DNA of 64,000 nt, taken from assembly GCA_963718615.1 (NCBI GenBank), contig OY970368.1:4672001-4736000 (forward strand), written 5' to 3'. The notes below the pieces were generated by a model. That model had not been told where the DNA came from, searched no databases, and saw only the letters and a program-made list of their open reading frames with translations. A program made the translations under genes and the position numbers. The stretch's first letter is position 1. The number at the start of each line of letters is the position of its first letter. This DNA is from an uncultured cyanobacterium (GTDB taxonomy: Bacteria > Cyanobacteriota > Cyanobacteriia > PCC-9006 > JAAUQQ01). This document shows, piece after piece, positions 1-64,000 of the stretch.

Positions 1-403
1 CGGCACGAGCGATGCCAGCGGCCAGATGGGTTTTGCCGACCCCAGAAGGTCCGAAGAAGAGACAGTTTTGGGCGTCATCAATCCACTGGGGTTCAGTGGC
101 GAGTTTTTGAATCGGGAGAGGGTTAACCAGGGGCAGGTGTGTCCAATCGAAATTGGAAACCGTTTTGGCGTTGGGCAGTTGAGCTTCGGTGATGGCTCTT
201 TGGAGGCGCAAAGCCTTGCGGCGGTCTGTTTCGAGTTGGCACAGGGCCAAGAGAAATTGCGCGTAGGACCAGGTCTCTCGCATGGCTTGCTGCTCCAAGG
301 TCTCCCAGTGGTTGAGCATATGGGATAAGCGCAGGTGCTTGAGCTGAGCGCTGAGGCTTTGGTAAGGGCTCAGCTCCGGTTGAGACGAGCTCTGGTTCTG
401 CAT
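1..403 (-). CDS. istB: IS21 helper ATPase IstB (partial, not in ORF track)
   Basis: Manual translation from ATG 403: MQNQ...LKHLRLSHM...WSYAQFLLAL...CLFFGPSGVGKTHLA (Walker A). Confidence 0.92.
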   Translation of the reverse strand, partial: MQNQSSSQPELSPYQSLSAQLKHLRLSHMLNHWETLEQQAMRETWSYAQFLLALCQLETDRRKALRLQRAITEAQLPNAKTVSNFDWTHLPLVNPLPIQKLATEPQWIDDAQNCLFFGPSGVGKTHLAAGIARA

Positions 404-1913
404 CTGGGATGACGCTGCTGTGGGTGAACAGAAGGGCATCGTAGTCGTTGAGGTCATGTTGTTGGACATTCACGGTGGGGAATTCGAGTTTGGTGAGCAA
501 CTGAAAATGGAGTCTGAGCCTTGAGAGGGTGAGGGTTTTGGCCTCAATCTCTGGGAAGAGGTAGTCAGCGACCGCCGCTTCCTTGTTTTGGGTCGCCGCA
601 ATATAGAGGGCTTCGACCATGAGCACGGCGGCAGAATCAAGCTCAAAGCCAGCCTGGAGCTGTTTCCAGAGTTGGTGATAGCGCTCATTGGGCAGGAGGT
701 CCTCTCGCCAGGTGCTGTGGAGGAAGGCCAAGGGCTTTTTGCGCAACCCTTCGATGACATGGTGATAGTCCACCGAGCGGGCGCGCCGCTTGTCCTTGTC
801 AGTAGAACGAATCCGTTTCAACCTGAACACTTCATGGCCTTCGAGGTAGCCCATCAGGCGGTTGTGGTGCAGATGCACTTCCAGGGACCGGCCAATTAAG
901 CGAGACGGCACGCTGTAGAGCATGCAGCGGATATCAATCGTGCTGTTGCTGCTCACCTTGGCGGTGAGGAGTTCGTAGTCCGCAGCCCGGTATTTGGGCA
1001 ACGCCTGGAGATGCGCTTTCTCATGCTCATACTTATCCTGATGCTGGGCATTGAGCTTGGCCACACAGTCATTGAGCAGGTCTTGATAGTCGCTGACGCT
1101 AGCGAAGTCGGTGCTGCCGCGCAGGTACATCGCTTGGACAATGCGGTTCTTCAGATGACCGTGGGGGCCTTCAATAGAACCGTTCTCGTGGGCGATTCCC
1201 CGGTTGTTTCGCGTCGGTTGCAACCGATAGTGCTCACACAGGTCGTCATACAAGCGCGTCAGCGGTTTGGTCTTCTTCCCACCCAGATTTCGATAGGCCG
1301 CACTCAGGCTATCGGTGCGATGCTGCTTTGGAGCCCCGCCGCAGGCAAACAGGGCATTCTGCAATCCTTCGGATAGGGCGACAAAGCTTTCACCCCCCTC
1401 GATTAACTCCGCGTAGGACCAGCCGCTGTAGCCCAAGCGGTAGTGATAAATCAAGTGCTCATAGGGCTTTCCATTTATCGTCACCACCGTCCCTTTGAGT
1501 TCGGTGAAGTCGGAAAATCCTTGCACCCCCGGCTCGTGACGCAGCTCAAACATCACCTCGGGAGCTGGACCATACAGTGCTTTCCAGGTTCTCACTCGCC
1601 GCTGAAGCGTCCTGAGCACTTGCGGATATTGACCCGGATATTTGTCCTGCAAATGCTCAAATAACGTCGTCGGTTTCAGTCTTGGCTCAGCTCGCAGCAT
1701 CGCCTCTAGTTCGGCTTCCCAAAGACCGTTGAGTGGATCTGGCCGGGTCCGCACCCCGGTGCCCTCTCCACTCCCCTGCTGCCACTCGTTGGCATCCATT
1801 CGTTGCGCGGTTCGCACCGAAAATTCCGCCACCGCTGCCGCATCTTGCTGCGACAGGCCATGCTCCTTTGCATTCATGTACACTCGCTGTTGATACATTA
1901 TTACTCTCGACAC
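123..1913 (-). CDS. istA: IS21 transposase IstA
   Basis: RTRPDPL, RTLQRRVRTWKAL, DFT, RTDSLSAA, HENGSIE DDE-region motifs. Confidence 0.92.
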   Translation of the reverse strand: MSRVIMYQQRVYMNAKEHGLSQQDAAAVAEFSVRTAQRMDANEWQQGSGEGTGVRTRPDPLNGLWEAELEAMLRAEPRLKPTTLFEHLQDKYPGQYPQVLRTLQRRVRTWKALYGPAPEVMFELRHEPGVQGFSDFTELKGTVVTINGKPYEHLIYHYRLGYSGWSYAELIEGGESFVALSEGLQNALFACGGAPKQHRTDSLSAAYRNLGGKKTKPLTRLYDDLCEHYRLQPTRNNRGIAHENGSIEGPHGHLKNRIVQAMYLRGSTDFASVSDYQDLLNDCVAKLNAQHQDKYEHEKAHLQALPKYRAADYELLTAKVSSNSTIDIRCMLYSVPSRLIGRSLEVHLHHNRLMGYLEGHEVFRLKRIRSTDKDKRRARSVDYHHVIEGLRKKPLAFLHSTWREDLLPNERYHQLWKQLQAGFELDSAAVLMVEALYIAATQNKEAAVADYLFPEIEAKTLTLSRLRLHFQLLTKLEFPTVNVQQHDLNDYDALLFTHSSVIPDAEPELVSTGAEPLPKPQRSAQAPALIPYAQPLGDLGAASHARDLVLRAISLGPVPTRNRPPQGFAPPKSHHRSSTAQRQNGFQFRLDTPAPG

Positions 1914-2082
1914 TCGTTAGAGTCCTTTCTTTCCAGGGGGACCCTATGAGTGTCTTTTTTTGTCGATCGCCACGCCAGTGAGCTGTCAAAGTCTCACGTC
2001 TGTCTCACGATCCAAGCCACGCTTTCGCGACAACTCCCGCCAGGAAATGTCGAGCAGCCGCCAATGCTATTGTCGTCTAACA

Positions 2083-2631
2083 CTCTGATGTAATATCTGA
2101 GCGAATTGAAGCCAGCGCAAACCCCCTAATAGTCATTTTTGAGTATCAGTCGAACTGGTCTATAAGAGCCATCTTCGTATTTTTTGTATTCGATTGGTTC
2201 AAAACCTAAAGCAGTTCAATCGAGCAACAAGATAGAGAACTAATCCGGTAAAAGAGCGACAAAAAGAGAGTTTTTGTGCCGGAGAGCAGCGAGATACTTT
2301 TCCTCATCATAAGGAGTCCTATCCTGCCAACATCACTAAAAGAACCCGACCCCATTTATACGCCAAAGCGCGAATAGCCTTAAAGGTTTGCCTCAAAAAG
2401 ATAGGACAAGACCAACGCCAATGGACCCAACGTTTCTTGCCACTTTCTTCCTTAACCGGTGCAATACCGATGTAACTCAGAAAAGCCTGAGCACAGTCAA
2501 AGCGAGTACGGTCTTCCCCGGCAGCATAAGCGGTTGTGCTGAGGTTGAGTTTCATTGTGCTAGATTGGGAGTGTTTTGTTGGATGGAGCGTCTGCCCCCG
2601 CACGCAAAGCGAAGAGATTAGGTCAAAGGTC
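2083..2631 (-). mobile_element. Internally deleted IS110-family element, copy 1
   Basis: Encodes IGIAPVKEESGKKRWVHWRWSCPIFLRQTF/KAIRALAYKW; ends and 157-nt 3' non-coding part shared with 44731-45325. Confidence 0.8.
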
Positions 2632-3549
2632 CTGCTTGACTGACAAAACTAAGAAGGTGGGAAGTGTGTAAGGACGGTGAATTCACGCCGAAATGACAGT
2701 TCAGCTTGACGCATTGAAGCCATCGCAGGTTCTGGGTCTGGAGCACTAGATAAAAAGCGGTAGACCACAATTTTTGTTTGTTCGGCGATGGCCAAGCGAA
2801 TCCAATTCCAGCCGATTTTGAGATAGCTCATGCCGCGTTTCCAGTGTGGGTCAACGGCTTGCCGCTGGCCCTGAGCCACCACCGCCGTGCCCTGCAAGAC
2901 GAGAAATAGCATGGTCAAAGCGACCACCCAGAGCAATTGCGTCAAAGCAAACGGGTCACGCATACGGCAAGCCTCCACCTGAAAGCCATTGGACTTCAAA
3001 TCGAGAAAATTCTCCTCAATTTGGAACCGCAAGCGATATTCTGCAAAGGTAGACAAATTCGTGGGTTCGTCGCTGGCAATCATCCAGAACTCGCCACTTT
3101 GCAGGTCCTGGGCGAAGGCCAGATAGACGGGGCCATAGGGCTTGGTTTTGCCCAATTGCACTGGGCCAGTAAAGTAGGCTTCACCCGCCGCGAGCTGAAT
3201 GTCGCTGATTTTATGCCATCGGCCATCGTCGCTCTGAAACTGAAACCGTTTCTTAATCCGAATCCGGAAATGCCACTTCAGTGTCTGTCGCAGGTATTTC
3301 AGTAACTTGCCATCGGCAAAGCCTCGGTCAGCCAGCAACACCACTTTGACCGATGGCGGCAAGGTCGCCGCCACTTGCCGCAACACCCGTTGCACATACC
3401 ACAGCCGGATCGTACTGCTTTTGTGCGGCACCACCCGCAAGGCGATGGGGAGGGTGCGGCTCGGTTGTGTCAGAACTCCTAGCCTAAACCAGACTCCAAT
3501 ACCCTCTCTACTTGCGTTTCATCTATTCACACTTTTGTCAGTCAAGCAG
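2632..3549 (-). mobile_element. IS4-family element with 5'-deleted transposase
   Basis: Perfect 17-bp terminal IRs CTGCTTGACTGACAAAA (2632-2648 / 3533-3549). Confidence 0.85.
2649..3440 (-). pseudogene. IS4-family DDE transposase, N-terminus missing
   Basis: LLADRGF and YRLRFQIEENFLDLKS (YREK-type) motifs; upstream ATG at 3522 hits a stop after 4 codons. Confidence 0.85.
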
Positions 3550-3838
3550 CCTTCTCACCTCTGTCCAGCCCCTCCACCAACAGGCCATGGACCTCGCCGA
3601 ACGCGCCGCGATTGGCTTCGCCAAGCTCCGAAGGATCGCCAAACTCCGAGGCGACCTCACTAGCGCCCAAACCCTCCTCCAGCAAGCCTGCCAAGCTGCC
3701 ACCCTTTCCTGGCCAGGAAACTTGCTCGCACAACAAGGTGAAGTCGCAAAGGGAATTACTAAGGATGAAATGGTTTCGATTGTCCCTTGAGCGGGGGCGC
3801 AATCCATTTTGCCACCCCGCTCCTCATCCCCAGAACGC

Positions 3839-4570
3839 TTACTCGCAACCCTTAATATTCTTGCCCCCATTAGGAACGCCTTCAGAAATCCAGCCCGTGC
3901 GTTTGCCCCCATTGGCGCTGTCGTAGGTGACCTTGAGCCAAATGCGATCGCCAGCGGTAGTCCGTTCCACCGGATCCGTCGTCAAAACCTGCGACCCCCC
4001 CAGCGGACCATCATTGCCAAACTTCGAGGCTTGAATCTTGCCATTCGGGGTTTCCCGAGCTGCCAGTCCCTCCTTCGGCACCACAAGGAAACAAGCCTTC
4101 GCCGCTGGGGTTGCATTGCCGCTTTCAGGCGCAGGTGTTGGAGTGGGTGTCGGGGCCGGGGCCGGCGTCGGCTTGGGCGCTGAGCTGCCAGGAGCCTTCG
4201 CCTCGCAGTTCGTGAGCAGGGTATCGGTTTTGATCCAGCCCACGAGCGGATCTGTGATCTGAACAATCCCAGACCCCAACACCCCCGTGAGAACAATGCG
4301 GGTAAAGGGCTTGAGGGTGCCTACGGGTTTCGATTGGGCGGTGTCGGCAAAGACGCTGACGGTGTCGCTACCGCTGGAACGACAGGTCCCCACATAGCTG
4401 GCTTTTTCGTTGAGGGGAGTTGTGTCGGTGGCTTGGGCGAGGGCCGGGAAGGAGAGAGAGAGGGGGGCGATCGCCCCAATCATTGCCCCAAGGATGGGTC
4501 CAGCGAAGGCGACGGGGAATACATAGGGTAAACGGTAAGATGCGCTGAGTTGTTTCATTGGTTTAACCAC
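3839..4570 (-). CDS. Secreted protein with two SH3-like domains and Pro/Thr linker
   Basis: Hydrophobic N-terminus ending ALAQ; two modules ending GWI; PTPAPAPTPTP linker. Confidence 0.65.
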   Translation of the reverse strand: MVKPMKQLSASYRLPYVFPVAFAGPILGAMIGAIAPLSLSFPALAQATDTTPLNEKASYVGTCRSSGSDTVSVFADTAQSKPVGTLKPFTRIVLTGVLGSGIVQITDPLVGWIKTDTLLTNCEAKAPGSSAPKPTPAPAPTPTPTPAPESGNATPAAKACFLVVPKEGLAARETPNGKIQASKFGNDGPLGGSQVLTTDPVERTTAGDRIWLKVTYDSANGGKRTGWISEGVPNGGKNIKGCE

Positions 4571-4686
4571 GAGCTTATGGTGTAGGTTAACAGCAGCATT
4601 GAACCATGCCTTTATCGAGGATTTGAGTCAAATTGATAGAAAACTTGACAGAAACCCAACAAAGGTAGGCTGAATCACGTTTTGTA

Positions 4687-4810
4687 CAACAGTCCGGACA
4701 GTTTTAAATTAAGGGGCTAAAACCCTTGATTTCTCGTTACTGAGGTGGGCTTCACAAAGGGCCGAAACCCGCATTCTGTCGTAGTCAATCAAAAACTGTC
4801 CAGAGTATTG
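4687..4810. mobile_element. 124-bp MITE
   Basis: 19-bp imperfect terminal IRs (CAACAGTCCGGACAGTTTT / AAAACTGTCCAGAGTATTG) flanked by 6-bp direct repeat TTTGTA. Confidence 0.8.
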
Positions 4811-4957
4811 TTTGTATATACCATGATTTATCATCACCAAGTCAATGAATCTCTCTTACCTAGCTCATAAATTAAACGAATTGAATAGGATTTTACACTC
4901 CATTAGGTAGTCGTTTAAGAGATAGATCAAACATTAGATCGTGATAATTAAAAAGAT

Positions 4958-5629
4958 TTAGTTGATTCGTAAATAAGAGTCTTGAAGGGTAAGATTTTCA
5001 ATGTCTGTACTAAATCTAGAAATTGATTTCTGCACAAAAGAAACAACTTCATCAGTGTATTTAGAGGAAGGCTCCAAAAGTTCTCCATGGGCAATCGCAC
5101 ATCGATTTTTAAGCAAATCATCAATAAATGGTCCATGTGTTGCCCAGTGCATTGAGTAATCTATGCCAAGGGTTAGACAGATATTTTCAAGAACTTCTGA
5201 ATTTAGATTAGATTCTGTATCAATAATAGACGATGCTTGTACTCCTCTGATGTTCAGACAACAATCATCTCTTAGACGCTGAACAATTTTTATATGAGAT
5301 CTAATTTTCTTAGCAGCTTTAGATGCAACCAAGATTTCTGCACGACAAGCGATCGCTTGAAAATTTGAGGTTAAGCTTTCTAATGTCGGAGTTTTGAAGA
5401 AGACATAATCTACATATGCTGTTGCAGCATGCTTTACAAACCCCTCCCAATGTGCATAAGCCAAGAGAACTGCACTTCTGCACACTATTGGTTGTTCGTG
5501 CTTACGGCCATGAGTAATCAGTTGAGCCAATGTGATTAGCTCTCGTCGCCGTTTTTGACTATTTTGCGCAAGCGAGTCTATAAGAGAATCTTTACTTTTA
5601 TGAACACTCATCAAGCCACTCACGCCCAA
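4958..5629 (-). CDS. MAE_28990/MAE_18760-like HEPN nuclease
   Basis: LLAYAHWEGFVK, TESNL, RCAIAHG (RxxxxH); overlaps the DUF262 gene end. Confidence 0.8.
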   Translation of the reverse strand: MGVSGLMSVHKSKDSLIDSLAQNSQKRRRELITLAQLITHGRKHEQPIVCRSAVLLAYAHWEGFVKHAATAYVDYVFFKTPTLESLTSNFQAIACRAEILVASKAAKKIRSHIKIVQRLRDDCCLNIRGVQASSIIDTESNLNSEVLENICLTLGIDYSMHWATHGPFIDDLLKNRCAIAHGELLEPSSKYTDEVVSFVQKSISRFSTDIENLTLQDSYLRIN

Positions 5630-6716
5630 ATGTTATAGTCCGGGGAATCCGTGTAGATGAGCGGACACCTGATTTTGTGAACTGCTTGAGTTGATCATTA
5701 GAGCCTAAAAGACGGTGTTTTTCTATAAATTTTGTTGGATTAGGAAATGTCTTTTCCTGTAACCTTCTCCGCGCTAGTCCTACTCCAATAACTTCAAATA
5801 GGGACACTAATGTTGCGCCGTAATAACACGATTTACGACTATCAAATTTTCTAAAGCTATCTTGTCCAAGATGTTCTGAAAGGTACTGAAATACCTCATC
5901 AAATACCAAGCCTATGCGTACTTTATCAAAATCTTGTGAGTTCGAAATATCGACAATCTCATCAGTTAAGAATCCACCCAGCTCCTCTATACTTAGAAGC
6001 CTTGACTCATCTACTACAGAAAACACAATGAATCTTGTAATTAGTTCCAGATCAAAAGCTTCATCCATTGCCCTCTCCGTCAACAGTATTGTTTCAGAGA
6101 AGAATTTATTCGCTCCTAAATCTTTCTTAAGCCACTCAAAGAAGCTGCGATTATTCATGACGAGAATACAGTTTCTAACTTCTTGGTCAGTCCCTGCCGA
6201 GCCGCCGCTATTCAATCGTTGAAAAATTTCATACTTTGCAATTTCATCGCTCGTATTCTTTACTATATTAACATCTAAACGAGCACGTTTTATTTTAATT
6301 CGTGCTGACTCTGGAAGTCTATCACGGCCTTCAAAATCTTCTTTCCATACTTTACCTGCAAGGCTAGGAAGATACTTGGTTCCGGTTAGAACAAGAGGTT
6401 CTTGTTCTTGATTCATCTCATCTTTAAGGATACCCATTAATTCAAAAATAGTAGACAGTCGCTGTAAACCATCAATGACATCCCATCTAGACTTGTCGTT
6501 CTCTGAAACAAATATTGGTGGTATGGGAATACCAAGTAAGAGTGATTCTACTAACCTAGATTTCTGCTCGGACTTCCATCTAAAAAAACGTTGAAATTCA
6601 GGATGTATGTTAAGTTCTCCATCTGTATACATGGAGGATAATTCTCCTACAGACATTGAATACGAGTCGCTTGACACCTTCGCAGAATGCTTACTAATTT
6701 CTGCCTCTAAATTCAT
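5598..6716 (-). CDS. DUF262 (GmrS/ParB-like) protein
   Basis: PEFQRFFRW, ESLLLGIPIP, VIDGLQRL, IFQRLNSGG. Confidence 0.9.
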   Translation of the reverse strand: MNLEAEISKHSAKVSSDSYSMSVGELSSMYTDGELNIHPEFQRFFRWKSEQKSRLVESLLLGIPIPPIFVSENDKSRWDVIDGLQRLSTIFELMGILKDEMNQEQEPLVLTGTKYLPSLAGKVWKEDFEGRDRLPESARIKIKRARLDVNIVKNTSDEIAKYEIFQRLNSGGSAGTDQEVRNCILVMNNRSFFEWLKKDLGANKFFSETILLTERAMDEAFDLELITRFIVFSVVDESRLLSIEELGGFLTDEIVDISNSQDFDKVRIGLVFDEVFQYLSEHLGQDSFRKFDSRKSCYYGATLVSLFEVIGVGLARRRLQEKTFPNPTKFIEKHRLLGSNDQLKQFTKSGVRSSTRIPRTITFGREWLDECS

Positions 6717-6771
6717 AGGTACTATTAAACAGATGAGTACATTTAAGTTTTATAAAGTAGAGCTTCGAGAT

Positions 6772-6806
6772 TAAGGGTAGCTCTAAAGCTTAGAATCTAC
6801 CCTTAA
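6772..6806 (-). terminator. Hairpin downstream of aminotransferase
   Basis: TAAGGGTAG...CTACCCTTA inverted repeat. Confidence 0.5.
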
Positions 6807-6822
6807 ATTTTAAGGTCAAAAT

Positions 6823-8010
6823 CTACTTTTTGTAACCCAGCTCGCCCAGCACGCGCTCCAGCGCCGCTAGCAGCGTCACCACATTCTCCGGACGGCTGTT
6901 GAAGCCCATCAGGCCAACCCGCCACACCTGACCGGCCAAATCGCCCAGGCCCCCGCCGATTTCGATGTTGTAATCGTTCAGCAGCTTGCTGGTAACCGCT
7001 TTGCCATCAATGCCATCGGGAATGCGCACTGTGGTCAGCGTCGGCAGTCGGTGTTCCTGGGGAACGTGACACTTCAGCCCCAGATCGGCCAGCCCTTCCC
7101 AAAGCAGTTCCGCATTTTTCTGATGCCGAGCCCAGCGGTTTTCGATGCCCTCTTCGCAGATCAGCCGTAGGGCTTCGCGAATGGCGTAGTTCATGTTGAT
7201 CGGTGCAGTGTGGTGGTAGGTCCGCTCTGCACCCCAGTATTTGCCCACTAGGGACATATCCAGATACCAGTTGGGGACTTTACCTTCGCGCTTGTTGAGT
7301 TTTTCTAGGGCGCGATCGCTCATCGTAAACGGCGAAGCACCCGGCGGGCAGCTCAGGCCCTTTTGGCTACAGCTATAGGCCAGGTCAATGCCCCATTCGT
7401 CAATGAACAGCGGCACACCGCCCAAGCTCGTCACCGTATCGGCAATCAGCAAACAGTCAAATTCTTTGCACAGATCGCCCACGCCTTCCAGGGGTTGGCA
7501 GGCTCCCGTGGAGGTTTCGGCATGAACGAGGGCCAGAACCTGAGGTCGATGCTCTTCCATGGCGGCGCGCAGTTCGCTGAGGCTAAAGACTTCGCCCCAG
7601 GGTTTGCGGATCGTGCGCACATCGGCGCGGTAGCGATCGCCCATATCCGTAAGGCGATTGCCAAAATACCCCATCACGCCCACAAGCATGACTTCACCGG
7701 GTTCGATGGTGTTGGCGATCGTTGCTTCCATGGCCGCGCTGCCGGTGCCGCTAACGGGAATGGTAATCCGGTTTTCCGTTTGCCAAGCGTAGCGCAGCAT
7801 TTCCTGGACTTCGCTCATCATGGTGAGGAACGCGGGGTCGAGGTGGCCGACTTGGCGCAAGCTCAGGGCTTGGAGGACCGCCGGGTGAGCGTTGGAAGGG
7901 CCAGGACCCAGGAGCAGGCGAGGCGGCATCGCCAGCGGACCGGCCTGAACCCGGTGGGCTTCGTTGATTTTGGGCTGGGACACAGTTTTCGGGGGAGGCG
8001 TTGCAACCAT
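6823..8010 (-). CDS. Alanine-glyoxylate/serine-pyruvate aminotransferase (class V PLP)
   Basis: LLLGPGPS, HAETSTG, SQKGLSCPPG, YHHT. Confidence 0.93.
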   Translation of the reverse strand: MVATPPPKTVSQPKINEAHRVQAGPLAMPPRLLLGPGPSNAHPAVLQALSLRQVGHLDPAFLTMMSEVQEMLRYAWQTENRITIPVSGTGSAAMEATIANTIEPGEVMLVGVMGYFGNRLTDMGDRYRADVRTIRKPWGEVFSLSELRAAMEEHRPQVLALVHAETSTGACQPLEGVGDLCKEFDCLLIADTVTSLGGVPLFIDEWGIDLAYSCSQKGLSCPPGASPFTMSDRALEKLNKREGKVPNWYLDMSLVGKYWGAERTYHHTAPINMNYAIREALRLICEEGIENRWARHQKNAELLWEGLADLGLKCHVPQEHRLPTLTTVRIPDGIDGKAVTSKLLNDYNIEIGGGLGDLAGQVWRVGLMGFNSRPENVVTLLAALERVLGELGYKK

Positions 8011-8182
8011 TGAACTTCTTCTTGCTGTTGAGATTGAGTAGCCGAGGCTACAAGCGTTTGCCCTAGTTTCCCAAATTTCGAGTCATCCTGGGTGTTTTTC
8101 TGGAAAAGGGGGGTAGGGGGCTTCCTAGCAATCTACTAACCACGCTTCTAAACTTGGGGAGACTCCAGAGCCAGTGTTTGCT

Positions 8183-8377
8183 ATGCCACTCACACTGACG
8201 CCCGAGCTTGAGCAGTTTGCCCAGAACCAAGTTGCCCTGGGGCGATACTCATCTACTAATGAGGTTATTCTTTCGGCGTTGCGGATTCTAGAATCTCTTG
8301 AGATGCTCTATAAAGGTCGGTTTGAGGAGCTTCAGCGTGAGATTCAGATGGGAATTGCGGGGGCCATCGAGTGCTGA
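8183..8377 (+). CDS. ParD-like RHH antitoxin, apparently truncated, no toxin partner
   Basis: LTLTPELEQF..QV..GRYSSTNEVI..ALR.LE pattern. Confidence 0.7.
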   Translation: MPLTLTPELEQFAQNQVALGRYSSTNEVILSALRILESLEMLYKGRFEELQREIQMGIAGAIEC

Positions 8378-8404
8378 GTGGCTATCAAGATTTAGAGGCT
8401 CTTT

Positions 8405-9649
8405 TTAGGGAGAAGAATCATCCGTAGCGATTTCCCAGAGCCAACCGATTAGGGTCATGACGAGGGTGCTGAGAAAAGCGATCAGGCCGATGACGGCGTC
8501 GCGGGGCATGAAGGCTTCGAGCCAGCTGGCTTGAAGTTTGAGGACGGGGTTTTGGGGGTTGAGGCCGATGTCGATGCGCTTGGTTTTGCCGGAGAAGTTG
8601 AGTTTTAGGCCGGGGAGGGATTGGTCGAGTTTGAGGGTTTGGTTGTCGCTGGGTTTGGCTTCGGTTTTTTCTTCGGAAAGGCTGAGGTGGAGGAGGGTGT
8701 CGATGCTGTCGGTGGGAGTGAAGGTGAGGAATTGGTCGGTTTCGAGGCTGGCGGCTCTGTCGGCGAGGCGGACGCTGCCTGCGAGGATGGCGGATTCGCG
8801 GTAGTGGGTGTTGTAGTTTTGGGCGCGGACGTTGGGGGCGTCCAGTTTGACGTTTTGGACGGCGAGGTTGCCCCAGAAGGGTTGTGCGGTGAATTCGGTG
8901 AGCTGGATGTCTAGATCAACGGCGTTGGCTAGGTCGAGGGTGAGTTGGTTGTCGGGTTGCCAGGTGAAGGTTGGGTCGGAGGAGAGGTTGGGGTTGCTGT
9001 CGATGCGATAGTTGGTGAGCTGGACGGAAAAGGAGCCGTTGGGATTGAGGTTGAGGTGGGCGGTTTTGGTATTTGGACGGTTGGCGTTGTTGAGGTTGAA
9101 CTTGATGCGTTTGTTGTAGGTGTCGTAGGTTAGGGCGTTGACTTGGGTGTTGGGTTCGAGGGAGAGGTCGGTGAGTTCGAGGCTGGCGTTGGGGCGAAGG
9201 CTGAGCTGGAGGGTGGCGCTGTCGTCGAGGGGGGTGAGGTCTAGGCTGGTGGTGTTTTGGAGGGTGGGATTGTCGGCAAATTGGCCGGTGAGGCGCAGGG
9301 GGATTTTACCTGTGAGGCTGAGTTGGCGGAGGGTGGGGGTGTTGAGGAGGAAGGGTTGGGGGGCGGTGCTCTCGAAGCTGAGGCTGCTGAGGGTGAGGCT
9401 GCCTTCGCAGGGTTGAGGGCTGGGCAGGAGGGTACCACAGACAATGAGCAGACTGAAGAAAAGGATGCCCAAGAGCAGGCAAATGAATTTGGGTTTACGT
9501 TGGGCAAGGGTTTTGAATTTTTGCCAAGTTTTTTGGCCCCCATTACGCAGGCTGGTGAGTTGGAGTCGCCAGGTTTGCTGGGACCAGGTGCGCAGGTTGG
9601 CAAGATTGGGTGGTTTACGGTGATGAGGTTGGGATTTTATTGGAGCCAT
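8405..9649 (-). CDS. Hypothetical membrane protein (2 TM, large beta-rich loop)
   Basis: 414-aa ORF with hydrophobic segments near both ends; overlaps upstream gene. Confidence 0.7.
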   Translation of the reverse strand: MAPIKSQPHHRKPPNLANLRTWSQQTWRLQLTSLRNGGQKTWQKFKTLAQRKPKFICLLLGILFFSLLIVCGTLLPSPQPCEGSLTLSSLSFESTAPQPFLLNTPTLRQLSLTGKIPLRLTGQFADNPTLQNTTSLDLTPLDDSATLQLSLRPNASLELTDLSLEPNTQVNALTYDTYNKRIKFNLNNANRPNTKTAHLNLNPNGSFSVQLTNYRIDSNPNLSSDPTFTWQPDNQLTLDLANAVDLDIQLTEFTAQPFWGNLAVQNVKLDAPNVRAQNYNTHYRESAILAGSVRLADRAASLETDQFLTFTPTDSIDTLLHLSLSEEKTEAKPSDNQTLKLDQSLPGLKLNFSGKTKRIDIGLNPQNPVLKLQASWLEAFMPRDAVIGLIAFLSTLVMTLIGWLWEIATDDSSP

Positions 9650-10389
9650 TTGGGATCATGCGCAAATTGGCGGGTGATTTGGCGGTCTTGGGGCGAATTA
9701 TTTCGCCTTTCTACTAATGCCTTTACCTCAATTATATATCGACCGGGAGGGGCAGTTTTAGCAGCCCACCAAAAACTTACTTCAGGCCCTTTCTTGTCAA
9801 CAAGAAGTTTTCTGTAAACCTCTTTTCTATTACTGGCTTGAATAATCTTCAACTCAATGCTTCGACTACGATCTCCAGTGTAAACCTGGATATCATAGCC
9901 ATCTGATTTCTGAAAAACAATAGGAAAAAGAACAGTCTCCGATCTGATTTCTGCAATACCCCTAATGCCAGAAAAAGGAATTTCTTCTTGTTTCAGTATT
10001 TTGTTCGACCATTCAAAATACCAATGATCTTTCATGGACTTTAACTGTAGCGGATCAAGCTGATAGTAAGCCTGGGAAGACTGAATACGAAGGATGGGCT
10101 GAGAACTGTTGCTACTAGGGGCAGGAATGCGAAGAGAAAGAGTCTTGGAATCAGTTAATTTCCCAATGGAAAAAGAACTGATCCGAAAGTCAGATGAACC
10201 TGCATCAGGGGCTATCATACCTTCACAACGCCTGTAATTCTCTAGCAATCGATAAGCATTTCTGGTATTGGCAGCCCGAGATTTGCATATTTGATCTGTA
10301 ACGGTAGCTGATGAGTCAGGCAAGCCAATCGCTGCCGAAAGTAAAAAGACAAATATTATGATAGGGATAGCCAATCTTAAATATTTCAT
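9637..10389 (-). CDS. Hypothetical exported protein
   Basis: Signal-peptide-like N-terminus; operonic spacing. Confidence 0.7.
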   Translation of the reverse strand: MKYLRLAIPIIIFVFLLSAAIGLPDSSATVTDQICKSRAANTRNAYRLLENYRRCEGMIAPDAGSSDFRISSFSIGKLTDSKTLSLRIPAPSSNSSQPILRIQSSQAYYQLDPLQLKSMKDHWYFEWSNKILKQEEIPFSGIRGIAEIRSETVLFPIVFQKSDGYDIQVYTGDRSRSIELKIIQASNRKEVYRKLLVDKKGPEVSFWWAAKTAPPGRYIIEVKALVERRNNSPQDRQITRQFAHDPKWLQ

Positions 10390-10402
10390 TGAATTGCAAC
10401 TC

Positions 10403-13400
10403 CTATATTCCTATATTCCTTAATTCTTCAATTACCCTTTTCATGGGGATTACATATCCCTTAACATCTTCTTCTACAGCATGTAATACTCCAATCGCAT
10501 GATTATTTTCATCGAAAACAGGACTGCCTGAATTGCCGATACTAAGATTTGCAGAAATCATTATCTTGTCGGAAGATACCGCTAAAAGCTGCCCTTCAAC
10601 TTCAAGCCATGACTGATTTTGGGGATGGCCAATGACTCTGACAGAGCTAGAATTGTCAGGATTTAAGTTTATTGGTACTGGCTTGATGTCATCAGGCAAG
10701 TCGGAAACATCGAGCTCTATAAATGCCAAGTCAGCATTACTATCTTTTCCAGGAAAGATGACTGTTCCCTCAATATGCTTAACACCGGTTTTTTTGTTAG
10801 GCATTTCACCTAGATACAAAGATACATATGCCTGATTAGTGAGCCGTGGATTTCTAGGGTCTGGTACTTGGCTACAACTATCGGTAAAAATATGCCTATT
10901 AGTCACGACTAGGAGTTTATTGCCATTGCGCTTCACAACAAAGCCTGTTCCCTTTTTACATAATCCATTAGGAGAGAAAACTGCTTGAATGAAAACAACA
11001 CTACGTTTTCGCTTAGTAGCTGGGTCTGCAACATTAAGATAATCCTTATTCGAGGGATCTAGTATCCTTTCTTGGGTTTTAGACGCTTTGTAGAAATCCA
11101 AATTATTTTTAGCAAATTCATGGTTTGGATTGATTTTGAGTGATGCACGTGCAGCATCTTCGGCTCTCTTTAAATCACCAGACTTCTGGAAAATAACTCC
11201 AAGTTCGTTGTAAGCATTGGCATGAGAACTACCAAAGAAACCTTGAGCAACACTCTCGGGAATTCCTAATAGAGTAAATACTTCTGGATCAGATTGAGTA
11301 TCGGGAAGCTTTAGGGATTCCTCGTATGCCTCAATTGCATCATTAGGCTTGCCAAGCCAATACAAAACCTCTGCAAGGTCATTGTAATTTGTTGCGCTTG
11401 GCTCGATCATAGCTGCCTTACGATAAAATTCCTCTGATTCTCGTAACTTGTCTGGATCTGCCAAAGAACTCTCGAAATCATCGGGCCGTTTATCAGAACT
11501 CAAGAAGAGATCCAACTTTCCAGCTCTAAAAATAAGAGCTGATGCAGTTTGAAAACGTTCGATTTTCTGCTTTATGCTTCTTGCATCGAAAAAATCACTG
11601 ATAGATTGGAGAATAGCAATTTTTATATAAGCTTCAGAGTCACTTGAAGTTGATGGAATGTATTGATCAGAGATTCTCACTGGATCATCATAATTTGATA
11701 AATTATTTTGATTATCTTGTATTTCTTCACGATAATACGCAACAGCAGAATCCATTTTTCTTTGGATTCCTTGAAATCGACAAATCATGCCTAAAAGACT
11801 ATAGTTTGTTGCCGTTTCAGGTGACAATTTAGATGCTTTTTGCATGACAATATATGCATCATCTAGTCTGTTTTCGATTATCAATACAATTCCCAAAAGA
11901 CTATGAATTTCAGTCTTGCCTGGGAATAATTTAGACGCTTTTTGCGTGACAATATATGCATCATCTAATTTATCTTGTGCAACTAATGCAAATCCCAACA
12001 TGAGGTGGTTCATAGATCTATTTGGGAACAATAAAACCGCTTTAGAAAGTATGAACTCTGCCTCACTCATTCTGTTCTGAAAAATAAGTAATCCACCAAG
12101 ATGTTGATAAATTATTGGGTTTTTTGGATCTAGCTTTAGGATTTTTTGAAAAATTGCAATTTCCTCATCTAATTTGTTCTGACTAGCCAGCACGATTCCT
12201 AGGTTTTCGTGAGCAAGATAGTGTTTAGGATCAACTTCGATCGCTTTTTGGTAGGCCGCGATCGCCTCATCGAGTTTCTTCTGGTCCCTCAGTACATTGC
12301 CCAGGTTGTTGTAAGCATGGGCATGTTTGGGGTCAAGTTCGAGCACTTTTTGAAAGGCGGCGCTCGCCTCCTCCAGTTTCTCTTGGGCACTCAGTGCAAT
12401 GCCCAGGTTGTTGTAGGTATCAGCATTGTTGGGGTCGAGGGCGAGCGCTTTCTCGTAGGCAGAAATCGCCTCCTCCAATTTCTTCTGGGCCCTTAGCGCA
12501 TTGCCCAGGTTGCTGTAGGCAGTGGCATAATCGGGATTGAGGGCGATGGCCTGGCGGTAGGCGGCGCTCGCCTCCTCCAGCTTCTTTTGGTCATACAGCG
12601 CATTGCCTAGGTTGTTGTAGGCGGCGGCATAGTCGGGATTGAGGACGATGGCCTTGCGGTAGGCGGCGATTGCCTCCTCCAGTTTCTTATGGTCGCTGAG
12701 CGCAATGCCTAAATTGCTGTAGGCGGTGGCCAAGTCGGGATTGAGGGCGATGGCCTTGCGGTAGGCGGCGATCGCCTCGTCGAGTTTCTTTTGGTCACTG
12801 AGCGCAGCGCCTAAGTTGTTGTAGGCAGAGGCATAGTCGGGATTGAGGGCGATGGCCTTGCGGTAGGCGGCGATCGCCTCGTCGAGTTTCTTTTGGTCAC
12901 TGAGCGTAACGCCTAGGTTGTAGTAGGCAGAGGCATAGTCGGGATTGAGGGCGATGGCCTTGCGGTAGGCGGCGATCGCCTCGTCGAGTTTCTTTTGGTC
13001 ACTGAGCGTAACGCCTAGGTTGTAGTAGGCAGAGGCATAGTCGGGATTGAGGGCGATGGCCTTGCGGTAGGCGGCGATCGCCTCATCGAGTTTCTTTTGG
13101 TCACTGAGCACATTGCCTAAGTTGTAGTAGGCAGAGGCAAAGTCGGGATTGAGGGCGATGGCCTTGCGGTAGGCGGCGATCGCCTCATCGAGTTTCTTTT
13201 GGTCACTGAGCACATTGCCTAAGTTGTAGTAGGCAGAGGCAAAGTCGGGATTGAGGGCGATGGCCTTGCGGTAGGCGGCGATCGCTTTGTCGAGCTTGTT
13301 CTGATCCCTCAGCGCATTGCCCAGGTTGTTGTAGGCATTGGCATAGTTGGGATCGAGGTAGATCGCTTTCTCGTAGGCGGCGATTGCCTCGTCTAGCTTT

Positions 13401-13687
13401 TTCTGTTCACGTAGTGCATAGCCCAAGTGATGGTGTGCAACTGCATTACCTGGGTTATGTTGAGTAATCTGCCGAAATAGATTCTCTGCTTCCGCTAAAC
13501 GTCCCTCATGGATAGCTTGAACTCCTTCATCAAGAGCTTCTGCTGTTTCATTAAGAGCTTCATCTCCCCCATCAATTATTTGAATTTCTGGCTGAATCAA
13601 CTGCTCAGTAACTTGAGCCATCGCAGCTACAGGCACTGAGCTCGTCGCCACCGCTAGCCCCATGGCCCAAACCTGGATTCGCTTCAT
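10403..13687 (-). CDS. TPR-repeat protein with C-terminal trypsin-like serine protease
   Basis: Signal-like MKRIQVW...AMAQ; many 34-aa TPRs; GTGF, TNRH, DLA, GNSGSP triad motifs. Confidence 0.9.
12225..13410 (-). repeat. 102-bp tandem repeats encoding TPR units
   Basis: Near-identical units ([25 protein letters not shown]); several consecutive units match almost exactly at DNA level. Confidence 0.95.
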
Positions 13688-13797
13688 ACCCTTGCCCTGA
13701 ATCATGCCACCGCTGCCCCCAGCAACAACCAACAAACCTTCCGAATCAATTCCTGCCCAAGTCCCAGGCATCAGCCACAGCCAGCCAAGCTATCAAC

Positions 13798-13846
13798 CCA
13801 GACCTCAGTAAAGCTCCCCAGACCTCAGTAAAGCTCCCCAGACCTA
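13798..13846. repeat. 20-bp tandem repeat x2.4
   Basis: CCAGACCTCAGTAAAGCTCC. Confidence 0.85.
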
Positions 13847-14322
13847 ACCAGATATCCTGCATCAGACCCCAGCTCTCCGGGTAAATTCTCTGAAGAATCA
13901 GTAAAGATAATGCTTACTTCTAAGTATGATGGCGCATATCCCAGAACAATCCGGCTGGAAGTTCACCCCTCCATGCCCCGCATTAATAGCACTTACAGGT
14001 CTATCAACCCAGCCCATAAAAAACATCAAATCGAGTAGCAATTGATCAGACAGCCACCCCGAAGCAACAACCATTTGCTGCGCAAGGCTAAACACAGGTC
14101 GTACCAGCAGACCCAAACCCAACCGCCGATACTGGCCCCCGCCAAGTTCTGGGGCAATCGCCTCTTTCACCTGGCCCTAGTTCGCATAGATGCTCACCTA
14201 GATGCTCACCATTTGGCATAGTGTGGCGGTTTTGCCCCGGACATTGTCGATTTGTTCGTTGAGCACTAAGAACCGCTGATAGACGGCGATTGCCTTTGCC
14301 AAGTTCTGAAGCGATCGCCCCT

Positions 14323-14910
14323 CTAACGCCCTGCCCGCAAAATTGCCTCAGCAGTCAACCCTAGAGCCGGGAACGTTGGAGATGCGATTGTCTCTCCTCC
14401 CTGAAACAGAGCAAAGCTGTAATCCCCATTAACCAATGTGCCAATATTCACCACCAAACGATCCGGATCAATAATCCAGTATTCGGGAATCCCCCGCTCC
14501 GCATATTCCCTCGACTTCTCTGTGTAATCGCGATCATGAGACTGCTTGTCTTTAACACCATTAGAAACCACCTCAACCACAAGTAAAGGTGCAGGTTCGC
14601 CTGCTCTCAAAATCCGGCCATCCTTGAAAAGTGCTGCTCTTGACTCATCACTATGGACAATCAGATCCGGTTGTCGCGCCGTTGCCTTGGTGGAACTGAC
14701 CCCAATTTGATGTCCGATAATAATTCGAAAATAGGGAATCCCAAGCCCAAGGAAAACAGCAAACAAAAAACTAGCAATCTCCGGATTTAGCGGATTCTCA
14801 GCACCCATCTCGACTAGCACCCCGTCCTTAAGCTCATAACGAGTATCCGTACCATCGTCATAGCTGAGATACTCCTCCAGAGACATGCGTTTTTGGGTGG
14901 CAACGGTCAT
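14323..14910 (-). CDS. Uma2-family endonuclease
   Basis: RYEL.DG.LVEM, RQPD, LVVEVVS, GIPEYWIIDP. Confidence 0.92.
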   Translation of the reverse strand: MTVATQKRMSLEEYLSYDDGTDTRYELKDGVLVEMGAENPLNPEIASFLFAVFLGLGIPYFRIIIGHQIGVSSTKATARQPDLIVHSDESRAALFKDGRILRAGEPAPLLVVEVVSNGVKDKQSHDRDYTEKSREYAERGIPEYWIIDPDRLVVNIGTLVNGDYSFALFQGGETIASPTFPALGLTAEAILRAGR

Positions 14911-14999
14911 AGGGTCCTCCGGCTGACTTCACCGAGCTCATTTGATTGTAAGGCTAGCTGGCACTAATCTGCTCAAGGGTGATGAGTGCTGAACACCTT

Positions 15000-15926
15000 T
15001 TAAGTCGACGATACAACTTTTGTCTTTCCACTCCCCAAACTCCGAAAATACAGCGTCCCCACCGCACCCAAAAACCCCAAATACACGATCGCCTGCACCA
15101 AAAACAACCGATCGCGATAGCCCAATAACGCCTTCAACACCACCCCCGGAAACGCTCGATCCGGCAACCAACCGCTCAAATCCCACACCAACGGACCCAA
15201 AATACAAGACGCTTGAGAAACACAAAGATCAAGACCCTGGAGCTGCCCCAGCGCCACCACAGCCCCATTCCCACTCTTCAACAACGACGTCGTCAACCCC
15301 GCCACAATCAGCAATAGCAACAGCCCCATGACTTGGAAAAACCGACGAATATCAATCTGAATGCCAAACCGAAACAGCCCAAACCCGATCGCCACGGCTC
15401 CCAACAAACCGCCCAAGGCACCCACCGTCGCGGCCCAACCCTGCTGAAGATTGGCCAAGATAAAGACCACGGTTTCAAACCCCTCTCGCAGGACGGCGAT
15501 CGCCACCAGCCCAAACACCCCCCAACCCGCTGCTGAACCTTTCGCCGCTGAACCCTGGGATAACGTCGCCGTAATCGACCCCTCAATTTCAGCCTTGAGC
15601 GACTTCGCCTGCCGGGTCATCCAGATCAACATCCAACTGAGCATGGCGATCGCCACCCCACACAACCCCGCCTTTAGCAAGGGTTCAATCACTGCTGCCT
15701 GGGCCGGTTCCAGCAGTTGTATGCGCCCAAAGCCCCATCTCAGCAACAGCCCCGTGAGGGCACTGCCCACCAGCCCTGCCCCAATGCCCCCATAAACCCA
15801 GGGATTGAGCCGCGATTGCTGGGCCTTTTGCAAGCAGGCCAGCACAATCCCCACCACCAGAGCCGCCTCAACGCCCTCTCGCAACGTAATCACAAATGTG
15901 GGCAACGCCGCTGAAATATCGGCCAT
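15000..15926 (-). CDS. FTR1-family iron permease
   Basis: Two REGxE motifs; multi-TM. Confidence 0.93.
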   Translation of the reverse strand: MADISAALPTFVITLREGVEAALVVGIVLACLQKAQQSRLNPWVYGGIGAGLVGSALTGLLLRWGFGRIQLLEPAQAAVIEPLLKAGLCGVAIAMLSWMLIWMTRQAKSLKAEIEGSITATLSQGSAAKGSAAGWGVFGLVAIAVLREGFETVVFILANLQQGWAATVGALGGLLGAVAIGFGLFRFGIQIDIRRFFQVMGLLLLLIVAGLTTSLLKSGNGAVVALGQLQGLDLCVSQASCILGPLVWDLSGWLPDRAFPGVVLKALLGYRDRLFLVQAIVYLGFLGAVGTLYFRSLGSGKTKVVSST

Positions 15927-15965
15927 GACTCTCTTCTCTCCTGAGGCTCGTAAGGTCCTGTCCCT

Positions 15966-16025
15966 ATTCTGGCATTGGACATTCTGGCCTTGGGCATTCT
16001 GGCATTGGACATTCTGGCATTGGGC
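15966..16025. repeat. 15-bp tandem repeat x4 between ftr1 and fur
   Basis: ATTCTGGC(A/C)TTGG(A/G)C. Confidence 0.9.
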
Positions 16026-16121
16026 ACTTGTTATTTCTTTGCAATAAGAGCAGCTTCTTGCAATTGAGCCCCTCTCTTCGCTATGCTTCTCATTAAGCCT
16101 ATCTTATTGAGATATTTTCCT

Positions 16122-16577
16122 ATGGTGGCCTACACCCCCGCAGCCCTCAAAGCCGAACTCAACGAGCGGGGCTGGCGCATGACACCGCAGCGGCAGACGA
16201 TTCTCGAAACCTTTCAGAATTTGCCTGAAGGCGAACATCTGAGTGCGGAGGATTTGTGTGAAATGTTGGGGCAACGGGGGGAAAAGGTCAGCCTCTCGAC
16301 GGTTTATCGCAATTTGAAGCTGATGTCCCGCATGGGAATTTTGCGCGAGCTGGAGCTGGCGGAGGGCCATAAGCGTTACGAAATTAATCAGCCCGCTCCC
16401 CACCACCATCACCATTTAATCTGCGTGCGTTGCAATAAAACCGTTGAGTTTAAGAACGATTCTGTCCTCAAGGCCGGGGCCAAAATGGCGGATAAATCGG
16501 GGTATCATCTGCTCGACTGTCAGTTGCTCATCCATGCGATTTGCCCCGCTTGCCAGCGATCGATTATGCCGATCTAG
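16122..16577 (+). CDS. fur: Fur-family transcriptional regulator
   Basis: RMTPQRQ.IL, HLSAEDL, STVYR, HHHHHLIC..C, C..C. Confidence 0.9.
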   Translation: MVAYTPAALKAELNERGWRMTPQRQTILETFQNLPEGEHLSAEDLCEMLGQRGEKVSLSTVYRNLKLMSRMGILRELELAEGHKRYEINQPAPHHHHHLICVRCNKTVEFKNDSVLKAGAKMADKSGYHLLDCQLLIHAICPACQRSIMPI

Positions 16578-16654
16578 GTCAATCTCCCAGGGGGGCGATC
16601 GCCAACCGCGACCCGCTCCCTGTCCTGGGTCCAGTGGGCATCCAAAAAACCTAT

Positions 16655-16718
16655 AAAACCCGTCTGTAAAACCTGTCTGTAAAACCTGTCTGCAAAATCT
16701 ATCTGAAAAATCTGTCTT
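16655..16718. repeat. 13-bp degenerate tandem repeat x5
   Basis: AAAACCTGTCTGT-like units. Confidence 0.8.
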
Positions 16719-16841
16719 GGGATAGAGGCAAAAGACAACTGAAAAATAATCTCAGTAGTTTATTAAGGCATTGTTGCGTTTTGTAAAAAATCCAAGGAAA
16801 TTGTGAAATGATGGGGATAAGTATTCCCTTCCTCGCTGGCC

Positions 16842-18305
16842 ATGCAACCCGAAGCCACCCTCAATCAGCTCAAAGCGGCATTACCGAGCGGACAATTTCC
16901 CGCGAGTTTTGGGGTGTATTTCAAAAATACGCTGGTGGCGTTGTGTCACGCCCTAGAAGACCATATTTTGCAAACTAGCGCAGGGCTGCCCGAGGCCCAA
17001 AAACCCCTGGTGCTCGTAACCTTTCAGCAGGGGAAGTGGTACCTACAAGAGGCAGAGCGGTATTTTGAGGTGGCCCAGTGCTCCCAGGAGGTGGCGATCG
17101 CCGCTGTCCCCGCCAGTGGCTTTGCGGAACACCCTACCAGTCAGTTAGAGAATGTCTCGCTGTTCAACCTATCCTCGGACGATCGCCTGACCGAAGAATG
17201 GAATCTGGTGATCCTCGCACCAGGCTATGCGGCGATGGTACTCTGCCATGAACTGGACCCCAGCGAATATCGCGGTGAAAGTCGGCCCACGGTGGATATT
17301 GAACGCAAGTTTTACGGCCTGTGGACCTTTGAGCGAGATCTGGTCGAAAAGTCGGCGGCGATTTTAATCAATCGCTGCGAGCGCTACGATCCAGCCTTGG
17401 CGGAACGGCTCCGCCACTGCCAGACCACCGTGGCTGCCGACCGAGATTCGCCCCCCATTGACCTGAGCGGCGTCGTCTCTCGGATTGTGAACTATCTCCA
17501 AAGCAGTCAGCAGCAGTTGGTCACGGTGGGTCGTCAAACCCGTGAACTGTGGGAACTAGAAGGTCAGGCCCTGCGACTCAATCGCAACCTCACGGCCAAC
17601 AAACTTCAGGCCTTTTTGCGCATGGCTCAGAAGGTGGATGAGCGAGATACCTGCAATGCCATCGCTTCGCTCCAAGTTGCGGCCCTGGCCGAAACCCTCG
17701 GGCAAATGCTCGATCTGCCGACGTTGCAGTTGCGGCGGCTGCGCTTGGCGGGATTGCTCTTTCGGGTGGGCTTGGCGGAGGCTCCCCAGGAGCTGTTTCA
17801 AAAAACCTGGGAAGAATTGGATACGTCGAGTGAAGTGTTTTGGCGCGATCGCGCCCTCCTCAGTGCCCAGCTCCTTGCCTCTATGCCCGAACTCAAACCC
17901 ATGGCGGAAATTGTCCAGCATCAGCTAGAGCGCTGGAATGGCAGCGGTAAGCCGGATGGCTTGAAAGGAGATGCCATTCCCCTGGAATCGCGGATTTTGG
18001 GATTGGTGGCTTATTTTCAGGAACTCACGGAATGTCGAGGCAGCCGCGCTCCGCTGAGTTTGGGTGATGCGCTCCAATGTTGCCTAGAACGCAGCGAGGT
18101 TTGGTTTGATCCAGCCTTAGTAGAAATGCTGGGTAATCTGGTGCGGCTGACGGAAATGGGCTTGATGCAACTCCCCGATCGCCCCAGTCAACAACCTGCC
18201 GTTTGGCTAGAGGAGGCTACCAGCGGGACCAAGCTAGACGTTAGGCCAGAAAATGGCCCAGAGCACAGTGCTGAGAAAGCGGATCGGTTAGAACGAGGCA
18301 AATAA
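16842..18305 (+). CDS. DICT sensory domain + degenerate HD-GYP protein
   Basis: YFKNTLVALCHALED, FQ...WY..EAERY, WTF; ERWNGSGKPDGL. Confidence 0.85.
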   Translation: MQPEATLNQLKAALPSGQFPASFGVYFKNTLVALCHALEDHILQTSAGLPEAQKPLVLVTFQQGKWYLQEAERYFEVAQCSQEVAIAAVPASGFAEHPTSQLENVSLFNLSSDDRLTEEWNLVILAPGYAAMVLCHELDPSEYRGESRPTVDIERKFYGLWTFERDLVEKSAAILINRCERYDPALAERLRHCQTTVAADRDSPPIDLSGVVSRIVNYLQSSQQQLVTVGRQTRELWELEGQALRLNRNLTANKLQAFLRMAQKVDERDTCNAIASLQVAALAETLGQMLDLPTLQLRRLRLAGLLFRVGLAEAPQELFQKTWEELDTSSEVFWRDRALLSAQLLASMPELKPMAEIVQHQLERWNGSGKPDGLKGDAIPLESRILGLVAYFQELTECRGSRAPLSLGDALQCCLERSEVWFDPALVEMLGNLVRLTEMGLMQLPDRPSQQPAVWLEEATSGTKLDVRPENGPEHSAEKADRLERGK

Positions 18306-18307
18306 CC

Positions 18308-18904
18308 ATGGATAGTTCAACGGATCTGGCAGCCATTCGCCAGGGAAAAGTCGAAGCACTCACCCAAGCCAACCTGGCGGGAGCCGATTTGCAAGGCGTC
18401 GTTTTGAAAGGTGTGGATTTGTCCCAGGCTAATCTGAAGGGGGCCAATTTGCAGGGCGCAAATTTGCAAGGGGCGATCCTGCGTGCGGTTCTGCGCGGAG
18501 CCGACCTCACCGGAGCTAATCTCCAAAACGCGGATTTTCGCAACGGCGATTTGCGGGGGGTGATCTTGGCGGATGCAGATTGTAAACAGGTGAGTTTTGC
18601 GGGAGCGTTTCTGGCAGGGGCTATTCTCAGCGGTCTAGATCTCTCAACTGTGGATTTGCGGGGTGTGGATTTGCGAGGGGCAACGCTGATGGGCACTAAT
18701 CTTTCCCAGGCAGATCTTTCCTATGCCAATCTCTCGGGTGCGGATCTATCCCAGGCCGATTTGGAGGAGGCCAATCTGGAAGGCGCTATTTTGCGAGGTG
18801 CAAATTTAGAGCGGGCCAATTTATTTTGTGCAAGGCTCGATGGGGCAATCTTGGAAGGGGCGCTTTTGGCGGACACCTGTGTGGCGGGAACGGTTTTGGC
18901 TTAA
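18308..18904 (+). CDS. Pentapeptide-repeat protein
   Basis: A(D/N)Lxx repeats. Confidence 0.95.
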   Translation: MDSSTDLAAIRQGKVEALTQANLAGADLQGVVLKGVDLSQANLKGANLQGANLQGAILRAVLRGADLTGANLQNADFRNGDLRGVILADADCKQVSFAGAFLAGAILSGLDLSTVDLRGVDLRGATLMGTNLSQADLSYANLSGADLSQADLEEANLEGAILRGANLERANLFCARLDGAILEGALLADTCVAGTVLA

Positions 18905-18942
18905 GGCTTAGCGGTCGAGATTAGAGGGTTAACGGCTTTGCC

Positions 18943-19800
18943 TCAGACGGAGGGGAATTGATCTTGGAGATCCTGGAGCGATCGCGTCAAATCCGCCGTC
19001 AATTGCTTCGACCCTTCCTTCGTGGATAACGCCCCATAGGCTTGAGTTTGCAGCGGGTCACCAATCTTGATTTTGACCGACGTTCCCCAAGGAACATTGG
19101 GTTTATCGTAATAGAGCCCGATGGGAACAATCGTTACATTTCCAGGTTTGTCCTGTTCTGATTGACACGGCTCAGCTTTTCTCTGCTCGGACTTTCCCGG
19201 CTCGGACTTTCCTTTCGATGCTTGCAGTGCCATGCGAGCCAAACCCACCTTGAGCGGATGGATCTGACCGTCCTTAAAAATATTCCCCTCAGGAAAAACC
19301 ACCATGGCTCGAGCCGATTGCAGGAGATTAACGCCACAGCGAATGCTTTCTAAACTGGGATGGCGAGTATCGACGGGAAAGCAGCCCATGCGACGAATGA
19401 TCCAGCCCTGCAACCCCTTGATTTCATCAACGGTCACCATAAAATGCAGGTCCCGTCCGGTGGCAAAGCGCCCGCCAATATAAGGCACCATAAACGCATC
19501 CCAGCGAGAGCGGTGCATCGGCGCAAAAATCACCGCACCGTTTTGGGGCACCTTCTCCCAGCCCTCCACTTCAATGGTCTTGAAATACAGCGGCAGAAGC
19601 AGAAATTGCCCAACGTAATAGATCAGCCAAGATAACCAAGGTGAAATATAGGGCGTCAGGGGCCGAGAACGGTTCATAGGAGAAACCTGAGGCAGATCGG
19701 GCGCTTCAACGGTCATCGACGAGGAGGGGCGAAGGGGTGTGATGGGGAGAGATGAAGGAACCACAGCAATGAGTGGGGATTCATGGATTGTACACATCAT
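18943..19800 (-). CDS. Lysophospholipid acyltransferase (PlsC-like); start may be 19716
   Basis: HRSRWD, FPEG. Confidence 0.88.
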   Translation of the reverse strand: MMCTIHESPLIAVVPSSLPITPLRPSSSMTVEAPDLPQVSPMNRSRPLTPYISPWLSWLIYYVGQFLLLPLYFKTIEVEGWEKVPQNGAVIFAPMHRSRWDAFMVPYIGGRFATGRDLHFMVTVDEIKGLQGWIIRRMGCFPVDTRHPSLESIRCGVNLLQSARAMVVFPEGNIFKDGQIHPLKVGLARMALQASKGKSEPGKSEQRKAEPCQSEQDKPGNVTIVPIGLYYDKPNVPWGTSVKIKIGDPLQTQAYGALSTKEGSKQLTADLTRSLQDLQDQFPSV

Positions 19801-19858
19801 CGATACTGTAGGGTGCTTCTCGGCGATCGCCTCGCTCCGGCGGGACAGTTCTTACATT

Positions 19859-19905
19859 GTCAGTTCAGGACCGTCAGTTCAGGACCGTCAGTTCAGGACT
19901 GTCAG
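19859..19905. repeat. 14-bp tandem repeat x3 after plsC stop
   Basis: GTCAGTTCAGGACC. Confidence 0.85.
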
Positions 19906-20586
19906 CTAACGACCTAAACGATGCAGCGCATTAATCGCCTCGGCACAGGTTTGGGTGGTCGCGTCTAGCAAGGCCCGCTGGGTGGAAGCGGGGGGAGCAA
20001 TGGCTGGACCTACCCGTATGGTGATAGGCACGGCTTGGGGTCGGACTTTGCCTTTTTCCGTAATGGCTTGAGTTCCCCAAAGACAGACCGGGATGAGGGG
20101 GACTTGCATTTTGGCGGCGATCCAGGCCGCACCCGCTTTAGGGTCCTGGACCAGACCATCCGCTGTGCGGGTGCCATCGAGAAATAGCCCAGCGCCCCAC
20201 CCCTGTTCGAGGAAAGACATGGCTGCTTTGAGGGCTTGGCGATCGCCCGTGCCTCGCCGCACTGGATAGGCTCCATAGAGCTGAATCCCCTGTTTTAAGA
20301 TCGGCACGTTGAACAGTTCTTCCTTCGCCATAAAGGCCACCGGGCGTCCCAAGCTGCTTGCCAGCAGGGGCGGATCAAAATCGCTGGCATGGTTGCTCAC
20401 AGCAATGAATGGACCCTGCTTAGGCACGTTTTCTAGACCTTCGATCCGCCCCCGGAAATAGAAATAAAACATGGGCGTAATCACAGACCATTTAAACAAA
20501 CGGTAGAGTGCTAAGGAGACAAGGGGCTCTCGCTGACGATAGGACTGAGGGGTAGGCAAGGTCTTGGACGAAGCGGGCGTGGCCAT
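19906..20586 (-). CDS. plsC: 1-acyl-sn-glycerol-3-phosphate acyltransferase
   Basis: NHASDFDPP, FMAKEELF, DGTR. Confidence 0.9.
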   Translation of the reverse strand: MATPASSKTLPTPQSYRQREPLVSLALYRLFKWSVITPMFYFYFRGRIEGLENVPKQGPFIAVSNHASDFDPPLLASSLGRPVAFMAKEELFNVPILKQGIQLYGAYPVRRGTGDRQALKAAMSFLEQGWGAGLFLDGTRTADGLVQDPKAGAAWIAAKMQVPLIPVCLWGTQAITEKGKVRPQAVPITIRVGPAIAPPASTQRALLDATTQTCAEAINALHRLGR

Positions 20587-20941
20587 GGTGGGATTCTAAA
20601 AGGGCTACAAAGCAACGGCATGAGCATTTTATAGTGAGAGTGTTGCAGTTCGATATTCATGCATCCACCAAGGCCAATCCGTCAGGTTACTTTTGATGAT
20701 CTCAACTTTAACGCTTTAGTATTTTGTCGCCTAAATCAATAGGGATGAGATAGACATCACTACGGGATTCGTTCGTCTTTGCTCAAGACGATTTCAATTC
20801 AGGAGAAATATAGTTTTGCAGATAGAAAAGCATTACCCTTGGGTAACCTGAGGAAGACTAACCCCCGACTCTAGAACGGTTACGAAACGAAGGTGCCTCA
20901 AAGCAAATCAACATCATGGGTTTGGAAATCTTTAGTTAGCC

Positions 20942-23900
20942 ATGCAAGAATCGAGCGGCTCAAATTCTGTAGCTTCAGCAAATGTTTCGGTCCAAACCCT
21001 CCATGAACCGATTTTCTACCTTCAGTTTTTGCGCCAATTGACGCAAAAACTCCATCAAAGTCAGGACTTGACTCGCACCTTTCATCAGCTACTCCAAAAC
21101 ATCGGTGAGGTTTTGCAAGTTGACCACTGTAGTCTGGCCTGGGTGCCTGATCCGGCGGCGGCAGAAGCTCGAATTCTAGCGGATTATAGCAGTGAATCCT
21201 GGCGATCTTTGCAGCATTGGGCGGTTCCACTTTCGGCCCATCCGCTGCTTCAGCAAACCCTCATGCTTCAGGGCAAAACCGTTGCCCTCAGTGAGGTACA
21301 AAATCCTAGTCTTTTAGAATCGGTACGTCCATTGGTGGGGGCAATGCAGCTGCAAGCTTGCCTGATGGTTCCGGCATTGTATCGGAGTCGTGCCCAGGGT
21401 TTCTTGATGTTGCAACAGTGCGATCGCCCTCATTGTTGGAGTCCAGACGAAATTGAGTTTATGGAAGCGATCGCGATGCAGTTTGCGATCGCCCTTTGCC
21501 ATCTGCGGGTGTTGCAGACAGAACAAACTCAGCAAATGCTAGAGCAATGCCAAGCGGCGACTCCCCTACCTCCCCAAGCATCGCAGTCTACCTCAGACAA
21601 TCCTCAAGCGCTGAGTAACGCTGAGCTTGCGGAGATACAGCTCAATCAATCGCTGCGGGAATTAGGGAAGTTTCGCTATGCCCTCGATCAAGCGGCGATC
21701 GTCGCCATGACCGATGCTCAGGGGGTAATTACGTCGGTTAATCCGCTATTTTGCCAAGTCTCCCAGTACAGCGCGGCTGAGTTGATTGGCCAAACCCACC
21801 GTCTGGTTAATTCGGGATACCATACACCCGATTTTTTTCGATTGCTTTGGTCGACGATTTGTCAAGGCCAGGTTTGGCGAGGAGAAATCTGTAATCGAGC
21901 CAAGGATGGCAGTCTTTATTGGGTTGATACCACGATTGTTCCCTTTTTAGATGCGCAGCAGCAAGTCACTCAATACTTAACGATTCGATATGACATTACG
22001 AATCGCAAACAAGCGGAAAAAGATTTGCAGCAACGATTTCAGCAGTCGATTCTTTTACGTCAAATTACCCGAGAAATTCGGCAAAGTTTAGAGACATCAG
22101 AAATCTTTCAAATCGCGGTCTGTAAAGTTCGACAGATTTTACAGGCAGATCGGGTGGGTGTTTATCGGTTCGACGAAAATTCCCAACATACAGAAGGATC
22201 CTTTGTTGCTGAAGATGTGGTTGCAGATTTTTGCTCGGCCCTAGCGGTTAAGGTGCGCGATCGCTGTTTCGGTAATGAATATACAACGGCCTATCATCAG
22301 GGAAGGATCTTAGCTATTGAGGATATTTATGCCGCTGGCTTGAGTGACTGTCATTTGTCAGTTTTATCCCAATTTCAAGTGAAAGCGACCTTGGTTTTGC
22401 CCCTATTTCAGGGTGAACAACTTTGGGGCCTGTTCTGCATTCATCAATGTGCCGAGCCTCGAACTTGGCAGAATACAGAAATTGAGTTTTGTCTTGAGAT
22501 TGCTAACCAATTGGGTGTGGCGTTGCAGCAAACCAAATTCTTCAATCAGGCTCAGCAAAAATCAAAGAAACTACAACAGGCACTCACAGCGGTTCAAAAT
22601 CAGAAGCAACGATTGATGACAATCGCTGAGCAAGAGCGGACGCTCTACTATGTGATCCAGCGGTTGCGCCAAAGTCTGAATGTGGATGAGATTTTTGCAG
22701 TCACGACGCAGGAGATACAGCGAATTTTTCAGTGCGATCGCGTCGTTGCCTATCAGTTTGATGCGGATTGGGGAGGAAAGTTTGTGTTTGAAGCGGCCAA
22801 GCCGGATTTACAACCGCTAGCTCAGCTTTCCCAAGCGTCGACCTGGAACGATACCTATTTACAGGAAAATCAAGGTGGACGTTATCAGGACCATCAAATT
22901 TCAATGGTTTCTGACATTTACCAAACGCCCCACTCGGATTGTCATCTTGCAATTCTAGAATCATTTAAAATTCGTGCCTATGTGGTTGTTCCTGTTTTTG
23001 TGGGGGCTAAGCTTTGGGGTTTATTAGCTTGTTATCAAGAACAGGAGCCTCGACTTTGGTCCTTGCCAGAACGAACGCTGTTACGGCATGTCAGCGATCA
23101 ACTCGGCGTTGCGCTTAAACAGGCAAGTTTGGTCATTGAATTACAACAGGCCAAGGATCTGGCAGATGCCGCAAATCTTGCAAAAAGTACGTTTTTGGCC
23201 AATATGAGCCACGAGCTGCGAACCCCGCTAAATGCCATTCTGGGATTTAGTCAACTCCTTCATCGAGATTCAAGCTTAACGCCTCAACAGCGCTCTACGT
23301 TGGATACAATTAACCGTAGTGGAGCCCATTTACTCAATCTCATCAATGACATTTTGGAAATGTCTAAAATTGAAGCGGGATATGTCACGCTAAATCCTAG
23401 TAATTTAGATTTATACGCCTTGCTCAATTCCATTGAGGAAATGTTTCAGCTCAAGGCTAAGGCGAAACAACTACAATTACAATTCCAGCATCATTCAGAA
23501 ATCCCTCAATACATTCATACGGACGAGAGCAAGTTGCGACAGGTTTTAATTAATGTCGTGGGCAATGCCATTAAGTTTACGCAACTGGGTAGCGTAAACT
23601 TAGGGATTACGGCCCGAAGATTGCCGATGGAAAAGTTGCCGATAGAAAGATTGCTGATGGAAAGAAAAGATAGAATTTTAGATGAAACGGGTTGCCCCAT
23701 TGAACCGCAAACTCTCGAACTTCTATTTGAGGTTCAGGATACAGGGCCTGGGATTGCCGCCGCTGAATTGCCGACGCTGTTCGATGCCTTTACTCAAACG
23801 GAAACAGGACGCCAGACCCAGGAAGGCACCGGACTAGGCTTGCCCATTAGTCGTCGATTCGTGCAGCTCATGGGGGGGGAGATGCAGGTCCACAGCCAGG

Positions 23901-24637
23901 TGGGGCAAGGGACCTGCGTGCAGTTTTCGATTCAGACAACTCCGGCTTTGGCTGCAACAATTGCACCCCCTTGCGATCAGCGGGTTGTGGGTTTAGCGTC
24001 AGGCCAACCCGCCTATCGAATTTTGGTTGTTGAAGACCGCGCTGAAAATCGAGAGTTGCTGGTACGATTGTTAACGATGGTTGGCTTTGAGGTTGCCATG
24101 GCTGAAGAGGGTGAAGCCGCTGTCGCACAATGGCAAACTTGGTTTCCCCACTTGATCTGGATGGATCTCCAAATGCCGGTGATGGATGGTTATGTCGCGA
24201 CTCGTCGCATTCGGGACCTGGAAGCCCAGACCCCAGAGCGGCCTCGTACCTGCATCATTGCGCTTACGGCTAGTGCCTTTGAGGAAACGCGAACAATTAC
24301 GCTGGATCAAGGGTTTGATGATTTTGTGAGTAAGCCCTTCCAAGAATCGTTTTTGTTTAGCAAAATGGCCCAGTATTTGGGTGTGCACTATTGTTATGAA
24401 ACGGTTGAATCGTCCTCGGGCTTTCTATTGGTTTCAGAGGCCGATCTAAAAGCGCTAGACCAGGAGCAGGTGTGTGCGCAGCTTCAGCAAACCTCTGACC
24501 TTCTGGCGACTTCAAATCCTGGCTGCGGCGAGTACGTTGGACGAAGAAGCGATCGCCCAACACATCCAACAATTATCGCCGGACGTTCGTATGCTAGCCA
24601 CCCAACTACAAACGTGGCTGGAAACCCTGCGGTTTGA
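20942..24637 (+). CDS. Cyanobacteriochrome hybrid histidine kinase (GAF-PAS-GAF-GAF-HisKA-HATPase-REC), C-terminal frameshift
   Basis: DRCF...DCH and WNDTYL...DCH GAFs; [10 protein letters not shown]; DTGPGI, GTGLGL; IWMDLQMP. Confidence 0.92.
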
Positions 24638-24664
24638 CAAGATTGAAGCTTTAATTCAAGGAGA

Positions 24665-26539
24665 ATGTTAAGAATGGAGTACCCTCAGTTGAGCCAGTCC
24701 GATGCCAAAAAAGCTGAGATTTTGATCGTCGATGACAATCTTGACAATCTCAATTTACTATCTAATATTTTGACCCAGCAGCAATACCGGGTGAAACGAG
24801 CAGTCAATGGGGCGATCGCCCTCAAATCCTTGCAAAAACAGCTCCCCGATCTGATTTTATTGGATATTACAATGCCTGAGATCTCAGGCTATGAGGTTTG
24901 TGAACAACTCAAGCAGGATCCCAAAACGCGAGAGATCCCCATCATTTTCATTAGTGCTTTGAGTGATTCTATTGATAAGGTTAAAGCCTTTTCGGTGGGT
25001 GGCGTCGATTATGTAACCAAACCCTTTCAAATGGCGGAAGTCTTGGCTCGGGTCGAAACCCATCTGGCCTTACAAGCTGCGAAGCAGGCACTGAGCGAGA
25101 TCAATCAGCAATTAGAAGAACGGGTTGAGCAACGGACGGCGCAGCTCAATGCCATGAATCAGACGTTGCAGCAGGAGATTTTGCAACGCCAATTGGCCCA
25201 GGAGCAGCTCCTCCATCTGGCTTACCACGACTCCTTAACCCACCTGCCCAATCGGGCCTATTTGATGGAAGAACTGAACCGGGCACTGGGCCATGTTCGG
25301 TCGAATGCGAGCGATCGCTTTGCAGTGCTTTTTTTAGATTGTGATCATTTCAAAGTTATTAATGATTCCCTCGGTCATCTGATGGGAGACCAGCTTCTGA
25401 TTGCTGTTGCCCAACGTCTAGCCCATTGTCTACCAGAAAACTGTGTTTTGGCCCGATTGGGCGGCGATGAGTTTATGGTGTTGGTTAAAGCAATTCATGC
25501 CCTCGCAGAGGCTGAACAGGTTGCCCAAACGCTGCTCGCAGAAATCGCGCATCCTTTCTCCTTGGCCCATCAAGAACTGTTTATTAATGCCAGTCTTGGT
25601 CTTGTGATGGGAGATGCTAGCTATGAGCAACCGGAGGTTTTGCTGCGCGACGCTGACACTGCGATGTATCAAGCCAAGGCGGAAGGACGTTCCTGTTATC
25701 GAGTCTTTAATCAGGCGATGCATCAACAAGTTCTCAATCGCCTCAAAATTGAAAGCTATCTACGAACAGCCCTTAATCAGCCTGAACAGTTCTATTTAAT
25801 GTATCAACCGATTATTGAGTTGGCTACCGGTAGAGTGGCGGGATGTGAAGCTCTGGCGCGTTGGCATCATCCCCAAGCCGGTCTGATTTCTCCCGAACAC
25901 TTTATTCCTATTGCAGAAGATACGGGACTCATTATTCCCTTTGGATTACGGATTTTAGAAGCCGCCTGTCTACAGCTTAACCATTGGAAAGAACGGTGGG
26001 CGATTAAGCATCAAATTGAACAGTTTGCAACATCGGTAATTCCTTGGAAAATTAGTATTAATCTATCCGTCAAGCAATTTCTGCGTCCGGGCTGGATTGA
26101 GCAAATTGATCAACTCCTCGAACGATTTGAGTTAGATAGTCGATTTCTCAAGTTTGAAATTACTGAAACGGCACTGATGGAAGATGCTGACCAAGCGGCA
26201 GAGATACTAAAACAGCTCAAATTGCGTCAGATTCAGTTGGCGATCGATGATTTTGGTACAGGCTATTCTTCGCTGAGCTATCTCCATCGTTTCCCGGTGG
26301 ATACGCTCAAGATCGATCGTTCCTTTATCGCTTCATTTGCCTCCCACGATCGCCGCATTGTGCAAGCAGCGATTAACCTTGCCCATGATTTGAAGATGGA
26401 TGTTGTGGCTGAAGGGATTGAAACCGCCGCAGCGGTGGACTGTTTGAAGGCCCTCGGCTGTGACTATGGCCAGGGCTATTACTTTGCCAAGCCGCTGGAT
26501 GAGCAAGCCATGGGCCAGTTGCTGGGATTGAATGACTAG
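24665..26539 (+). CDS. REC-GGDEF-EAL protein
   Basis: LILLDITMP, GGDEF, EAL, DDFGTGYSS. Confidence 0.95.
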   Translation: MLRMEYPQLSQSDAKKAEILIVDDNLDNLNLLSNILTQQQYRVKRAVNGAIALKSLQKQLPDLILLDITMPEISGYEVCEQLKQDPKTREIPIIFISALSDSIDKVKAFSVGGVDYVTKPFQMAEVLARVETHLALQAAKQALSEINQQLEERVEQRTAQLNAMNQTLQQEILQRQLAQEQLLHLAYHDSLTHLPNRAYLMEELNRALGHVRSNASDRFAVLFLDCDHFKVINDSLGHLMGDQLLIAVAQRLAHCLPENCVLARLGGDEFMVLVKAIHALAEAEQVAQTLLAEIAHPFSLAHQELFINASLGLVMGDASYEQPEVLLRDADTAMYQAKAEGRSCYRVFNQAMHQQVLNRLKIESYLRTALNQPEQFYLMYQPIIELATGRVAGCEALARWHHPQAGLISPEHFIPIAEDTGLIIPFGLRILEAACLQLNHWKERWAIKHQIEQFATSVIPWKISINLSVKQFLRPGWIEQIDQLLERFELDSRFLKFEITETALMEDADQAAEILKQLKLRQIQLAIDDFGTGYSSLSYLHRFPVDTLKIDRSFIASFASHDRRIVQAAINLAHDLKMDVVAEGIETAAAVDCLKALGCDYGQGYYFAKPLDEQAMGQLLGLND

Positions 26540-26603
26540 CGCAACTGACTAGCGCAACCCTCTACAATCTAGTAAAGATCTCTTGGCATTGATTGCCAGT
26601 TTC

Positions 26604-27836
26604 ATGCCGAAACCTTCTCCCTTAGCCCGCGCAACGCTTCTACTGGTCAGTACCCTGACCGTCATGGCGGGGGCGACAATCTCGCCTTGTTTGCCTGCGA
26701 TGCAGCTCCATTTTGCCGAGTTGTCTGGTGGGGAATCCGATCTCCATTTGGCGCTTTTGATTCGCTTGGTCTTGACGCTACCCGCGTTGTTGATTGTGAT
26801 AGCTTCTCCGATCGCAGGCTGGGCCGTCGATCGATGGGGACGAAAACCGCTGCTTTTGGGCGCAGCTTTGCTCTATGGGGTGGCAGGCAGTTCGGGCTTT
26901 TGGGTCGATACGTTGACGGCAGTTCTGGTGGGGCGCGCCTTTTTGGGGCTAGCGGTGGCCGGCGTGATGGTGAGTGCCACAACGCTAATTGCAGATTTCT
27001 ACCAGGGGGAAGCCAGAGCCCAGTTTATGGGATGGCAAGCGGCGTTTATGGGCTTGGGGGGCGTGGTCTTTTTGTCCTTGGGCGGCACGCTGGCCGATGT
27101 GAGCTGGCGGTTTCCCTTTTTGATTTATCTTGCCGCTTGGGGCATGGTGCCGCTGATTGGGTTGGTGTTGCAAGAGCCCGTACGTGAGGCGAAAGCAGGA
27201 CCTGGGAAACCGGAGGCGATCGCCCCAACGCCAACCCCAGCCCCAATCCCGATTCCCTGGCAACGCCTATCGTTGATCTATGGCCTGATGGTGCTCTGCC
27301 AGATGGTGTTCTATTTGATTCCGGTACAACTGCCGTTTTATTTGGCCCAGATCGGCAAGACCTCTGGCCAGCAGAGTGGTTTGGCGATCGCCTTTTGCAC
27401 CCTCTTCGCCTCGCTGGCCTCCTTTCTCTATGGTCAATTGCGCACCCGCTTGGACTTTGCCAGCATCATGCCGCTGATGTTTGCGCTGATGGGCTTGGGC
27501 TATTTTTTTATGGGTCGTGCCAGCAACTATGCCGGAATTTTGGCCGGATTGGCGATCGCTGGTCTGGGGTTGGGTCTAGTCCTCCCTAATTTGAACCTCT
27601 GGACGGCAACGGTTGTGCCCGATGCCATCCGAGGACGGGCGCTCGGCGGTTTAAGCACGGCCCTATTTCTGGGGCAGTTTTTGTCCCCGATTTTTGGCCA
27701 ACCGCTGACGCTCTATCTGGGGTTGGCCGGGATGTATAGCGGAGTCGGCATCGCCTTAATGGGATTGGCCCTCCTCCTAGCCGGACAGCGGTATTGGCTC
27801 AACCGTCAGGTTTTACGACTAAACCAACGGAAATAG
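26604..27836 (+). CDS. MFS transporter
   Basis: G..VDRWGRK motif A; ~12 TM. Confidence 0.9.
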   Translation: MPKPSPLARATLLLVSTLTVMAGATISPCLPAMQLHFAELSGGESDLHLALLIRLVLTLPALLIVIASPIAGWAVDRWGRKPLLLGAALLYGVAGSSGFWVDTLTAVLVGRAFLGLAVAGVMVSATTLIADFYQGEARAQFMGWQAAFMGLGGVVFLSLGGTLADVSWRFPFLIYLAAWGMVPLIGLVLQEPVREAKAGPGKPEAIAPTPTPAPIPIPWQRLSLIYGLMVLCQMVFYLIPVQLPFYLAQIGKTSGQQSGLAIAFCTLFASLASFLYGQLRTRLDFASIMPLMFALMGLGYFFMGRASNYAGILAGLAIAGLGLGLVLPNLNLWTATVVPDAIRGRALGGLSTALFLGQFLSPIFGQPLTLYLGLAGMYSGVGIALMGLALLLAGQRYWLNRQVLRLNQRK

Positions 27837-28546
27837 GTTGAGACACTCAGTTCTTTCAGCGGAAACGTCACAAACGTCAGCGGATTAATCGTCACAATAA
27901 TATTCCGTCGTCCCCGCGCCGCCTGGGCCAAAATCTGTCGAGCTACCCAGTCCGCATCCATCACCCCCACGGGATTGAGCTCGCTCTTAAACGGCCCTAG
28001 AATCAGCTTGCGCACGGGACAGGGCGCATCTAACCGCCGCAGTGTCACCAGGTCGCCCAAGGTCCGCTTGCTGAGCTCGTAGAGCGGGCTAAAGGCCGGA
28101 TTGGACTCGGCTTCCGATGTATTCACCCAGACTTCTTTGGACGTTGCACGGGCGTGAGTCGGGTCAGCGGCATCCGGCACCGTGGTGAAAAACAGCTCCA
28201 GCAATCGCCAGCTCGACCAGGCATTGACCTCATAGGACTGGTGAATCGCCTCTGGGGTGCGATCGCCCCCCACATTCACCCCATGGTTGAGCAGCAAAAT
28301 ATCCACCTGGGCCAAAGGCTCCGCCAACGCCGCTTCCTTCCCCACCTGCCAGGTCACGGTTTCGATCGCCACAGGGCCGGTTGGCGTTGAGAGCTCTAGG
28401 GGATGCGATCGCGTTGTCAACGCCAGCACTGTCGCTCCAGCCTGATGCAAGCACAACAGCAACGCCTGCCCCAATCGCCCCGAGGCCCCCGTCACCGCCA
28501 CTCGCTTGCCCGCCCAGACATCCAGGCTTATTTTTTTGTTCACCAT
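27806..28546 (-). CDS. Short-chain dehydrogenase family protein
   Basis: VTGASGRLG, YELSK. Confidence 0.85.
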   Translation of the reverse strand: MVNKKISLDVWAGKRVAVTGASGRLGQALLLCLHQAGATVLALTTRSHPLELSTPTGPVAIETVTWQVGKEAALAEPLAQVDILLLNHGVNVGGDRTPEAIHQSYEVNAWSSWRLLELFFTTVPDAADPTHARATSKEVWVNTSEAESNPAFSPLYELSKRTLGDLVTLRRLDAPCPVRKLILGPFKSELNPVGVMDADWVARQILAQAARGRRNIIVTINPLTFVTFPLKELSVSTYFRWFSRKT

Positions 28547-28721
28547 GAAAAATTTCTCCGCTTGAACGGGAATCTTAAGAAGAGGGTAATCTAAGGTCTG
28601 TCTTGAAACTGCCGTACCTCGATCGCATCTACGATCATCGGTGAACCGTCGCTCTCCGTTGAGATTGAGATTGATCCCAGAGATTCGGGCTATGTATATC
28701 TAGGAGGACCCCATTTTTACT

Positions 28722-29102
28722 ATGGACTTCAGTCAACTGACGCCTGCGGAAAAGCAAGCCGTGGGTCTTTACTCGCCCTACTACAATCAACAAAACAAGC
28801 GTTCCGTGTTGCCCTTTGCCCTGAGTCTTTACCAACGGGGAGCCGTGGAAGGCGAGCGTCGCATTGAAGGCAGCAGTAGCGTGCCCTTTGTGGCCAGTTG
28901 GTTTGTATCCGCCTTACCTTCAGATATGACCCGCTGCCGCATCCAGTTTGATGGCAATTCCGAGCTGGATTATGAGCTAACCCTGTCCAATCACGAATTT
29001 ATCGATTATCTGATTGATTTGTTGATTAATCACAAGCGACTCAAGATGACGGACTTTTCCCAATCCTTCTACCGTCGCCTCTTGCAGTACGACGAAGGCT
29101 AG
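28722..29102 (+). CDS. ebsA: Type IV pilus/biofilm protein EbsA
   Basis: Y.PYY...KR..LPFALSLYQ.G..EGER.IEG recognised. Confidence 0.8.
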   Translation: MDFSQLTPAEKQAVGLYSPYYNQQNKRSVLPFALSLYQRGAVEGERRIEGSSSVPFVASWFVSALPSDMTRCRIQFDGNSELDYELTLSNHEFIDYLIDLLINHKRLKMTDFSQSFYRRLLQYDEG

Positions 29103-29187
29103 GGCGATCGCCTTTTCCATGCCCGAATCTACTGCTTCCCCTAGAATGTAGGAAAATTGCTGCATTTACGGGTGGGAGAGAGACCGC

Positions 29188-30306
29188 GTGCCGAAGGATG
29201 ATGTGCGAAATCGGGCGAAGCACTTACTGATTGGTTCTGTCGAAGCCCACAGTGGCAAGTCGGCAATGGTGTTGGCCATCCTGCACCAGCTCAAAAGCCG
29301 AGGCTATAACCTGGGTTACGGTAAACCCTTGGGCACTTGTCTCGACAATCCCTTGGGGGCGAGCTGTCAGTCCCCCCACGGAACCCCGGACCTCGTGGAT
29401 GAAGATGTCCGGTTTCTCGCGAGCAGCTTGTCCTTAGCCAGCGAGCAGCTTTATCCCACGCTGTTGCTGCTGGATCAACAAACCATCCAGGAGCGCATGA
29501 GGGGCGACAATGCTGTAGATTATCGAGAGCTGCTCTCCAAATATCAAACCGAGTCCAGCCATGATTTGATTGTGGTGGAAGGTCCGGGCACCCTGGATGA
29601 AGGCTATTTGTTCCATCTGTCGCTTCGAGAAACCGCAGAAGCCTTGAATGCGGCGGTGGTTCTGGTCAGTCGGTTTACCGAGCCCTGGTCTGTGGATTCG
29701 ATTCTGGGGGCGAAGCAGCGCTTGGGGGATGCCGTGCTAGGGGTTGTCTTCAATGATGTGCCTAAGAAACACATTAAGACCGTTCAAACCGTCATCAAAC
29801 CCTATTTAGAAGCCCGGAATATTTTGGTCTTGGGGATCGTGCCCCACAGCGAACTGCTGCGCAGCGTCAGCGTCGCAGAATTGGTGCATCGGCTTGATGC
29901 GACGGTGCTGTGCTCAAAGGAGCGCCTGGATTTGATGGTGGAGAGCCTTTGCATTGGGGCGATGAATGTGAATTCGGCGCTGAAATACTTCCGCAAGGGG
30001 CACAACATGGCGGTGGTGACGGGGGGCGATCGCACGGATCTCCAACTGGCTGCCCTGGAAACCTCCACCCAATGCCTCATTCTCACGGGTCGGGTTGCGC
30101 CGCGTCAGGATATCTTGACCCGTGCTGAAGAAATGGAAATTCCCATTCTCACGGTTGATCTGGATACCCTGACGACGGTGGAACTGATTGACAAAGCCTT
30201 TAGCGAGGTGCGGTTCCATGAGCAGGTGAAGGCCCAGTGTATTTCCCAGATGAGCAGTACTTACTTGGATATCGATCGCCTTACCCAGGCCCTGGGCTTG
30301 ACCTAA
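29188..30306 (+). CDS. Phosphotransacetylase N-terminal-like (AAA_26 + DRTGG) protein
   Basis: SGKS, VEG, TGGDRTD. Confidence 0.88.
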   Translation: MPKDDVRNRAKHLLIGSVEAHSGKSAMVLAILHQLKSRGYNLGYGKPLGTCLDNPLGASCQSPHGTPDLVDEDVRFLASSLSLASEQLYPTLLLLDQQTIQERMRGDNAVDYRELLSKYQTESSHDLIVVEGPGTLDEGYLFHLSLRETAEALNAAVVLVSRFTEPWSVDSILGAKQRLGDAVLGVVFNDVPKKHIKTVQTVIKPYLEARNILVLGIVPHSELLRSVSVAELVHRLDATVLCSKERLDLMVESLCIGAMNVNSALKYFRKGHNMAVVTGGDRTDLQLAALETSTQCLILTGRVAPRQDILTRAEEMEIPILTVDLDTLTTVELIDKAFSEVRFHEQVKAQCISQMSSTYLDIDRLTQALGLT

Positions 30307-30323
30307 CCTGACCTAACTTGACC

Positions 30324-30917
30324 TCAACAATCGGGGACTTCGTCGGCGAAGGAGGCCCATTTTTCAAATTCAAAGGGTCCGGCAATGGAGCCCCAGACCA
30401 GTTCATCGGTGTCGCGATCGCGCCCTCGGTCCAAGCTGGTGAGCCGCTCGGGAGTCACTTCAAATTCGCTGTCTAGATAGGTTTCCCGGCCCTTGCGCGT
30501 CACCGTACAAGCTTTCCCCGGTTCTACGACGGCTTTGAAGCTGTTGCCGGTCCAGTGGACGAGAAAGGAACAGCCGGGCATTTTCTTGATTTGGCTGGCA
30601 TCAAGCCCCTGTAAGCGCTCCGGCTGGCGCGATGCCCCGTAGAACGCCTCGCCATTTTCGATTTCGTAATTTTCGAGCTCGATGTCGTTTTCCCTCGGGA
30701 CAAACTTAAGGATCCGCGCCCGGTAGGGCAGCATCAGGTCGATATCGTAGGCCTGTTCGAGATAAAGGCTCATGCCCTCCATTAGCGCCCAGGGCAAAGG
30801 CCGCATACAAACGCGGATGTGGGCAAAAAACGGGGGATTCTCAAAAGCCTGGGGCTGATTGCTAAAATCGGCGGCCATCCAGCGGGCCAGCGTTTTAATA
30901 TCCGTAGAGTGAGTCAT
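30324..30917 (-). CDS. cpcT: Phycobiliprotein lyase CpcT/CpeT
   Basis: FSNQPQAFENPPFFAHI, EQAY, PYR, DRG, VWGS. Confidence 0.92.
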   Translation of the reverse strand: MTHSTDIKTLARWMAADFSNQPQAFENPPFFAHIRVCMRPLPWALMEGMSLYLEQAYDIDLMLPYRARILKFVPRENDIELENYEIENGEAFYGASRQPERLQGLDASQIKKMPGCSFLVHWTGNSFKAVVEPGKACTVTRKGRETYLDSEFEVTPERLTSLDRGRDRDTDELVWGSIAGPFEFEKWASFADEVPDC

Positions 30918-30963
30918 CTAACCTAGAGATTCGAAAATCATTGTTATGTCTCTAAAATTCTAA

Positions 30964-32217
30964 ATGCTTCCCAGCGACCTCCTGATCAACCGCCTCTCCG
31001 GCGAAGCCATTGTCCCCAAGCGGCTGGAGATCAATGGGGAACATCGGGCGATCGCCCAAAACCTGATCGACTGCTTCGCCGAATTTCGCGGCCAACCCCA
31101 GGGAGAACTCGATCGCCGTCTGACGGAGCTAGAGGGAGACAGTCCTGACTACAAGCTCAAACGGGGGCTGGCCCATTTGCTGCGCAAAGGCTTTTGTACC
31201 TTTGAGGCGGTGAGTCCGCTGGATCCCATTGAACTGCGTCGTCGGGCCTTTGCGAGCGCTGCCCAATCCATCCCCAGCCCCAGCCAAACCGAAGTCACCC
31301 TCACCCAGTTGGCCCAGGAGCTGACCGCAGAACTCGGCCAAGAAGTCTTGGCCCAACAGCTCCGGGATGGTCTCTACGCCGACCTCCCCAGCAACCACAT
31401 CCTGACGGAATACGAAGCCCCCAGCGCCGAAGCGCTCCTGCACCGCTACAACCTTTCCCAGGTCCAGGGCATTTTCTACCAGGCCACCCAGGTCGTCCTC
31501 AATGCCCACCGCAACGACCCCGGCGAATACAAACTGCTGTTTCGCTATCTCAAGCTGTTTCAGCTCATGGCCTACATTGAAGGCGACGCCGACCATGGCT
31601 TTACCATCACCGTCGATGGTCCCACCAGTTTGTTCAAAGCCAGCACCCGCTACGGCCTCTCCCTGGCCAAATTGCTCCCGGCCCTGCTCCACGTCACCCG
31701 CTGGAGCTTGACCGCCCATCTCCAACGCCGGGATTTCTACAGCCGCGAACTGCGCAAGGGTCTGTTTAGTCTTGATTCCGATTGCGGTCTGGTCAGCCAC
31801 TATCCCCCCGGCAAAACCTACGACAGTTTGTTGGAGGAGTCCTTTGTCAAGGGCTGGGAGAAACTCAAAACCGACTGGCGACTAGAGCGGGAAGTGGATT
31901 TGATTCCGATTCCGGGGTCGGTGATGATTCCGGATTTTCGCTTGGTGCATCCGTCGGGACTGTCTTTTCTGCTGGAAATTGTCGGCTACTGGCGACCGGA
32001 ATATCTCCGCAAAAAATTTTCCCAGGTCCGTCAGTCAGGGCGGGATGACTTAATTCTGGCGATTTCTGAACGGCTCAACCTCGAAAAAGCTGGGGTAAAA
32101 GCTGAGCAGATTCCCGTGCCGGTGGTTTGGTTCAAGGATCGATTGTCACCCAAGAGCGTTTTAGCTGTGTTGCCCGAGCTCGATTCTGCCCAAGCCCCTC
32201 GTACAATGGAAGACTGA
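30964..32217 (+). CDS. DUF790 predicted endonuclease
   Basis: YNLSQVQG, DGP.SLF, YDS.LE, IPDF, LEIVGYW.PEYL. Confidence 0.9.
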   Translation: MLPSDLLINRLSGEAIVPKRLEINGEHRAIAQNLIDCFAEFRGQPQGELDRRLTELEGDSPDYKLKRGLAHLLRKGFCTFEAVSPLDPIELRRRAFASAAQSIPSPSQTEVTLTQLAQELTAELGQEVLAQQLRDGLYADLPSNHILTEYEAPSAEALLHRYNLSQVQGIFYQATQVVLNAHRNDPGEYKLLFRYLKLFQLMAYIEGDADHGFTITVDGPTSLFKASTRYGLSLAKLLPALLHVTRWSLTAHLQRRDFYSRELRKGLFSLDSDCGLVSHYPPGKTYDSLLEESFVKGWEKLKTDWRLEREVDLIPIPGSVMIPDFRLVHPSGLSFLLEIVGYWRPEYLRKKFSQVRQSGRDDLILAISERLNLEKAGVKAEQIPVPVVWFKDRLSPKSVLAVLPELDSAQAPRTMED

Positions 32218-32248
32218 TGTCTAGCAAATTGAGCAAGTCCTTATCCCT

Positions 32249-32503
32249 ATGGTCAGGCCCCAAGACGTCGAAACGATGATCCAAGCGAAATTTCCTGATG
32301 CTCAGGTTCAGGTGCAAGACCTGACGGGCGGCGGCGATCATTATCAGGTCACCGTCGTGTCTGAAGCCTTTGCGGGCAAGTCCCTGGTTCAGCAGCACCA
32401 AATGGTCTACGGCGCGGTTAATGATGCCATGGCCAGCGAAGCCATCCATGCCCTAGCGCTCAAAACCTATACGCCGGAGAAGTGGGCTGCTACGAATCCT
32501 TGA
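32249..32503 (+). CDS. bolA: BolA family protein
   Basis: [22 protein letters not shown]. Confidence 0.93.
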
Positions 32504-32622
32504 GGCCGATTGTCGTCTGGCTCCTTGCGGGGCGATCGCCTAAAGTAAAATCATTGCCCATTCACCGACAGCCCATTGACCGACAGCCCATTCACTTAAC
32601 GTTGATTGAACCCAAATCCCCC

Positions 32623-32946
32623 ATGAATCCAGAACTCAAAACCAAACTCGATGCCCTAGTCCAAGACAATAAGATCATGGTCTTCATGAAGGGCAATAAG
32701 CTCATGCCCCAGTGCGGCTTTTCCAACAATGTCGTGCAGATTCTGAGCACCCTCGGCATACCCTTTGAAACCGTTGATGTTCTTGCAGACCCTGACATCC
32801 GCCAAGGCATCAAAGAATATTCCAATTGGCCGACCATTCCCCAGGTCTATATCAATGGGCAATTTATCGGCGGTTCCGACATTCTCATCGAACTCTATCA
32901 AAGCGGTGAGCTACAGCAGATGGTTGAGGTAGCGCTCGCATCCTAG
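32623..32946 (+). CDS. grxD: Monothiol glutaredoxin Grx4
   Basis: PQCGFS, WPTIPQ, GGSD. Confidence 0.95.
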
Positions 32947-32996
32947 ACTTCCTAGACCTCCTAGACCTCTTAGGAACGCCGTTAGGAACTCAGATT

Positions 32997-33035
32997 GAAA
33001 AAGCCTCCGCATTTCTACGGAGGCTTTTGTTTTTG
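32997..33035 (+). terminator. Intrinsic terminator
   Basis: AAAAGCCTCCG...CGGAGGCTTTT followed by T-tract. Confidence 0.8.
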
Positions 33036-33276
33036 AAAAAGAGAAAAGCCGTGAACCCACGGTTCTCAATTTTTTGAGAAAGGATATATCACTAGACAGA
33101 AATAACTTTTTTCAAGGAATTTAACGAGCTAACCAGCGACCCTAAGCTTCTGGCAGACGCGCCTCTTAAGTTCGATCGCCATCAAACCCTAAACAGGACA
33201 CCATTCGCTAGCTCTTTGTTGGCCAAAAAGCCTCTACTGCTTCTCCGGTTATTCTCAAGGAATAGCGAAGAAGGAA

Positions 33277-33534
33277 TTAGTAGCGAAAGTCCCGTTCTAG
33301 TTCCGGCTGGGGCATATAGGATTCGAAGTTTGAGGGATCGTAGAGAAACCTCATCGTCTCTTCTTCAAGGCGATGGACATGGAAGGTCTCGACCGTACTG
33401 GTATTGCGGAGAGCCGCCAAATAGCCATCGAGATACAGCCGAAGATCATCCAAGCGATAGCCACGCTCCCAGAGCTCTACCATCGCATCCGTGAGCTTTT
33501 GATAGTGACGAATCGCAGCGGGGTTTTGTAGCAT
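33277..33534 (-). CDS. Conserved small cyanobacterial protein (DUF6761-like)
   Basis: IRHYQKLTDAMVELW.RGY, FLYDPSNF. Confidence 0.8.
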   Translation of the reverse strand: MLQNPAAIRHYQKLTDAMVELWERGYRLDDLRLYLDGYLAALRNTSTVETFHVHRLEEETMRFLYDPSNFESYMPQPELERDFRY

Positions 33535-33980
33535 AGCAAAACCTTAAGTTTTGTATTCATCAAAGGGTGACAAGACCAGAGGCTTCTAGCCAATGCGGCA
33601 GAAACGGTCTGGACAACGAAACCTAAACGAAGCTTAGAAGAGAAGCCGTACTCTAAAATTGTACTGTGAATCGCTCAGTTGGTGAGTGCGGTCTACCGAT
33701 TCCCGAAAAAATCATCATTTGGTCATAATTTTTCGCTTGAGCGTCAAGGTCAGTTTGTAAAACATTGCGTACTTTTATTGAAAAATCTGGCGAGAATCTT
33801 TTTCTCAGACCAAGATCAAAACCTAATAACAGGATAATGCGCTGAACTTCAAGGGAAGTAGCGGCAGTTACAAACGCTTGGGCTGGCGATTTGTTAACGT
33901 TACGTTACGGTCTGAAGTGTGCTTCATCATACTGGGGCTTCCGACGAGATACGGGCAGCATTTTTTGTGAGTGTACCTCT

Positions 33981-34895
33981 GTGGCTTCTGTACAAATACA
34001 GCTAATAGCCGGTAATCCTCACCTTCGCTCTCTGCTAAGCTGGCATCTTCAGCAGGGCGGGTATCGGGTGTGTCAGGCTATGGGGGCACGTCAGGCGCGT
34101 GAACAACTCCAACAGCGATCGCCCATCCTCGTGGTTTTGGATTGCGAACTGGCGGATGGGGAAGGTTTAGAGCTTTGTCGCTGGATTCGAGCAAACTCTG
34201 CGGCATTGCTGATGATGCTCTCGACCAAGGGCGCTGAGGGAGATGTAGTCGATGGGCTGCGCTCGGGAGCGGATGACTACGTCACCAAACCCTTTGGCAT
34301 GCAGGAATTTTTGGCCCGAGTCGAAGCGCTGATGAGGCGAACGCGGCCTACGTCTCCCCCCGCCCTACTGCATTATGGGGATTTAGAAGTCGATTTAATC
34401 CAGCGGCGAGTCCGGCTTTTAGCGCAGCAGATTGAGCTCACCCCCCAGGAGTTTAGTCTGCTGTATGTTTTGGTGCAAGCGGGTGGTGGGGCGCTATCGC
34501 GCAGTGATATTTTGCATCGAGCTTGGCCAGACGGCATTGATAATCCGAGGACGGTAGATACCCATATTCTCTCTTTGCGTAAAAAACTAGAGGTGGATCC
34601 ACGTCAGCCCAGTTTGATTCAGACTGTCCGGAATGTGGGCTATCGGTTTAATTTGGATGTTTTGGAAAGCGGCCATCGCGCGGAAGAGGGGTCACCCGGT
34701 GGCAATCCGTCGCCGAGCGCTCTCCCGGCAAATCCGACCTTAGGCGGGCAACCGTTATCGGGTAGTGTGGCGGATCCTGATTCCGACTCCAGGGGCAGCG
34801 AGGATAGCCATGGCAATGGGCATGGGCGGCAGCCGGGTTCGTCGCTGTCTCCGGTGAGTCAGTCGTCCATGGGTCAGTGGCGTTCCTCTCAGTAG
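33981..34895 (+). CDS. OmpR-family response regulator
   Basis: GADDYVTKPF, LTPQEFSLL, IQTVRNVGYRF; low-complexity tail. Confidence 0.9.
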   Translation: MASVQIQLIAGNPHLRSLLSWHLQQGGYRVCQAMGARQAREQLQQRSPILVVLDCELADGEGLELCRWIRANSAALLMMLSTKGAEGDVVDGLRSGADDYVTKPFGMQEFLARVEALMRRTRPTSPPALLHYGDLEVDLIQRRVRLLAQQIELTPQEFSLLYVLVQAGGGALSRSDILHRAWPDGIDNPRTVDTHILSLRKKLEVDPRQPSLIQTVRNVGYRFNLDVLESGHRAEEGSPGGNPSPSALPANPTLGGQPLSGSVADPDSDSRGSEDSHGNGHGRQPGSSLSPVSQSSMGQWRSSQ

Positions 34896-34952
34896 CCTTT
34901 ATTGCAGTCGTCTTTATTGCAGTCGCCTTTGTTTTATTCGGCGATCTATGTT

Positions 34953-35825
34953 CTAGGCGATATCCTCGTCGTCCCAGTCTTCTGCCTCTGCTTCAGATTG
35001 CTGGGATGGGGGGGCCAAACGGACTTGCAAAGCTTCCCAATCCTCGATGCTCGTGGGGGCGGTGCGGGGTAAATCTTCTAGGAGTCGACCTCGCTGGAGG
35101 CCCAGCAGGCGTTGGCCGAAGAGAATGGGATAGGAGCTCAAGGATAAGCCGTGCAATCGGCTGGCCCAAACGATCGCCAGTCCTGGGGGATGGGTCTGGC
35201 TCAACGCCTCCCAGACCGCTGGGGAGAAGGGCGAAGTCTGGCGCAGCTGAGGGTCGCTGGGTTCATCCAGGAGCAGGATTTGGGGGTCTAGGACTAAGGC
35301 ACGGGCGATCGCCACGCGCTGTTTTTCCAGGGGAGAGAGCTCGGTTTCAGTGCGATCGAGCTGGGCGGTAGAAATTTCTAGGCGGTCAGTCCAGGTGGCA
35401 AGCCGTTGCTGAATCGTGAGAGCGGGGAGTTTTTGGAGCTGGAGGGGATAGGCGATCGCCTCCTTCACCGTCATTCCCAACAAACGCGGCACCTCCGAGA
35501 CCCAAACCACCTGACGACGTAGGGTCGGTGCATCCCACTGGTTGAGGGGCTTGCCTTGAAACAGAATGTCACCTTGGCTGGGTGAGAGTAGTCCGTTCAA
35601 AAGCCGCAGGAGCAGGGTTTTGCCGCTGCCGGATTGGCCGAGGAGGAGGAGGCGATCGCCCCCCTGCACTTCAAAGTTCAAGTCCTGCAACAAAAACAAG
35701 TTGCCCCGCCGGGGCTGCAGACTGACGCCGCGAACAGCGAGCAACGGTTGAGGCGTAGCCCCAGGCGGCATCCAGGAAGCCGTCATTAGGTCAGCCCTAG
35801 GTGGCCAGTGCTGCCAGCGGTCCAC
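34953..35825 (-). CDS. ABC transporter ATP-binding protein (degenerate signature)
   Basis: GQSGSGKT, LLLDEP; signature reads LSPLE. Confidence 0.85.
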   Translation of the reverse strand: MDRWQHWPPRADLMTASWMPPGATPQPLLAVRGVSLQPRRGNLFLLQDLNFEVQGGDRLLLLGQSGSGKTLLLRLLNGLLSPSQGDILFQGKPLNQWDAPTLRRQVVWVSEVPRLLGMTVKEAIAYPLQLQKLPALTIQQRLATWTDRLEISTAQLDRTETELSPLEKQRVAIARALVLDPQILLLDEPSDPQLRQTSPFSPAVWEALSQTHPPGLAIVWASRLHGLSLSSYPILFGQRLLGLQRGRLLEDLPRTAPTSIEDWEALQVRLAPPSQQSEAEAEDWDDEDIA

Positions 35826-36394
35826 AGCACCCAGGTATCCGTGAGCAGTAACAGACCCGTTAGCCCCAAAAGGATGAAATACATCCAGGGCTGGGCCAGG
35901 GGCCGCACATCGCGGGTGTCAATGCCTGTATGGGTTTCTACTAGTTTTACCAATCGGGCAAAGCCCGCGATCCGCATGGGCAGCAAAAAGGCCTGACCAG
36001 CTTCGTTGAGAAAATAATAGACAATCCCGCCCTGGCCTGTGGAACGGGGTTTGAGGCTGCGGATCTCGGACCAATTGAGGGACCAGGAGCGTCGCCAAAG
36101 CCACTGAGCCCAAGGGGCGTAGGTGAGGGTGAGGCCGGTGTCGGTGACGATGACCCGTTCGGTTAAGGCGGCGTAGAGGGCGATCGCCCCCAAGGCTTGC
36201 CCCACCGTCAAGAGCAAGGGCGAAACGCCGCTCCCCGTCACCTGGGCTAATACCGGGAGTGGCAGGGTTAGCGCAGTATAAAACAGCAGCAACGTCAGCC
36301 GAATCAGCATCGAAATCCGAAAGATTTGCTCAAAGACTGGCTCAGAGATTGGTTCAGAGATTGGTTCAGAGGCTGGTTCATTCACCATGGCCAA
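35786..36394 (-). CDS. Conserved membrane protein
   Basis: FRIS.LIR.TL, PR.TGQGG.VYYF, LLPMR. Confidence 0.8.
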   Translation of the reverse strand: MAMVNEPASEPISEPISEPVFEQIFRISMLIRLTLLLFYTALTLPLPVLAQVTGSGVSPLLLTVGQALGAIALYAALTERVIVTDTGLTLTYAPWAQWLWRRSWSLNWSEIRSLKPRSTGQGGIVYYFLNEAGQAFLLPMRIAGFARLVKLVETHTGIDTRDVRPLAQPWMYFILLGLTGLLLLTDTWVLWTAGSTGHLGLT

Positions 36395-36596
36395 ACACCT
36401 CCCGTTCTCGACCGACCCACCATTCCCCTAATTTCATCAAATCCTGGTGGATGTCTTGCAGCGTGGCCATGTAATCCTCGGGGGTCATCTCCGAGCGCTG
36501 CTCCTGGAGCTTTTTGAGCCGCAATTGCACCAGCAGCCAAGGCTTGCTGATGCCGTTGGTCTGATAGATATATTGTCCAAGCTGTTCGCTGTCCAT
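36378..36596 (-). CDS. Conserved small hypothetical protein
   Basis: GISKPWLLVQLRL.KL, LGEWWVGRE. Confidence 0.75.
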   Translation of the reverse strand: MDSEQLGQYIYQTNGISKPWLLVQLRLKKLQEQRSEMTPEDYMATLQDIHQDLMKLGEWWVGREREVFGHGE

Positions 36597-36783
36597 GGAT
36601 GGGGATGGATGGGGATGGATCCAGTTGAAGGGGATACGCAGTATTTTGCCGTACTTTTTAGGGTAACGCTTCGCGAGCGAGGGGGGAGGCATTGCGGGCT
36701 GAAATTCCGGGCAAGCGTCGATCCTGGGACCGACGGGAGAGATTATGATAAGTGAGATTTTTTCACCCACCTGAACCTTCACT

Positions 36784-37434
36784 ATGGCCTTGCAACTGCG
36801 TGTTTATGTCCCGCCTCATCCCCTGATTCGCCACTGGCTGGCGGTGGCTCGGGATGCGGTGACACCTTCACCCCTGTTCCGCACGGCCATGACGGAACTA
36901 GGACGCTGGTTGACCTACGAAGCTGCGCGAGAATGGCTACCCACCCTAGAGGCTCAGGTGCAAACGCCCCTGGCGGAAGCCCCGGCGACGCTGATTGACC
37001 CCAATGTGCCGGTGGTGGTGATTCCGATTTTGCGGGCGGGGCTGTCGCTGCTGGATGGGGCACAAACCCTTTTGCCCCTGGCGGCCATCTATCACTTGGG
37101 CATTGTCCGCAACGAAGAAACGCTGCAACCTTCGTTCTATTTAAACAAGTTGCCCGATCGCCTCGACCCTCAAGCCCGCATTTTGATTTTGGATCCGATG
37201 CTGGCTACCGGTGGGACACTCACAGCGGCGCTGAATGAACTCGTGGCCCGTGGCGCAGATTTATCCTTAACCCGTGTGGTTTCCGTGGTGGCTGCACCCG
37301 TGGCGCTGCAAAGCTTGAGCGAAAACTATCCGGCGCTGACGATTTATACAGCAGCCATTGACGACGGGCTCAATCAAAGTGGCTTTATTGTTCCAGGGTT
37401 GGGAGATGCGGGCGATCGCACCTTTGGCACCTAA
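36784..37434 (+). CDS. upp: Uracil phosphoribosyltransferase
   Basis: PILRAG, DPMLATGG, IVPGLGDAGDR. Confidence 0.97.
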   Translation: MALQLRVYVPPHPLIRHWLAVARDAVTPSPLFRTAMTELGRWLTYEAAREWLPTLEAQVQTPLAEAPATLIDPNVPVVVIPILRAGLSLLDGAQTLLPLAAIYHLGIVRNEETLQPSFYLNKLPDRLDPQARILILDPMLATGGTLTAALNELVARGADLSLTRVVSVVAAPVALQSLSENYPALTIYTAAIDDGLNQSGFIVPGLGDAGDRTFGT

Positions 37435-37540
37435 TCCCCCGTCAACATCTCCTGTCAACATCCCCCGTCAGCGGATCGACTGAGCGACGGTCCTGCCCTG
37501 TAATAAACTTGAGAAAACCGTACCGCAAAGGTAAAACGCC

Positions 37541-37897
37541 ATGAGTGAGCGCGACAATTTTGCTGGAGGCTTCATCGCAGGAGCTATTCTGGGCGGTATT
37601 TTGGGGGGTGTCTTGGGGGCAACTCTGTCCTCCCGTTATGGTCGAGGGGAAGAAGAGGCGATCGCCAAATCCTCTGCCAAATCCTCTCAATCCTCCGCGA
37701 GTGGTCGCCGCCGCCGGGGGCAGTCGGGGGAGCGATCGCCCCTCTCGGTGCCTTCAGAAGCCCGGATCGAAGAAGCCCGCTCTAGCCTAGAAGACAAAAT
37801 CGCCCAGCTCAATTCCGCTATTGATGAAGCTCGGCTCCAGCTCAGCGAAACGGCGGTGCTCAATGCCACCAACCATCAGGCGGCGTCGGACGCTTAG
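37541..37897 (+). CDS. Hypothetical protein (N-terminal glycine-rich TM, coiled coil)
   Basis: F.GGFIAGAILGG, SLEDKIAQLN. Confidence 0.8.
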   Translation: MSERDNFAGGFIAGAILGGILGGVLGATLSSRYGRGEEEAIAKSSAKSSQSSASGRRRRGQSGERSPLSVPSEARIEEARSSLEDKIAQLNSAIDEARLQLSETAVLNATNHQAASDA

Positions 37898-37928
37898 GAG
37901 CTGGGGATTAGAGAGCTCAGGGTGGGGT

Positions 37929-38771
37929 TCAGGGCTCAGAGAGAATTGCTCCGCTGAGGTTCGCGCCGGTCAGGTCGGCGTTGGTGAGATTGGCGCGGCG
38001 TAGATTGGTGTCAATCAAAATGGTGTTGACCAGAATTGCCCCCGACAAATTCGACCAGGTGAGTCGGGCTCGGTAGAGGTTAGCTTCGGAAAAATCTACC
38101 TCCCGCAGACTAGACCAGTTGAGATTGGCCCCTCGCAAATTCGCCCCTCGAAAGCTCGCCCGATACAGATTGGCCCCAATCAGGGTGACCTGGCTGAGGT
38201 CAGCCTCTTCAAAATTGCTTTGAACCACACTGGCCCCGTTGAGCATGGCTCGGGTCAGACGGGCTTGCCTGAAATTGGCTTCATTAAGCTGGGCATTGGT
38301 CAGATTGGCTTCTTCTAGCGTCGTCTTGGCCAGATAGCTGTGCATCAGCTTGGCGCGGCTGAGATTGCTGCTCGTTAGGTCCGCATGGGAGAGATCCGCC
38401 TCTTGCAAATTGGCTTCGCTAAAGTTGGCCTGCTGAAGCTGACAGCCCCGGAGATTGGCCCGCAGCAGACAAGCGCCACGCAGGCTAGCATCCGTGAGCG
38501 TGGCCCCAGAAAGATTGGCGGCGGTGAGGTCCGCGCCAATGAAATTGGCCTCGGTGAGGTCGGCCCCCACGAGATTGGCTCCAGCAAGATTGGCATCCCG
38601 CAAATTAATGCCCTGAAGTTTAGCCCGGTTGAGATTGACGCCTCGCAGGTCCGCATCCCGCAGGCTAATTTCCTGGAGCTCGGCCCGCGAAAGCTGGCTA
38701 CCTGAAAGGCTGGCATCTCGAAAAACTCGCTCACCCTCTGCATATTGCCGCAGCAACTCTGTTCCGTTCAT
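37929..38771 (-). CDS. Pentapeptide-repeat protein
   Basis: [12 protein letters not shown] then A(N/D)Lxx repeats. Confidence 0.93.
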
Positions 38772-38899
38772 GGCTGTCCTCGAAGTTATCCCCGAAAAAA
38801 AGATCACCGAGGCACCCCCTAATTACCCTGTTCGTTGTGAACCAAATGCTTCAGGATTCTGGGACAATCAGGTTCAGAGAGAATAAAGGATCAAGACCG

Positions 38900-40597
38900 A
38901 TGCCAGAAAACCGCAGAAGCCAAATCATCACCCAGGGCGTGCAGCGATCGCCCAACCGCGCGATGCTCCGGGCCGTAGGGTTTGGCGATGAGGATTTTAC
39001 CAAGCCCATCGTCGGGGTCGCCAGTGCCCACAGTACGATTACGCCCTGCAATATGGGGATTGCGCCCCTAGCGGAGCAGGCAGAAGCGGGAATCCGGCAG
39101 GCGGGGGGCATGCCCCAGATTTTTGGCACGATTACGATTAGTGACGGCATTTCCATGGGCACGGAGGGGATGAAATATTCCCTGGTGTCGCGGGATGTGA
39201 TTGCGGATTCGATCGAGACGGCCTGCATGGGCCAGAGTATGGATGGGGTGTTGGCGATCGGCGGCTGCGATAAGAATATGCCCGGTGCGATGATTGCCAT
39301 GGCGCGGATGAATATTCCGGCAGTCTTTGTCTATGGCGGAACAATTAAGCCCGGTCATCTGGATGGCCAAGACTTGACCGTGGTCAGTGCCTTTGAGGCG
39401 GTGGGCCAGTACAGCGCTGGACGGATCGAAGAGTCGATGCTCTATGCGGTTGAGCGCAATGCCTGTCCGGGGGCGGGATCCTGTGGGGGGATGTACACGG
39501 CGAATACGATGTCCTCGGCCTTTGAGGCGATGGGGATGAGCCTGATGTATTCGAGTACGATGTCGGCGATCGATGCAGAAAAAGCGAAGAATACGGCGCT
39601 GGCGGGTCAGGTTTTGGTGGAGGCGATTCGCAATCAGATTTTGCCGAGGGATATTATTACTCGCCAATCGATTGAGAATGCGGTGTCGGTGATTATGGCG
39701 GTGGGGGGATCGACGAATGCGGTGTTGCATTTTTTGGCGATCGCCCACGCTGCTCAAGTCGATTGGACTATCGACGATTTCGAGCGCATCCGCGCCAAGG
39801 TTCCGGTCCTCTGCGATCTCAAACCCAGCGGTCGCTATGTTGCGACGGATTTGCATCAGGCGGGTGGTATTCCCCAGGTGATGAAAATGCTGCTCAACCA
39901 TGGACTGCTCCACCCGGACTGTCTGACGGTGACTGGGGAGACGATTGCTGAGCGGCTGCGGGATGTGCCGGATGAACCGACGCCCTATGAGCCGATCGCC
40001 GGACATCCGGTGATTCGTCCCTGGGATAATCCGATGTATGCCCAGGGTCACTTGGCGATCCTTAAGGGCAATCTGGCCACGGAGGGAGCCGTGGCCAAAA
40101 TCTCGGGGGTGAAAAACCCCGTGATCACGGGACCGGCAAGGGTCTTTGAATCGGAGGAAGATTGCTTGGCGGCAGTCCTCGACAAGAAAATCAATCCCGG
40201 CGATGTGCTGGTGATTCGCTATGAAGGGCCGAAGGGTGGCCCCGGTATGCGAGAAATGCTAGCTCCGACTTCGGCGATTATCGGTGCGGGGCTTGGCGAT
40301 TCTGTGGGGCTGATTACGGATGGTCGTTTCTCGGGTGGGACCTACGGGATGGTGGTGGGCCATGTTGCGCCGGAGGCTTTTGTGGGGGGAACGATTGGCT
40401 TGGTCCAGGAGGGGGATTCGATTACGATCGATGCGCCCCAGCGGTTGCTTCAGCTCAATCTTTCCGAGGAGGAGTTGGCGCAGCGACGGGCGGCTTGGAC
40501 TCAGCCGGAACCGCGTTATCAGCGGGGGGTATTGGCGAAGTATGCGAAGTTGGTTTCGACGAGTAGTTTGGGGGCGGTGACGGATCGGGATCTCTAG
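38900..40597 (+). CDS. ilvD: Dihydroxy-acid dehydratase
   Basis: [33 protein letters not shown]. Confidence 0.97.
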
Positions 40598-40605
40598 GCA
40601 AGCCG

Positions 40606-40630
40606 GGACATGGCAATGCCATGTCCCTAC
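40606..40630. repeat. REP-like palindrome
   Basis: GGGACATGGCAATGCCATGTCCCTAC. Confidence 0.65.
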
Positions 40631-40668
40631 GGGATTCATGATGAACGTCAGTGATGCCCAAAAGTCTT

Positions 40669-40924
40669 CTAGCCATCTAGCGGACTGCGAACGCTTCGGC
40701 CTCCGCGATTGAGCACATGGGTGTAGATCATGGTTGTCTTGACATCTTTTTGACCCAGACGTAGACCGCTACTGTAGAGAATCTGAATCATTAGCCGATA
40801 AACCCCAGACAGGTTCTTAATGATTGCGCAAGTCTCATCAGTCTTGTCTGAACGATAAGAATTAATGTTTGAGACGCAAGGCTTCTCGAACCCTGTCTAG
40901 AAGCTTCTTTGGAGGTTTTTGCAT
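40669..40924 (-). pseudogene. intI: Integron integrase remnant A (multiply deleted)
   Basis: Manual translation: [20 protein letters not shown](fs)SYRSDKT / [28 protein letters not shown] / [28 protein letters not shown]. Confidence 0.88.
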
Positions 40925-40929
40925 GGTAG

Positions 40930-41079
40930 TGTGATAAATCGAATAATTCGGCAGATCACCCTAAATGGCATGATATTCAGAATAATTCTGATGTACTCCT
41001 GGGGATATAGGTCAAAATTCTGCATATCACCCCTCAGGGAGGCAATATACGGAAAACTCTGCATACTAAATTGTTAGAA
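40930..41079 (+). other. Putative attI-A with palindromic repeat array
   Basis: 4 units resembling GATAT.CAGAA..ATTCTGCATATC ending AAATT-GTTAGAA (41073-41079), divergent from intI-A. Confidence 0.6.
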
Positions 41080-41098
41080 TTTTTCATGACACTTTTTC

Positions 41099-41551
41099 AT
41101 GACACTCCCCATTGCCAACCTAATCATCCCGACTTGGGCCCTCTACACTACCAGTGGGCTCTTTGGGTTCCCCGTGATGCTGATCTTGGTGTCAATAGCT
41201 GAATCTGCCATCCTCATCCGTCCCAACTACCCTCACCACTCAGTCCCTCGCATCTTGGCTATGGTAACCATCGCCAATGCCGCCTCCACCATGGTCGGGA
41301 TCCTCATCCTCGCCATGGCAAATCCTCAACCACCCAGATCAGGTGATGCCGTCCTCGTACAAATCATCACGGCACCGACCATTATGGCCATATGCGCAAT
41401 GTGCCTTGCCTCCTTCATCATTGAGGCCCTTGTCCTCTTCCCCACCCTGCCCAAGGCACCCAAGCTAGACCTGATCGTCTACATACTCTTTGCCAATATT
41501 GTCTCATACTCGGCCTTCTACCTCATCGTCTTTTGGATCGAATTGTTTTGA
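41099..41551 (+). CDS. Small hydrophobic membrane protein at attI-A
   Basis: 4 TM-like segments; starts 20 nt after the GTT core. Confidence 0.7.
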   Translation: MTLPIANLIIPTWALYTTSGLFGFPVMLILVSIAESAILIRPNYPHHSVPRILAMVTIANAASTMVGILILAMANPQPPRSGDAVLVQIITAPTIMAICAMCLASFIIEALVLFPTLPKAPKLDLIVYILFANIVSYSAFYLIVFWIELF

Positions 41552-41603
41552 GAAATTTTTCCCAATTGAATCCTCTCCTTATCCCTTCAACCCCGTATCC
41601 AAA

Positions 41604-41843
41604 TTAACGTGAAGGCTTTGCCCGAAGGGCCTGAACATTTTCAAGTGGCTGTTGAAAAATCTCACGATAGAGAAATAAAACTGCACTTTCGGTCACGCCC
41701 ATGTCCTTGGGATGTCGCTTGTTGTGAAACAGAATGTAACGCCGAATCCACTGAACGTAAGTTTGCTCTGTTTTGTAGGAATAGTGATTGAGTCGTAGGG
41801 CTACACGGACTTGATCTAGAAGCTTGGGGGGCTGGGATTGCAT
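41604..41843 (-). pseudogene. intI: Integron integrase remnant B (N-terminal SAM-like domain only)
   Basis: KLLDQVR..LRL.HYSYKTEQTYVQWIRRYILFHNKRHPKDMG / SAVLFLYRE...RAK. Confidence 0.92.
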
Positions 41844-41918
41844 GGGAGCCGAGGATGAAGCCTCTGGGTTCCCTGACTCGGTGGTGAAGATTTTGTAATT
41901 TTCTACGCTGACTCAAAT

Positions 41919-42164
41919 GGGGTGATTATACTGAGACATGCCTGATAATACCTGTGTAGGGATGTTATCCGGCAGCGGTGCCGGGATAACGCCTAGAAAT
42001 GGGTTGTTATCACGCACCTTCGCCTGATAATACCCAACCAGGGATGTTATCCAGCATGATTGCCTGGATAACTGGCTAAGACTGGGGATTATACGGCGTT
42101 GGCGCTTGAGAATACCCGGAGGAGGGAGTTATCAGGCATCGTGCATGAGAATAAGTTGTTATGC
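41919..42164 (+). other. Putative attI-B with six ~41-bp palindromic repeats
   Basis: Units RTTATC.GGC-N5/6-GCC.GATAA at 41925, 41964, 42006, 42046, 42088, 42128; core GTTATGC 42158-42164. Confidence 0.75.
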
Positions 42165-42615
42165 CGCTGAGTTTCTGGTGGAGACATAGCCGCAATATTG
42201 CTTACTGGTGTCCGATATCAAGTTGCTTTGAGACAACGCAAATCGAGAGTTGCCTTAAAAGTAGAAAGCTCAAAAACCTTCTACATTGTCTATGCCGTTG
42301 AGTTATGTTATTACCAAGCAATTCATAAGTAATTAAAGAGACATGACAACCCTGCTTGTTCTTGGCAATATTAATCAGTTTACATTTGCAAACTCTGTAA
42401 TCGCAGCTAACGCCAAGGCTGAGGAAATATTTGAGCAGGGTCTAACAAATATATTTGTTGTGCATTCAAGAGACTCCTATACCAAGCTAAAGAGTAATGA
42501 AGATTGGGTAGATCATGCAGAGGCAAATGGTGTAAGCCGAGAATTATTTGTTGATAAAATTGTTGAGATCACAGCAGAAGATGACTCAATTAAAAGATTC
42601 GTTGATTATATTGAG

Positions 42616-43474
42616 GGTAGTGCCTTTAGCTGGGGGATGAGTATGGTGTGGCCATTAGAGAAAGAAAAAGCAAACTGGGTAAGACCCTTCTGTGCCAATT
42701 GCGATGACTCAAGAGCTGCTTCATTGTCCTAACTGTCTATCTGAAGATATCAGCCGTAACGGCTTCAACGATCGCGGTACTCAAAGCTATAAATGTCGAG
42801 ATTGCCATCGCCGGTTTGTCCTGACTCCGAAATCCCTTCCCTTGAGCGATGAAGAGATAGCCTTGCTCGAACGTTTATTGCTTGAAAGGCTAGCCATCGC
42901 TGGAATTGCTCGGGTGATGCAGCGCTCCGAGAGCTGCATTCAGACCTACGTCAACGCCAAAGCTAAAACCGTTGCTCGGGAGGTGGAAGTGACGAAGAAA
43001 GTAAAAAAGCTCTGACGGTCCAGATGGACGAACTCTGGTCGTTCGTGGACCATAAAGGAAATAAACAGTGGGTTTGGATTGCTCTAGATGCGGACACTCG
43101 CGAAATCATTGGCCTTTATATCGGGGACCGAAGTGCTAAATCTGCCGAAGCTTTATGGCGGTCTCTACCGGGAGTGTACCGCCAATGTGCAGTCATCTAC
43201 ACCGATTATTGGGAGAGCTATGCCTGTGTGCTTCCTAGCCAACGCCACCGAGCGGTTGGGAAAGAAAGCGGGCTGACGAGCTACATCGAGAGGTTCAACT
43301 GCACCCTGCGGCAAAGGGTGTCGCGCTTGGTCCGAAAGGCGCTCTCGTTTTCAAAGAAACAAGAGAACCACGAGGCTGCGATCTGGAATTTCGTTCACCA
43401 TTACAACCAGCAATTGCGCCTTAAGCAGGCTCATACCGCTTCATTCTCTCCAGCACCCACATAATTGGACTACC
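42616..43474 (+). mobile_element. IS1-family element (859 bp)
   Basis: GGTAGT... / ...ACTACC ends; 9-bp target duplication TATATTGAG (42607-15, 43475-83). Confidence 0.93.
42692..43464 (+). CDS. IS1 transposase InsA/InsB, -1 frameshift
   Basis: CPNC...YKCRDC zinc ribbon; AAAAAAG at 43003-43009; MDELWSFV, YTDYW, IERFNCTLRQR. Confidence 0.9.
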
Positions 43475-44678
43475 TATATTGAGTTTATTTTAAAAGGTAT
43501 CCCAAATGGATCAAGACTTATCGTTGATATTACAAATGGGACTTCATTACAAAAAAATCTACTCTCAATAGCTTCTTATATCCTTGACATAAAAAATCAA
43601 TACACGATCGATGTTTCCAAGTTGTTTGAACTAACTAAAGAAAGAGGCTTTCTGCCAACTGATATTTTGCTATCCTGCTATGCCCCAGTTCCTGATAGCA
43701 CTAGACTTGATGGCATCGCCTATCTAAATCTGTCAGAAATGGTACGCTACAGGAAAATTATAGAATCTCATACTAACAAGTATGTAGCCATAGATCCAAG
43801 TTCCTCTGATAGAGAGTTTTTCAAGGATAACTTGGGTCATTCTATTCAGTTAAAGTTACAAGGAGATCAAAGCAAAGATAACGCTATATATCGCATAGCG
43901 GCTTCATCAATTTCGGCAAGCGTGGAGGATCTAATTCGTCTTCTGGTGAGCAAATTTATCCTAGCTGATACTCCTGATGGAGTAGATCGCAAAACTTTTG
44001 GGCAAAAACTCAAAATTATTCAAGCCAAAATTGAGAAAGATGCGCCGTCTGACTTTGATATAGAGTTTTTTAGCAAGTTCAATGATTTCATTTTGTACTT
44101 GAGAAATAGTTCCACACATAAAGGTAAGCTTTTAACTGACTTGGAGAAGTTCAAGGCAGAGCTTTCTGTCAAAATGGCTTTTCCCTTTATTGAATTTTAT
44201 ACAGATATCGTGCATCCTTTGCTATCAAGTGGTGAGCTTTCTAGAGAGCCAAAGCATATGAAAAAATTAACGTATGCTGATATAGCACCAGGAGACACCT
44301 TGTATTATGGGTTGGACGGAGATGATACAGGAAAGATATTAGAAGAACTTTTTCTTGCCTGTAGCGATGAATCTAGCTTTCGGAAATTGAGCAAAGATGT
44401 AGCAAATGCGATTTCAAAAATTTCTAGATTTGTTACTGATAAGCTTGGTAAGAATGCAATTGTATTTGAGGCGGGTGACGATCTTTTGTTCAAGGGAAAT
44501 TTTCAAGAAGATATGCTTTTGGAAATGCAAGCTATGTATTCACAATTAACACCTGGGCTAACGTGTTCAATTGGTTATGGGCGATCATTTCAAGAGGTAT
44601 ATTTAGCATTAAAACTCGCAAAGACCCAGCCAGGTAAAAATGCTATTGTTGGAATTGAGCTTTGCTGAGCTTGTCGCA

Positions 44679-45354
44679 GCATAACATAGGCCCTGAGCCG
44701 GACGGGGTCAATAGAGAAGATAAAAAATAACTCTGATGTAATGTCTGAGCGAATTGAAGCCAGCGCAAACCACCTGATAGTCAGTTTTGAGTATCAGCCG
44801 AACTGAGCTATCAGAGCCATCTTCGTATTTTTCGTATTCGATTGGTTCAAAACCTAAAGCAGTTCAATCGAGCAACAAAATAGAGACCTAAGCCGGTAAA
44901 AGAGCGACCAAAGGAGAGTTTTTGCGCCGGAGAGCAGCGAGATACTTTTCCTCATCATAAGGAGTCCTATCCTGCCAACACCGCCAAAGAATCCGACCCC
45001 CTTTATACGCCAAAGCACGAATAGCCTTTTGATGGGATTTACCCGCCAGTCGTTTTTGTTGATAAAATGCCTGTGACCAGACCGAGCGAGACCGAGCATG
45101 GGTGACCCACTCGACAAAAGTTTGCCTCAGAAAGATAGGACAAGACCAACGCCAATGGACCCAACGTTGCTTGCCAATTTCCTCCGCCTGAGGGGTGGCC
45201 TGAATAGTGGATTGTGCCCAGGTCTCATTCTGGCAATCGTAGAGAGCAATATCATGTTTGCGGTCTGTCCAATCAATGCCGATATAGGCAGCATAAACGG
45301 TTGTGAAGAGATTAGGTCAAAGGTCTTTCCCTGCTCCCTGAGGATTCGTTAGGC
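44679..45354 (+). other. attC1 (degenerate, interrupted by IS110 derivative)
   Basis: R'' GCATAAC complements cassette start GTTATGC; R' GTTAGGC 45348-45354. Confidence 0.6.
44731..45325 (-). mobile_element. Internally deleted IS110-family element, copy 2
   Basis: YAAYIGIDWTDRKHD fused to RWVHWRWSCPIFLRQTFVEW...AIRALAYK...YDEEKYL; same ends as copy 1. Confidence 0.85.
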
Positions 45355-45577
45355 AGCGAGCGGATGGGCTGGACGGGCGATTCGATTGGTTAGTAGTCAT
45401 CTTCTGACTGGCGCTGCATAGTCGTCCCGACAATCTGGCAGATGCTCTCCTTTCTTGACTTTATGCGCTTCTGTCAAATTCGCGCATGGGAGAGGGATGA
45501 GCGATTCGGTATGTTCGTAGACATCCTCTGTGTCGTCCAATGCATAGTCGTCTCTTCCTGGTTCTTCTTCCCCGTCC

Positions 45578-45666
45578 CCCATAAAGTCGATGAAGCGGAC
45601 GGTTGGAAGATTTATTTTTGCGGGGATGCTGAGGTTGCCTGCCGCCGCTTGTCTTGGTCGTTAGAC
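45578..45666 (+). other. attC2 (R'' damaged)
   Basis: GATGAAGCGGACGG...CCGCCGCTTGTC arms with extrahelical bases; R' GTTAGAC. Confidence 0.75.
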
Positions 45667-45953
45667 CGACAAAGCAAGATAGAGAAACAAGCAAGAGAAT
45701 TTGAGTTTTCCGGTGTTGGAGACAGTCTTGTGGCAGAATCAGCAGAACGCAATCAAGAAACTTCACCGACAAACTTGCAACGATCGCTGAATCAGAAACA
45801 TGAAAAAGCCTTAGGGGACAAGCTGTATCAGACAGAAAGAAATAGATTCTTGTCAGTTCGTTCCCTGACCTTCTCACACTGCGCGTGTTTCCGCCCATCA
45901 GCATAGTTAATTAGGGTAAAATGAGAGGGCTGAGTTGAAATGAGGTCAAGCCT

Positions 45954-46226
45954 ATGACAGTTCGCCAACGACGGTATAGCAAGGAAGAGTTAGCCCGACG
46001 CGGACAAGAACTCTATGAGTCTGGAATTCGGCAGCAGGTTGAAGCCGGTAACGATGGAAAAATTGTGGCGATCGACATTGAAACCGGAGAGTTTGAGGTT
46101 GATGAAACGGTCATGGGTGCGACCGATCGGCTATTTGAACGCCTGCCTGATGCTCAACCTTGGACGCTGCGAATCGGACACAGCGCCGTCTATCATTTTG
46201 GAGCGAGGAGTCTGAAGAAAGATTAA
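45954..46226 (+). CDS. Cassette 3 small hypothetical protein (DUF5678-like)
   Basis: EELARRGQELYE, GKIVAIDIETGEF. Confidence 0.75.
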   Translation: MTVRQRRYSKEELARRGQELYESGIRQQVEAGNDGKIVAIDIETGEFEVDETVMGATDRLFERLPDAQPWTLRIGHSAVYHFGARSLKKD

Positions 46227-46594
46227 TGATTCGTGGAGTGGTTAATTTTCGCTATGAACTCATGCTTCCCCTTGTAGTCGGGAACTCGAATGGACAACGA
46301 GAGTTCGTCAATACCGTAATCGATACTGGATTTGATGGGTTCTTGTCCTTGCCCTCTGAAATAATTGCTCGTCTTGAATTGCCTTGGAGGACTTCCAATA
46401 TCGCGACCTTGGGAGATGGTAGCAAAACCCTGTTTGACTTTTACACCGGAACCGTCATCTGGGATGGTCAATATCGCTCGATCGACATTGCTGAATCAGA
46501 GACGGAACCCCTGCTAGGACTGGCAATACTTCGCGGATATCGATTGCAGGTCGATAATGTTGAGGGAGGTATCGTCGAGATTGATGCACTGTGA
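46226..46594 (+). CDS. Cassette 3 clan AA aspartic protease
   Basis: VIDTGF.G.L.LP, PLLG; TAATG coupling to upstream gene. Confidence 0.88.
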   Translation: MIRGVVNFRYELMLPLVVGNSNGQREFVNTVIDTGFDGFLSLPSEIIARLELPWRTSNIATLGDGSKTLFDFYTGTVIWDGQYRSIDIAESETEPLLGLAILRGYRLQVDNVEGGIVEIDAL

Positions 46595-46623
46595 TTGTGT
46601 GCGAGAGTGATCGGTGAGGCGCG

Positions 46624-46707
46624 GTCTAACAATGCGATGGAGCGGCGAATAAAGTTTTTTCGCTTCGTTTCGGTTCTACTTGTCGCTGCTCATCTTCACC
46701 GTTGTGC
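46624..46707 (+). other. attC3 (84 bp, intact-looking)
   Basis: GTCTAAC-AATGC-GATGGAGC...GCTCATC-TTCACC-GTTGTGC. Confidence 0.88.
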
Positions 46708-46796
46708 CGCTGGTTTAAGGTGTTACTGTTTCTGAAGATTGATCGGTCACCTGCGAGAATTAATTACACATCGTTAGCTATATTGAAAGCACTTTT

Positions 46797-47339
46797 ATGT
46801 TAAAAGCTGGAAGGCTTACGACTTGGAAGGATGATCGTGGTTTTGGGTTTATCGAACCTGAAGATGGCAGCAAAGCCGTCTTCCTTCACGTCAGCGAAGT
46901 CAAGAATTTGAGTCGTCGTCCGCAGACTGGTGACACAGTTTTTTACGAGCCACGGGTTGAGAACAATGGGAAAGTGCGTGCAACTAAGGTCTCGATTCAA
47001 GGCGTTGCACCTCGAAGCATTACACCTCGAAATCAGCCTGTAGGTGGTCGGTTTCAACAGCGAATTGTCGAAACTGCCATCGCACTTGCCTTACTAATAG
47101 CGATTGTGGCTGTGGGCAGCCGATTTGTGCCAAGCCGCTCTCCATCTCCTATAGCCGCAGTGACCAAGCCGAACTGCCAGATTAAAGGAAATATTTCGGT
47201 TTCATCGGGCAACAAGATTTATCACCTGCCAGGGATGGAAGACTATGCATCGACTGTAATTGATGAAGGCGCTGGAGAGCAGTGGTTTTGTTCTGAGTCA
47301 GAGGCGATCGCGGCAGGGTGGAAGAAGGCTCCTCGCTAG
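46797..47339 (+). CDS. Cassette 4 cold-shock-domain membrane protein with C-terminal CxIKGN module
   Basis: W.DDRGFGFI, VFLHVS; TM; CQIKGNI...KIYHLPG...WFCSE.EA..AGW. Confidence 0.88.
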   Translation: MLKAGRLTTWKDDRGFGFIEPEDGSKAVFLHVSEVKNLSRRPQTGDTVFYEPRVENNGKVRATKVSIQGVAPRSITPRNQPVGGRFQQRIVETAIALALLIAIVAVGSRFVPSRSPSPIAAVTKPNCQIKGNISVSSGNKIYHLPGMEDYASTVIDEGAGEQWFCSESEAIAAGWKKAPR

Positions 47340-47347
47340 TTTCCGCA

Positions 47348-47372
47348 GCACAACAACGTTGTACCGTTGTAC
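47348..47372 (+). other. attC4 collapsed to 25 bp
   Basis: R'' GCACAAC complements GTTGTGC; R' GTTGTAC; no L boxes. Confidence 0.65.
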
Positions 47373-47429
47373 CGCTTCGTTTTAGGTTGTGGCGGTAAGC
47401 TAAAAATTACCGGGTTTCTCAAATTCGTA

Positions 47430-47459
47430 TTGACACTGTACATACGTCTTGTTTAGAAT
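47430..47459 (+). promoter_or_regulatory. Sigma70-type promoter of TA cassette
   Basis: TTGACA-18 nt-TAGAAT, 7 nt before ATG. Confidence 0.7.
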
Positions 47460-47466
47460 TATAGGC

Positions 47467-47763
47467 ATGGACGTTTATTGTGTGCTGAATGGCATTACAT
47501 TTATCTGGAATCCAGAAAAGGCCCGGATTAATCCAGTCAATCATGATGGGATTACCTTTCAGCAAGCGGCTGAGGCATTTTTTGATCCATTCCTGATTCT
47601 GGTTGATGCCAGTCGCAACGATGAAGCAAGAGATGCCGTGATTGGCCTGGATACACGCTATAACTTGCTTTATGTCGTGCATATTGAGCAAGAGGGTGAT
47701 TGTATTCGGATTATTTCTGCGCGTAAAGCAACCCGACAAGAGAGGATGAACTATGAAAGTTGA
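47467..47763 (+). CDS. Cassette 5 BrnT-family toxin
   Basis: F.W..EKA.IN...H.GITF..A...F.D, IRIISARKAT..ER..Y. Confidence 0.92.
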   Translation: MDVYCVLNGITFIWNPEKARINPVNHDGITFQQAAEAFFDPFLILVDASRNDEARDAVIGLDTRYNLLYVVHIEQEGDCIRIISARKATRQERMNYES

Positions 47764-48046
47764 AGCCTTAAAGAAAAGATTGGATAAGAATCGACCTATG
47801 AGCAGCGTAACGATTCGGATGCCGGAAGATGTCGTGGAAGACTTGAAGCGAGTTGCGCCATTGTTAGGCTTTTCTGGATATCAGCCATTGATTCGGGCTT
47901 ACATCGGCCAGGGATTACGTGCTGACTTGGAGCGATTTGAAGGTGAGATGGTGAGTGCGTTGATTGCCAGCTTGAAGCGACGGGGTGTGAGCGATACCGT
48001 AATTGATGAAGCGTTGAGAGAGGTTGTGCCAGCGGTAGCCAGTTAA
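47753..48046 (+). CDS. Cassette 5 BrnA/CopG-like antitoxin
   Basis: VTIRMPEDVVEDLK, GYQPLIRAYI; overlaps toxin. Confidence 0.85.
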   Translation: MKVEALKKRLDKNRPMSSVTIRMPEDVVEDLKRVAPLLGFSGYQPLIRAYIGQGLRADLERFEGEMVSALIASLKRRGVSDTVIDEALREVVPAVAS

Positions 48047-48062
48047 TCTGTGTTTACCAGCA

Positions 48063-48149
48063 GTACAACAACTTGGATGCAGCGGACTCGCAGGATTGAT
48101 CACTAATGGACGTAGCGTAGCTTCGAGCCGCTGATCAAAAACGTTAGTG
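48063..48149 (+). other. attC5 (87 bp, intact-looking)
   Basis: GTACAAC...GATGCAGCGGACTCG...CGAGCCGCTGATC-AAAAAC-GTTAGTG. Confidence 0.88.
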
Positions 48150-48156
48150 TTCAAAA

Positions 48157-48416
48157 TCACGAAGCAACAACGCAAGTTTGAGCTTGTGCATGAGATTTAG
48201 ATTTCACTACAATTTCCACATCTCGCCCCAAAGCATTGAGAAAGCGAAAGAATCGTGCGGTCGAAAAACCTGCTAGTGTTCCTTGGTTCGTTTCAGTCTT
48301 GCTTCGATCAGGTCAATATCCTGCCTAGGCGTAGCAATCCCTTGCTTTGATTTTTTCTGGAAAGCATGTAAGACGTAGACCCCTCCAGCCAGTTTTACCG
48401 TGTAGACGGCTCGATA
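48157..48416 (-). pseudogene. RelE/Gp49-like toxin and XRE antitoxin C-terminal fragments
   Basis: YRAVYTVK...VYVLHAFQKKSK.GIATP..DIDLI..RLK; GFSTARFFRFLNALGRDVEIVV*. Confidence 0.8.
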
Positions 48417-48539
48417 TCCCTTCCGGCTCAGGCCAGTGGAAAAGGCATGTTGCCTCGGTGTTCCCAGCTTTAACAGGTTGCTGATACGAGTCCTTGGTCT
48501 CCGCAACTGTTTCCAGTAACACATCCGGATCCGTCGTCT
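48414..48539 (-). pseudogene. Group II intron maturase fragment
   Basis: RRRIRMCYWKQLRRPRTRISNLLKLG......STGLSRKGY. Confidence 0.75.
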
Positions 48540-48752
48540 TGAAAAATCACTCCCAGATATTCACGGTAGCGACAGACTTTTCTCTCCTTCATGATTTAAT
48601 TCATTGAGCACATTGTGAAGCAGTTCGGGGGTCTTTGGTTGGCTCTGGGCAGAGAATTCGTAATTCCCGGTTCCCCCGGTGTTGATCGATAAAAGGAGGG
48701 CTGGCAGTGCATCTGTACAGCATTCTTTCCACTTCCGCTGTCGTTCTGTCTG

Positions 48753-50732
48753 ATGAATAAAATGCTTAGGACTCTCAGTCTTACGGGGTTGGTTTCGACG
48801 CCTAATTCTTCGACGGTTGCTGACGCAAGTTTGGCTGAAGCGTTTGCGCCGCCGCAAACCCTGTTGGAAGCTCAGTCGCTCTGTAGCCTGATCCTCACCC
48901 CCGAGAGCCGTGAACTGCTTTTGGAGGCGCTCCGTCAAGCGGATCGTCTGCCCCGCCCCGGAGAAAAAGCTCAAGCATTAATTGATTTGGCTTGGACGTA
49001 CAAGCGTTTTGAGATTCCTTCTGCTCGGCTTTTGCTGATCCGTGCTGAATTCCTGGGTCAGTCAGCTCCTGTACCAGAAAGGATTGTGTTGCTACAACAG
49101 TTGATAGAAGCCTATCACTGTTTTGATGAGACAGAGACCGAGGCGCAGCGGCTGATCGAGATGGCATTACCGCTGGTTCGCACCCTAGGAGATCGCCCCT
49201 CCGCCACAGATAACGCCATCTCTGGGATCGCCATGACCTATGCACAGGCAGGTGAAATGGATTGGGCTGAGGCGATCGCCCGCGAAATTCGCGATCCCGA
49301 GATTCGCCTCACGGCCACCCGTCTGCTTGCTGAAGCAACAGAATCTGAGTTTGAGTCCGACATCTCTCTTTCTGTAGACCACCACCCAACCGCTTGGAAT
49401 GCCTCCTTAACCTGGATCAGTCCTGAAGAGGCTGACACCAAAGGGTTAATCGAACAAATCGAAGCGTTGGATGAGCGACTGGGCCAAGGGGAGACCCTAA
49501 CCGCAGCGGAGATCAGTCCTCTGGTTCAAGCGTTGACCGCCCTGCCTGCTTCGATGGTGCAATATCTCTACGGCCAGGAGTTGGCAGTGCGACTGGCTCA
49601 AGCCCAGCTCTTTGAACTGGCTCAGCAGGTGATCCAATCCATCCCCGTGCCTGCGGAAGTGGAACCCTTGTGGGGAGCCGCAGAACAATATTCACAACCG
49701 TTTGCCCTGGCAAAACTTGCCGGACGCTTAGCCTTAGAAGGTCATCTTGCCCAGGCCCTGCAACTGGTTGATACCCTACCCGACACCAACGCTAACAAGC
49801 GGGCGGAACAGGCGATCACCCGTACGGCGATCGCCAATACCCTCTTGATTCAAAACGATCTTGAATCTGCCCAAATCTGTTTGGCGGAAGCGGTTCAGCT
49901 AGCCCAGGATCTGCCCGCGACCCTGGATCAAGCCTGGGTTTTGATGTCCATTGCCACGACCTATCGGCTAAAAGGGGACCAGGAATTGGGGCAGGAATTT
50001 ATAGCTCGGGCGATCGCCCTCAATCCCAATTTAGCCGTCTATGGGGAAACCTTTGAAGCAGGAGCAGCCATGCTTCAACCTACCCAGAGCCGTCCGCTAG
50101 AGATTGATGCCATTGCGGAATTTTGGCAAGCGGTGGATCAAGGGGCTGTAGACCGGGCAGCCCATCTTCTCGACATCCTGGACGATGCCGATGAGCAGAT
50201 GGACCTGCTGCCAGTGCTTGCAGCGATCCAAGAACAAGCCGGTCAAATACTACAAGCCAGGGACGCCCTCCAGCAAGCCCTACAACTCGCCCAAGCAGAA
50301 CGGTATCAACGCTCTGAAACCTTTGAACAGGACTCTGAATCAGCGGTATTTGCAGAACAAATTACCCAGATTCGCTATAACTTTATGAGCAGTGGCGGCA
50401 GTTTGTCTGTCCTCCAATGGGTCTTGCAACATAGTTTGAAGGACCAGGCTGATGCAGGGCTTCGCCAACAGCTTTGGGAAGAGGCGATCGCCACCCACTT
50501 GTATCGAGTAATCTACAGTGAGGCCGCAACGGTTGAGGAGTTACAAACGCTCATTCCATTTCTGGATCAGCTTTCAATTTCAACTCAACAAACCGAACTA
50601 ACCCTGGGCCTGATTTCAGCCTTCACAAAACAAGAAGATCCTGCCACCGCCAGACAACTGACTGACCGATTGTCGCCCAGTCATCAAGTTAAAGCCCTCG
50701 CCGAAATGGCACAGGTCTATGGCAGAAATTAG
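48753..50732 (+). CDS. Helical-repeat (TPR-like) hypothetical protein
   Basis: 659-aa Ala/Leu/Gln-rich repeats. Confidence 0.75.
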   Translation: MNKMLRTLSLTGLVSTPNSSTVADASLAEAFAPPQTLLEAQSLCSLILTPESRELLLEALRQADRLPRPGEKAQALIDLAWTYKRFEIPSARLLLIRAEFLGQSAPVPERIVLLQQLIEAYHCFDETETEAQRLIEMALPLVRTLGDRPSATDNAISGIAMTYAQAGEMDWAEAIAREIRDPEIRLTATRLLAEATESEFESDISLSVDHHPTAWNASLTWISPEEADTKGLIEQIEALDERLGQGETLTAAEISPLVQALTALPASMVQYLYGQELAVRLAQAQLFELAQQVIQSIPVPAEVEPLWGAAEQYSQPFALAKLAGRLALEGHLAQALQLVDTLPDTNANKRAEQAITRTAIANTLLIQNDLESAQICLAEAVQLAQDLPATLDQAWVLMSIATTYRLKGDQELGQEFIARAIALNPNLAVYGETFEAGAAMLQPTQSRPLEIDAIAEFWQAVDQGAVDRAAHLLDILDDADEQMDLLPVLAAIQEQAGQILQARDALQQALQLAQAERYQRSETFEQDSESAVFAEQITQIRYNFMSSGGSLSVLQWVLQHSLKDQADAGLRQQLWEEAIATHLYRVIYSEAATVEELQTLIPFLDQLSISTQQTELTLGLISAFTKQEDPATARQLTDRLSPSHQVKALAEMAQVYGRN

Positions 50733-50748
50733 CATAGGTCGCATAGTC

Positions 50749-53700
50749 TTAGAGGGTAAAATGATTGGCATGAATCGTAAAGGCATTGACATTTAGCAGT
50801 ATCGCAACTTGCTGCAAGCTGCCGCCCACCTCTGCCTGAATAATCGTATTTAATCCCAATTGTTGAGCCTGAATTATTGTTCCAAAAGTGGAATTGCCAT
50901 GATAGATCGCATTGAGATCTAGGCGATCGAAGAGAATTTCAAAATCCAAAATCGTATCGCCATAGTCTTGTGTTGATTCGTAGAGGAAGCGATCGCTTCC
51001 CTGTCCACCCATCAAGATATCGCTACCCAATCCCCCAACTAATAAATCATCACCATTGCCTGCCTGCAGAATGTCATTACCACTGCCACCGTAGAGACTA
51101 TCATTGCCGCTGTTGCCATTTAAAATATCATTGTCATTGCCGCCATCAATCCAGTCATCACCACTGCCCCCCGTAATCAGATCTTTGCCATCTTCCCCTA
51201 GAATGCGATCGTTTCCACTCCCCCCGTTAACCACATCATCTCCGGCTCCAGCCCGAATTTGATCAACTCCGCTTCCCCCATTGTTAATATCATCGCCATT
51301 GCCCCCAGCAATTTCGTCTGCTTCACTTCCTCCATTGATAATGTCGTTGCCATGACCACCATCAAGCAAATCGTTATCGCTCAGGCCACTGAGTATATCA
51401 TTGCCCTCGGTTCCCGTAATGACATCAGCACCACCGCCTGTGGGGCCGGAAGGAGGTTGGGGAGGATTGGGCTCAATTTGAATCGTGACCGTTGCAATTT
51501 TGCCGTTCACCCAATAGGTCAGCGTATCGGTCCCTATGAAATTCGAATTAGGGATGTATTCAAGCTGATTATTTTGATTGATTGAAACGCTGCCATGGGT
51601 CGGCGCGAGTTGAATTGAAAGGGGGCCTTCTAAGGGATCATTGGCCAGAACATCAATGATTGTTTTGGGAGAATTGGCCTTAAGCTTTGCAGTGTCGTCT
51701 TGGGGAAAAGCATCGACTGTCAAAGTGCTAATAGCCGTATTACTATTAGCTGTTCCGTCATTGAGCTTTAGGGTAAAGATGCGATCGCCTAAGGTTGGTT
51801 TTGAGGCAGTGTTACTGTAGGTAAGCGATCGCAAGAGTTCATCTACATCGGCTTGTGATAAATCACCACCACCACTTTTGGTAATCGTGATCGTTGAGCC
51901 ACTATCGATCATCGAAACAGAAAAGCTGGTAGAGCGATTGGGAACCGTTACGCTTTGACTACTGTTTGTATTCAGGGGCAACTCAAGGTTGCCAATCTTG
52001 AGGATTTCATGAGGACCATTTGCCAGGCCAGAGACCGCTATTGTGATGGTTTCAATATCATCGCCGCTGGGATCTGAGCCGGTCGCTCGAAGCGGGTCAG
52101 CGATCGTTGCCGCCGCTCCCCCCGCAACGAAGGTGCTGCTGTAGTCAACGCCAGACTGACCCTCGTTGCCATTTCCATTGAGGTCAAGGATAGGTGGCTC
52201 GTTGGCATCGGGAATGCCGTTGCCATTGCCATCCTTTTGAAACGTGACAGTGAAAGTTTTGATGCCGGATGATTTTGTATCAGTTTCTTGAGGGCTATTA
52301 AAGAGCTGATCTCCATCTAAATCTGTTTGATCCAGACTTATACCCTCTAGTTCTAAACTCAATAAACCGACAAATTCTGGAGGAGGAACCAGGATTAAGC
52401 CTGCCAAGTCTTCGGGGGTAAAGATCCAAGTATTACTGCCTTGCTTACTGCCAATTGATGTTGAATCCTTGGTAAAGGTAAAGCCATCCGGCACATTGCG
52501 AATTGTATAGATTAGGGTTTCTGAACCATCTGTATCCGCAGGGGTACTGCCCGTGAGCGATAGGGCAATCGGCTGGTTTTGAATGCCTGTTGCGCTGATT
52601 GCTGTCACGCTGGGTATTTCGGCGATGGGTAGCACTGTGACTGTGACCGTAGCAGGCTTACCGTTAACGCTATAGGTGAGACTATCTACGCCACTAAAGT
52701 GAGGATTAGGTTGATATTCAATCTCGTTATTATTGTTGACGAGAGCCGTGCCTTGGGAAGGTTCGGATTGGATAGAAACAGAGCCATTGAGTGGATCGTT
52801 AACTAATACATTGATGACGGTACTGCTTGCATTTTCTTGAACGGTAATCGTATCGTCTTGGGGAAACGCATCGACGGTGATGGTGCTAACAGCGAGGTTA
52901 CTGTCGGCTGTTCCGTCGTTGAGTTTGATTAAAAATGTGCGATCGCCCAAGGTTGGCGTAGATGCCGTATTTTTATAGGAGAGCGATCGCAGAACCGCTT
53001 CAACTTCGGATTGGCTCAGATCGCCACTGCCATCTTTGGTTATTGTAACTTTCGTTCCATTGTCTGTAATCGCAATAGAAAAAGTTGTCCCGCTATTTGG
53101 TAGTACAAAACTTTGACTGGTGTCAGCATTGAGTGGAAACTCAAGATTAGCAATCTCGAAAACTTCATTGGCTCCATCGGTAAGGTTGGTGATGGCGATC
53201 GTAATTTTTTCAATATCGGGTTCGTTAAAATCGCTGCCTGTTGCGTTCGTTGGACTGGCGATCGCAATAGCGCTGCCGCCCGCAGTAAAGGTTGTAGAAT
53301 ACCCATCTCCAGAATTAGCTGAGCCATTTAAATCTAGAACTGGCGCAACGTTATCAACTCCATTAATCGTAATGGTAACGGTCGCATCATCGGTGCCACC
53401 TCTGCCATCGGATACGGTATAAATAAAGCTATCTTTTGCGGTTTGACCACTGGTCAAACCATTAAACTTGCCATTGGGATCATAACTATAAGAACCATTC
53501 GCATTGACCGTGAGCAACGCTCCTGATGACAACGTTATTTGCTGGCCAACTGCCGTAATCTGACCATTGACGGCTGCAACCGTGAGGGGATCTCCGTCAG
53601 GATCAAAGTCGTTCGCTAAAATGCCTGCGGCATTGACATTGAGCACAACATTTTCATTGGTAAGGCCCGTATCTCCGCCCGTCGTGATTAAATTGGTAAA

Positions 53701-54861
53701 GTTAAATTGTCGATTGCCATCAAAGATAAAACCTGATTGCTGAAATTCAGCAGTCAATAGGATTTCAAAAGAAGTCTTATATTCATAGTTAATTTGAAGT
53801 GCAAACTCAGGATCATTATCGTTTCCAGGGTTTTGAGAATTGTTCGGATCGTTATTTGCTGTTGAGGTAAAAACCAATTGGCCGTTGGACGGAGAGAGGA
53901 GCAGTTTAGTGGGCGCATTTATACCGTAGGTTGATACCTCGGACTGCGATACCGTGACAGAGCCAGAAAGACTACTATCTCTTTTGTCTAAATCTTTTAT
54001 AGTAAAACTAGAAGAAATCGGAACTGAAGTTGTTGTACCAGCCTCAAAAAATTCAAACTTTAGTTTGGCTGTGGTAACCCCAGAGATTGCTGAGTTCGAA
54101 AAGTTAAATTTGGCATCATCGCCAGCAACTGTAAAACTTGTTGTTCCCGTATCTGTTGTTTCGATCAGCGTCAGGCGAACATCTACGACGGTTCCATCTT
54201 TTGTAATACCGGCATTCTTGTAGAGGGCAACTGTTCCGGCTTTACCCATTTGACCATTGCCACCGGGATGACTCAGTGTGGGTGAGGAGAAGCTGAGATT
54301 AATCGCGTTAAATGTACTCGCATTACTGGCATCTGGAGCGATCGGTCCTGTATTTGTGGGCAGGACATGGGGATAGGCAATAATTTCTTCTTTGACAAAA
54401 GCAAACTCTTCTAGGGGATTGCCCAGATGAGTGTCTAACGTCCAATTGCCTCCTAGCTCTCCAGAACCGATTAGCGTACTAGAAGCAGAAAGACTAGCTC
54501 CGGTTAACTGATGGAGTTTTTCTAGAAACTCTGCACCGGCGTCACCGACAGCCACTCGACAGCCATATATCGAAATTGAGCTGATGGACCAACTTTCTAA
54601 TACTGCTTCGTAGAAAGCAAGCGTTTCCAAATTGAGCTGACTTTTGCCTAATAGGAGAGATCCGGGTGAGCCATGGGAAATAATATAGATATGGGGTTTT
54701 GACTCAGGCGATCGCGCCTTCAAAATCTCAGTGATTTGGAAAACACCATCGTCTTCACCCTTGAGAACATGAACCTCTATATTCGGTTTGATGGCATACA
54801 GCAGTAGCTCATACTGCTCTACTGTCGAATCAAGAAAAGCAATTGATGTTTGGATAGGCAT
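50749..54861 (-). CDS. Large secreted adhesin-like protein: DUF4347 + Ig/cadherin-like repeats + RTX Ca-binding tail
   Basis: IISHGSPG.L.LG, YGC.VA; ILANDFDPDGDPL; two PxLDLNG repeats; GGxGxDxLx nonamers. Confidence 0.9.
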   Translation of the reverse strand: MPIQTSIAFLDSTVEQYELLLYAIKPNIEVHVLKGEDDGVFQITEILKARSPESKPHIYIISHGSPGSLLLGKSQLNLETLAFYEAVLESWSISSISIYGCRVAVGDAGAEFLEKLHQLTGASLSASSTLIGSGELGGNWTLDTHLGNPLEEFAFVKEEIIAYPHVLPTNTGPIAPDASNASTFNAINLSFSSPTLSHPGGNGQMGKAGTVALYKNAGITKDGTVVDVRLTLIETTDTGTTSFTVAGDDAKFNFSNSAISGVTTAKLKFEFFEAGTTTSVPISSSFTIKDLDKRDSSLSGSVTVSQSEVSTYGINAPTKLLLSPSNGQLVFTSTANNDPNNSQNPGNDNDPEFALQINYEYKTSFEILLTAEFQQSGFIFDGNRQFNFTNLITTGGDTGLTNENVVLNVNAAGILANDFDPDGDPLTVAAVNGQITAVGQQITLSSGALLTVNANGSYSYDPNGKFNGLTSGQTAKDSFIYTVSDGRGGTDDATVTITINGVDNVAPVLDLNGSANSGDGYSTTFTAGGSAIAIASPTNATGSDFNEPDIEKITIAITNLTDGANEVFEIANLEFPLNADTSQSFVLPNSGTTFSIAITDNGTKVTITKDGSGDLSQSEVEAVLRSLSYKNTASTPTLGDRTFLIKLNDGTADSNLAVSTITVDAFPQDDTITVQENASSTVINVLVNDPLNGSVSIQSEPSQGTALVNNNNEIEYQPNPHFSGVDSLTYSVNGKPATVTVTVLPIAEIPSVTAISATGIQNQPIALSLTGSTPADTDGSETLIYTIRNVPDGFTFTKDSTSIGSKQGSNTWIFTPEDLAGLILVPPPEFVGLLSLELEGISLDQTDLDGDQLFNSPQETDTKSSGIKTFTVTFQKDGNGNGIPDANEPPILDLNGNGNEGQSGVDYSSTFVAGGAAATIADPLRATGSDPSGDDIETITIAVSGLANGPHEILKIGNLELPLNTNSSQSVTVPNRSTSFSVSMIDSGSTITITKSGGGDLSQADVDELLRSLTYSNTASKPTLGDRIFTLKLNDGTANSNTAISTLTVDAFPQDDTAKLKANSPKTIIDVLANDPLEGPLSIQLAPTHGSVSINQNNQLEYIPNSNFIGTDTLTYWVNGKIATVTIQIEPNPPQPPSGPTGGGADVITGTEGNDILSGLSDNDLLDGGHGNDIINGGSEADEIAGGNGDDINNGGSGVDQIRAGAGDDVVNGGSGNDRILGEDGKDLITGGSGDDWIDGGNDNDILNGNSGNDSLYGGSGNDILQAGNGDDLLVGGLGSDILMGGQGSDRFLYESTQDYGDTILDFEILFDRLDLNAIYHGNSTFGTIIQAQQLGLNTIIQAEVGGSLQQVAILLNVNAFTIHANHFTL

Positions 54862-55299
54862 GCTAGATAGACCTCGACAATACACCCCAAACCGAATGCA
54901 GACCTAGAGGGGTGCATCATCCGCGAGGTCTGTAGGAAGCAACGGAGAATTACTGTAAAATTTCCGCTATCCAGCCTCAGTATTACCAATCTTCACTGGC
55001 GTCTTAACACGGAAAACACGTATTTTCTAGCCTTTTTGATTTTCGTCATGGGTCTTCCTTCAACCTGTAATCCTTGGGAGACACTGCACTAAATAAAAGC
55101 AAATTGTGAATGATAAACGTATTTTCAAGGATGACGACAGACAATTGCTTTAAAGCCCTAGGATCGTCCTTTGGTAGATTCTATTGGACGATCGCAAAAT
55201 CACCAGCCAAAGACTCAAGTTTTTCTGCAAGATTACAGAGTTATCACCATCGGTAAATACTGAAAACAAGACTAATATCACCACGAAAAAGATATCGAC

Positions 55300-55974
55300 T
55301 CAAATATGAATTTGGCTCAGAATAAGCCGAAGGCGGTCATAATCATCTTTTAATAAAACCGTGAGCGATCGCCCCGCCTGTACCAACCACTCCCGATCAG
55401 CCTTACGTAGCTGATACACCTCTCGCATCGTCGCTGCCAACAGGCTGTCATTGGGAGCCCCTTGAACCTGTAAAAGGGTTCGCAAAAAATCTAGCTTCTC
55501 TGTAAAGGCGAGGACTTCATGGGGCGTACACCGATACACCGCCTGATGAACCTGGGGCGGACGGGGGGGTAAATATTGGTAAAAGTCTCTGGCCTGAAAG
55601 GGTGACGCAGCGCCTCGGGCCTCCTGGGTTGGAACGTGGAATCCAACGATAACCGCCCGAAACTCCGTCTGGAGCATCGCAAAGATCTGAGGCTGCTCTT
55701 CGCGCAAATCCGCCATGCTCATACCCAGCGCCCGCGCCCGATGCACTGAATCGACGGGAGAAGTAGTTGCGTGATAAACTACTCCATAAACTTGATTGCC
55801 GGAGGCTTCATCGAGCGATCGCACCCAGCTGCCAAAGGGCGGCATGACCGGAAAGCTCAGATCCTCCGGCTCCAAACATTGAGCCAAAAACTCGGTCGTT
55901 GAGGTTTCAACCACTTCGGCAAAATGACTGGGGTCGCGATCGCGACCCGTAAACTGAGGTAACGGCAAGCGCAT
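55300..55974 (-). CDS. HAS-barrel domain protein
   Basis: PPFGSWV, HRARALG, QPQIFAML, QYLPPRPPQVH. Confidence 0.8.
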   Translation of the reverse strand: MRLPLPQFTGRDRDPSHFAEVVETSTTEFLAQCLEPEDLSFPVMPPFGSWVRSLDEASGNQVYGVVYHATTSPVDSVHRARALGMSMADLREEQPQIFAMLQTEFRAVIVGFHVPTQEARGAASPFQARDFYQYLPPRPPQVHQAVYRCTPHEVLAFTEKLDFLRTLLQVQGAPNDSLLAATMREVYQLRKADREWLVQAGRSLTVLLKDDYDRLRLILSQIHI

Positions 55975-55975
55975 C

Positions 55976-56146
55976 CTACTTCACCGCTTCCAACTCCGAG
56001 AGTCGGAACGTCACCAGCTTATCCCAGTTGCCCCCTTCAAACAGGACAGCCGCTTTGCCATCGCTGACGCGCTGGACATAGCCTTGAAAATTGTAGTAGG
56101 TGTCGTCAACATTGATGACGCGCACCGCTTGGCCCGGAAGAATCAT
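55976..56146 (-). CDS. ndhS: NDH-1 subunit S
   Basis: [30 protein letters not shown]. Confidence 0.95.
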
Positions 56147-56204
56147 TAGGTACCTCACGCTGATCCAGCATAGAACTCCATGCTTTCTAGCTTAACGAGT
56201 TTGG

Positions 56205-59200
56205 TCACGATTCTTCCGCCTCTTTGCTGACGGTTAGGAGAACTTCTCCCTTCAGCAGGCGATCGGCAGCTTCCAATAGACTTTCTTCCAGGTAGGGCTT
56301 CGTGAAATACCCCCGAGCCCCATACTGGGCCGCGAGACGACGGTGGCGATCGGCTCCCCGCGAAGTCAGCATGGCAATGGGCAAGGTCTTGAGATATTCG
56401 TCCTTTTGCAGCCGTTCCAGCAACTCCAGGCCTGTCATGCGCGGCATCTCAATGTCACAGAAGACCAAATTACAGGGCAAGCCCGAACGCAGTTTTTCCC
56501 AGGCTTCCTGGCCATCCCGTGCCTGCTCGACCCGATAGCCCGCCTTGGCAAAGCTCATGGAGAGCAGCTCTCGCACCGTAATCGAGTCATCCACGATCAG
56601 CACAAGCGGGTCGCTCGCCGGGGTTGCTGTTGGTTCTTCAAAGGCATCTTCCATTTCCCACAGGGATTGAGCTCCTTGACGAGTCCGTCCCTTTGCCAAG
56701 TCAATCAGCTCCAGAACATCCGCGATCGGCATCACCTGACCATCCGCCAAAACAGTTGCTCCAGCAATCCCTACTGGTTTAGGCACAGGACCTTCTAGCT
56801 GTTTAATGACAATATCGCGTTCACCATCCACTCGGTCCACATGCACCGCCAGATACTCACCCGCACTGCGCAAAATCACAAGCGCCATCATGTCTTCGTC
56901 CAGCGTCCCCGCATAGACGGAACTACGGCTGAGGGTGCGGTTATACTTGAGTAAATCGGAGAGCGCACGCACCGGCAGCATCATGTCGCGCCACTGAATA
57001 CAGGCTTGTCCTTCTTCGTTGGAGAGCAACTGCTCCTTGGGAATATCGAACATGTCTTCGACCCCGTCGAGGGGGAAGGCAATTCGAGCCCGGTTGCTAA
57101 TGCAGCTCAAGGCTTTGGTAATACTCAGCGTCAGCGGCAACCGGATCGTAAAGGTCGTCCCTTCGCCAATGGTGGAGTCAATGATAACGGTCCCTCGCAG
57201 CTCCTGTAGGCGGGTCCGAACCACATCCATACCCACTCCTCGTCCAGCAAAGGCATCCGCCTGATCTCGGGTGGAGAAGCCTGCATGGAAAAGAAAATCG
57301 TAAAGCTGGGAGACGCCTAGATTATCCGCTTCTTCTGGACGGAGGAGTCCTTTTTCAATGGCCTTGCGCTTAATCACCTCCGGATCAATCCCTGCGCCAT
57401 CATCCGAAATCGAAATCACCGTTTGGTTCCCCTGGTAGAACGCATGTAAACGAATTTGTCCTTCAGGGGATTTGCCGGAAAGAATGCGCTCCTCGGGCGT
57501 TTCAATGCCGTGAGTCACGGCGTTGTTGATCAGGTGGGTTAGGGGATCGTGAAGTTGCTCAACCAACATTTTGTCGACCAACGTTTCCCGCCCATCCACC
57601 AGCAAATTGGCTTCTTTACCGCATTTCCGGGCAATGTCGCGGACTGCCCGAGGCAGGCGATCAGCGGTTTGTGAGAAGGGTACCATGCGAGCACGGTTGA
57701 CCTGCTCTTGGAGTTGGGTGGTCGTTTGACGGAAGTTGCGAGCCACCTGATCTAAGGACTCGTTAATCAGAAAATCAATGTCATCTGTCGATTCCTTAAT
57801 CCGAACAATCAGTTCAATAATGTCTTGAGAAAGGGTATGAAACGCGCTAAAACGGTCGAGTTCCAGATCGTCGAGCTCGTCAACCTGACTCCCGCTGCCC
57901 GAGCTGCCCGAATCTCCCGAACGGTTACTGCTGCTCTGTCCACCGCCGAGGAACGCGTTCAAAGGACTCGCCCCCATGACTTTCCGCCGACTGTTGAGCA
58001 GGGCGTTTTCGAGGAGCGATCGCTCATACTGATCTTGTAGCCGCTGGCCCACATCACTTAATTGCTGGGTATGGCCACCGAGCTTATCTAGGGCTTGGCG
58101 CAGACGGTCCTGATCGCCTTCGAGGGAGTTCCGGGTCACGACCATTTCCCCCACGAGGTTGCTGAGGGTATCGAGGGTCTTGATCGGTACCCGCATGCTC
58201 TGCTCAACCAGGCGCTGGGTGCGGGTGCGACTTTTAGACGGCATGGATACACCGACACCCGCTGAGGGAGAGGCTGTCTGCCCACCAATGGATTTGGCTT
58301 GCTGAAGCAGTTGCTCCATGTCGGCAAAGTCTGAATCTTCATCGGCGATCGCCAACGGCGTCGAGACTACGGGTGTGGCCACCTCACCCAGCAGACTATC
58401 AAGGTCATCAAAATCGCTGTCTGTCCCGACTTCGGCGGAAATATCATTGAGTAAGGAATCTAGATCGCCAAATCCATCGTCACGGGTCACCTCCGAACGG
58501 GTCACCTCCGATTGAGGGCCAATCGCTTCAGGACCAGCCGCTTCAACCTCGACAATTTCAGGACTGGCTTCATCCTCCTGGGCTAAGTCCTCTTCAAAAC
58601 CCAGGATAGAGTCCAATTCACTCAGGTCTGCGGCCTCAGCGGTCGGTGAACTGATAGGGGCGATCGCCTCTGCCAACACCATGGCATCTTCGGTTGCAGC
58701 CAATTGCGCCGCGTTTCCACTCTCCGCAAAGGTCAAGGTATCGTCAAAGGAAAGCGAATCATCGAAGGAAAGCGAATCATCAAGCGAGGAATCCAGTTCT
58801 GGAAATTCCGCCTCACCCATCTCTGCTTCTACTTCTACCTCTGCCTCTGCCTCTGCCTCTGGGGGGGCAGGTATAGAGTCGTCTGCGGTAGAGTCGTCTG
58901 GGATGTCTAATGCAGAGTCTAAGGAACCAAAGAGATCGGCGATCGCATCCTCGGACTCTAGCTCAGCAAACAAAGAATCCGCTGCTCCCTCATCCAAACT
59001 AGTGCTCGCAGAACTTAGCTCCACTTCAGGTTCTGCCTCAGAAGTCGGCTCAGATTCCGCTTCAAGGGAATCGAACAAATCCTCCAAATCTGCCAGCGCA
59101 GTATCGGCAGAATTCTCTGCTGATAAGGGTGCCGATGGGAGGGCTGACAAGGATTCAGGGGGTGATGCTGGCATCGCAAAGTCGTCCCAATCTGAATTCT

Positions 59201-60146
59201 GGAACAGCGATTCCGCTTCTAGGTCGAGTGCCGCTCCTTCAAAATCGTCCAGATCGTTGAGGTCGAAGCTATCGGTTTCGGGGGAACCCAGCAGTTCATC
59301 GCCAAACAGATCGGCCAAGGCCGATGCGGCATCTTCGTCAGGCAAGGGCTCATCCAGGGAAGCCGCTGGCGCTTGCGAGGTTGATGCGATCGCCGCACCC
59401 GAGTTTGTTTTCCCAAAAAACTCGTCTTTCTCCAGGGGATTTTCACCAAACAGATCGGCTAATTCCTCCAATCCCTCAATGGGCATTTCATCTGCCCCCC
59501 CCAGTGCCCCCGTCAGCCAAGCTGCTGAATCGCTGCCATCGCCATTCAGGTCCGATAAATCTGACAAATCCCCGAGCTCGTCCCAGGACAAATCGTCCTC
59601 CAAATCGCTGACAAAGCTATCGGTCAAATTTGCAGTCTCCTCCCCAGGGAGCCCAACAGGTTGGCGCTGGCGCTCTAGCTCCGCCAATACCGGCAGAGGA
59701 GCAGAAGCCCCAGGGGCAACCCCAGTTTCCATTTGCGCTTGGAGCACTGTATCCAGGGCATCAAAATTGGGCTCCATCTCCGCCCAGATCGCCGCACTCT
59801 TGGCTTCATCCAGCGCCGAGGTTTCCCGCACTTCTTCCATGAGCTGCTGAAGCGCTTCAACCCCCTTGAGCAGGTGCGCTTCCATCGCGGCATCCGGCTG
59901 AACGGGATGGCCCTTGATAAACTTCAGGCTACTCTCCAGACGGTAAGCCACCTTTTGAATACCGTGGAGCTCTAACATCGCTGCCCCCCCCTTAATCGAG
60001 TGGGCTGCACGATAAAGCTCATTGATGCGTTCTGGGTCCGCCAAAGCTTCATCCAAAGCCTGGACACCAGGCTCTAGGAGCTCAAGATATTCCTGGCTTT
60101 CTTCCAAGAAGAACCCAATAATTCGCTGCCGCTGTTCTGGATCCAT
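56205..60146 (-). CDS. CheA-like hybrid kinase (Hpt-acidic linker-HATPase-CheW-REC), PilL-type
   Basis: RAAHSIKG, HLINNAVTHGIE, GRGVGMDVV, VDDSITVR. Confidence 0.93.
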   Translation of the reverse strand: MDPEQRQRIIGFFLEESQEYLELLEPGVQALDEALADPERINELYRAAHSIKGGAAMLELHGIQKVAYRLESSLKFIKGHPVQPDAAMEAHLLKGVEALQQLMEEVRETSALDEAKSAAIWAEMEPNFDALDTVLQAQMETGVAPGASAPLPVLAELERQRQPVGLPGEETANLTDSFVSDLEDDLSWDELGDLSDLSDLNGDGSDSAAWLTGALGGADEMPIEGLEELADLFGENPLEKDEFFGKTNSGAAIASTSQAPAASLDEPLPDEDAASALADLFGDELLGSPETDSFDLNDLDDFEGAALDLEAESLFQNSDWDDFAMPASPPESLSALPSAPLSAENSADTALADLEDLFDSLEAESEPTSEAEPEVELSSASTSLDEGAADSLFAELESEDAIADLFGSLDSALDIPDDSTADDSIPAPPEAEAEAEVEVEAEMGEAEFPELDSSLDDSLSFDDSLSFDDTLTFAESGNAAQLAATEDAMVLAEAIAPISSPTAEAADLSELDSILGFEEDLAQEDEASPEIVEVEAAGPEAIGPQSEVTRSEVTRDDGFGDLDSLLNDISAEVGTDSDFDDLDSLLGEVATPVVSTPLAIADEDSDFADMEQLLQQAKSIGGQTASPSAGVGVSMPSKSRTRTQRLVEQSMRVPIKTLDTLSNLVGEMVVTRNSLEGDQDRLRQALDKLGGHTQQLSDVGQRLQDQYERSLLENALLNSRRKVMGASPLNAFLGGGQSSSNRSGDSGSSGSGSQVDELDDLELDRFSAFHTLSQDIIELIVRIKESTDDIDFLINESLDQVARNFRQTTTQLQEQVNRARMVPFSQTADRLPRAVRDIARKCGKEANLLVDGRETLVDKMLVEQLHDPLTHLINNAVTHGIETPEERILSGKSPEGQIRLHAFYQGNQTVISISDDGAGIDPEVIKRKAIEKGLLRPEEADNLGVSQLYDFLFHAGFSTRDQADAFAGRGVGMDVVRTRLQELRGTVIIDSTIGEGTTFTIRLPLTLSITKALSCISNRARIAFPLDGVEDMFDIPKEQLLSNEEGQACIQWRDMMLPVRALSDLLKYNRTLSRSSVYAGTLDEDMMALVILRSAGEYLAVHVDRVDGERDIVIKQLEGPVPKPVGIAGATVLADGQVMPIADVLELIDLAKGRTRQGAQSLWEMEDAFEEPTATPASDPLVLIVDDSITVRELLSMSFAKAGYRVEQARDGQEAWEKLRSGLPCNLVFCDIEMPRMTGLELLERLQKDEYLKTLPIAMLTSRGADRHRRLAAQYGARGYFTKPYLEESLLEAADRLLKGEVLLTVSKEAEES

Positions 60147-60231
60147 TGCAGTATGCCAACCTATCTGGACTGCGGGGCAGAGGCCGTTTTACCACGACCC
60201 CAACAATAATCTGGACGGAAACGCTTCGAGT

Positions 60232-63200
60232 CTAGCCCTCTTCAGAGCTTTCGACCCGGAATCGTTCCACCGACGTTTGCAGATCGCTGGCAACGCCCAC
60301 CAGGTTTTGGAGCGATCGCGACACCCGCTGAGCCTCCTGGGAGGTCTCTTGGGCCGTCAGTTCGACGGATTGCATCACCTGGGCTACTTGGCGGGAAGTT
60401 TCCGTTTGTTCCACCGTATCGGCGGTAATCGAACGCACAAGCTGGTCGATGCGATTGGACACCTGGATGATGTCGTCGAGCGATCGCTTCGCCTGTTCCG
60501 CCAGTTTAGTCCCCGTAATCACCTGCTGGGTGCCTTCTTCCATAGCCACCATCACGGAGCTGGTCTCACCCTGAATTTGCAGCACGATCTGTTCAATCTC
60601 TTTCGAAGATTTAGCGGCTCGATCCGCAAGTTGTCGCACTTCATCGGCCACGATCGCAAATCCGCGACCCGCATCCCCCGCCCGAGCCGCCTCAATACTA
60701 GCGTTGAGCGCCAATAGATTCGTTCGAGACGCAATCTGGGAAATTAAGGCCACAATCTTCGAAATTTCCTGGGAGGATTCCGCCAGACGCTTCACCTTCC
60801 GCGTGGTTTCCGCCACGGTTTCTCGAATTTGCAGAATCCCCGCCACGGTTTTCTCCACCGCTTCGCCGCCTTTAAGCGCGGTCACCGACGCCGTCCGGGC
60901 CACTTCTTCCGCCTCGCGGGCGCTATCGGCCACCCGCTGAATCGAATCGGTCATCACCTGTACAGAATTCAGCGTCACGGCTAATTCTTCCGCCTGACGC
61001 AGTGCATCGGAAGACAAACTGCGGGCAAAGGTTTCATTCTCCGAGGCCGCCTTGTTCACCTGGGTCGCCGCTGTCTTCACCTGCAAGACAATTTCCCGCA
61101 GGTTCTGAATCGTCAAGTTGAACGAGTCCGCCACCGCGCCCAGCACGTCAGCTGTGACTTCAGCCTGGACCGTCAAATCCCCTCGGGCCGCCCCTTCCAC
61201 ATCGTCCAGCAAACGAATCACCTGGCGCTGCAAGTCTTCCTTCTGCTGTTCCTGCTCCTCGGCCTTGCGCTGGGCGTCCTTGGTGGTTGCCAAAATCACG
61301 CGGGACATTTGGTTGAACCCCGCCGCCAATTGACCCAGCTCATCTTCAGAATAAATCGTGGCCTGAGCGTTGAAATTACCTTGGACAATCTTCGAAAACT
61401 GGGCTTGCAAATCTTCCGTCGTCCGGCGAATCTGTCGCCGCATCAGCTCACCCATGATCCCTGCCCCCGCCATGCCCGCTACCCCACCGGCCAGGGCCAA
61501 AACCAACGGTGCAGGAGAGGATTGAACCTCTGGAGCTGGGTTCGCCACCTTGTTGTACAGCACATTGGAGCCGACGACCCCCAGCGCTGCCGCTAGCCCC
61601 GCTGTGGCAGCAATGACGGTCCGTTTTGTCGTCAGCGAAGCATTTTCCAGGGGGGCTAAAATTCCCTGCTCCACCGCAACGGTGGGTTCTACCTCAGCAA
61701 TTTCGGATTGGGTAAAGGAGGGCAAGTTATCTGTCCCCCAGACCGATTCTGCGGTGCCCACTTCCTCTGCACTGATGCCAAAGCTGCTGAGGTCGCTGCC
61801 ATCGCTCATTTCGCCTGTGGGCAAATCAAACCCAGAGGTAGGAATCGGGCTGGTAAAACCAATCGAGTCCTCCGCTAGGTCAAACTCAGACAGGCCGCCA
61901 AAATCATCAAAGGCATCAAATTCCTCGAGAAAATCCGCATTGCTGCGTCCACCTGTATCTCCCCCCGTCGAATCGGCATCCCCGGACGGCATTTCTCCAG
62001 GTAAATGAGAAATTGAAGGCAGATCACCGGCAAACGTATCAAATTCCCCTTGCCCCCCTAACCCAAAATCCGTTTCCGGATTGTCGTCATCCTCCAAACC
62101 TCCAAAGGCATCAAAGTTGTCAAAGGAGTCGTTCGCCAAGGAGTTGTTATCGTTGGGCGTCTCAAACGTCAGCACAGGCGCTGGCGACTCATCCTCAAAG
62201 GACATGGATTCAAAAAACGAAGCTGATTCCTCCTCCAAGGAAGGACTCGTGGGCTCTCCCGTAGATGAACGATAGTCTTCATCGTCTGGATCTGCGGCCA
62301 TCGCATAGGGCGTTGCGGCGGCGGTGATGGGTGCACCCGGCTCCATCAGCGGATTCTCGGCAAAACCTGCGGCAGTTCCAGTCAGGTCAAAATCCTCATC
62401 ATTCATAAAGAGAGTTGCTTCTGGTCGATCCCCTGGCGAGCCATCATCGAAGAAATCTGCCTCTGAGGTAAAGGCCGAGTCGAAGGCAAATTCGTCGGCG
62501 ACCTCCTCGCCCTGGGCTGGTACTGGATCCAAGTCGAAATTTAATTCGGAATCCTCAAAAGCGGGTTCAGCCAGACCATCCTCAGTCTCTGCACCAAAGA
62601 CATCGTTAGAGAAGTCATCATCAAGGTCCGCTCCCCCATCGCTGTCCGACAACGCCTCTTCATCCACCGCTGCAAAGCCATTGGGCGATTGAGCGCCAAA
62701 GGGATTGCCAGTGGAGAAGGGATTGTCTTCAACCAGGCCCAATGCTTCATCGCCCCCAAAGGGATTTTCTCCACTGCTATCCCCAAACGGATTGACGAAA
62801 TCCGCACCCATCCCGTCATCCATACCCATCCCGTCATTCGCTAAGCGGCTGCCTGTTGCGCCGACGCCCTGGGCGATCGCCTCTCCAGACCCCAAACTAA
62901 TCGGTTCCCCAGAGCCCAGGCTGATGACATCCTCGTCGGAGTCAAAGCCATCGGCATCAAAACCAATCTCATCCGGCTCATCAAAGCTAAAATCAAAGGC
63001 GTCATGGGAACCATTGTGGTTTTCCTCATCCCCTTGCGGTGAGCCCAGGTCCAGGGCGATCGCCTCCTGAGGGTCCGCCATGCCGCTAGATCGAGGGGAA
63101 TCAAGATCCGCAAAATTGAGCGAATCAAAGCTCAGGGCACTGACATCGGAATCCGCCCCAAACCCCGTACCACTATCCTCCAGGTCCATCTCAGGAGACC

Positions 63201-63537
63201 AGCTATCCGGGCCATTATCATCGTCAAAATTCCCCGGCGGCTCTTCCAAGGCCACACCGGTCACCGCCCGCGTTTTGACCTGGCCGCCAAATTCTCGACA
63301 GGTTTCAATCCCCTGGCTAGCATAGTCTAAGAACGAAGGCTCATCGGTGAGATGGGCGATCGCCTCATAATCATCCAGTGCCGTATCGTACTGCTGCAAG
63401 CCGTAACAATAAATGTGACCTCTCAGCAAGCGCACTCGCGGGTCATCCGGGGTGTGCTGCATGAGCTCATCCACAAGCTCTGCCGCCTCCCGATAGTTTC
63501 CTTGCATATAGGCCCGTTCAGCCTGCTGATATGACAT
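60232..63537 (-). CDS. pilJ: Methyl-accepting chemotaxis protein, PilJ-type with N-terminal TPR
   Basis: [31 protein letters not shown]. Confidence 0.88.
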
Positions 63538-63598
63538 CTACCTTGCTCCTAAGCTACCCTTAGCCAATCTGTTGAATCTCGTAATTGTGGTTTCGCAC

Positions 63599-64000
63599 TC
63601 ACATCGCCCATCGTGCAGATCGGAGAATCGCAGACTGATCGAGCAATCGAAGATGACGGTCTCCACCTTCACTCGCTAGAATCCATTCCCCACGGACAAA
63701 AGGGGCCATATTATCAGGAATATTCTTAGGCGTGATCAGCTGCTCAGGACTTAACCAAGCTGTATCAATAACCCGATCCACGGCAAGCCCCAAGAGCGTG
63801 TCCTGTTCTTCGATGGCAATGACATGGAGTTCTGGGCGATCGGTATTGAGAACCACAGAGTCCCCGAGAAATTGACCCAAATCTGCCACCCAAATCACCC
63901 GACCTCTAGCATTCAGCGTTCCGAGCATCAAGGGCGATACATTCGGAATAGGCGTGATCCCTTCCGGCGACTGAAACAGGGTTTCTCGGATGCCAATCGC
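63599..64000 (-). CDS. CheW-like protein (5' end outside window)
   Basis: ITPIPN, LGTLNARGRVIWVADL, GLAVD. Confidence 0.9.
   Translation of the reverse strand, partial: AIGIRETLFQSPEGITPIPNVSPLMLGTLNARGRVIWVADLGQFLGDSVVLNTDRPELHVIAIEEQDTLLGLAVDRVIDTAWLSPEQLITPKNIPDNMAPFVRGEWILASEGGDRHLRLLDQSAILRSARWAM

Follow-up and report, generated by a model that had tools for sequence, protein, structure and literature searches.

The question raised by the ilvD-adjacent locus of this uncultured cyanobacterium is whether the repeated core sites that punctuate it are the work of an integron and, if so, whether any part of that integron can still move. The locus lies in a window of 64,000 nucleotides, which is the whole stretch of DNA analysed here, and among the genomes compared the species is represented by this one only. 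We read it as a decayed chromosomal integron adjoining ilvD, with four captured gene cassettes and largely disabled, and put the probability of this reading at roughly 93%. The layout comprises two tandem intI remnants, two attI sites, four cassettes and a terminal remnant (Table 1). The integron proposed in an earlier sequence-only reading is borne out by remnants specific to intI, by an attI crossover fixed by paralogs and by independently modelled attC sites.

Table 1. Features of the ilvD-adjacent integron (positions in the window)
Feature	Position	Strand	Details
intI-B remnant	40675-40924	-	three short pieces: residues 1-26 with a stop, 111-138 and 293-320 (numbering of the intact paralog)
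attI-B region	40925-41075	+	crossover G41073/TT
Truncated cassette B1	41074-41603	+	150 aa membrane-like ORF 41099-41551; no attC left
intI-A remnant	41604-41843	-	IntI residues 1-100 with a 24 aa internal deletion; rest of gene absent
attI-A platform	41844-42160	+	conserved from about 41871; crossover G42158/TT
Cassette 1	42159-45660	+	CARF-HEPN-mCpol gene 42343-42606 plus 43475-44668; start/inverse core 6/7
IS1-family element	42607-43474	+	InsA/InsB-like ORFs inside the mCpol gene; 9 nt target duplication
attC1, R'' box GCATAAC	44679-44685	+	separated by the IS from the remainder of attC1
IS110-family element, in attC1	44686-45585	-	internally deleted, non-autonomous 0.9 kb copy (blastn to other copies)
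attC1, rest (L'', variable loop, L', R' GTTAGAC)	45586-45666	+	R2 match 45579-45666, 35.2 bits, E 5.8e-8
Cassette 2	45661-46701	+	90 aa ORF 45954-46226; clan AA aspartic-protease-like ORF 46229-46594; core 6/7
attC of cassette 2 (attC3 of the sequence-only reading)	46624-46707	+	R2 19.8 bits, E 0.0026
Cassette 3	46702-47366	+	180 aa protein 46797-47339: PF00313, NF051437
Degenerate attC, cassettes 3/4	47348-47372	+	R'' GCACAAC and R' GTTGTAC 11 nt apart; no L boxes
Cassette 4	47367-48143	+	BrnT toxin 47449-47763; BrnA-like antitoxin 47753-48046
attC of cassette 4 (attC5 of the sequence-only reading)	48063-48149	+	R2 35.3 bits, E 5.2e-8; R1 21.7 bits
Terminal cassette remnant	48144-48600	-	frameshifted Gp49/HigB-like toxin gene 48273-48592; no attC after it

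Integrase remnants and attI platforms

Both local integrase genes are dead, as had been claimed: tblastn and the integron-integrase model TIGR02249 find fragments only, and the working intI that adjoins the array in a complete integron (Cury et al. 2016) is absent. They point away from the array, which confirms the divergent orientation reported before. The pieces of intI-B, aligned by tblastn with the genome's intact IntI, include a match to TIGR02249 positions 285-313 (43.2 bits, where the cut-off is 265), and intI-A, which retains 76 codons and is 50% identical to the intact IntI over the first 100 residues (tblastn), matches positions 1-45 (51.7 bits, same cut-off) as well as PF13495, so that the two remnants cover both ends of the TIGR02249 profile. 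One might instead suppose that there is no integron here, only chance inverted repeats beside the remnant of a generic Xer-like tyrosine recombinase. The pieces, being short, do score far under the family cut-off, and XerD and XerC models also touch the C-terminal one (E 0.005-0.01), yet both are best matched by integron-integrase models, TIGR02249 ahead of NF011946, by at least eight orders of magnitude.

The crossover of attI-A is placed at the G/TT of 42158 because seven paralogous attI copies diverge exactly there; all eight genomic copies, aligned to the junction, part after GTT, and contigs of other runs (two from X1, three from X3) are unlike the window after 42161. Each of the eight type-A copies carries a different first cassette exactly at G/TT, and seven have an attC site recognised by our covariance model R2 (see below) within 0.6-3.4 kb downstream. 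attI-B occurs in three copies, all diverging after GTT, its paralogs at C1:4518548 and C1:1477318 being alike up to ...AAATTGTT and divergent straight after. The locus has, like a complete integron, attI beside intI with cassettes inserted at G/TT. Across the genome the attI junctions number at least 13 and fall into three sequence types (eight aligned of type A, three of type B and two of the type next to the intact intI); they are scattered beside housekeeping genes, mostly without any intI remnant, and each has a cassette or cassettes of its own that begin exactly at G/TT.

Several IntI binding boxes are known from attI1 of class 1 integrons. Compared by description, attI-A is like attI1 in its upstream few hundred bases with direct and inverted GTTA-type boxes and in its crossover at G/TT; it holds six exact GTTATC boxes (within 41964-42133, six of the window's 25 GTTATC matches) and a terminal GTTATGC in 200 bp. 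A difference from attI1 is that the genome holds several copies of the entire 290 bp platform. A consensus scan for a Pc promoter returned nine promoter-like sites where 9.8 were expected, one of them a 9/12 match in attI-A (42004-42031). Delta-attI-type cassettes, in which pieces of attI lie inside cassettes of class 1 and class 2 arrays as described in PMC12901181, likewise place attI sequence away from its usual position beside intI and flanking cassettes, whereas here whole platforms stand alone by housekeeping genes.

These junctions also bear on the idea that the cassettes were placed or moved by rearrangement or secondary-site insertion and that the intI pieces are debris with no connection to them. 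Insertion sequences abound in the genome, with nine IS1 copies (the window's included) and at least eight copies of an IS110-family element, and the abutting of two platforms requires at least one rearrangement. We nevertheless regard this explanation as highly improbable: the order is canonical, with a divergent intI, then attI, then cassettes all in one orientation; a paralog at C1:3859327-3859800 retains the intI-A/attI-A junction (96.8% identity); and the first cassette begins exactly at the attI crossover.

attC sites and cassette boundaries

Covariance models of attC were built from the genome's own sites, starting from one chosen seed; R1 is the single-seed model and R2 was made from 12 attC sites that all lie in other parts of the genome, outside the window. 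In the R2 alignment 94.6% of cells are paired, against 74.4% after shuffling and 28-41% in slid controls, and 14 of 19 pairs show compensatory change, counts taken from an alignment that had itself been fitted to the model. Searched over the 64 kb window with filters off, R2 gives as its best four matches the predicted sites on the predicted strand (35.3, 35.2, 19.8 and 10.4 bits), and nothing else in the window falls below E 2. A failure of such a model at attC3 and attC5, together with a lack of cassette-unit variation among relatives, had been named as refuting the integron claim; the two score 19.8 and 35.3 bits, the former site being missed by R1. Sites recognised by a covariance model and built as R''-L''...L'-R', as in complete integrons, are thus present, and the L boxes with extrahelical bases reported for attC2, attC3 and attC5 are there, with bulges on the 3' arm of the bottom strand at 45586-45666, 46624-46707 and 48063-48149. 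At the degenerate site R2 aligns the R boxes alone (10.4 bits, E 2), and GTTGTACC is present twice in tandem. The only whole attC sites are those of cassettes 2 and 4. Folding of the bottom strands, suggested as a check, lent no support: the DNA folding energies of the three attC sites are no better than those of shuffles (z -0.16, -0.85 and -1.26), so that what supports the sites is their position and the conservation of their sequence and structure rather than stability.

The four core/inverse-core pairs described by the sequence-only reading were all recovered: GTTATGCCGC (42158) with GCAGCATAAC (44676), GTTAGACCG (45660) with CGGTCTAAC (46622), GTTGTGCCGC (46701) with GCAGCACAAC (47345), and GTTGTACCGC (47366) with GCAGTACAAC (48060). 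The first stands with the correction that it spans an attC split by an insertion sequence, which really consists of 44679-44685 plus 45586-45666. Each cassette start is complementary to its own inverse core, again as in complete integrons, agreeing with its reverse complement at six of seven variable positions (24/28 in total), and among the 24 possible ways of pairing starts with inverse cores the true one alone reaches this value. Genome-wide, 17 cassettes match at 94 of 119 positions, compared with 60.5 +/- 4.8 when re-paired, and none of 100000 shuffles equals it; four of the 17 match at no more than four of seven positions, and two of these four, both outside the window, are counted as failing the core rule (3/7 and 4/7). 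A degenerate 10-mer core motif has 381 sites in the 6.1 Mb genome, and the eight within 5.9 kb at this locus form the largest cluster, the next largest holding five.

Chance repeats beside an Xer-like remnant are contradicted by the R2 matches, which are confined to the predicted places, by the attI-A paralog breakpoints at GTT and by the core pairing, whose statistics hold; moreover, an insertion sequence with known attC-targeting behaviour sits in attC sites. The unremarkable folding energies do speak for that explanation, which we find barely credible.

Within the integron, the count of "at least five cassettes" has to be adjusted: four are delimited, the fifth is the terminal remnant, which has no attC, and a further truncated cassette belongs to the second, upstream platform, attI-B. 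Paralogs of the window's cassettes were sought in the genome and none was found. Gain or loss of cassette units at the locus shows solely in contigs of other runs, and there at its outer junctions, 42161 and 48143; the match of a contig of run X6 to the window begins at the latter. Elsewhere, an ORF-less cassette of about 205 bp occurs in three genomic copies with cassette-exact ends, one of them beside the intact intI.

Cassette cargo

The cargo had been described as enriched in defence and toxin-antitoxin genes. This holds for a CARF_HEPN_mCpol candidate of PADLOC, broken by IS1, for a BrnT/BrnA pair and for a Gp49/HigB-like pseudogene; for the remaining two cassettes Pfam, NCBIfam and PADLOC give no assignment of this kind. 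Cassette 1, about 1.73 kb once its two insertions are subtracted, encodes a protein matching PADLOC PDLC01967 over profile positions 1-89 (119.6 bits) and 135-471 (517.3 bits) and Pfam mCpol (131 bits). The aspartic-protease-like ORF of cassette 2 reaches 52.9 bits with TIGR03698, under the cut-off of 57.35, and the protein of cassette 3 combines a cold-shock domain, a hydrophobic stretch and a sunset domain. In cassette 4, which has its own promoter-like site (47430-47459, 11/12), BrnT matches PF04365 (75.9 bits) and the BrnA match is weak (17.7 bits, under the cut-off of 26.1). The terminal remnant retains only the C-terminal part of PF05973 (42.5 bits), and cassette B1 has no R2 match and its ORF no match in Pfam, NCBIfam or PADLOC.

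Formation, decay and possible remaining mobility

The locus consists of two tandem platforms, now dead, whose intI genes lie on the minus strand; the second (the intI-A remnant with attI-A) heads the four-cassette array. Each cassette starts at the TT of the G/TT crossover and ends in an attC with an inverse core complementary to that cassette's start, and this complementarity is the footprint of IntI inserting circular cassettes via the folded bottom strand. Such insertion is established for integrons and probably operated here as well; the 24/28 core pairing supports the footprint recognised earlier. Decay is far along: most of intI-A is gone, a defective IS110-family element that targets attC sites has split attC1 just behind the R'' box, the attC between cassettes 3 and 4 lacks its L boxes, so that those two cassettes are fused, IS1 splits the first cassette gene, and the last cassette is reduced to a pseudogene without attC.

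The array is frozen in cis. The earlier statement that it is frozen unless an integrase acts in trans proves apt, since both local genes are dead and the genome search that had been advised found one intact intI, at C1:948635-949606 (443.8 bits against the cut-off of 265), whose product aligns end to end with VchIntIA (PDB 2A3V, E 7.9e-90). This raises the possibility that the locus is a live node: the single intact IntI would act in trans on this array and on the remaining attI platforms that lack intI, with insertion at attI-A and excision from one attC to another. The distinct first cassettes at G/TT in all eight type-A copies, seven of them followed by an R2 attC, and the three places of the 205 bp cassette fit this picture, and the cassettes of CALIN, that is, arrays of attC sites with no working intI nearby, may according to Cury et al. 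(PMC4889954) be mobilised by a distant integrase. We still think it unlikely. The intact IntI adjoins a different attI type and is only 50% identical to intI-A over the first 100 residues; integrases are usually specific for their own attI. Furthermore, the array has just two whole attC sites, and the differing first cassettes could predate the loss of intI. With only two attC sites whole, a trans-acting integrase could, by attC x attC recombination, excise only the fused cassettes 3 and 4, which would be the sole excisable unit.

We speculate, with considerable doubt, that the unit multiplied in this lineage is the attI platform and not the integrase. If one intact IntI truly serves all platforms, they would together form a distributed integron in which a single recombinase works on many insertion sites, the ilvD-adjacent locus being one of its worn-out nodes.

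Relation to known integrons

Integrons occur in Cyanobacteria, among other phyla, and intI pseudogenes lie near 15 of 279 CALIN (Cury et al. 2016, PMC4889954). As in the chromosomal integrons and CALIN described there, the locus has a divergent intI, an attI and same-strand cassettes each ending in an attC, the R''/L''/L'/R' geometry with bulged bases, a recombination point at G/TT and toxin-antitoxin cassettes with their own promoters, and its genome holds a complete integron together with integrase-less arrays. It differs in having no working cis integrase, tandem platforms and four attC sites, two of them damaged. With two or more attC sites and no working intI nearby it is, by the definition given in the same source, a CALIN, or attC cluster, beside intI pseudogenes and not a complete integron; a sedentary chromosomal integron as understood by Cury et al. 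has more than 19 attC sites or occurs in every genome of its species, and there are four sites here.

The ilvD-side integron is a decayed and unexceptional representative of a familiar system. Taken alone, it is a further degenerate integron in a phylum that commonly carries integron integrases: of the 31 related genomes searched, counting G000, 14 score above the family cut-off. It offers a worked example of integron decay, by intI deletion, capture of attC by an insertion sequence, L-box loss and cassette fusion. The wider pattern could matter: many integrase-less attI platforms with distinct cassettes and one intact integrase. As attI is normally invisible to integron finders, such architectures would be filed as isolated attC sites or small CALIN.

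Insertion sequences in the array

The IS1-family element matches NF033558, PF03400 and PF03811 and has eight further genomic copies at 99-100% identity; a run X6 contig links 42606 and 43475, with nine letters shared.

The IS110-family element shows attC-targeting at work outside Proteobacteria. In the window copy most of the transposase gene, which runs antisense to the array, is lost, and a full copy at C1:2245191-2247013 encodes a protein of 421 aa with PF01548 and PF02371 (gene C1:2245535-2246800; 96.2 and 59.4 bits), that is, a DEDD transposase. Directly before the element stands a variable 7-mer ending in AAC in all eight copies, and after it an R2-scored L''..R' remainder in all five copies that have a right flank, so that insertion is near the attC 5' end. 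The IS1111-attC group, with members ISPa21, ISPst6 and ISKpn4 (Tetu and Holmes 2008, cited in PMC3001079 and PMC11187229), is described in PMC3001079 as inserting near the attC 5' end, antisense to the cassettes. Our element shares with it the DEDD (IS110-family) transposase and the reuse of one position in different attC sites; it differs in its cyanobacterial host and in that the copy present in the window is a 0.9 kb derivative with an internal deletion. The likeness is one of behaviour and domains, and membership of the clade is putative. Among plasmid-borne homologs the nearest, from Leptolyngbya and Klebsiella, show 54% and 44% identity, and in the one context inspected there was no integron around the Klebsiella homolog. 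Inspection by eye showed an 8 nt inverted match (CCCCGTCC / GGACGGGG) in subterminal position within the IS110-family element.

Matched cassette ends mark a decayed integron

The locus is a real integron of a known kind, heavily decayed. Cury et al. (PMC4889954) count Cyanobacteria as one of the integron-bearing phyla and report CALIN, intI pseudogenes and multi-integrase genomes. The sequence-only reading recognised the integron correctly, but its cassette count and its map of sites need correction, for example at attC1, the site ending cassette 1, which is split by an insertion sequence (IS). All four core/inverse-core pairs that it had proposed are present where it placed them, as measured from coordinates. 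When the 10-mer at each cassette start is compared with the reverse complement of that cassette's own inverse core, 6/7 positions after the GTT agree in every cassette, 24/28 in total; of the 24 possible assignments of starts to inverse cores (mean 18.5), none but the true one scores as high. In the 6.1 Mb genome the degenerate 10-mer core has 381 occurrences, and the eight lying within 5.9 kb at this array form the largest cluster in the genome, followed by three clusters of five sites each. Across 17 cassettes genome-wide, including the four of the window, start and own inverse core match at 94/119 positions; re-pairing gives 60.5 +/- 4.8, and 94 was reached in none of 100000 shuffles. The match is 4/7 or less in 4/17 cassettes, two of which, at C1:3859k and C1:4097k (3/7 and 4/7; C1 denotes genome coordinates on the same contig), are counted as breaking the rule.

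attC sites

Home-written hairpin and motif scanners gave too much noise for attC sites to be delimited with them, and covariance models took their place, made from this genome's own sites without those of the window; an alignment of three such sites made with MAFFT (A1), which takes no account of structure, was left unused. The first model, R1, was seeded with a single attC (C1:3858284-3858376) and gave 16 genomic matches with E no higher than 10. Twelve uninterrupted sites outside the window were aligned to R1, and this alignment (A4) served to build the second model, R2. In A4, 94.6% of cells are paired vs 74.4% in shuffles, figures that are favoured by the alignment having been fitted to the model; both sides have changed in 14/19 pairs, and a control in which the partners were slid gives 28-41% paired.

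With filters off and all 64 kb of the window searched, R2 returned nine matches at E up to 10, the best four of which are exactly the sites of the sequence-only reading, with the minus strand as bottom strand in all of them. That reading had made its case depend on a covariance model scoring attC3 and attC5, the whole sites ending at 46707 and 48149, and both are scored by R2; this outcome favours the reading, with the reservation that R2 is a model built from this genome's sites. R1 alone finds the latter and the remainder behind the IS, and misses attC3. The folding energies of three bottom strands as DNA are not significant (z -0.16, -0.85 and -1.26). The predicted folds place the bulged bases of the bottom strand on its 3' arm, which is the side expected for attC. 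Between 40000 and 49500, Rfam gave zero matches up to an E-value of 1.

Integron features in the window and elsewhere in the genome (C1, genome coordinates; intI-A and attI-A, platform heading the four-cassette array; intI-B, second platform upstream)
Feature	Position	Strand	Evidence
intI-A remnant	41616-41843		tblastn, residues 1-100 with a 24-residue gap
intI-B remnant	40675-40924		tblastn, residues 1-26 (with stop), 111-138, 293-320
Whole attC	48063-48149	-	R2 35.3 bits, E 5.2e-8
attC remainder after IS	45579-45666	-	R2 35.2 bits, E 5.8e-8
Whole attC	46624-46707	-	R2 19.8 bits, E 0.0026
attC, two R boxes only aligned	47348-47372	-	R2 10.4 bits, E 2
Other attI-A copies	C1:417505-417793, 427904-428184, 745646-745858, 1015304-1015642, 3859327-3859800, 3906943-3907233, 4096873-4097170
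ORF-less cassette, about 205 bp	C1:948283-948486, 5044951-5045154, 4665770-4665997

An IS110-family element splits attC1

The segment 44686-45585 is one copy of a repeated element with at least eight copies or fragments in the genome. Its fullest copy (C1:2245191-2247013), about 0.9 kb longer than that of the window, encodes a 421 aa protein with DEDD_Tnp_IS110 and Transposase_20 domains; the transposase lies in antisense orientation to the cassettes. On the left, 8/8 copies are flanked by a 7-mer that varies but ends in AAC, and the right flank is an L''..L'-R' remainder in all five copies with a right end (R2 35-72 bits). The element is always inserted immediately behind the AAC of an R'' box of attC. 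Since it stands between these two parts, attC1 consists of 44679-44685 plus 45586-45666. Thus the pair 42158/44676 of the sequence-only reading is real, but it spans an attC that the IS has split. The IS110-family element is a candidate for an attC-guided seekRNA/bridge-RNA element in a cyanobacterium. The nearest plasmid homologs of its transposase are 54% (Leptolyngbya) and 44% (Klebsiella) identical, with no integron context around the Klebsiella one. Both junctions of the element read TAA(C/A/T), with an 8 nt subterminal inverted match seen by eye.

Integrase genes and attI platforms

Two separate intI remnants lie in the window when the intact IntI of this genome is used as tblastn query, in agreement with the earlier claim that both local integrases are dead. 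Against the integron-integrase model TIGR02249 the ORF 41604-41843 (minus strand) matches positions 1-45 (51.7 bits) and the ORF 40669-40791 (minus strand) positions 285-313 (43.2 bits), both, being fragments, far under the cut-off of 265 set for the whole protein. One full-length intI is present in the genome (C1:948635-949606, 443.8 bits, zero stops); its product matches Vibrio cholerae IntIA (PDB 2A3V; E 7.9e-90) from end to end. Further remnants lie at three loci (C1:3859666-3860405, 4646232 and 1907122).

By blastn of 40600-42400, about 290 bp upstream of 42160 are repeated about ten times in the genome. Similarity among these attI-A copies stops at 42160-42168: the eight alignable copies all read ...TTGTT (one ...TTTTT) and then become unlike, which places the crossover between G42158 and the TT that follows. 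The first cassette begins at this G/TT point and differs from copy to copy, and in 7/8 copies R2 finds an attC in the right orientation 0.6-3.4 kb downstream. Contigs from other public sequencing runs (two records in X1, three in X3) likewise track attI-A to 42161 and then differ. The flanks of the other copies carry housekeeping genes, e.g. leuC/leuD-like, permease, amine oxidase and inositol monophosphatase genes. A recognisable piece of intI accompanies two copies only, that of the window and that at C1:3859k; at four copies the first 6-10 intI codons alone seem, by eye, to be kept. These multi-copy, mostly integrase-less attI platforms are the one feature that deserves separate study.

A 170 bp stretch of attI-A contains 6 of the 25 exact GTTATC boxes present in the window; these 6 are candidate integrase-binding boxes. 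Tandem units of about 75 nt had been suspected here; Tandem Repeats Finder does not report them, and attI-A is therefore described in terms of boxes. Behind intI-B, 40925-41075 is an attI of a second type, whose two paralogs diverge after ...AAATTGTT; this makes the 150 aa ORF 41099-41551 the truncated first cassette of that platform. Directly after this crossover, overlapping the start of the ORF, a 13 nt unit, TTTTTCATGACAC, is repeated exactly in tandem in 2.1 copies (41080-41106), the sole repeat reported by Tandem Repeats Finder.

Cassette cargo and mobility

Cassette 1 carries a CARF-HEPN-mCpol gene (PADLOC PDLC01967, profile 1-89 and 135-471), split by an IS1-family element at 42607-43474. 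Eight other copies of this element in the genome are 99-100% identical, which implies recent transposition, and a contig of run X6 has the mCpol gene without it, 42606 being joined to 43475 with nine shared letters. Cassette 2 holds a 90 aa ORF and a clan AA protease-like ORF whose protease match is just under the cut-off, cassette 3 a cold-shock-domain/sunset-domain protein, and cassette 4 BrnT with a weakly matching BrnA. A separate promoter-like site (11/12) lies in cassette 4; the promoter/terminator scan as a whole stays at background level. After 48149 follows a frameshifted Gp49/HigB-like gene, behind which R2 finds no attC.

The window's cassettes have no paralogs in the genome. Elsewhere in it, the ORF-less cassette of about 205 bp has three copies at 90-97% identity that end at the predicted crossovers, one of them as first cassette of the integron with the intact intI; whole cassette units have thus moved within this genome.

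Relatives and neighbouring features

A DNA search of 30 relatives, none of the same genus, recovered only ilvD (69-75% identity) and scattered pieces of cassettes and IS; in those checked, intI is absent beside ilvD. Integron integrases over the cut-off occur in 14 of the 31 genomes searched, this one included. At most 0.18 of the sampled words were present in any public sequencing run, and no RNA run was among the listed carriers.

Just after ilvD, 40600-40645 forms a palindromic hairpin; similar ones lie at C1:97206, 1593704 and 4400733, and it is probably a small repeated terminator-like element. Next to the window start, in C1:4646232-4672000, lie the intI remnant C1:4646232 and attC sites at C1:4649905, 4665878 and 4668886, and an IS-split attC at C1:4671391 continues into the opening 2.5 kb of the window (1-2451). 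A second decayed array therefore borders the window's start. Downstream of the four-cassette array and outside the integron, 50749-54885 (minus strand) encodes a protein of 1378 aa whose C-terminal part has nonapeptide-like repeats rich in glycine and aspartate, RTX-like by eye.
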